Shown piece after piece: positions 1-32,390 of a DNA stretch of 32,390 nucleotides. Every line of letters begins with the position of its first letter. Within the stretch, counting starts at the first letter, position 1. Source of the stretch: Myxococcales bacterium (GTDB lineage Bacteria; Myxococcota_A; UBA9042); NCBI GenBank assembly GCA_037441385.1, contig JBBISH010000077.1, positions 1-32,390 on the forward strand, read 5' to 3'. The notes below the pieces were generated by a model, which did no database searches, was not told the DNA's origin, and saw only the letters and a program-made list of their open reading frames with translations. Both the position numbers and the translations under genes were made by a program.

Positions 1-43
1 TGACGAGGTGCAGAAGACTGGGGTCGTACAGACGAATCGGCAT
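1..43 (-). CDS. Possible 5' end of a gene running off the left edge (MPIRLYDPSLLHLV...)
   Basis: ATG at 43-41 on the minus strand, open to the window edge, co-directional with rplI. Too short to identify. Confidence 0.3.
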   Translation of the reverse strand, partial: MPIRLYDPSLLHLV

Positions 44-245
44 GGCGGTCCCCGCGGGCACTCCTGGCTCGCTGATCAGGTGATCGATGCGAGCGCGGGT
101 TTTGCCGCGGGTCTGGGCGAAAATAGTTGTCGGCCACTCCACCTCCGAAGCTTCCAGGTAAGTCGGACCCAATAAATTCAACGGGTAGAAATTGCCCCCC
201 AACCCGAGCGAACCCGCCCGGCGGTGATCAGGTCCCAAATGCCAA

Positions 246-277
246 CGGCCCGCCCAAGGTCTCCCCTGGACGGGCCG
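246..277 (-). terminator. Probable terminator hairpin after rplI
   Basis: Minus strand CGGCCCGTCCAGG-ggaga-CCTTGGGCGGGCCG stem-loop about 30 nt after the rplI stop, followed by a weak U-tract (TTGGCATTT). Confidence 0.5.
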
Positions 278-308
278 CTCGCGGACTTTGCCGTTGCCGG
301 ACGGGAGC

Positions 309-755
309 TTACTCCGCCGCGGTCACCGTCAGGGTCACCTTGGCCGTCACATCGTGGTGCAGCTTGATGGTGACCGGGTACTCACCCACGGTGCGGATGT
401 TGTCGGGCAGGACGATGTCGCGGCGGTCGACCAGGTGCCCGGCTTCCGCCAACAGGTCGGCGACGTCGCGCGCCGTGATCGAGCCGAACAGCTTGCCTTC
501 CTCGCCAGCATGCTTGGCGATGGTCAGCTTGACGTCCGACATCTTCTTGGCGTCCTCGCTGGCCACAGCCTTCGCCTTGGCCAGACGCGCCGCCGCCACC
601 CGCTTGTTGTGCTCCATCTGGCGCACGTTGCGCTCGTCGGCCTGAATGGCCAGCTTGCGCGGCAGCAGGAAGTTGCGACCGAAGCCGTCGGCCACTTCGA
701 GCACGTCGCCGATCTTGCCCACGTTGGGCACGTTTTCGCGCAGAATTACCTTCAT
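309..755 (-). CDS. rplI: 50S ribosomal protein L9
   Basis: MKVILRENVPNVGKIGDVLEVADGFGRNFLLP N-terminus and GKLFGSIT motif; AAGGAGG RBS; follows rpsF-rpsR. Confidence 0.98.
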   Translation of the reverse strand: MKVILRENVPNVGKIGDVLEVADGFGRNFLLPRKLAIQADERNVRQMEHNKRVAAARLAKAKAVASEDAKKMSDVKLTIAKHAGEEGKLFGSITARDVADLLAEAGHLVDRRDIVLPDNIRTVGEYPVTIKLHHDVTAKVTLTVTAAE

Positions 756-892
756 GGTGTCCTCCTTTGGGTTCCTGAATGCTCCGTATTTTCACTGCTT
801 CGCAATCGGAGCGGCGCAGCGGCCGTTAGGCCGGGCGCTTGCGACCCGCTTGGCAGCGAAATTGCGGTGCCACACTTCTACAGGAACCCCCC

Positions 893-1144
893 TTAATCCG
901 CCGTAGCGCTGGAGTAGGGCATGAAGGCCATGATGCGCGCGCGCTTGATTTCGGTCTGCAGGCTGCGCTGGTGCATCGCGCACACGCCCGAAATACGCCG
1001 CGGCACAATCTTGCCGCGCTCCGAAATGAAGCGCTTCAACATGCTCGGGGTCTTGTAGTCGATGTACAGGGTCTTGTCGGCGCAGAAGGGGCACACCTTG
1101 CGGCGGCCAAAGCGGCGCTGACGCTGGGGCTCGGCGGGCTTCAT
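893..1144 (-). CDS. rpsR: 30S ribosomal protein S18 (Zn-binding Cys form)
   Basis: RRKVCPFC...IDYK...[27 protein letters not shown] motifs; start overlaps the rpsF stop (ATGA). Confidence 0.98.
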
Positions 1145-1602
1145 GCTACCTCCTCGTCGTCCATGTCCACGTCGTCGTCGTCGTCATCGCGGCGGCGACC
1201 ATCCATCGGCCGACGAAGATACTGATCTTCTTCGTCTTCCTCGCGCTCGGGCGTCAGGCCCTCCACGCGCTTCTTCTCGGTCTCCAGGTCGAAGTCGGTG
1301 TCCTGCTTCAGACCGGTGAGGCACACCGTCTGGTAGCGGATCACGTCGCCGCTGATGCGCAGCTGACGCTCGAGCTCCTTGATGAAACCGGGCACGGCGA
1401 TGAAGCCGAAGTACCAGTAATTGCCTTTCTTCTGCTTGGCGATTTCGTAGGCCAGCTTGCGCTTGCCCCAATCGGCCAACTTGATCTCGACACCGCCCAT
1501 CGTCTCGAGGGACTTGACCAAGCGCTGGTGGAGTTTCTCCACCACGTCGGCCTCGACGTCCACGCGAGTGATGAACAGCGTCTCGTACATCCTGACGAGC
1601 AT
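1141..1602 (-). CDS. rpsF: 30S ribosomal protein S6 with acidic C-terminal tail
   Basis: YETLFI...[15 protein letters not shown]...[13 protein letters not shown]. Start placed at ATG 1602, downstream of a GAGGAG RBS. Confidence 0.97.
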
Positions 1603-1608
1603 GACGCT

Positions 1609-1693
1609 TCTCCTCACGGACCCGCGCACGAAATGTGCGCATTCGCCCAGGCTTTTGCGACCCCATCGGCCGCGCTGGCGCTGAGCAAGGAGA
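1609..1693 (-). promoter_or_regulatory. S6:S18-type autoregulatory leader upstream of rpsF
   Basis: Minus strand TCTCCTTG...CCGTGAGGAGA: the 5' arm pairs with the Shine-Dalgarno and a CCG lies immediately 5' of it, as in the known rpsF leader architecture. Confidence 0.7.
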
Positions 1694-1767
1694 CGGGACC
1701 AGCACTTCTGGCACCCGTCGGCGATCGTCCGGACAAGCCCGGAACGACCGTCGTTTTTTGCAAGGTT

Positions 1768-2505
1768 CTAGGTACCTTGCGGACCCTGCCGGTCTGGACT
1801 CGGCGGGCTCACTTGTTTGGGCGTACCCTCGGCTTTCGGAGCCTTGGGGGGTTTGGGAACGGTGTTGAACACGTTCATCGCCGCCGGCAAACCCAGCTGC
1901 ACCGCGGCTTCGACGGCTTGCACCGCCTTGTCCAACAGCGCCGGCAACTCCGCCCGATCACTGGGCGAAAACGGCGACAGCACCCAGTTGGCCACCGCGT
2001 CGTCGCCGCCCTTGACGGACGAACCGTCGCTGCCGGGCCGGCCGATGCCGATCCGCAGCCGGGCGAACTCGGGCGAGCCGAGCTGCGCCACCAGCGAGCG
2101 CAGGCCGTTGTGACCGCCGTGACCGCCGCCGACCTTGAGCTGGAGCTTGCCAAAAGGCAGGTCCAGCTCGTCGTGGATCACCAGCAGTTCCGCGGGCTTG
2201 AGCCCGTAGAACTGTGCCATCGCCTGGGTGGCGTGGCCCGACAGGTTCATGAACTGCAGCGGTTCGAGCAGGATCAAGTCGCGCTCGCCGCCCGGTCCGA
2301 TCAGGCGACCCCGGGCCAAATTGCCGTTGAATTTTCCAGACCAACTGGCGCCCAGGCGCTCGGCCAGGCGCTCGATGACCATGAAGCCCACGTTGTGGCG
2401 GGTGGCGGCGTACTGCTTGCCTGGGTTGCCCAGGCCGACGATCGCTTTGATCGCCGCGCCTTGGGGACTTGCACCCTTGCCTGGGTTGTTCGCCGCCACG
2501 GCCAC
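1768..2505 (-). CDS. pth: Peptidyl-tRNA hydrolase
   Basis: IVGLGNPG..Y..TRHNVGF, FMNLSG, HDELDLPFG, GGHNGLRS and RLRIGIGRP motifs; lies downstream of rplY. Exact start uncertain. Confidence 0.97.
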   Translation of the reverse strand: MAVAANNPGKGASPQGAAIKAIVGLGNPGKQYAATRHNVGFMVIERLAERLGASWSGKFNGNLARGRLIGPGGERDLILLEPLQFMNLSGHATQAMAQFYGLKPAELLVIHDELDLPFGKLQLKVGGGHGGHNGLRSLVAQLGSPEFARLRIGIGRPGSDGSSVKGGDDAVANWVLSPFSPSDRAELPALLDKAVQAVEAAVQLGLPAAMNVFNTVPKPPKAPKAEGTPKQVSPPSPDRQGPQGT

Positions 2506-2511
2506 AGTGGC

Positions 2512-3108
2512 TTACTTCTTCTTGGCCTTGGGGTCTTCGGCCGGCTTCTCTTCGACCTTGGGCGCGATGATCTCGAAGATCTTGAAGCTCTTCTTGAACA
2601 CCGGGGTAACGCCCTCGGGCAGCGGCAGGGTCTCGATGGTCATCAGCGTGCCGTTGTCGAACGGCGTCACGTCGATGTTCACACCGGTCGGCAGGGTCTG
2701 GGGCGTGCAGGCGACCTTGATGTAGCGGCTGACGTGCACCAGGCGACCACCGGCCTTTTGGCCGACCGAACGACCGCTCAGGGTCACCGGCAGGGTCACC
2801 ACCATGCGGGTATCAGCCTGCAGCACATGCAGATCGACATGCTGCAGCTGACGGGTCAGCGGGTGCAATTGCACTTCCTTGGCCAGGGCGAGGTAGTTTT
2901 CCCCCTCGAAGGCGACGCTGAAAATCTGGTTGCGGCCGTAGGCGCTCTGCAGGCCCTTGCGAACGGGCTGCGTCTCCAGGGCGATGGCGCGATTGCCAAA
3001 GGCCTTTCCGTAGAGAACACCGGGGAGCAAACCGGCGCGGCGCACCTTGTTGGCCACGTCGGAGCCGGCCAGGTGGCGCGGGCGAGCCGAGATCTGAACA
3101 GTATCCAT
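2512..3108 (-). CDS. rplY: 50S ribosomal protein L25/Ctc
   Basis: RRAGLLPGVLYG, KEVQLHPL...HVDL and G.K.GG motifs. Start at ATG 3108 after an AAGGA RBS. Confidence 0.95.
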   Translation of the reverse strand: MDTVQISARPRHLAGSDVANKVRRAGLLPGVLYGKAFGNRAIALETQPVRKGLQSAYGRNQIFSVAFEGENYLALAKEVQLHPLTRQLQHVDLHVLQADTRMVVTLPVTLSGRSVGQKAGGRLVHVSRYIKVACTPQTLPTGVNIDVTPFDNGTLMTIETLPLPEGVTPVFKKSFKIFEIIAPKVEEKPAEDPKAKKK

Positions 3109-3288
3109 AATCCATTCCTTACAGTCCGCCAGAAGCGGACGTGCGGCGCGGATGAGCACGGTGGGGTCCAGACAAGGGCCCGTGCCGTTGCGCCGTTACG
3201 TGCTGCGTGAGCTGGTGATCGCTGCGATCGCCAGTCTCTGCGGGGCTTGGCCTGGACACGCCAAGGTTGCCGCCGCAGCGGGCCGGGT

Positions 3289-3316
3289 ATTCTAGGGCTT
3301 GTTCTTGGAAAGTCAA
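3289..3316 (-). promoter_or_regulatory. Sigma70-type promoter for the rplY operon
   Basis: Minus strand TTGACT-N16-TAGAAT, close to the -35/-10 consensus, about 180 nt upstream of the rplY ATG. Confidence 0.75.
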
Positions 3317-3421
3317 CCGCATTTCCTTGCGGCGCCCGGCCCGCGCCGCCTGGTCGACTTGGTCCAACTCTTGCAATAGGATGAGGAGTAACCGGACCCT
3401 GCAACGGGTAGGCAGTACGGC

Positions 3422-5929
3422 ATGATCAGTGATCGCTCCAACTTGATCTGGTGGACCCGGCTGCAGGCCGGCGCAGTGGCCGTGGCGGTGCTGCTGGCGG
3501 TGGTAGGGGTGCTGGCCGCGCCGGGCTGTGGCGAGCCGGCGACCGGTTCGACCGACGCAACCCCGGCCAAGGCCGATGGAAGCAGCGCCGATACCGGGGG
3601 ACCAGACGCGGTTGCCGAAGTAGCTGACGCGAGCGCCGATGCGACAGGGACCGATGCGGCGGCCCAGGATGTCGCCGAAGTCGACCTGGCGGATGTTGCG
3701 CAACCTCCTGCGGATACTAGCGAAACCGCGCAAGACGTGGCGCCGATCGACGCGCAGGACACCAGCGCCGATGCGAACCCGGCCGAGACCAGCGCCGACG
3801 CGGCGATCGACGCGGCTCCAGTCCTGCTGCAGCTGGAAGTCACGGGACCCAAGGCCCTGAAAGGCAACCTGTATGTGCTGCGGTTCACCCCGGCGGACAT
3901 GCTGCAGACCGGCGGGCCGCCGCCCGAAGCGGCCAAGGTGGTCGCCAAGATCGCGGTCACCAGTTGGCCGTGGCAGGGCACACTGGATCTGCCCAAAGGG
4001 ACCTGGGTGCTGGGCGCGATCCTGGCCCCGGGCGACTTTGATCCCATGAACGCGCTGGCAATGGGCTTTGGCTGCACGGGCGGCAAATCCATCGCGGTGA
4101 ACGTGGACGCGGCGGGCGTGTCGCCCGCGAGCCTGAGCCTGGCGCTGCTGCCGATGGATCAGATGCCGTCGATCGCGACCTTGTGCGGCGGCGGATTGCT
4201 GGGGGCCGCTCCTACGTCGCTCTTTGCAGAGACATTTTCGTATGCGCCGCCCTCGACCCAGGCCGGCGGTGCGCACTTGCTCGATGCGGTCTGGAGCTTT
4301 GGCACGCTGTGGGTCGCCGGCCACCAAGACGGGTTCGTCAGTTTTGCCATCGACGGTGTGTCGACCCCCACCGGCAAGGCCGGCTGGCAGACCAACCCCA
4401 AGGGCCTGTGCTCGCGGCTGGAACCGGTGGGCGAGTGGATGGCCTGCACGTCGCGCCGGCCGGTGCTAGTGATGGCCAAGACCGACTTTAGTGCCGGCAA
4501 GCCAGCGGAATACGCCACACTTTTGCTGGCCGAGAACCAGTTGGTGGATGGCGTCTCCCTGCGCAACGATCGGCTGGTGATGGCCGTGCACGCCGCTGGC
4601 CTGGTGTCGCGCGCCGCGCTGCCGCCGTTCCAAGACGTGCCGCTGCCGGTGGCGGTCACCCTTGGCGACGCGTGGGACGTGCAACCCCTGGGCAACGACC
4701 ATCTGGTCGTGGCCGACGGCGCGGGCGGGCTGGTGGTGGCCGAGGTGGATGGGACGTGGCAGGTCAAGCTGGCGGGCAAGCTGGCGTTGTCGGGGCTGAG
4801 CACGGTGCTGGCGGTGACGGGGAGCCAAGTGCTGGTGGGCTCGGCGTCTGGGCGCCTGTCGCTGGTCGACGCGAGCGCGCCCAACCAACCGCTCTTGCAG
4901 TGGAGCATGGCGACCCCGTGGCCGGTGTACGGGGTGGGCACGGGCCAAGGCTTGGTGCTGGCGGCGGGCGGCGCGGCGCTGTGGGCCCTGGATCTGCCGG
5001 CCACGGGGGTGGTGACCCCCTTGCCGACCGTGCGCGATGCCGAGCGATCGTACCATTACGCCATGGATATCGACGCGGTGGGCTATGGCGCGGTGTCGGT
5101 CGAGTTCGCTTCGGTGCGGACGTTCAGCATCGATCCCAAGGCCGAGGTGGCGCCGCAGCTTTTGGCGCCCAAGACGATCTATGCCAAGCCCGCCACCGTG
5201 GGCGGTACCCTGGACGTGAAGCTGCACCTCTGGAGTGTGGGTAATCAACCCGTGCAAATCACTAGCGTATCCTGGCAGGAGGACCCCAGCCAAGGGGGAA
5301 ATCTGTTGCCGCTGATGGGCGCGCTGAAGATCGCCCCCTTCAGCTCGGACGTGGTGGCCCTGCAGGCGCCCAAGACCCTCAAGGGCGTGGGCAAGCACGT
5401 GCTCGTCGTCAAGTTGGATCCCCCGGCCGAGGTGGTGGTGCAGGTCAGCGAAAGCAGTCTGCTCCAGCCCGGCGATTCGCTGCCGCCGCTGCAGTACAAG
5501 GACGCTAGCGACAAGCTTTGGAATGTCAACGACTATCTCAAGGGCAAGCCCGGCGTGGTGCTGGTGGGCGCCCACAGCTGCCCGGTGGCCTTCCAAGCCA
5601 TCGCCGCCGTGACCCACGACCTCAGCGCGGCGGTGGCCAGCGACAGTGTGCGCGTGGTCGCCATCGATCCCTGGGACAAGCCCAGCGCGCTGCCCGAACT
5701 GGGCGCCGTCAAACCCAATTTCCCGGTGCTGTTTTCGCCGCTCACGACCAACGACGGGCACGACTACTCGTCGTTGCTGCAAGACGTGCTCCCGCAGCCC
5801 ACCGACAACGCCGCGCCGATGCCGCTCATCTACGTGGTCGATGCAAACGGCAAGATCGTCGATTGCCGGCAGGGCTACGAACCGATGACCGTGGCCATGG
5901 CGCTGACCGCCCTGGGCGCGACGCCCTGA
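3422..5929 (+). CDS. Lipoprotein with acidic linker, LVIVD-like beta-propeller repeats, Ig-like segment and C-terminal redoxin/thioredoxin-like domain
   Basis: Signal peptide ending LAAPGC; D/A/T-rich linker; repeats such as LVVADGAGGLVV and GRLSLVDASAP; C-terminal L.PGD.LP...KGKPGVVL..AHSCP...YVVDANGKI. Confidence 0.75.
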   Translation: MISDRSNLIWWTRLQAGAVAVAVLLAVVGVLAAPGCGEPATGSTDATPAKADGSSADTGGPDAVAEVADASADATGTDAAAQDVAEVDLADVAQPPADTSETAQDVAPIDAQDTSADANPAETSADAAIDAAPVLLQLEVTGPKALKGNLYVLRFTPADMLQTGGPPPEAAKVVAKIAVTSWPWQGTLDLPKGTWVLGAILAPGDFDPMNALAMGFGCTGGKSIAVNVDAAGVSPASLSLALLPMDQMPSIATLCGGGLLGAAPTSLFAETFSYAPPSTQAGGAHLLDAVWSFGTLWVAGHQDGFVSFAIDGVSTPTGKAGWQTNPKGLCSRLEPVGEWMACTSRRPVLVMAKTDFSAGKPAEYATLLLAENQLVDGVSLRNDRLVMAVHAAGLVSRAALPPFQDVPLPVAVTLGDAWDVQPLGNDHLVVADGAGGLVVAEVDGTWQVKLAGKLALSGLSTVLAVTGSQVLVGSASGRLSLVDASAPNQPLLQWSMATPWPVYGVGTGQGLVLAAGGAALWALDLPATGVVTPLPTVRDAERSYHYAMDIDAVGYGAVSVEFASVRTFSIDPKAEVAPQLLAPKTIYAKPATVGGTLDVKLHLWSVGNQPVQITSVSWQEDPSQGGNLLPLMGALKIAPFSSDVVALQAPKTLKGVGKHVLVVKLDPPAEVVVQVSESSLLQPGDSLPPLQYKDASDKLWNVNDYLKGKPGVVLVGAHSCPVAFQAIAAVTHDLSAAVASDSVRVVAIDPWDKPSALPELGAVKPNFPVLFSPLTTNDGHDYSSLLQDVLPQPTDNAAPMPLIYVVDANGKIVDCRQGYEPMTVAMALTALGATP

Positions 5930-5952
5930 TCCCTTTCTACCCAAGGACTTCC

Positions 5953-6636
5953 ATGCACTCGCCTCGCCTACTCTCTGCCGCCCTCGTCTTGGCTAGCCTG
6001 ACCGTTTCCTCTTGGGCGCACGCTGGCAAACCCGCGGGCAGGCCAGCCAAGCCTGCGGCAGCTACGACCGAGCCAGCCAAGCCTGTGGCGGCCAAGCCCG
6101 AACCCGCCAAACCCGAGGCAGGCAAGCCAGAGGCGGCCAAGCCGGCCACCCCCGACCGCGAGCTCGCCAAGCTGGTGACGCAGACCGCCAAGGCACTGAA
6201 CTCGCAACCTGCCGCCGGGCAACCCGATCTGGCGCTGGCGGTGCTGGTGTCGCTGGCACGCAGTGCGGTGGTGTCGGCGCTGCACGGTCACTTTGCGCTG
6301 GTGGGTCTGGGTCAGTCGCTGCGCAGCGGCGGCATGGCGGCGGCCGAAGTGGGCACCATGGCCACCAGCATGGCGCAAAATTACCAAGGTTTGGCCGAGG
6401 CTTACGGGGTCTTGGCCGGTCAGAAAAGCTTCGATCCCGAACTGGCGAGCTTGTTCCGCTCGGTACAAGTGCTGTCGCAGCACGCCAATCAGACGGCGCT
6501 GGCGCTGGCGGCGTACGCGGCCGCGCCGAACGAGGCCAACCGAATCAAGGCCTTTGAAGATGCGCTGGAGGACTACCGCGGCCGCGTGCAAGCGCTGTTC
6601 GCCCAGCTGGAGCAGGGGGCGCAGCAAAACCCGTAG
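5953..6636 (+). CDS. Secreted hypothetical protein with Pro/Ala/Lys linker and helical domain
   Basis: ATG 5953 after AAGGA; signal peptide ending WAHA; EPAKP-type repeats; typical codon usage. The longer upstream ORF extension overlaps the previous gene. Confidence 0.75.
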   Translation: MHSPRLLSAALVLASLTVSSWAHAGKPAGRPAKPAAATTEPAKPVAAKPEPAKPEAGKPEAAKPATPDRELAKLVTQTAKALNSQPAAGQPDLALAVLVSLARSAVVSALHGHFALVGLGQSLRSGGMAAAEVGTMATSMAQNYQGLAEAYGVLAGQKSFDPELASLFRSVQVLSQHANQTALALAAYAAAPNEANRIKAFEDALEDYRGRVQALFAQLEQGAQQNP

Positions 6637-6645
6637 CCGCGCGGC

Positions 6646-7248
6646 CTACTGACGCACCAGCACGAAGTAGTGGTCCAGGGCCTTTTCGCCCTTGTAGGCC
6701 GCGCCGATGGTCACGAACGCGCTGACCTTGCGCATGAAATCGCGGGTGCCGTTGTAGACAAAGAACTGCAGTCCGCGCGTGTTGGGCACGACCTTGGGCC
6801 AGCCCGGCACCACCTCGCCGTCCGGCACCTGGAAATAGTCGACCACCACGCCGCCGCGCTCGGCCCACTCGGGGCGGTCGGCGGTGCCGTAAGCCACGAA
6901 ATAGCCTGGGCCAATCAGCGGCCGGGTCGAGCCCTCGTTGAAGCCGAACAGGCGCGGCGAGCCGTCGGCCGGCCGACACATGGGCTTTTGGAAGACCTTC
7001 CATGGCGGCGGCAGCGGCAGGGTGTTCTTGCCCTCTTGCACCACCATGGTCAGCGGCGGCGTCGACGCGGGGACCAGGTCGTCCACGGTCACGTGGGGCG
7101 ACGCCAAGTCAAACAGCTTGAGCTGATCGGCGCGGCCCAGGCTGCGGCACTCGGCCAGGCGGTCGGCGGGCGACAGCGTGTCGAGATAGTTGGACAAATC
7201 CTGCAGAGTCGCGCCATTTTGCAGGCGCTCGCGGAGCGTCGCGGACAC
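6646..7248 (-). CDS. Hypothetical protein (200 aa, globular)
   Basis: GTG start with AGGAGG RBS; high GC3; composition of a folded domain. No family recognised. Confidence 0.8.
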   Translation of the reverse strand: MSATLRERLQNGATLQDLSNYLDTLSPADRLAECRSLGRADQLKLFDLASPHVTVDDLVPASTPPLTMVVQEGKNTLPLPPPWKVFQKPMCRPADGSPRLFGFNEGSTRPLIGPGYFVAYGTADRPEWAERGGVVVDYFQVPDGEVVPGWPKVVPNTRGLQFFVYNGTRDFMRKVSAFVTIGAAYKGEKALDHYFVLVRQ

Positions 7249-7293
7249 AGAAACCTCCTGGGAATACCGGCCGTTCAGGGGTGGGCCCGGCGG

Positions 7294-9030
7294 CTACTCC
7301 GTGGGGACCGCCGGCACCTTGGCGCGCGGCTTGCGATCCTCCAACGGGTCTTCGTAGTACGGTTTGGCGGGGTTGCCCGGCTTGGCTTTGCCAGGCTCGG
7401 GTTTGGCCGGCTCGGCCGGCTTGGCTTCTGGTTTGGGTTCCGGCCCCGGTTCCGGTCCCGGTTTCGGCCCCGGCTTGCCGGCCTTGCCCGCCTTGGGGTC
7501 TTGGCCTGCCTTGGCCCCCTTGCCCGCCTTGCCGCCCTTGCCGGGCTTGGCAGGTGGGGTCGCGGGCACGACCGGAGCGGGCTCCGGCGCCGCCTCGACC
7601 ACCGGGGTGGCCGGCTTGGGCGGCTCCAGCGCGGCCGGAGCGTCGCCAGGCTTGACGTCGGGGCAGCCGTCGCCATCTTCAAAACCATTGAAGTTCTCTG
7701 GTTGTTTCGGGCAAAGGTCGTCTTTGTCCAGGATCCCGTCGCCGTCGTTGTCGGGGTCCGGGCAGCCGTCGTCGTCGTCGTGCGCGTCCAGGTCCTCGGC
7801 CTGGTTGGGGCAGGCGTCCTTGGCATCGGCAATGCCGTCGCCGTCGTTGTCGGGGTCCGGGCAGCCGTCGTCGTCCTGGAAGCCATCCAGGTCCTCGGCC
7901 AGCCGGCGGCACTTGTCGACCGTGTCCGGCACGCCGTCGCCGTCGTCGTCCAGATCCGGGCAGCCGTCGCCGTCCTCGAATCCGTCTTTGTCTTCGGCTT
8001 GTTCGGGGCACTTGTCCACGCGGTCGTCCAGGCCATCCAGGTCGACGTCGCTGGGCATCGCGCTGGGCACGATCCGGACGCCCGCCCACAAGCGCAGGGC
8101 CGCCGCGCCGGGACCGCCGCTGGGCGAGCCACCCACCATCGCAAGTCCGTGCAGCCACGGCGTAAAGGCGTAGTCGCCCGTCACGGCCGCGTCGACCACC
8201 CCCTGGCTGCTGGCCACGGTGTCGACGAGGGGCAGCGCCGCAGCCAGCTCGCCGCGCACCAGCAGCAGGTCATCGAGCAGCTGCCGACCCACCGCCGCGC
8301 CCGCGCGGAATTGCGAGCCGCTGCGCAGGGCTACAAAGCTCTGGCCGGCGATCGGCACCGAGTTGCCGTCCAGCGGGTGCAAGACCAGCTCTTGGGTCGG
8401 GCTCCAGCGGCCGCCCAACGCCAGGTCGCCGCGCCACGGCCCCCAGTTGCCCGAAGCGAGCAGGTCCAGGCCCAAGGCGCCCGCGCCGCCTTGCCAATTG
8501 CCCGCGCTCGCCGTAGGCAGGATCGCGTCCACGGCGGTGGCGAAGGCCAGTTCGCCGCCCAAGGCGGGGCCGTGCCACCAGTGCTTGCGCCCTTCCAGGC
8601 GCAGGTCGCCCAGCGCCGGACCACTGGGAAGAGTCTGCAATTGCGCCAAATTCGGACCGCCGCCGCGGATGACGCCCGCCACGGGCAGCGTCGCACCCAC
8701 GGCCCAGTCGCTGGGCAGCGCCACATAGGCGCCCAGGTGCAGCATCGCCAGGTCGCCCACCACGGTCTGGCGCTGGCCCGCGGCCGAAAAGCTCAAAGGT
8801 TGCCGTTGGTAATCCAGCGAGCCCTGCAGCGACCAGGTGTAGGCGGCCTGACCGCGCGCCGAGCGCAGCAGCAAGGAATCGCCAGGCGCGGCGCTGGCAT
8901 GCACGGTCTGCACGTCGATAGCCGGCACCGACTGGGCCTGCGCGGCCGCAGCCGACCCCGCCGCCAGGGCGAGGGCCAGCCATCCGGTCAGCGCGCGGGG
9001 CCAAACACGAGAGAGTCCAGGTGGATTCAT
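7294..9030 (-). CDS. Outer-membrane beta-barrel-like protein with thrombospondin type-3 (Ca-binding) repeats and Pro/Lys-rich tail
   Basis: Signal peptide (AAAQAQS); alternating beta-strand region with ALGDLRL motif; DxDxDGxxDxxDxCP / EDxDGFxDxDGCP repeats. Start at 9030 preferred over 9072. Confidence 0.82.
   Translation of the reverse strand: MNPPGLSRVWPRALTGWLALALAAGSAAAAQAQSVPAIDVQTVHASAAPGDSLLLRSARGQAAYTWSLQGSLDYQRQPLSFSAAGQRQTVVGDLAMLHLGAYVALPSDWAVGATLPVAGVIRGGGPNLAQLQTLPSGPALGDLRLEGRKHWWHGPALGGELAFATAVDAILPTASAGNWQGGAGALGLDLLASGNWGPWRGDLALGGRWSPTQELVLHPLDGNSVPIAGQSFVALRSGSQFRAGAAVGRQLLDDLLLVRGELAAALPLVDTVASSQGVVDAAVTGDYAFTPWLHGLAMVGGSPSGGPGAAALRLWAGVRIVPSAMPSDVDLDGLDDRVDKCPEQAEDKDGFEDGDGCPDLDDDGDGVPDTVDKCRRLAEDLDGFQDDDGCPDPDNDGDGIADAKDACPNQAEDLDAHDDDDGCPDPDNDGDGILDKDDLCPKQPENFNGFEDGDGCPDVKPGDAPAALEPPKPATPVVEAAPEPAPVVPATPPAKPGKGGKAGKGAKAGQDPKAGKAGKPGPKPGPEPGPEPKPEAKPAEPAKPEPGKAKPGNPAKPYYEDPLEDRKPRAKVPAVPTE
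7655..8050 (-). repeat. Four tandem TSP3 repeat pairs of about 99 bp (coding)
   Basis: Recurrent GCCGTCGTTGTCGGGGTCCGGGCAGCCGTCG units encoding DGCPDPDNDG. Bounds approximate. Confidence 0.8.
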
Positions 9031-9128
9031 GGTGTCCTGCCGCGGCAATTCGGCCCAGGCCAGGCGAGCCATGCAGCGTGGCCGCAGTTTCGACCGGGGC
9101 GGTCAGCGCGTCAACGGCTTGGGAGCCT

Positions 9129-9962
9129 TTATTGACCAGCCCGGCCCAGCTCTTTGATGGTCACGCCGGCCGGCGGCTGCCACTCAAAGACCTTGTCGTC
9201 TGCGCCCACGTACTTGATGTCGCGCCAGACCAGGTCGGTGGTATCGCCAATCGGGTCGACGAGTTGGCTCGCCTTGACCGCAAAGGTGGCTTTGTCGACC
9301 ATCAGCGTCAGCGAGCGCATCGCCGTGCTGGACTTGGGCGTCAGGCGCAGCGCGAACGTCTCGGCCAGCGGCGACGTCACCAGCTCTAGCTGGAAGTCCT
9401 TGGAAAGATTGCCTTGCCCCACCAAATACTGGGTGGCCTGGTACACTTGGCTGTTCTTGACCGGTACCTTGACCGCCAGCCGCTCGCGGCGCTCGTACGA
9501 CCACAGCGTCTCGCCGTTGCAGAAGTAGAAGATCTCTTCGGTCGGGTAGTCCCAGCGCATTTTGCCTTGCTGGTTCTTGGCGGCGTCGCCGCGCTTGAGC
9601 CAGGCCATGCCCTCGCGCTTCAGGCCCGTTGCCAGGCCCTTCTTGGTCACGACCTGGGTAAAGGCGGCCTGGAAACCGGGCTGACCGTCGTAGAATTTCT
9701 GGATTCCATCGGCCACTTGCTGGGCCGTCACCGCCGCCGTCGCGGGCTTGGCCGGCTCGGCCTTTGCGGGTTCCGTCTTTACTGGCTCGGTCTTCGCAGG
9801 CTCGGTCTTTGCGGGCTCCGTCTTGGCGGGCTCAGTCTTTGCCGGCGCCGTCGCGGCCGCTTTGCCTTTGGCTTTCTTGCCCTTGGCCTGTGCCGGCAGC
9901 GCGCCGAGCAGCAGCGCCGCACCCACCAGAACCCCAACACGCCCTAGCCAACCACCGCGCAT
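9129..9962 (-). CDS. lolA: Outer-membrane lipoprotein carrier LolA-family protein with N-terminal (PAKTE)n insert
   Basis: FQAAFTQ, GKMRWDY, NGETLWSY and D.IGDTT motifs; signal peptide; GGAGG RBS before ATG 9962; adjacent to ftsK. Confidence 0.85.
   Translation of the reverse strand: MRGGWLGRVGVLVGAALLLGALPAQAKGKKAKGKAAATAPAKTEPAKTEPAKTEPAKTEPVKTEPAKAEPAKPATAAVTAQQVADGIQKFYDGQPGFQAAFTQVVTKKGLATGLKREGMAWLKRGDAAKNQQGKMRWDYPTEEIFYFCNGETLWSYERRERLAVKVPVKNSQVYQATQYLVGQGNLSKDFQLELVTSPLAETFALRLTPKSSTAMRSLTLMVDKATFAVKASQLVDPIGDTTDLVWRDIKYVGADDKVFEWQPPAGVTIKELGRAGQ
9745..9845 (-). repeat. 15-bp coding tandem repeat (PAKTE, about 6 units) in lolA
   Basis: Translation PAKTEPAKTEPAKTEPAKTEPVKTEPAKAEPAK. 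Bounds approximate. Confidence 0.85.
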
Positions 9963-10344
9963 CCGAACCTCCAGGACCGCGAGCATCGCACGCCGCCGCC
10001 GAACTGCCAACGCGCCGACCGCCGCGCTGCTTCACCGCCCCCTCGCCTGGCCCGGCGATGCGCGGCCAACAAGGCGACAGTACACTATCTGGATTATCAC
10101 AACCAATTCAAGGTACTGCGCGACAAGGGCAACGGCGCGCCGCCAAGGGGACCATGTAAAATCAGAGGGTTGGATCACGGCTCGGACAATTTCTGGCAGC
10201 CCCCCCTTGCCGTGGTAGCGTCCAAGCTGATCCGCCGCAGGTGCCGGATCGCGCAACACCGCGCAATAGCTTGCAAGAACCACGATTTCGCGCCGCGGCC
10301 CGGGCAGCCATCGCCCCCAGCACGGCGCCAACGACAGGTGAGCC

Positions 10345-13311
10345 ATGGCCAAGGCCTCGACCGGCGCAACCCGCGACCCCGCCTCTAGGAACGACGCCAA
10401 GGGCGATCGGCCCGAGGGCAAGAACGCCGGCAAGCCCAACCGCGCCGAAGCGGACGTGCGCCAGCGCGAGCTTCGTGGCGAATGGGCCGGGCTGGTGCTG
10501 TTCGGCGCCGGTGCCGCCTTTGCCGGGGCGCTTTTCAGCCACGATCCGCGCGACATGGCCGCCATCGCCGCCGGGCAGGGCGCCGAGCACGTAGCCAACT
10601 GGCTGGGGCCGGTGGGCGCGCGCATGGCCGATATGCTGTTGCACTTCCTGGGCTTGGGTGCCTTCCTGCTCAACGCCTTGGTGCTGACCTTGGCGGGCGC
10701 GACCTTGACGGGCAAGATGCGGGCGCCGCGGCCGCGGGTGGCCCTGGGCGCGGTGGGCGCGGCGCTGTCGGTGATGATCCTGCTGCACCTGATTGCGCAA
10801 AAGTGGCACTGGAAGCCGCTGGGCAAGGACGCTGCCGGCCTGATCCCGGGCGGGATCGCGATGTTGCTCAAGGCGATGCTGTCGACCGCGGGCACGGCGT
10901 TGCTCGCGACCTTGACGCTGGCGGCGTCGCTGGCGGCCCTGACCGGGCGCACGCTGACGACCATGGCGGTGCGCTGGCTGAGCGGCAAGACCGCGCCGGT
11001 GGTCAGCAAAGCAGTGGAGAAGGCCGCCAGCGTGACCGGCGACGTGGCGCGCGAGAGCGTTCAGACCCTACGCAACAAGGTGGGCGGTGCGCGCGAGGTG
11101 CCGGCCACCGAGCGTCCTGTCGTTCATCCGCGCGGCAAGACCGCGCCCTACACCGGCCCGGCATTGGCCGACCTGAGCGAGGCCGAGTTGGCCGCCCAGA
11201 CCGCGCCCAAGGCGGACCGGCCCCTGTCGGTGGCTGCGGCCGAAGCGGCGTTTTGGGGCGAGCCAGGGGCAGAGATCTCGATGTCGGCCGGCGAGTTGCT
11301 GGGCACGGCGCCGGCGAGCGCCCTGCCGGACACCGCGGTGGCGCGCAAGTCGCAGCCCCTGCCGCAGGTCCTGCGCCCGACCCAGCCGCTGGCCGCGCTG
11401 GATCCGACCTCGACCGCGGTGCGGATGCGCCACCCGGCCGAGACGGAAGCGCCGCCGATCCCCGAGCCCGTGCGCATCGCCGAAGAGCAGCTCCGCGCGC
11501 CCGTGACGGCCGCAGAAAAGTCCAGCACGATCAAGATGAATGCCGTGGAGGTCAGCCAGGTCCTGGGCGAGTTGAAAAGCCTGTCGCTGGGCGAAGAGCC
11601 CGAGCTGACGGCGGCCTTTGTCATGCCCGTGGTGGACGACCGCGCCGAGCCCACGGGCGACGACACCGACGTGCAGAGCCGCGACCTGCTGGGCGGCGAT
11701 GTGCCGTTGCTGGCCCTCAGCGCCCTGAGCGAGGCTGCCCGCGACGCCGCTGGCCCGCGCATCGTCGAGACCGAGGCCCTGCGCCACCCCACCGCCGTGG
11801 CGCCGATCGAGGCCGTGGCGCAGACCCTGGCGATCGAAGGCAAGTCGTGGGTGCTGCCGCCGTCGACGCTGCTGGCCGACCCGCCGAGCCGCGCGCTGAA
11901 GCTGGACGAAGAGGCCCAGCGCGTGCTGCGCGAAAACGCGGTGATCCTGGAGTCGAAGCTGGCCGAATTCGGCATCATGGGCGAAGTCGCCGACATCCGC
12001 CCGGGTCCGGTGGTGACGACCTACGAGTACCGCCCGGCGGCGGGGGTGAAGATCAGCAAGATCGTCAACTTGAAGGACGATCTGACCATGAAACTCAGTG
12101 CTTTGCGAGTCCGCGTGGTGGCGCCGATCCCCGGCCGCGACGTGGTGGGCATCGAGGTGCCGAACAAAGAGCGGCAGATGGTCTACTTTCGCGAGGTTCT
12201 GGAGCGTCCGGAATTCCGCGACAGCAAGAACCCGCTGACGATGATCCTGGGCAAAGACATCGAAGGCAAGGCGATGACCATGGATCTGGCCAAGGCGCCG
12301 CACCTGCTGGTGGCGGGCGCGACGGGTACCGGCAAGTCCGTGGGTATCAACACCTTCATCTCGTCGCTGCTGTTCCGCTGCACGCCGGATGACCTCAAGC
12401 TCATGCTCATCGACCCCAAGATCCTGGAGCTGAGCATTTACGCCGACATCCCGCACCTGCTGCTGCCCGTCATCGACGAGCCGCGCAAGGCCGAGCTCGC
12501 CTTGAAGTGGGCCTGCGTCGAGATGGACCGCCGCTACAAGATGATGGCGGCCGTAGAAGTGCGCAACCTGGCCAGCTACAAGCAGAAGATCCCCGAGCTG
12601 CGGGCGGCGGCGGCGCGGCAGCGGGCCCTGGCCGGCGAGGACATGGACGCGGTGACCATCGAAGATCCGCCGTACATCGTGGTGGTGATCGACGAGTTTG
12701 CCGACCTGATCATGAGCGCTGGCAAGGAAGTGGAAGTCCCGGTGGCGCGCCTGGCGCAGAAGGCCCGCGCGGCCGGCATCCACGTCATCCTGGCCACCCA
12801 GCGGCCGTCGACCGACGTGATTACCGGCATGATCAAGGCCAACTTCCCCACCCGTGTCTCGTTCCAGGTCGCCAGCGCCATCGACTCCAAGGTGGTCCTG
12901 AACACCTACGGCGCCGAGACCCTGCTGGGCCGCGGCGACATGCTGCTGGTGCCGCCCGGCGAGGGCAACCTCAAGCGCTGCCACGGCACCTGGATCAGCG
13001 ACGACGAGGTCGCCCACCTGGCCAAGCACTGGCGCGACCAGGGCACGCCCAAGTACGAGATGGACATCCTGCACGACCCCGAGAGCGAGGCCGCCGTGGG
13101 CGCCGACGACGCCGAGAGCGACGCGCTGTACGACGACGCCGTGAGCTGCGTGGTCGAGGCCGGTCAGGCGTCCGTGTCGTTCCTGCAGCGCAAACTGGGC
13201 ATCGGCTACGGCCGGGCGGCGCGCATGATCGACACCATGGCGGCACGCGGGATTGTCGGGCCGTCGCGTGGGCCGAACAAGCCGCGAGAGATTCTGGTGA
13301 ATCAGTTGTAG
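10345..13311 (+). CDS. ftsK: DNA translocase FtsK
   Basis: N-terminal TM domain (NWLGPVGA), long linker, GPVVTTYE, Walker A PHLLVAGATGTGKS, Walker B VVIDEFADL, ATQRPS, gamma domain SVSFLQRKLGIGYGRAAR. Confidence 0.98.
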   Translation: MAKASTGATRDPASRNDAKGDRPEGKNAGKPNRAEADVRQRELRGEWAGLVLFGAGAAFAGALFSHDPRDMAAIAAGQGAEHVANWLGPVGARMADMLLHFLGLGAFLLNALVLTLAGATLTGKMRAPRPRVALGAVGAALSVMILLHLIAQKWHWKPLGKDAAGLIPGGIAMLLKAMLSTAGTALLATLTLAASLAALTGRTLTTMAVRWLSGKTAPVVSKAVEKAASVTGDVARESVQTLRNKVGGAREVPATERPVVHPRGKTAPYTGPALADLSEAELAAQTAPKADRPLSVAAAEAAFWGEPGAEISMSAGELLGTAPASALPDTAVARKSQPLPQVLRPTQPLAALDPTSTAVRMRHPAETEAPPIPEPVRIAEEQLRAPVTAAEKSSTIKMNAVEVSQVLGELKSLSLGEEPELTAAFVMPVVDDRAEPTGDDTDVQSRDLLGGDVPLLALSALSEAARDAAGPRIVETEALRHPTAVAPIEAVAQTLAIEGKSWVLPPSTLLADPPSRALKLDEEAQRVLRENAVILESKLAEFGIMGEVADIRPGPVVTTYEYRPAAGVKISKIVNLKDDLTMKLSALRVRVVAPIPGRDVVGIEVPNKERQMVYFREVLERPEFRDSKNPLTMILGKDIEGKAMTMDLAKAPHLLVAGATGTGKSVGINTFISSLLFRCTPDDLKLMLIDPKILELSIYADIPHLLLPVIDEPRKAELALKWACVEMDRRYKMMAAVEVRNLASYKQKIPELRAAAARQRALAGEDMDAVTIEDPPYIVVVIDEFADLIMSAGKEVEVPVARLAQKARAAGIHVILATQRPSTDVITGMIKANFPTRVSFQVASAIDSKVVLNTYGAETLLGRGDMLLVPPGEGNLKRCHGTWISDDEVAHLAKHWRDQGTPKYEMDILHDPESEAAVGADDAESDALYDDAVSCVVEAGQASVSFLQRKLGIGYGRAARMIDTMAARGIVGPSRGPNKPREILVNQL

Positions 13312-13715
13312 GCCGGGCGACGGCGGCCCCTGGAGCTTCGGGGTGGCCGGGCGGGTTCGCGGCTTTCTTCTCTACAACACGCTGATTTTGCCCCCGCAGT
13401 GTGGCCCCTGCCCTGCTGAGGTGCGGCGCGGGGACCCTGCGGAGGAACCCCGCTGAGGGTCATGGCGGGAGTTCGTTTGGGCGGGAGACGAGCGGGAAGC
13501 GCTTGGAATCGTTGGTTGAAGTGGGGCTGGCGTGGGGCTGGTGCGAAATTTTTTCGCGAAGTTCGCAGAATTTCGTGCGAGTCGTGCTGCATTCGATTGA
13601 TTTTGAATCAGATTGCGGCGAACTGTCTGCGCTAACCGCTTGACGTGATCTCGCCACACCAGAAGCTCAGGCTGGCCGCAGTCCAGGTCGCAGGCCACGG
13701 TGCCTGCCCGAGCCA

Positions 13716-13781
13716 AGGGGCCCCCACGTGCCCGAAGGGATCGGCGAGTCCAGCGGACTCGGCCAAGTGGGGACCGGAACC
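13716..13781. repeat. 66-bp structured intergenic repeat, copy 1
   Basis: AGGGGCCCCCACGTGCCCGAAGGGATCGGCGAGTCCAGCGGACTCGGCCAAGTGGGGACCGGAACC is 61/66 identical to the reverse complement of 28620-28685. Confidence 0.9.
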
Positions 13782-13905
13782 GGAACCCGCCGGGAAAAAG
13801 ATGTCAAGTGTCAATACCTGACCCTCCCTTTGCCGGTTTGGACTTGCCGGGCGGTGCCCCGTGTGCCAAGGTCGCGCTTGCGGACGGGCAGCGGGGGCAC
13901 GGGAA

Positions 13906-16839
13906 ATGGCGGGCAAACCGATGGCGGCATCGCGCGCGGCGACCTGGCTCGCGGCCTTGCTCACGCTGGCGTGTGGCAGCGACCCCGCCGCGCAGGCGCC
14001 TGCGGCCACCAAGGACGCCTTGGGCGGCGACACAGGGCCAAACCTTTGCCCCAAGGCGTCTTTGCGGCCCGATGGCCAGTGCTGCCCACCCGGCGAGTTC
14101 TTCCTGCCGGGAATGCCGGGCTGCGCCAAGGTGGGGCCCAGGGGCTGCGCGGCCGACTCTGCAGCCACAGCACAGACTTGCGTGCCGCGCTGGTGCTTTG
14201 ACTGGCGCAAGGCCAGCGGCGAACCGTGCGACGACCAGGCCCTCTGCTTGCCGCAGGGACGCACCTGCACCGACGCCGAGATCGACCACGGCGGCGGCTG
14301 CCCAGCCGGCCAAGCGCCCACAAGCGCAACGGACAGCAGTTGCCGGCCCGCGGGCCAAGTAGAGCAGCCTACGGGCCTGGCGCCCCTACCCCCGCCCGCG
14401 CGCGGCCACGAACTCCCCGACCTGCCTGACCTACCGTCGCCAGCCACGCCCGTGTGGTGCCCCGGGGAGTTGCTGTACCCCGCGGTGCTGTGTACGCCCA
14501 ACACGCCGAAATGCTTGGTTGGCGAGACCTGGGCGAACGGCAAGTGCACACCCATCGCCGGGCCGGACTGGCTTTGCCCCCCTGGCTTTGTCCCCGCGCC
14601 GCCCGACGGCAACCCCCACAGCGACTTGCCGGGCTGCTTGCCCGACCCCGCCGACTGCGGCAACGCCCCGTTCCCAGTCCCAGACAAAGTGGGGCCTTTG
14701 CTCTACTACGTCGACTCGAACGCGCTGCCTGGGGGCGACGGCACCCAGGTCAAACCGTGGAGCAACCTGGCCACGGCCTTGGCCAAGGTCCCGGCGGGGG
14801 CCACGTTGGCGCTGGCCGCCGGGGATTACGGACTTGCGGCCCCGCTGGAGCAGGAGGTGGCACTGGTCGGCCGGTGCGCCGCCAAGGTGACGCTGTCCGC
14901 CGCCGCCGACGAACCGCTGATCATCCACGCCAAGGTGCTGCTCGCGCGCCTGCGGGTCAGCGGGCCAGGGCGCGGCGTGCTCGTTGAAGGCAAAGGAAAC
15001 GCACACTTGCAGGCTGTAGTCCTGCAGGGACTGCCCGGCGCAGCGCTGACGGTCCAGGGCCCGGCGGCCAGCGTGGCGGTGAGCAACGCAGTGCTGGGCG
15101 ACGGGACGGATGCGGACGATGCGGCCCAGTGCGTCCTGGTCCGCCAGGGTGCCCAAGCACAAATCGAGCGCGTGCGCTTGCGCGGATGCGAAGATGCGGG
15201 ACTGAACGTCGACCTGGCGGCGGCGGCCACTTTGAGCGAGGCGGTGGTCGACGGTGTGCGACCGCTGCACACGGGCGCGGACTATGCCCCGGCGGCCATC
15301 AGTCACCTGGGCTCGTCGCTCACGGTCCAGAAGGCGCGGCTGCGGCGCCAGTACGGCGCGGCCGTGTACGCCGCCAACCCAGACGACACGTTGGTGCTTC
15401 GCGACGTCTTGATCCAAGAGCCGCAGCTGACCTACCAGGCGCAAAACACCGGCATGGGCCTGCTGTCGTATGCCCAAAACTTGGACGTGGCCGGACTGGT
15501 CGTCCAAGGCGGGCGCCTGAGCGCGGTGCAGATCATGCAGGGCAGCGCCTACCTGCAGAATTTGGCGATTCGCGACGTTGCGGGCGTGCCAGCGGTGTCG
15601 GCGTCGGGCATGGGCCTGGTCGTCGCGGGCGGCGCCCTGGTCACAGTCGACGACGCCGACCTGCGGGGCACCGCGTTCGCCGGGGTCTACGTCGAGGATT
15701 CGGGGCTCTCCCTAACCAACGCCCTGATTTCCGGGGTGCGGCGCATCCAGGGCGACGCCGGGCGCGGGCTGACGCTGGCCGGCGCCGCCGCCATCTTGAC
15801 CCAGGTGCGCATCCACGACTGTGGAACCATTGGTATTTCGGCATTTGCCAGCAGTTCGCACAGTTCGGCGATTCTGGCCGAGGACTTGGTGATCGACCAC
15901 ATCGCCGCCGCGCCCGACAACAACGGGCTGGGCCGCGGCATCCTGATGGGCGAGACCACCACGCTCACCGGCCGGCGCGTCCGCATCGAGCACGTGCACA
16001 CCATTGGGCTAAGCGTGGCCGATGCCGGCACGCGCGCCGACGTCCGCGACCTGACCATCCGCCACGTGTTGGACGACGGCCAGGGCTGGTTCGGCCGCGG
16101 CCTCGATGTCAGCGACGGCGCCGAGGTGTCCGTGCTGGGGTTGTACGTCCGCGACTACCGCGAAGCCGGCATTGCGGCATTGACCGACGCGGCGGTCACG
16201 GTGAGCGACGCCGCCCTCATCGACGGGTCCCCCAACGCGGCCAACGTCTTTGGCGACGCGATCTCGCTTGCCGAAGGCTCGCGCGTGCGCGCCCAGGGCC
16301 TGCGCACCCATGGCGCCAGCGACTGCGGCATCCGCATCACCGACCACTCGCAGGCCGAGCTTTTCGGCGTGCAGGTTGCGGCCATGAAGCTGGCCACCGC
16401 CAACGGCACCGGCGTCGTCGCCAGCAGCGGTTCGCGTGTGCACGCCGTCGCGGCGCTGGTCGACCACGCCCGCGGCATCGGCGTGGGGGTCTGGCAAGGC
16501 TCGGCAAGCCTGGAAGACTCCGTGGTTCGCTCTGTGGACGATCCGGCCGATGTGAGCAAGATCGCTCCCTTGGGCTATGGCATCTTGGCCGTGGACGGCG
16601 GCGTGCTGGCGTTGGACCGCAGCATTCTGAGCCAGGCCGCCCGCGCCGGGCTGCTGGTCGATGCCGGGTGCACGGCCACACTGGGCTATTCGCTGGTGGT
16701 CGGCAACCTCATCGGCGCCGTCTTGGGTGTCGATCCCTCGCCACTCATCGCCACTTTGGCCTTGCTCGAGAACAGCGGCGGCAACACCGCGGGTATGTCG
16801 GGCTTTCCGCTGCCGCCGCCGCCACCACCGCTCAACTAG
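13906..16839 (+). CDS. Lipoprotein with Cys/Pro-rich N-terminus and right-handed parallel beta-helix (pectin-lyase-fold) repeats
   Basis: LLTLAC lipobox-like signal; YVD...GGDGT...PW..LA.AL....G.T..LA.G.Y motif typical of beta-helix starts; repeated G.GL.V..G...V...I coils. Start at 13906 or 13921. Confidence 0.82.
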   Translation: MAGKPMAASRAATWLAALLTLACGSDPAAQAPAATKDALGGDTGPNLCPKASLRPDGQCCPPGEFFLPGMPGCAKVGPRGCAADSAATAQTCVPRWCFDWRKASGEPCDDQALCLPQGRTCTDAEIDHGGGCPAGQAPTSATDSSCRPAGQVEQPTGLAPLPPPARGHELPDLPDLPSPATPVWCPGELLYPAVLCTPNTPKCLVGETWANGKCTPIAGPDWLCPPGFVPAPPDGNPHSDLPGCLPDPADCGNAPFPVPDKVGPLLYYVDSNALPGGDGTQVKPWSNLATALAKVPAGATLALAAGDYGLAAPLEQEVALVGRCAAKVTLSAAADEPLIIHAKVLLARLRVSGPGRGVLVEGKGNAHLQAVVLQGLPGAALTVQGPAASVAVSNAVLGDGTDADDAAQCVLVRQGAQAQIERVRLRGCEDAGLNVDLAAAATLSEAVVDGVRPLHTGADYAPAAISHLGSSLTVQKARLRRQYGAAVYAANPDDTLVLRDVLIQEPQLTYQAQNTGMGLLSYAQNLDVAGLVVQGGRLSAVQIMQGSAYLQNLAIRDVAGVPAVSASGMGLVVAGGALVTVDDADLRGTAFAGVYVEDSGLSLTNALISGVRRIQGDAGRGLTLAGAAAILTQVRIHDCGTIGISAFASSSHSSAILAEDLVIDHIAAAPDNNGLGRGILMGETTTLTGRRVRIEHVHTIGLSVADAGTRADVRDLTIRHVLDDGQGWFGRGLDVSDGAEVSVLGLYVRDYREAGIAALTDAAVTVSDAALIDGSPNAANVFGDAISLAEGSRVRAQGLRTHGASDCGIRITDHSQAELFGVQVAAMKLATANGTGVVASSGSRVHAVAALVDHARGIGVGVWQGSASLEDSVVRSVDDPADVSKIAPLGYGILAVDGGVLALDRSILSQAARAGLLVDAGCTATLGYSLVVGNLIGAVLGVDPSPLIATLALLENSGGNTAGMSGFPLPPPPPPLN

Positions 16840-16968
16840 GAGCGTGTCGGGATAATCCCGGCCAGTTGGACAAACGAAAAAGGCTAGGAGACTGGCGGCG
16901 CCCAATAAGATCATAATGTATAACTAAATGGACATGTAGTGTCGCCCATTTTGCCGACAGGCTCCTAG
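16836..16968. mobile_element. 133-bp MITE-like element
   Basis: Terminal inverted repeats CTAGGAGCGTGTCGG (16836-16850) and CCGACAGGCTCCTAG (16954-16968), 14/15 match; CTAG at both ends; AT-rich non-coding interior. Confidence 0.65.
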
Positions 16969-17213
16969 TACTACAAACCTCAAGGTCTTTCGGGGTCGCT
17001 TTCGTTGGCGTGGGACGCGGCGCGAGCCACACGCGGGGGGCCCGGACTGCGCGGCGCGCCCCCTTGGAAGTGGCTGAAGCGCCTGGACATCGACGGCCCA
17101 GTTTCTTGACAGAGCCGCAGGATGACCTGACCCTGGACGCCTTGCCGTGTCGTCCGCCTCGGGCGGCGCCGACCGCACATTGCCAGCGCCGGTGCTGGCC
17201 AAGGCAGCCTACG

Positions 17214-19553
17214 ATGTACCAGCCCATCTCGTCGGATCTCTCTAACCTTTCGGCCCATTACGATGCCGTGGTCATCGGTTCGGGCTACGGCGGAGCCATC
17301 GCCGCCTGCCGTCTGGCGCAAGCGCGCAAGGCCGACGGATCGCGGCTGCGGGTGGCGGTCTTGGAGCGCGGCCGCGAATTCCTGCCGGGTCAGTACCCGC
17401 GAACTTCGCTGGAGTTTGCCGCCGAAGCCCAGTTCACCGCCTTGGACAAGGTGGTGGGCCGCCGCGACGGCCTGTTCGACTTCCGGGCCAACGGCGACCT
17501 GGCCACCATCTCGGCCTGTGGGCTGGGCGGCACTTCGCTCATCAACGCCGGGGTGGCCATCAAGCCGCTGCCGTGGGTGTTTGCCGACCCCGTGTGGCCG
17601 CAAGGCCTGCGCGACGACCTGGACGCGCTGTACCGGGGCATGGACACCGCCCACGCGATGTTGGGTCTGACGCCATATCCCGACGACCGACCGGTGCCGG
17701 GCAAGCTCAAGGCGCTGCAACTGTCGGCCAACACCATGGGCGCCAAATATTTTACCGCCGATGTGGCGTGCACGTTCACCGCCGGGGTCAACCAGGCGGG
17801 CGTCGCGATGGAGGCGTGCACCGGCTGCGGCGACTGCGTGATGGGCTGCAACGAGAACGCCAAAAACACCACTCTTTACAACTATCTGCCCCTGGCGCAT
17901 CGCCACGGCGCCCAGCTGTTCACGCAGGTGGAGGTGCGCCACCTGGAGCGGCGCGGCGACCACTGGCTGGTGCACTTTGCCTCGCTGATGGGCGACCGCG
18001 AGGACTTCACGACGGATCTGGGTTGCGTCTCCGCGGAGCTGGTGGTGCTGGGCGCCGGCACCCAGGGCACCAACGAGATCCTGATGCGCTCGCGCAGCCA
18101 GGGATTGCCGCTGTCGAACCAGCTGGGGCGGCGCTTTTCGGGCAACGGCGACGCCCTGGGCTTTGGCTACAACACCGACGTGGGCATCGACGCGGTCGGC
18201 TGCGGCTACGACAAGCCCGACCCCGCCAACCCGCCCGGGCCGTGCATCTCGGGCATCATCGACCTGCGCGAGAGCGAGGCCCGCCCCGACTTGGGCATGG
18301 TCATCATGGAGGGCGTGGTCCCGGCGACCTTCAAACCCTTTTTTGGCAGCGTGATGGCCGCCGAGGCAGCGCAGCGCGGACGCCCGACCCGCGACGAACT
18401 GGGCGAGACCGTGGACGGTCTGGTGCGCGAGGCTGAAGGGATCTTGCCCGGAATCTCGCCCGCCGTGCGCAACACGCAGACTTATCTGGTGATGTGCCAC
18501 GACGACAGTGGCGGCCACTTGGAGCTACACGACGGCGACCGCGTCCGCACGGTTTGGCCCAACGCCAGTCGCGACGAGTATTTGCAGGTGGTCGACGACC
18601 GACTTTTCCAGGCCACGTCGGCGCTGGGCGGCATCCACGTGCCGAATCCGACCTGGGGCGGCCACCTGATCGACAAGCTGATCACCTGCCACCCCCTGGG
18701 CGGTGCGATCATGGCCGAAGATGCCAGCCACGGTGTGACAAATCACAAAGGGCAAGTCTTTGCTGGAAAAACCGGTGACGCAGTCTACGACAACCTGCTG
18801 GTGACCGACGCGGCGGTGATGGCGCGCTCGCTGGGCGTCAACCCGCTGCTCACGATCTCGGGCATGGCCGAGCGGGCGCTGGACCACCTGCTGCGCGACC
18901 GCGGCTGGACCCGCGACGAGGCGTTGCCGCCGGCCCCCGAGCCGCGTCCGCAGACGGTCGGCGTGCGCTTTACCGAAAAGATGTCGGGCACTTTGGGGCT
19001 GGGCGACGAGGCGGCGTTCGAGCCGGACCTGATGCCCGATTCGGTGCTGAGCGGCGATGCGTCGTTTGTGGTATGCGTGCAGGCCGACGACTTGGATGCG
19101 GTGCTGGACCGCCCCGGCCACCGCGCGGCGCTGAGCGGCACGCTGCACTGCGAACTGCTGCACCCCGACCCGCTGCAGATCGAGGCGGGCCGCTTCGCGC
19201 TATTCGTCGCGGATCCCAGCAACCCGCAAGACCGGCTGATGCAATACCAATTCGTGGCGGTGGCCGAAGATGGTCGCTGCTGGTACCTGGACGGGGTCAA
19301 GACGCTGCAGGACGGCGCCGGTCTGGGGCTGATTCGGCAAAGCACGACGTTGCGCGTCACGTTGTACGAGGGCCGGCGTGCCGAGGGGCCGATCGCCGGC
19401 CGCGGCAGCCTCTATGTCCACGCTGGCGATCTGGCGCACTCGCTGACCACCTTGGAAGTGCTGGGCACCGACGACCTGGGCGAGAAGGCCAAAGCCCTGG
19501 CGCGGTGTGGGCAATTCTTCCTGGGCACCCTGGCCGAGCTGGCCGTGGAGTAG
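17214..19553 (+). CDS. GMC-family FAD oxidoreductase (cholesterol-oxidase-like) with extra C-terminal beta domain
   Basis: VVIGSGYGG FAD motif, LERG, GLGGTSLINA, CTGCGDCVMGC, TCHPLGG, GVNPLLTI. The C-terminal domain starts near GVRFTEKMSG. Confidence 0.9.
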   Translation: MYQPISSDLSNLSAHYDAVVIGSGYGGAIAACRLAQARKADGSRLRVAVLERGREFLPGQYPRTSLEFAAEAQFTALDKVVGRRDGLFDFRANGDLATISACGLGGTSLINAGVAIKPLPWVFADPVWPQGLRDDLDALYRGMDTAHAMLGLTPYPDDRPVPGKLKALQLSANTMGAKYFTADVACTFTAGVNQAGVAMEACTGCGDCVMGCNENAKNTTLYNYLPLAHRHGAQLFTQVEVRHLERRGDHWLVHFASLMGDREDFTTDLGCVSAELVVLGAGTQGTNEILMRSRSQGLPLSNQLGRRFSGNGDALGFGYNTDVGIDAVGCGYDKPDPANPPGPCISGIIDLRESEARPDLGMVIMEGVVPATFKPFFGSVMAAEAAQRGRPTRDELGETVDGLVREAEGILPGISPAVRNTQTYLVMCHDDSGGHLELHDGDRVRTVWPNASRDEYLQVVDDRLFQATSALGGIHVPNPTWGGHLIDKLITCHPLGGAIMAEDASHGVTNHKGQVFAGKTGDAVYDNLLVTDAAVMARSLGVNPLLTISGMAERALDHLLRDRGWTRDEALPPAPEPRPQTVGVRFTEKMSGTLGLGDEAAFEPDLMPDSVLSGDASFVVCVQADDLDAVLDRPGHRAALSGTLHCELLHPDPLQIEAGRFALFVADPSNPQDRLMQYQFVAVAEDGRCWYLDGVKTLQDGAGLGLIRQSTTLRVTLYEGRRAEGPIAGRGSLYVHAGDLAHSLTTLEVLGTDDLGEKAKALARCGQFFLGTLAELAVE

Positions 19554-19556
19554 CGT

Positions 19557-21839
19557 TTGCCGACACCCCATTCCGATGATCACGACGAGCCCGCGACCGG
19601 CAACCCGGCCGATCGCGGCCACCGCTTCCGCCGCCGGCTGCGCAACACCTGGCGAGGCGAGGTGCTTTGGCGCGTGGTGGTTGTGGTCGCCGCCGTGATT
19701 TTGGGCGGGATTGTCGACCGCTTCCCGGCCGCGCAAGAGCAGGTCTACGTCCTCAAGTTCATGGCCTTGGTGGCCGCGTCTGTGTTTTCGGCCACTTGGC
19801 CGATCATTGCGGCCGTCGAGATCGCCTTGGGCTTGGCTTGGTTGGTGATGGTCCACCGCGGCAACAGCGGTTGGCTGGCGCGCCTGACCGTAGACGCCAA
19901 TCGCACGCTCGGGCACGCCGAAGCACTGATTCCGTGGCTAGTTCTGGCGCTTTTGCTCGATGGCCCCACCTGGGTCCGCTTTGGCATGGGCGCGGCGGTG
20001 GTGGCGTGGGGGCCGCGCGCGCTGGACCGCGTGGTGATGCTCTGGGGGCGGCGCACCGGGCGCGGCGAGCTCGAATCGTCGCAAGTGCAGCGGTATCGCC
20101 GACTTCCTATGTATGTGGCGACTCTGCTGGCCACGGGCATCATCCTGAGCCTGGCGCCCGGTCAGGCGCGGGCGATGTTGCCCTCTGCCGGCGTGGTGTT
20201 GGCGGGCATGGCGTTGCGCTTGTCGGCGACGTGGCAGGCTACGCGCCGCAACAGCGGGCTGACCCACCGCCAGTGGAGCCAGGTCATCGACGTCGCGCTG
20301 GCGTTGGGGGCTGTCGCCATCGTGGGTTACGGCTCGTGGCTGCTGTGCCGACCCAACCCGCAACTGGCCTTTGCCGCCCGCGTCAGCGCCGCGGAGTGTG
20401 CGCCCGAGCCGGCCGAGCCCGCCAAAATCGCCGTGATGCTGGTGGCCGACACGCAGTTCCACGAGCTGCGCGGCCAGCGTTCGGCGGCGCACCTGCCGAT
20501 GGTCGACGCGGTGGTGCCGGTGGCGGTGCGGCCGGTGGCGCTGGACCTGTTGGCGGGCGTGACCCTGGACCACTTTGCCATGCTGTTTCGCCGCTACGTG
20601 GACAGCCACGCGAGCACGCAGACCAGCTACGCTTTCTTGGGCGACTTGGCCGACATCGGCTGCACCAGCGAGATCGAGCGCTATCCTGCCTATTTCGCGC
20701 GCTTTGAGCCGCCGGGCTGGCTGGGCGGGTCGGGGCACTTGGCGGGCATCGCGCCGGGCAACCACGACAACACGTTTGTGGGCAATTTTGCCTGGCACCC
20801 CGATTGGGACACCGCCTGCCACCTGGACATGCCGGCGGGCGGCAGCGGCGCGCGCCTGGACAAGCGCAGTTCGGACGAGGCGATCGCCAAGCTGGTCAAG
20901 CAGTTCGGCTCGGTGGGCGTGACGATGCCCCGCGAGCCGGTGCGCGGTTTTGCCGCTTGGGTCGAGGGGCGCACGACGTTGCCGATGGTCTCGAAACTAG
21001 GCGTGTTGCCGGGCGCCGTGCCGCGGCCGGTGTACGCCGTCTTTGTGGATACGGGCGACAGTGCACTGTGGCAGTACGGGGTCGCCGGCTCGCAGGGGCA
21101 TGTGTCGTCGGCCCAAATCGACTTTGTGCGCGATGCGGTGCCGGCCCAGGCCCTGGTGATCCTGATGATGCACCACCCGTTGGATCAGCTGGGGATTTTC
21201 TCGCGGTTGCGGCTCGCCGAACTGGCCGAGAGCTGGGGCCCGCGGCTGCTGCTGGTGGTGTCGGCCCACACCCACCGCTCGGCATGGCACCCCCACGCGG
21301 CGCTGGGCAGCGTGGAGATGGGCGAATTCACCGTCGGTTCGACGACGGACCCTACGCAAGAAGTAGGAATGCTCGAAATCCGCGGTAGCGCCGAAGCGCC
21401 GCGCCTTCATTTGGCCACGGTGCCTGCGGTGCAACGTCCGGGCATGGATTGCGTGCAGTGGAGCGACCTGGATTCGGCCACCTGCGACCACGAACTGGCC
21501 GATCTGGCGGTCAACTGTCCAAAACTGCTCGAAGACGACTGGCGGGTCAGCTTGCACACGCCCGCCGAGATGACGGAACACCAGCGCGACCTGGCGCAAG
21601 CGATGTTTGCCTGCCTGGGGGTCACGACGCCGGGCCAACCGCTGGACGCCGAGGTCTATACGGCCTGGGCGGCGCGCGACGAGGCCATTCGCCGGCGTTT
21701 TGTCTGCCTGTCGTGGGCCGCGTCGATCCTGCAGCGGCACAAGGTGGATGCCTGGCGCTACACCGACGCAGTGCGCTGCGCGGGCGAAAAATCCGCGACC
21801 TTGGGCGGGTTTGCCGTGGATGTGGTTCGCACGCTGTAG
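19557..21839 (+). CDS. Membrane-anchored calcineurin-like metallophosphoesterase
   Basis: Several N-terminal hydrophobic segments, then motifs DTQFH, GDLAD, GNHD, HHP and AHTH. TTG start 3 nt after the GMC gene stop. Confidence 0.82.
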   Translation: MPTPHSDDHDEPATGNPADRGHRFRRRLRNTWRGEVLWRVVVVVAAVILGGIVDRFPAAQEQVYVLKFMALVAASVFSATWPIIAAVEIALGLAWLVMVHRGNSGWLARLTVDANRTLGHAEALIPWLVLALLLDGPTWVRFGMGAAVVAWGPRALDRVVMLWGRRTGRGELESSQVQRYRRLPMYVATLLATGIILSLAPGQARAMLPSAGVVLAGMALRLSATWQATRRNSGLTHRQWSQVIDVALALGAVAIVGYGSWLLCRPNPQLAFAARVSAAECAPEPAEPAKIAVMLVADTQFHELRGQRSAAHLPMVDAVVPVAVRPVALDLLAGVTLDHFAMLFRRYVDSHASTQTSYAFLGDLADIGCTSEIERYPAYFARFEPPGWLGGSGHLAGIAPGNHDNTFVGNFAWHPDWDTACHLDMPAGGSGARLDKRSSDEAIAKLVKQFGSVGVTMPREPVRGFAAWVEGRTTLPMVSKLGVLPGAVPRPVYAVFVDTGDSALWQYGVAGSQGHVSSAQIDFVRDAVPAQALVILMMHHPLDQLGIFSRLRLAELAESWGPRLLLVVSAHTHRSAWHPHAALGSVEMGEFTVGSTTDPTQEVGMLEIRGSAEAPRLHLATVPAVQRPGMDCVQWSDLDSATCDHELADLAVNCPKLLEDDWRVSLHTPAEMTEHQRDLAQAMFACLGVTTPGQPLDAEVYTAWAARDEAIRRRFVCLSWAASILQRHKVDAWRYTDAVRCAGEKSATLGGFAVDVVRTL

Positions 21840-21869
21840 GCGGCCGAGCGGGTCGCCCCGGAGACGCCG

Positions 21870-22379
21870 ATGACCATCGCCCCGACTGAGCCGACCTACC
21901 CGCAGTGGCGGTTTCGCTCGCAGCGCAACCTGACCCTGCGCTTCGTGACGCTGGTGTGTGCGGCGCCGGTGCCGCTGACGGTGTGGCTGTTGACGCTGGC
22001 GCCAGCGGAAGAGTGGCGCGAGGGGCCGTTTGGCCCGGCGCTGTGGTGGCTGCTGCCGGCCTTCTTGCTGGCTCTGGCCGCGGCCTTGCCGGCGTCGCTG
22101 CTGCTGCTGCACGACCGCTATGTCCTGGCACTGGAGCAACTGGCGCAGAATCGCTGGCGCCTAACCACGTTTGTGCTGTGGGGGGTGCGGCGCCGCGAAC
22201 TGGACTACGATCCGCTGCAGTCGGCCAAGATCCGCTATGTTCCCGGCACATTCGACAGTATGTGGGCGCCGAGCGTGGACGCACCGTACCTGAACGTGAC
22301 GTGCAGCGATGGGCGGCGGCTGATTTTTGACATGCAGGGGGAGTGGCGGCTGGCGCGGCCCGGGGCGCTCAAGGGCTGA
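21870..22379 (+). CDS. Hypothetical membrane protein (2 TM plus small beta-rich domain)
   Basis: GGAG RBS; two hydrophobic helices; co-directional with its neighbours. Confidence 0.65.
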   Translation: MTIAPTEPTYPQWRFRSQRNLTLRFVTLVCAAPVPLTVWLLTLAPAEEWREGPFGPALWWLLPAFLLALAAALPASLLLLHDRYVLALEQLAQNRWRLTTFVLWGVRRRELDYDPLQSAKIRYVPGTFDSMWAPSVDAPYLNVTCSDGRRLIFDMQGEWRLARPGALKG

Positions 22380-22539
22380 AGCTGCGGGTGCATACCGGCT
22401 GCCGGCCCCTGCCCTGCGGACGTGCGCCAGCGCAGCCTTTGCATCGCGCTTGGTTGCGCGCCGCCGGTTGCGGGCGGTCCTGGGGTCCGCTAAACAGGCG
22501 GCCGCCGTGCAGGGTGAGCACCGCAGCAAGGACACAGCC

Positions 22540-23541
22540 ATGACAGAGACCACGCCGCATTGGTCGCAATTGCGCGACCAGGCGTCGCAGGCGGGCTGCT
22601 ATGAGTACCGCCCTTGGCGCGCAATGGCGGCGTTGGTGGCCAACTGGGCCGGGGCTATGGCAGGGTTTGCGCTGGCGTCGCAAGGGGGCGTGTGGCTGCT
22701 GGCGTTTGCGCCGGCGTCGCTGCTGTTCTACCGCCTGGGCTGGCTCATGCACGACGGTGCCCACGGCGCGGTGTTTGGACAACCCAAGGCCGACCGGGTG
22801 TTCACGCTGGTGGCGTGCTTGGCGCTGGGCGAGTTTGCCTCGGGCTGGCAGTACGGCCACAACCGCCACCACGGCGCGCCGAACGTGCGCGGGGTCGACA
22901 GCGACCAGTCCGAGCGCTGGAGTGCGGCCCACACCTTCCACTCCAAGGCCGTTGCCGCAGTGGCGCTGTTCTGGCTGGTGCGGGTGGGCAAGCTGTGGTT
23001 GCCCAAGAGCCTGATCCTGCTGGGGCTTCGCGACGGCGTGTACGCCTATCGCTACCGCCGCGACCGTTTTGCGGTCGAACTAGCGGTGGTGCTGGTCAGC
23101 CATACGCTGCAAATTGCGGGTTTCTGCTGGCTGTTTGGTGCGGCGGGGCCGCTGGCGTGGCTGGTGAACACGCATCTGGGGATGGTGTACCTCAACGCCG
23201 TGTTTGCCGGAAACCACTACGACTTGCCCAGCTTTGAAGCGGGTGCGCAAAAACACATCGACTTCGCCAAGCTGCAGATTGTGACGAGTCGCAACTACCA
23301 AGGTGGTTGGTGGGTGCGGTTCTTGTGCGGCGGCCTGGAGCACCAGATCGAGCACCACCTGTTCCCCACCATGCCGCGCCACGGCACGCTGCGCGCCGAG
23401 CCGCTGGTCCGCCGCTATTGCGCTGAGCGCGGGCTACCCTACGGCGAGCTGCCGCTGCTCGCCTCGCTGGCGCGCGTGCCCGACTTCCACCTGTACCCGC
23501 TGCACGACCGCCTGATCCGCGGCACCGCGGCGCAGCCCTAA
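22540..23541 (+). CDS. Membrane fatty acid desaturase, front-end type
   Basis: Three His boxes HDGAH, HNRHH and QIEHH (GGLEHQIEHHLFPTMPR); AAGGA RBS before ATG 22540; no fused cytochrome b5. Confidence 0.92.
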   Translation: MTETTPHWSQLRDQASQAGCYEYRPWRAMAALVANWAGAMAGFALASQGGVWLLAFAPASLLFYRLGWLMHDGAHGAVFGQPKADRVFTLVACLALGEFASGWQYGHNRHHGAPNVRGVDSDQSERWSAAHTFHSKAVAAVALFWLVRVGKLWLPKSLILLGLRDGVYAYRYRRDRFAVELAVVLVSHTLQIAGFCWLFGAAGPLAWLVNTHLGMVYLNAVFAGNHYDLPSFEAGAQKHIDFAKLQIVTSRNYQGGWWVRFLCGGLEHQIEHHLFPTMPRHGTLRAEPLVRRYCAERGLPYGELPLLASLARVPDFHLYPLHDRLIRGTAAQP

Positions 23542-23565
23542 CGATCCCGCACAGGAGCATCCCCC

Positions 23566-26229
23566 ATGCCAACCGAGCTGCATGTCGCTCGCCCTGAGGA
23601 GCACGGCCCCGCGCCCACAGCCCATCCGGACCCAGAGGGGCCACACCTCGAAGTGCTGCTCACCGGGGCTACGGGATTTGTGGGCAAGGTGGTGCTTGCC
23701 GAATTGCTGCGCCGTCGCGACGAGTTGGGGATTGCCCGCGTCTGGCTGGCCATTCGCCCGCGGCGCGGCAAGCCGGCCCAAGAGCGCTTTGACACCACGC
23801 TTGCCGCCTCGCCTTGCTTTGCGCGTCACGAGCCCGGCTGGCAGCGCGCTTGCCAGGTGGTGGCAGGCGACCTGTGCGACGCGTACGCTGGGTTGAGGCA
23901 AACGGACCGGGCTCTCTTGGCCGACCACGTCACCCACATCATCCACTGCGCGGCGTCGGTCGACTTTGACCTGCCCATCGCCGAAGCGGCGCGGGCCAAC
24001 ATCCAAAGTGCCTTGAACGTGTTGGAGCTGGCCCAGTCGTTGCCCAAGCTGCGCGCCATGGTGGATGTGTCGACCGCCTATGTGACGCCGCATCGCCAAG
24101 CCAACGGCGCGGGCGTGGCCGAGCTGGTGCCGCTGCCCCGGCCCGCCAGCGTGTTGTATCAGGCGATCCTGGACGGGCAAGTTCCAGAAAAGCAGCTACT
24201 TGCCGAGACGGGGCACCCCAACACCTACACCTATACCAAGTGCCTGGCCGAGCACCTGCTCAGCGAGCGCAAGGGCTCGGTGCCCTTGACGATTGTGCGC
24301 CCCAGCATCGTCAGTGCCGCCTGGGAGCACCCGTTTGCCGGCTGGATCGACAGCCACGCCGCCTTTGCCGGGTTCGTGGCGCTGTTTGGCATGGGCTACC
24401 TCCACGAAATCGTGGCCGATCCGCAAGTTCGTCTGGACCTGGTGCCAGTCGACGTCGTGGCGGCCGAGGCCATCGATGCCGCGCTGCAGGGTGATCCGCA
24501 GCGGCCCATTCGCTACGCCGCGGCGGGGTTGCAGGGCGCCAGCCGCATCGGAATGATCGTGGAGCGGGCGGTGGACTATTACAGCCGCCACCCCGCCGGG
24601 CGCCGCGTGACCCCCACCGCCCACGCGGTGCGGACGCCGGTGGTGCGCGCCCGCGAGCTGCTGCGCCACACCTTGCCCACCCAGGCCGCGCGCGCCTGGC
24701 TGTCGGCCACGGGGCGCCCCAAGCAGGCCAAACAGGCGGCTAAACTAAGCGAAAAACTGGCGTATCTGAATCAGGCCTTCCCGGCGTTTTCGTGCCGCGA
24801 GTATGCGTTTGCGCCGTGCCCGCCGCTGCCGGCCGGGTACTCGCCCGAGGTCTACGTCGACCGCATCTACGCCGGGATCTATCGGCATTTGCTAGGCAAG
24901 AGCGAGCGCGAAGTGGCGGTGGCGGGCCGGCGCCACGCCCAGAGCGAGAGCGACTTGGGGTTTGCCCTGGGCCGGCCGCGCGGCGGCTTGGTGGTGCGGT
25001 CGCTGGGGTATGCCCTGCGCAAGGCGCTGCGGCGGGCGGCCGACGTGGTGACCTTTGACCGGCCGTCGTTCGAGGCAGCGCTGGCCCAGGTGCCGCCGGG
25101 CGACACGCTGGTGGTGGTGCCGACCCACCGCAGCTACCTGGATTCGCTGCTTTGTTCGTATTTGTTCTTTGCCGAACCGGCGCTAGGGGTCGACATGCCG
25201 CTGGCGCTGCCACAGGTCGACCACGGCGAGCCCGATTGGCACGACCGCCTGAGCGCGCGGACCCAGGGCGGCGCGGCGCTGCAGTTCTTTGTGGAGGGAG
25301 GGCGTGGGCAGGCGCGGCGTTTTCACGCGCCCAGCGTGGCGCTGCTGCGGGCGCTGCAGGCCAGCGGACGCCCGTATTCGCTGCTGCCGGTGGCGGTGGC
25401 CTACGATCGAATGATCGAAGAGCGATTGATTCATCACGAGTTGCACCCCGACGCGCGCGTGACGGCGGCGGACTTGCTCGACCTGGCCCAGGGTCTGCGG
25501 CGGCGCCACGTGGAGCTGGGGCGGGTCCACCTGGCAGCCGGCGCGCCGGTGCGCTTGACCCCGCAAAGCCCGGTGCGGCAAGCGGCGCAGTCGGTGTTGG
25601 GCGAGTTGCAGCGGCAGACGGTGACGACCACCTTTCACCTCCGGGCGTTTTTGGCCCGGCAACCGGTTGAGCACGCCACGCTGGAGTGGCTGCGCGACGT
25701 GTTGGTGCAGCGCGGGCTGACGGTGCTCGACAGTGGCCTGGGCGGCGAGGAGCAGTTGCCGGCCACGGTAGAGGGCGGCCTGCGTCACCACTGGCGCCAC
25801 GCCCTGTACCCCGAGGCGCTGGTGCGGTGGCCCGAGCATCCGGTGGTGGCCCACCACGTGGCGCGGCACGGCGCGGGCCTGCCGGGGCGGCCCGTCGACC
25901 CGGCGAGCCTGGAAGATCCGCGCTTGCCGGCGCTGCTGGACGCGCTGTTTCTGCCTCTGATTGAAGATGTTGCGCGGGTGCTGCAACTGGTGGGGCCGGC
26001 CCACGCGCCGCTTGGCGACCTGAGCCTGCGCCAACTGCGCCGCGACCTGCCAGAGGCCCCAGCCGAGCACTTGCACGACGCGTTGGCGCTGCTCAGCGAG
26101 CGAGGCATCCTGATGCGCGACCACGACTTGCACGATTGGCACTGGGGGCCGGCGGCCGAGACGCTCGCCGACCTGGCCGCCCGCTGTGGCGACGGGCAGG
26201 GCGCCGCAGTCGAGCGTTCGGCGGCATGA
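23566..26229 (+). CDS. Fatty acyl-CoA reductase fused to a PlsB/GNPAT-like glycerolipid acyltransferase domain
   Basis: TGATGFVGK, IIHCAASVDFD, VSTAY, PNTYTYTK (YxxxK) and RPSIV of the FAR family; then PTHRSYLD (HxxxxD), FFVEGGR and PV.VAYDR of acyltransferases. AGGAG RBS. Confidence 0.9.
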   Translation: MPTELHVARPEEHGPAPTAHPDPEGPHLEVLLTGATGFVGKVVLAELLRRRDELGIARVWLAIRPRRGKPAQERFDTTLAASPCFARHEPGWQRACQVVAGDLCDAYAGLRQTDRALLADHVTHIIHCAASVDFDLPIAEAARANIQSALNVLELAQSLPKLRAMVDVSTAYVTPHRQANGAGVAELVPLPRPASVLYQAILDGQVPEKQLLAETGHPNTYTYTKCLAEHLLSERKGSVPLTIVRPSIVSAAWEHPFAGWIDSHAAFAGFVALFGMGYLHEIVADPQVRLDLVPVDVVAAEAIDAALQGDPQRPIRYAAAGLQGASRIGMIVERAVDYYSRHPAGRRVTPTAHAVRTPVVRARELLRHTLPTQAARAWLSATGRPKQAKQAAKLSEKLAYLNQAFPAFSCREYAFAPCPPLPAGYSPEVYVDRIYAGIYRHLLGKSEREVAVAGRRHAQSESDLGFALGRPRGGLVVRSLGYALRKALRRAADVVTFDRPSFEAALAQVPPGDTLVVVPTHRSYLDSLLCSYLFFAEPALGVDMPLALPQVDHGEPDWHDRLSARTQGGAALQFFVEGGRGQARRFHAPSVALLRALQASGRPYSLLPVAVAYDRMIEERLIHHELHPDARVTAADLLDLAQGLRRRHVELGRVHLAAGAPVRLTPQSPVRQAAQSVLGELQRQTVTTTFHLRAFLARQPVEHATLEWLRDVLVQRGLTVLDSGLGGEEQLPATVEGGLRHHWRHALYPEALVRWPEHPVVAHHVARHGAGLPGRPVDPASLEDPRLPALLDALFLPLIEDVARVLQLVGPAHAPLGDLSLRQLRRDLPEAPAEHLHDALALLSERGILMRDHDLHDWHWGPAAETLADLAARCGDGQGAAVERSAA

Positions 26230-27452
26230 TTTCGTCGGGCGCGCTGAGGCGCAACTTGGTGCTGTTTCCCCTGTCCTTCTTGGGGAGCGGCCTGGGCAAC
26301 GTGGTGCCGCAGCTCTTCTTTCGGGCGCACGCGCCGGCCGAAAAGGAGCGCCTGCTGGCGGCCTGCCTGCTAGCGGGTGCGCTGGTGTCGCTGGCGGGAG
26401 TGGCGGCAGGGCGGGCGTTGCAGGGTTGGGCGCTACAGGGGCGGGCGCAGGTGGGGACGCTGGCCGGCACCCTCTCGCTGGTCGCGGTGGGCGCGGTGTT
26501 CCTGGGGGCGCTGGGCACGGCGTCGCTATCGCTGTTCATCAGTGCGTACCTGGGCTTGCGCCTGTTGCTCAACGCGCAGACGCAGGTCTTCGATCGGCGC
26601 GCCGTGGGCGCCACCCCAGCGGACGAAAGGCGCGGCAGCGACTTCGCCAACACCGTGTACCGCTTGCTGGGGATGATGCTGGGGTCGTTCTATTTTGCCC
26701 TGTTCTTCGATGCCTGGCAGGTCTCGGCGCTGCTGTTGGCTGGGCTGGTGGCCGCGGCCGCGTGGTCCGTGGCGGCAAGCGCGACCCCGCAAGTGCCGAC
26801 CGCTGCCGAGCAACCGGCCCGCCAGCGCACCACGCCAGGTGATCATTTGGTGGTCGCTGCGGGCACCTGCGCCTATGCGACGCTGTATCTGTTTGGCGCC
26901 AACCTGACTTATCTGCTGGCTGATTGGCTGCACGTGGCTGAGCCTGGGCGCCTGGCGGGCTGGCTGCTGCTGGCGGTGTACGGCGCCTCGGTGCTGGGCG
27001 CGGGGCTGGTGGCGTGGCTGGCGCGGTGGCGGCGGCGTCCGCCGGGGCTGGACGCGCTGCCGTTTGCCATGGCGAGCGTGTTGATTGGCGGCGGGGCGCT
27101 GCTGGCGCTGACGCCTCTGGCCTCGCAGTTGCCTGTTCTGCTGACGCTTTCGGCGGCGATGGGGGTGGCCCACGCTTTCTTCTTGAGCGAGGCGCGCGAC
27201 CACAGCACCCGCGGCGCCGCGGCAGGGCGCACCGGCCTCCTCGCCGGCTACAACAACATGGCTAACGCCGGAGCGGTTCTGGGTTTTGCCGCGATGACGG
27301 CACTGGCGGCGACCCCGTTGCGGCAGGCGGGCCTGTTCCACCCGGCGCTGCTGGGCGTGATTGCGACGTTGGCGGCCCTCAGCGGCGCGGCGGCGCTGGC
27401 GGCGGCCCGACTCGATCCCCTCAACCTGGCTCGATCCAAGGAGAAACCGTGA
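26226..27452 (+). CDS. MFS-like polytopic membrane protein
   Basis: About 12 hydrophobic segments in two halves with a central loop; start overlaps the upstream stop (ATGA). Confidence 0.72.
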   Translation: MISSGALRRNLVLFPLSFLGSGLGNVVPQLFFRAHAPAEKERLLAACLLAGALVSLAGVAAGRALQGWALQGRAQVGTLAGTLSLVAVGAVFLGALGTASLSLFISAYLGLRLLLNAQTQVFDRRAVGATPADERRGSDFANTVYRLLGMMLGSFYFALFFDAWQVSALLLAGLVAAAAWSVAASATPQVPTAAEQPARQRTTPGDHLVVAAGTCAYATLYLFGANLTYLLADWLHVAEPGRLAGWLLLAVYGASVLGAGLVAWLARWRRRPPGLDALPFAMASVLIGGGALLALTPLASQLPVLLTLSAAMGVAHAFFLSEARDHSTRGAAAGRTGLLAGYNNMANAGAVLGFAAMTALAATPLRQAGLFHPALLGVIATLAALSGAAALAAARLDPLNLARSKEKP

Positions 27453-28399
27453 CCCTCTGGCCCCCCGATCCCAACAACCTGGGCCCCGGCGTGCGCGCCC
27501 TGTACGGAGCCGTCGTGGGTATGCTGGTGCTGGGCAGCGCGCTCCCCGAGCTGGCGAACCGCAGCGGCCGCCGCGACTTGCGCGACTATCGGGCCAAGAT
27601 GCGCTCGTGGTGGCTCGTGTCGCTCAGCCTGATGGCGGCCGTGGCGCTGGGGCCGCTGGCCGTGGCCGCCCTCTTTGCCGCAGTGAGCGTCGCGGCGCTG
27701 CGCGAATACTTTGCGCTTTTGCCGGTGCGCCCAGGGCCGGCGCTGGAACGGGCGGCGCTGCTGCTGGTGGTGGCGCACTACGCGGCGCTGGTGGTGACGG
27801 GCTCGGCCGTACCGCTGCTCGCCCTGCCTGCGGCGTTGGCCGTGCTGCTGCCGGCGCTCGTGCTGGGGCTGGGCGAGCCAGAAACCTTTGTCCCGGTACT
27901 GGGTTCCTTGACCTGGGGCATCTTGCTGGCGGGCTGGAGCCTGAGCCACGTGGCCGCGCTGGCGCTGCTGCCGCTGCCGACCACGCCGCTAGGTGGGCGC
28001 GCGGCGTGGGTGGCAAGCCTGCTGTTTCTGGTGCTGGTGGGCGACGCGATGCAGTACGTGTGGGGTCGCCTGGCGGGACGCCACCGGTTGGTGCCCAAGC
28101 TGTCGCCCAAGAAGACCTGGGAAGGGCTGCTGGGCGGCGCGCTCACCGTGGCGGCGCTGTCGGCCGCGCTGTTGCCACGCGTCATCGCGGTGGGGCCCTA
28201 CGAATCCGCCGGCCTGGGTTTTGTCGCCGTAGTCGGCGGTTTTGTGGGCGATATCACCCTGTCGGCCATCAAGCGCTGGGCGGGCGTCAAGGACACGGGG
28301 ACGCTGCTGCCGGGCATGGGCGGGCTGTTTGACCGGGTCGACAGCCTGGTGCTAACCGCGCCCGTGTATTTTCACTTGGTGGCGAGGACTTGGGGGTAG
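27449..28399 (+). CDS. Phosphatidate cytidylyltransferase family protein (CdsA/YnbB-like)
   Basis: D..QYVWGR..G...L.PKLSPKKTWEG and GD...SAIKR..GVKDTG.LLPGMGG..DR.DSL signature; the RSWW motif resembles YnbB-type paralogs. GTGA overlap with the upstream gene. Confidence 0.92.
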   Translation: MTLWPPDPNNLGPGVRALYGAVVGMLVLGSALPELANRSGRRDLRDYRAKMRSWWLVSLSLMAAVALGPLAVAALFAAVSVAALREYFALLPVRPGPALERAALLLVVAHYAALVVTGSAVPLLALPAALAVLLPALVLGLGEPETFVPVLGSLTWGILLAGWSLSHVAALALLPLPTTPLGGRAAWVASLLFLVLVGDAMQYVWGRLAGRHRLVPKLSPKKTWEGLLGGALTVAALSAALLPRVIAVGPYESAGLGFVAVVGGFVGDITLSAIKRWAGVKDTGTLLPGMGGLFDRVDSLVLTAPVYFHLVARTWG

Positions 28400-28497
28400 G
28401 GCGCCGCCGTGCGGGAAGTGGGCAGGCGGTTGGTGCCGATGGTTCGCTTTGACCCGGTTTTGCCCAAGGGGCCATGCCCGGAACAGCAAGCGCCCGA

Positions 28498-28523
28498 GTA
28501 GGGGCGGGCTTCCACGCCCGCCC
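28498..28523 (+). repeat. GTAG-tagged REP-like palindrome
   Basis: GTAG-GGGCGGGC-TTCCAC-GCCCGCCC, about 100 bp after the cytidylyltransferase stop. Confidence 0.65.
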
Positions 28524-28619
28524 GGTTCGGTGAGCAACGGCAGGTCGCTTCGAACCCTGCACGCAGGTCGGGAGTGCGGTACGGGTTCAGGTTCAGGATC
28601 AGGTCCGGATCTAGGACCA

Positions 28620-28685
28620 GGTTCAGGTCTCCACTTGGCCGAGTCCGCTGGACTCGCCTATCCCTTTGGGCACATGGGGGCCCCT
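28620..28685. repeat. 66-bp structured intergenic repeat, copy 2 (inverted relative to copy 1)
   Basis: GGTTCAGGTCTCCACTTGGCCGAGTCCGCTGGACTCGCCTATCCCTTTGGGCACATGGGGGCCCCT; 5 mismatches to copy 1. Confidence 0.9.
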
Positions 28686-29049
28686 GGTCCGTGGCCAGGT
28701 TTAGGTTCAGGCCCGGGTCCGCCGCGTCCGGGTACGAGCAGGCCTCCGGCCTGCGACCGGGCAAGCTTGCGGGGAACCGTGGGCGAGTTGTCAGGCGGGC
28801 CGGCGGCTGAAGCCGCGCCTAGGGTTGCCAGGCCCCACCTCGCGGCCGGCCGTGCGGCCAGCCAGCTCGTGCGGCTTCGTGGTCGGGGTGTTCTGGGCGC
28901 TCCGTGGTCGAATTCAGCTGGCCAAGCCGGAACTTCTGCGCCTCCCCGCGGAAATAACCGCGACGGTGACGGAGCGGATACCCGTTGAAGATCGCAGACT
29001 TCGAACTCACATGGCGCCATTCCTGCAGGGGGACCCGGCCGAAGCGGTG

Positions 29050-29078
29050 CCCTATTGGAACTTTTAGTTCCAATAGGG
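29050..29078. repeat. Perfect 13-bp inverted repeat with a 3-nt spacer
   Basis: CCCTATTGGAACT-TTT-AGTTCCAATAGGG. Confidence 0.9.
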
Positions 29079-29492
29079 AGAATTTGAATTTAGCGGAAGC
29101 AAAGGCCCCTCAGCGCCAAGTTGCTTGCACAATAACGGCTTTCTGCCTGGGTCCCAGGGTTCGCCGGCATGACGGGACTGGGAAAGGCAGGGAGATTCGT
29201 GTTCGCGACGGTGCCGACGGCCGGGGTACGGCGACTCGTTCCTTATCGGCTGCTGACTCTGGCGCCGGGTCGAATGTCCCTCACCCCCGGCCCACGGCCG
29301 ACACCTATCCCACTAGAGCTGGCGAGATGTAAAGTGAAATTGTATCTCCCCTCGCCCAAAGCGTTGGGAGGGCGGGGCGACCACCAAAGGCGGCGGGGTA
29401 AGGGCCGAGTGCCAAGGATCGCACAGGTTTCCAACACAAATTCGGCACCGGTAGTGTCCGGTGAAGCAGCCAGCGCGGCCCGGCCTCACAAG

Positions 29493-29534
29493 GCGACCCG
29501 GCAAGCGACCCGGCAAGCGACCCGGCAAGCGACC
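29493..29534. repeat. 12-bp tandem repeat, 3.5 copies
   Basis: (GCGACCCGGCAA)3 GCGACC. Confidence 0.9.
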
Positions 29535-29707
29535 ATGCGGCCTCGCGGTTCCCACGCCCAGCGCAAGCCCCACTAACTTCAGCGCTTGGGCGCACTTCAC
29601 AACGACTGGCCCCTTGCCGCCCCAGATCCGTTGCGTCGGCTTGCCGCTGGGGCGCAGCTTCGGGCACACTGCCGGCAGCGCGATGGCTGCCATTCCCCGA
29701 GGTCCAG

Positions 29708-32390
29708 ATGAGCTCGTCTTGTCGCAGTTTCGTTCGAATTCATCGGCTCTTGCTGGTCGCATTGGCCGCAGGCCTGCTCGCTGGTTGCGGCGACGACGCG
29801 GCCCCAACCGGGACGGCACCAGCTGCCGTGGATGCAGCGGTGGACACGGGGGTAGGCGACACCGCCTTGGGCGATGGCTTGGCGGGCGAAGACGGCGCTG
29901 CCGGCGATGCCGTGGCGGGCGACGCGCCGCAAGGGGACACCGCGCAAACCGATACGGCCGCGCCCGACGCCATCCAGCCCGACAGCGCGCAAAGTGATGC
30001 GACCCCGGCCGACACCAACCCGCCCGACGCAACCGCGGGCGACGCCGCGGCCGATGCGACAGGGCAAGACGACACCGCCGTGGCCGATGCCCAGGGCGAC
30101 GACGCCGAAGCCCCGGACGGCACCGTGGACGATGCGGCCGGACCGGACGGCAGCAGCCCCGACGCCACCGGCGATAGCGGCGGTGACGACGCCGTGGTGT
30201 TGGAAACCACCCTGTGCAACCCGTGCTCGAGCGACAGCGCCTGCGGCAGCGGCAGCGTCTGCGCCAACTATGGCGCAGCAGCGGGCTCGTTCTGCGCGCC
30301 CACTTGCCTCAGCAACGCCGAGTGCGCCAAGGGTTTCCACTGCGCCACCGCCACGGGCGCGGCCGGCACCCAGGTCAGCGCGTGCTTGAAAGACGCCGAC
30401 CAGGCCGGCGGCCCAGAACCGGGCACCTGTGCGTGCTCGGCCCAAGCCAGCCAGGCGGGCCTTTCGACCAGTTGCAGCGCGAGCAACGAGGCCGGAACCT
30501 GCACGGGCGTGCGCAGTTGCGGGCCTTCGGGCCTGGGCCCCTGCAGTGCAGCCGTGCCCGCGGCCGAGGTCTGCGACGGCGCCGACAACGACTGCAACGG
30601 CCAGACCGACGACGTGGACTGCGGCGACGGCAACCCTTGCACCACAGACACTTGCGACCCCAAGGCCGGCGGCTGCCAGCACCAAGCCAGCAACGGCGTC
30701 TGCAGCGACGGCAACGCCTGCACCAGCGGCGACGCGTGCAAAGACGGCAGCTGCAGCGGCACGACCGAAGTGGTCTGTGGCGACGGAAACCCTTGCACAG
30801 CTGACAGTTGTGACCCCACCAGCGGTTGCGCCAGCGTGAACCTGGCCGACGGCGCCACCTGCGACGCCGACGGCAGCGCCTGCACCCCCGGCGACGCCTG
30901 CCAGGCCGGCAGTTGCGCGGTGGGCGCCCCCGTCGACTGCGACGACAAGGACCCGTGCACGGCCGACGTGTGCGACAAGACCAGCGGGCTGTGCGCGCAC
31001 CCGTCGTTCGGCACCGGCACCGAGTGCGACGACGGCTCGGTCTGCACCGTGCTGGACGCATGCAGCGACGGCAAGTGCCAGGGCGTCCCAATCAGCTGCA
31101 ACGACAGCAACCCGTGCACCGTCGACGCCTGCGACGCGCTCACCGGCTGCGCCCACGCGCCCAGCGACGGAGAACTGTGTGAAGACGGCGATTTGTGCAC
31201 GGTAGCCGACGTGTGCAAGGCCGGCGAGTGCACCTCGGGCGGCCCCAAGACCTGCGCCGACGCCGGCTCGTGCTTGATCAGCTCGTGCAACCCCATCGAC
31301 GGCAGCTGCGCGACCGCCGCCAAGCCCGCGGGGGCCAGCTGCGACGATGGCACGGCTTGTACCGAGAACGACGTCTGCGGCGACAAGGGCTGCGCCGGCA
31401 CGCCGGTCTCGTGCGACGACAAGAACGTCTGCACCGCCGATAGCTGCGACACCACCGCCGGTTGCGTGCACACCCCCACGTCGGCGCCTTGCAGTGACGA
31501 CAACCTGTGCACCGATTTCGACGCATGCGACGGCGGCGTGTGCGTGGGCCTGGCCAAGGACCCCACCCAGGCGTGCGACGACAAGAACCCTTGCACCACC
31601 GACGCTTGTGACCCACCGGTCGGCTGCACCCACACCAGCGTCAACGCGGCGTGCGAAGACGGCAGCGCCTGCACCACCGGCGACACCTGCGTCGCGGGCA
31701 CCTGCGTCGCGGGCACCAACCAGTGCGCGTGCAAGCAGGACAGCGACTGCGCCGGCCTGGAAGACGGCAACCTGTGCAACGGCACGCTGTATTGCCAGAT
31801 CGGCGCCGGCTCTTCGGTGTGCACGGTCGACCCCAAGACGGTGGTGGTCTGCCCGGCGTCGTCCGTGGCGTGCACCGTCAATACCTGCGAGCCCGCCACG
31901 GGCAAGTGCGGTCCCACACCGGGCGAAGACGGCGTGGCCTGCGACGCGGACGGCAGCGTCTGCACGGCCGGCGACAAGTGCCAGGGTGGCAAGTGCCTGC
32001 CCGGCGCCAGCCTGTCGTGCGACGACAAGAACCCGTGCACCAACGATAGCTGCGATCCCAAGCTGGGTTGCGTGGCCGCCGCCAACACCGCCGCTTGCGA
32101 CGACGGCAACCCGTGCAGCGTCGGCGACATTTGCGCCGGCAAGGTCTGCACCCCCGGCAAGCCGATGGTCTGCGACGACAAGAACCCTTGCACCAGCGAT
32201 GCTTGCGTGGTCAGCGCCGGCGATCCGCCCACCGGCAAGTGCCAGTCGACCCCCTCGGCGGGCTCGTGCAGCGACGGCAACCCCTGCACCGACCTGGACA
32301 CCTGCAAAGACGGCGTGTGCGTCGCCGGTGCGCCCAAGGTGTGCAACGACAACAACCCCTGCACGGACGACGCCTGCGACCCCAAGACCG
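29708..32390 (+). CDS. Large Cys-rich repeat surface lipoprotein (partial; runs off the window; not in the ORF track)
   Basis: GAGG RBS; MSSSCRSFVRIHRLLLVALAAGLLAGC lipobox; D/A-rich linker; one EVCDGADNDCNGQTDD motif; many CDDxNPCTxDxC repeats resembling Dictyostelium CTDC repeats. No in-frame stop noticed. Confidence 0.9.
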   Translation, partial: MSSSCRSFVRIHRLLLVALAAGLLAGCGDDAAPTGTAPAAVDAAVDTGVGDTALGDGLAGEDGAAGDAVAGDAPQGDTAQTDTAAPDAIQPDSAQSDATPADTNPPDATAGDAAADATGQDDTAVADAQGDDAEAPDGTVDDAAGPDGSSPDATGDSGGDDAVVLETTLCNPCSSDSACGSGSVCANYGAAAGSFCAPTCLSNAECAKGFHCATATGAAGTQVSACLKDADQAGGPEPGTCACSAQASQAGLSTSCSASNEAGTCTGVRSCGPSGLGPCSAAVPAAEVCDGADNDCNGQTDDVDCGDGNPCTTDTCDPKAGGCQHQASNGVCSDGNACTSGDACKDGSCSGTTEVVCGDGNPCTADSCDPTSGCASVNLADGATCDADGSACTPGDACQAGSCAVGAPVDCDDKDPCTADVCDKTSGLCAHPSFGTGTECDDGSVCTVLDACSDGKCQGVPISCNDSNPCTVDACDALTGCAHAPSDGELCEDGDLCTVADVCKAGECTSGGPKTCADAGSCLISSCNPIDGSCATAAKPAGASCDDGTACTENDVCGDKGCAGTPVSCDDKNVCTADSCDTTAGCVHTPTSAPCSDDNLCTDFDACDGGVCVGLAKDPTQACDDKNPCTTDACDPPVGCTHTSVNAACEDGSACTTGDTCVAGTCVAGTNQCACKQDSDCAGLEDGNLCNGTLYCQIGAGSSVCTVDPKTVVVCPASSVACTVNTCEPATGKCGPTPGEDGVACDADGSVCTAGDKCQGGKCLPGASLSCDDKNPCTNDSCDPKLGCVAAANTAACDDGNPCSVGDICAGKVCTPGKPMVCDDKNPCTSDACVVSAGDPPTGKCQSTPSAGSCSDGNPCTDLDTCKDGVCVAGAPKVCNDNNPCTDDACDPKT

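Follow-up and report, generated by a model that had tools for sequence, protein, structure and literature searches.

The window analysed here, a 32,390-nucleotide stretch of DNA, contains four open genes on the + strand that encode a membrane di-iron fatty-acid desaturase (P0002, 333 aa; 22540-23541), a fusion of a fatty acyl-CoA reductase (FAR) with an altered GNPAT/PlsB-type acyltransferase (P0001, 887 aa; 23566-26229), an MFS-fold transporter (P0003, 408 aa; 26226-27452) and a YnbB-type paralogue of CdsA (P0004, 316 aa; 27449-28399). The junctions are, in order, a 24-nt gap, an ATGA overlap and a GTGA overlap; thus the tight coupling described in the first-pass annotation was borne out, and its domain calls and its reading of a lipid-related operon were correct. 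AGGA/GGAG-type ribosome binding sites lie upstream of three of the four starts, and the GC3 of the four genes (0.85-0.88) is similar to that of adjacent genes. A search for sigma-70 promoters gave no match, and terminator-like sites were about as frequent as by chance. Because a Logan contig (run X1, probably the source sample) matched positions 19000-28521 with neither differences nor gaps, the sequence is not limited to one assembly.

The desaturase P0002 matched PF00487 (1.2e-27) and has the three His boxes of a di-iron desaturase (HDGAH, HNRHH and QIEHH), which are conserved in the subfamily alignment; a cytochrome b5 domain is absent. A Q in the third His box is a marker of 'front-end' desaturases. 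Most matches to P0002 (69 of 85) were subfamily proteins, at 44-93%. P0004 matched PF01148 (3e-47), retains the C-terminal motifs SPKKTWEG and D-x-G...GG-x-x-DR-x-DS, and shares 34% identity with E. coli YnbB versus 28% with E. coli CdsA. It also has the YnbB N-terminal extension and a QY-x-x-G motif, and a separate housekeeping cdsA, for which the first-pass annotation had advised a search, adjoins uppS on another contig (C35). These features together identify P0004 as a YnbB-type protein.

P0003 had no match in Pfam or NCBIfam. Its AlphaFold2 model (pLDDT 94.5) predicts a two-bundle, 12-helix MFS fold and matched MFS proteins in Foldseek, which did not separate lipid from solute transporters; MFS_1 was matched by 48 of 106 members of its family. 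This family, about 215 clusters at 50% clustering, had no match in the plasmid collection and is found in Myxococcota-type genomes, Methylobacter and Bryobacteraceae. Lipid enzymes were neighbours at 17 of 22 loci, a count made after removal of a weak partial match (L056 in G315; 3.6e-4) and exclusion of an MFS_2 plus desaturase protein that carries an unrelated MFS fragment (P0352). The neighbours include desaturases, cardiolipin-synthase-like PLDs, CFA synthases, CdsA paralogues, a patatin and, once, AGPS. Such neighbours suggest an as yet uncharacterised transporter of lipids or head groups, and the family, which is unnamed, is of more general interest than the single four-gene set.

A homologue search with P0001, covering proteins of 487-1553 aa, gave 503 homologues, the best at 46-47% identity; the 119 homologues listed share 38-47% identity with P0001 across most of its length. 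The N-terminal half matched PF07993 (4e-62), the C-terminal half is PlsB-like (NF003441, 3e-12; PF01553 at just 0.001, under the cut-off), and the structure model resembles rice FAR (7eoz) and human GPAT1 (8e4y). With its full-length homology to bacterial FARAT proteins and an N-terminal FAR domain carrying NADPH-binding and YxxxK motifs (TGATGFVGK and YTYTK; residues 28-330, 23647-24555, + strand), P0001 is, judged by its sequence, a member of the known FARAT family, of the MXAN_1675 type (PMC13012113, PMC9131029). The earlier statement that the gene set matches neither known arrangement therefore does not hold for the fusion. The reductase half appears intact, since FAR_N retains 78 of the 79 columns whose conservation across the 119 homologues is 90% or more. 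However, FAR_C retains just 7 of 11 conserved columns, beneath every homologue (minimum 8), and therefore the reductase may be altered too.

The acyltransferase half departs from the complete set of motifs I-IV expected of the family. Motif I (HRSYLD with H521 and D526; 25126-25143, + strand) is intact, and motif III (EGGRGQ; 25294-25311, + strand) retains E577, G578 and R580, with the following S-R changed to G-Q. Between them, at 25201-25245 (+ strand), about 24 residues that include motif II (AFYxxRG) have been lost in frame. Motifs I and III have a spacing of 53 in P0001; the value is 76-77 for 116 of 119 homologues and at 26 of 26 relatives' loci. Motif II is present in all 119 listed homologues and in the 26 of 26 relatives' copies checked. 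None of the 12 conserved columns in the deletion zone is retained, and beyond it P0001 keeps 24 of 36 (homologue minimum 31; 36 of 36 in the FARAT on contig C69 of the same genome, which is 43% identical to P0001). The PF01553 profile matched the C69 copy (5e-18), and P0001 was not among its 13 matches. The first-pass annotation had overlooked this deletion. An assembly artefact is not supported as its cause, the Logan contig, probably from the same sample, being identical across the site; nor is a compensated frameshift evident in the DNA or in GC3, which is even along the gene, deletion site included (0.73-0.93).

In its treatment of these motifs, PMC4280512 assigns acyl-acceptor binding to the Arg of motif II, gives AGPAT1 R149A as inactive and names motif II mutations in DHAPAT as a cause of RCDP2. 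Because motif II is missing, glycerolipid acylation by P0001 has probably been lost. The catalytic residues H521, D526, E577 and R580 are all retained, which a long-dead domain would not need. One explanation is that the acyltransferase has been neofunctionalised towards a non-phosphorylated acceptor, either the fatty alcohol of its own FAR, giving a wax ester, or an alkylglycerol, with the MFS protein exporting the product. G578, R584 and P608 (the motif IV Pro) are retained as well, and AlphaFold2 models most of the domain with confidence (mean pLDDT 89.9, 68-83 near the deletion), although the model was built on intact homologues; PMC4280512 also reports some enzymes with fewer acyltransferase motifs as active. 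We nevertheless consider this explanation doubtful, because 12 more conserved columns are gone beyond the deletion, wax-ester synthesis has no use for a CdsA-type enzyme, and we found no precedent in the literature searched. Similarly improbable is an extended version, in which P0001 would be rewired into a one-polypeptide enzyme that makes an unsaturated fatty alcohol and either acylates it, as a PlsB-fold wax-ester synthase, or passes it to the YnbB-type enzyme as a phosphatidyl acceptor, the result being an undescribed lipid class exported by the MFS family. The WS/DGAT profile PF03007 had no match, but then neither did the control.

Elsewhere in the genome, contig C69 carries the canonical AGPS-FARAT-epimerase operon in full order, so that AGPS upstream and a NAD-dependent epimerase/SDR downstream of FARAT, both absent at the window, are present there; a CarF gene lies on C95, and two CDP-alcohol transferases are encoded in the genome. 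Thus the option, raised earlier, that the ether-forming step is encoded elsewhere proved right. PF07993 had 13 matches in this genome (91% complete), and none of them lies in a frame the size of ElbD. These results bear on the proposal of the first-pass annotation that the four genes are a self-contained module, in which the fusion acylates G3P or DHAP and a new glycerolipid is built, activated and exported without AGPS. The tight coupling of the genes and the largely present motifs I, III and IV are in keeping with it, but motif II, present in 119 of 119 homologues, is gone, the window has no head-group transferase, unlike the locus in genome G494, and AGPS and CarF are encoded elsewhere; we therefore regard a self-contained route as very improbable. 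A sphingolipid reading (desaturase, methyltransferase and CDP enzyme) was rejected: the neighbouring methyltransferase is CFA-synthase-like, PF00155 had 18 matches, of which the best 4 comprise Kbl, two HisC proteins and an aminotransferase, with no Spt among those 4, and the sections of PMC12275187 consulted gave no support.

The native C69 FARAT clusters with same-genus copies, and a tree that forced P0001 into that group was rejected (p-AU 0.0003), which rules out a recent in-genome duplication as its origin. P0001 was placed beside Cystobacter/Melittangium-type copies (SH-aLRT 95; FastTree 0.90), near the midpoint root, a placement that does not name a donor. At three of three same-genus loci, the cassette is missing after the metallophosphoesterase. 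We conclude from these sequence comparisons that P0001 is a second FARAT, probably acquired horizontally from another lineage.

The first-pass annotation had also asked whether the neighbourhood is conserved. The four-gene set was found in one genome only and not in relatives; only two- and three-gene subsets without FARAT recur: a cdsA-like gene with a CDP-alcohol transferase and a same-subfamily desaturase (G494), MFS with cdsA-like genes (G186 and G508), and desaturase-PLD-MFS with CFA synthase in 5 loci. In addition, for 5 of 21 MFS clusters the longest contig was exactly the same size as that of a subfamily desaturase (shifted controls averaged 0.15 and never exceeded 2); one such coincidence between FARAT and desaturase contigs (6752) came from differing sources and was treated as chance. 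FARAT was absent from all 22 MFS-family loci, and a full-length FARAT from all 10 genomes tested, of which 8 carry the MFS and 2 carry other cassette homologues, so the ether-lipid link depends on this genome together with a single Methylobacter locus that has AGPS (L091). A search for related loci with P0001 across genome contigs gave 298 pattern matches, 0 of them confirmed, and we found no literature on this gene set. The set is a singleton from an uncultured, probably myxobacterial organism, which limits the reach of the finding.

These distributions could also mean that the desaturase, MFS and YnbB-type genes are a working phospholipid-remodelling set, and that FARAT is a redundant xenologue with no dedicated product, decaying from its acyltransferase end. 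Such a passenger would fit the recurrence of the other three genes without FARAT, the occurrence of the four-gene set in one genome that has an intact FARAT elsewhere, and the position of P0001 beneath all 119 homologues in both the acyltransferase core and FAR_C. However, the reading frame runs uninterrupted through all 887 codons with an even GC3, FAR_N is nearly complete, and translational coupling ties the gene to that of the MFS protein; decay is a credible reading, if an unlikely one.

The explanation we favour, tentatively and at somewhat less than an even chance, is that the four genes form a lipid-tailoring operon specific to this lineage. The recurring desaturase/MFS/YnbB-type CdsA set would stand there beside a second FARAT, without motif II and probably of horizontal origin, that likely acts as a FAR only. 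The gene content, the motif loss and the presence of the partner genes are observed; all substrates and products of the module are ones that we infer. The four genes would likely be an accessory module that supplies additional, perhaps unsaturated, fatty alcohol to the host AGPS/CarF route, and not a pathway of their own. In this lipid-tailoring operon, the desaturase would put a double bond into an acyl chain and the FAR domain of P0001 would convert acyl-CoA to fatty alcohol, which would be exchanged into acyl-DHAP made by the canonical C69 FARAT and AGPS. CarF may form a vinyl ether, the YnbB-type enzyme could CDP-activate a non-standard phosphatidate analogue for head-group transferases encoded elsewhere, and the MFS protein may carry a lipid, a lysolipid or a head-group substrate through the inner membrane. 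Since the canonical FARAT already contributes a FAR, a second one has no evident use unless the two differ in chain specificity, which counts against this explanation.

Eukaryotic FAR/GNPAT have been proposed to descend from bacterial FARAT (PMC13012113), and the assignment of MXAN_1675-type activities still relies on sequence (PMC9131029). A genome that encodes both an intact FARAT and one with an intact reductase but no motif II offers a natural pair with which to examine how the fusion can turn into a FAR-only or re-targeted enzyme. The closest known system is the MXAN_1676-1675-1674 operon of Myxococcus xanthus (PMC13012113, PMC9131029), whose FARAT of ∼900 aa likewise has FAR N-terminal to a GNPAT/PlsB-type acyltransferase. 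P0001 differs in having neither AGPS and epimerase neighbours nor motif II, and in being a second copy from another lineage beside desaturase, MFS and YnbB-type genes. ElbD (PMC9131029) shares FAR and acyltransferase domains and a myxobacterial ether-lipid context, but P0001, which lacks the acyl-CoA synthetase and ACP domains, is not an ElbD. P0004 resembles E. coli YnbB (ynbABCD; PMC6362211), a non-essential CdsA paralogue, in its PF01148 domain, its N-terminal half and the separate housekeeping cdsA; it differs in that the window has no ynbA, ynbC or ynbD neighbours and that the identity to YnbB is 34%. As far as the available portion of PMC11416262 describes LplT-Aas lysophospholipid remodelling, an MFS protein likewise adjoins an acyltransferase-containing fusion, although that fusion combines the acyltransferase with acyl-ACP synthetase and P0001 combines it with FAR; this likeness comes from gene context, including the PLD, patatin and CFA synthase neighbours of the P0003 family elsewhere, and not from comparison with the LplT sequence.

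The four cassette genes, all on the plus strand of contig C77 (the window) of a 6.63 Mb genome in 221 contigs (91% complete), encode a desaturase (P0002; 22540–23541), a fatty acyl-CoA reductase (FAR) fused to a GNPAT/PlsB-type acyltransferase (FARAT; P0001; 23566–26229), an MFS protein (P0003; 26226–27452) and a CdsA paralogue (P0004; 27449–28399). The reading frames and coupling described in the first-pass annotation hold, with a 24-nt gap followed by ATGA and GTGA overlaps; GC3 of the four genes is 0.85–0.88 and their codon bias is like that of adjoining genes. A Logan contig from run X1 matches window positions 19000–28521 with zero differences; since X1 is probably the source sample, this is not independent confirmation. 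Downstream, the intergenic region 28400–29900 contains dispersed repeats (145 blastn matches across the genome) and a perfect 13-bp hairpin (29050–29078), and in 30214–32390 long frames overlap on both strands; the plus frame apparently encodes a Cys-rich repeat protein and the minus frame (705 aa) may be a shadow.

P0001 is a FARAT: its model has matches in rice FAR (7eoz) and human GPAT1 (8e4y), and it has 503 homologues (487–1553 aa), the 119 listed besides P0001 matching at 38–47%. Those homologues that carry names suggest that the genome belongs to Myxococcota. Acyltransferase motif II, present in all 119 listed homologues and in 26 of 26 relatives' loci checked (L004–L029), is missing from P0001, where an in-frame loss of ∼24 residues leaves motif I separated from the motif III FxEG by 53 residues, as opposed to 76–77 in 116 of the 119. 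When we counted columns kept in at least 90% of homologues, the P0001 reductase retained 78 of 79 in FAR_N and 7 of 11 in FAR_C, and the acyltransferase retained 20 of 22 before the deletion, 0 of 12 within it and 24 of 36 after it (homologue minimum, 31), with 11 of 12 in the C-terminal part. The FARAT on contig C69 of the same genome keeps every conserved acyltransferase column, and a PF01553 scan of the genome returned C69 among its matches and not C77. These counts show a FAR predicted to be intact beside an acyltransferase that is, on its sequence, damaged or rewired. The accessible text of PMC4280512 implicates motif II in G3P/LPA binding and reports that loss of the motif II Arg abolishes AGPAT1 activity and that DHAPAT motif II mutations cause RCDP2. 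One reading, in which P0001 is a passenger in decay next to a set that remodels phospholipids, we regard as unlikely. Retention of H521, D526, E577, G578, R580 and P608, an open frame with even GC3, and the mention in the same review of enzymes active with fewer motifs all argue against a plainly dead acyltransferase. A re-targeted acyltransferase, another reading of a domain that keeps these residues and lacks motif II, seems to us improbable.

Among 60 relatives, 27 had one strong FARAT-type match and none had a second. In FastTree (145 rows) and IQ-TREE quick (34 hand-chosen rows) trees, the C69 copy clusters with same-genus copies and P0001 lies outside them, adjoining a set that holds Cystobacter and Melittangium proteins; a constraint that grouped P0001 and the four closest native copies together was rejected (p-AU 0.0003). 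Horizontal gain of P0001 is the simplest reading; alternatively, its place outside the native copies may be that of an ancient paralogue. Upstream of the cassette, a GMC oxidoreductase gene and then a membrane metallophosphoesterase-like gene (17010–21839, plus strand) are kept as a pair in genome G001 (52–54%). The metallophosphoesterase was found in 3 of 10 same-genus genomes, and other genes come after it in all three. A 169-aa membrane-type ORF (21870–22379, plus strand), 160 nt upstream of the desaturase and without a significant Pfam match, was not found at the corresponding site in three same-genus loci and may have come in together with the cassette.

Because an M. xanthus-type operon of alkyl-DHAP synthase (AGPS), FARAT and epimerase is present on C69, CarF/PEDS1 on C95, a housekeeping cdsA adjoining uppS on C35, and two CDP-alcohol phosphotransferases in the genome, we conclude that the ether-forming step is encoded outside the window, one of the options in the first-pass annotation. 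Of the genes it had listed for a genome scan (AGPS, elbD, carF and a housekeeping cdsA), elbD gave no ElbD-sized frame among 13 PF07993 matches in the genome. With motif II lost from P0001, and AGPS, CarF and the CDP-alcohol phosphotransferases on other contigs, the proposed self-contained module does not stand, and we give a pathway confined to the four genes very little chance. Our preferred reading, held tentatively, is that P0001 would act as a FAR-only second enzyme whose fatty alcohol, perhaps desaturated by P0002, would feed the AGPS route of C69, while P0004 would activate an unusual phosphatidate and P0003 would move a lipid or head group.

P0003 is an MFS protein by AF2 (pLDDT 94.5), Foldseek and Atlas, without a Pfam match. 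Its family (215 proteins at 50% clustering) is rare, occurring in 4 of 401 phylum genomes including this one, 4 of 22 from family f45 and 6 of 281 from the order to which G162 belongs. At the 22 family loci read (21 distinct, L098 repeating L090), a cardiolipin-synthase-like PLD occurs at 15, although eleven of these, drawn from a single sequence pattern, do not count as independent; a CdsA-like gene adjoins the MFS gene at two (L053, L133), and five, some short or ending at a contig edge, have no clear lipid gene (L054, L055, L104, L135, L137). Five PLD loci also hold a CFA synthase and a desaturase that, at only 28–36% to P0002, belongs to another subfamily. The full neighborhood of the fusion was not seen in relatives. 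FARAT is absent from all 22 loci, and a full-length FARAT was not found in 10 genomes tested. A desaturase, PLD, MFS and CFA-synthase cluster, of which we found no description, recurs at L134, L136, L138 and L139, all of family f51, and in Bryobacteraceae at L094; L138 additionally carries a patatin-like gene. At L092, L093, L100 and L102 an acyl-CoA dehydrogenase gene is divergent from PLD–MFS, followed at L092 and L093 by a 2315-aa AMP-ligase/PKS. In a Methylobacter MAG (L091, 22–9185; CAZJOY010000007.1), genes for a reductase-ended PKS, an AGPS (46% to C69 AGPS), an SDR, a CDP-alcohol phosphotransferase, a cardiolipin-synthase-like PLD and a P0003-family MFS form one run, which resembles a full ether-lipid cluster fed by a PKS, here in a genus of methanotrophs.

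The three His boxes are all retained in P0002. Five loci with close homologues (43–53%) were read: one (L146, genome G494) has cdsA-like, CDP-alcohol transferase and P0002-subfamily desaturase genes consecutively, in another a fatty-acid hydroxylase gene lies upstream, three lack a lipid neighbor, and none has a P0003-type MFS. Another protein, P0309, is a P0002-type desaturase fused to a CDP-alcohol transferase. For 5 of 21 MFS clusters (hand-picked out of roughly 150 listed, with half taken from the nearest clade), the longest contig had the same exact length and source as that of one of 69 subfamily desaturases (shifted control, 0.15; maximum, 2), indicating a shared contig, not adjacency; no FARAT among the 119 listed of 503 matched these contigs in length. 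P0004, at 34% to E. coli YnbB versus 28% to CdsA and with N-terminal features common with YnbB, is YnbB-type; YnbB, in the available part of PMC6362211, is non-essential, does not substitute for CdsA in bulk phospholipids and raises MPIase. Close P0004 homologues occur in 7 of 300 other phylum genomes, beside a P0003-family MFS gene (one), ynbA-like genes (two, one Pfam-confirmed), a different desaturase with a different MFS (two) or no lipid gene (two). At L088/L089 (8300–12200), one operon combines a YnbB-type cdsA with desaturase and MFS genes unlike those of the cassette, and so has the cassette's three functions via other subfamilies. The three-gene module recurs in part, and we conclude that the P0002, P0003 and P0004 genes are a loose recurring module.

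We found no open-access paper on the desaturase/FARAT/MFS/CdsA gene set, and the available portion of a sponge ether-lipid preprint (10.64898/2026.06.23.733905) does not cover the cassette. All of its parts belong to known families, and the earlier view that the gene set matches neither known arrangement must be revised for the fusion: FARAT has already been described, and P0001 is of the FAR–GNPAT type that the accessible sections of PMC9131029 and PMC13012113 report for MXAN_1675, in the AGPS–FARAT–epimerase operon of M. xanthus.
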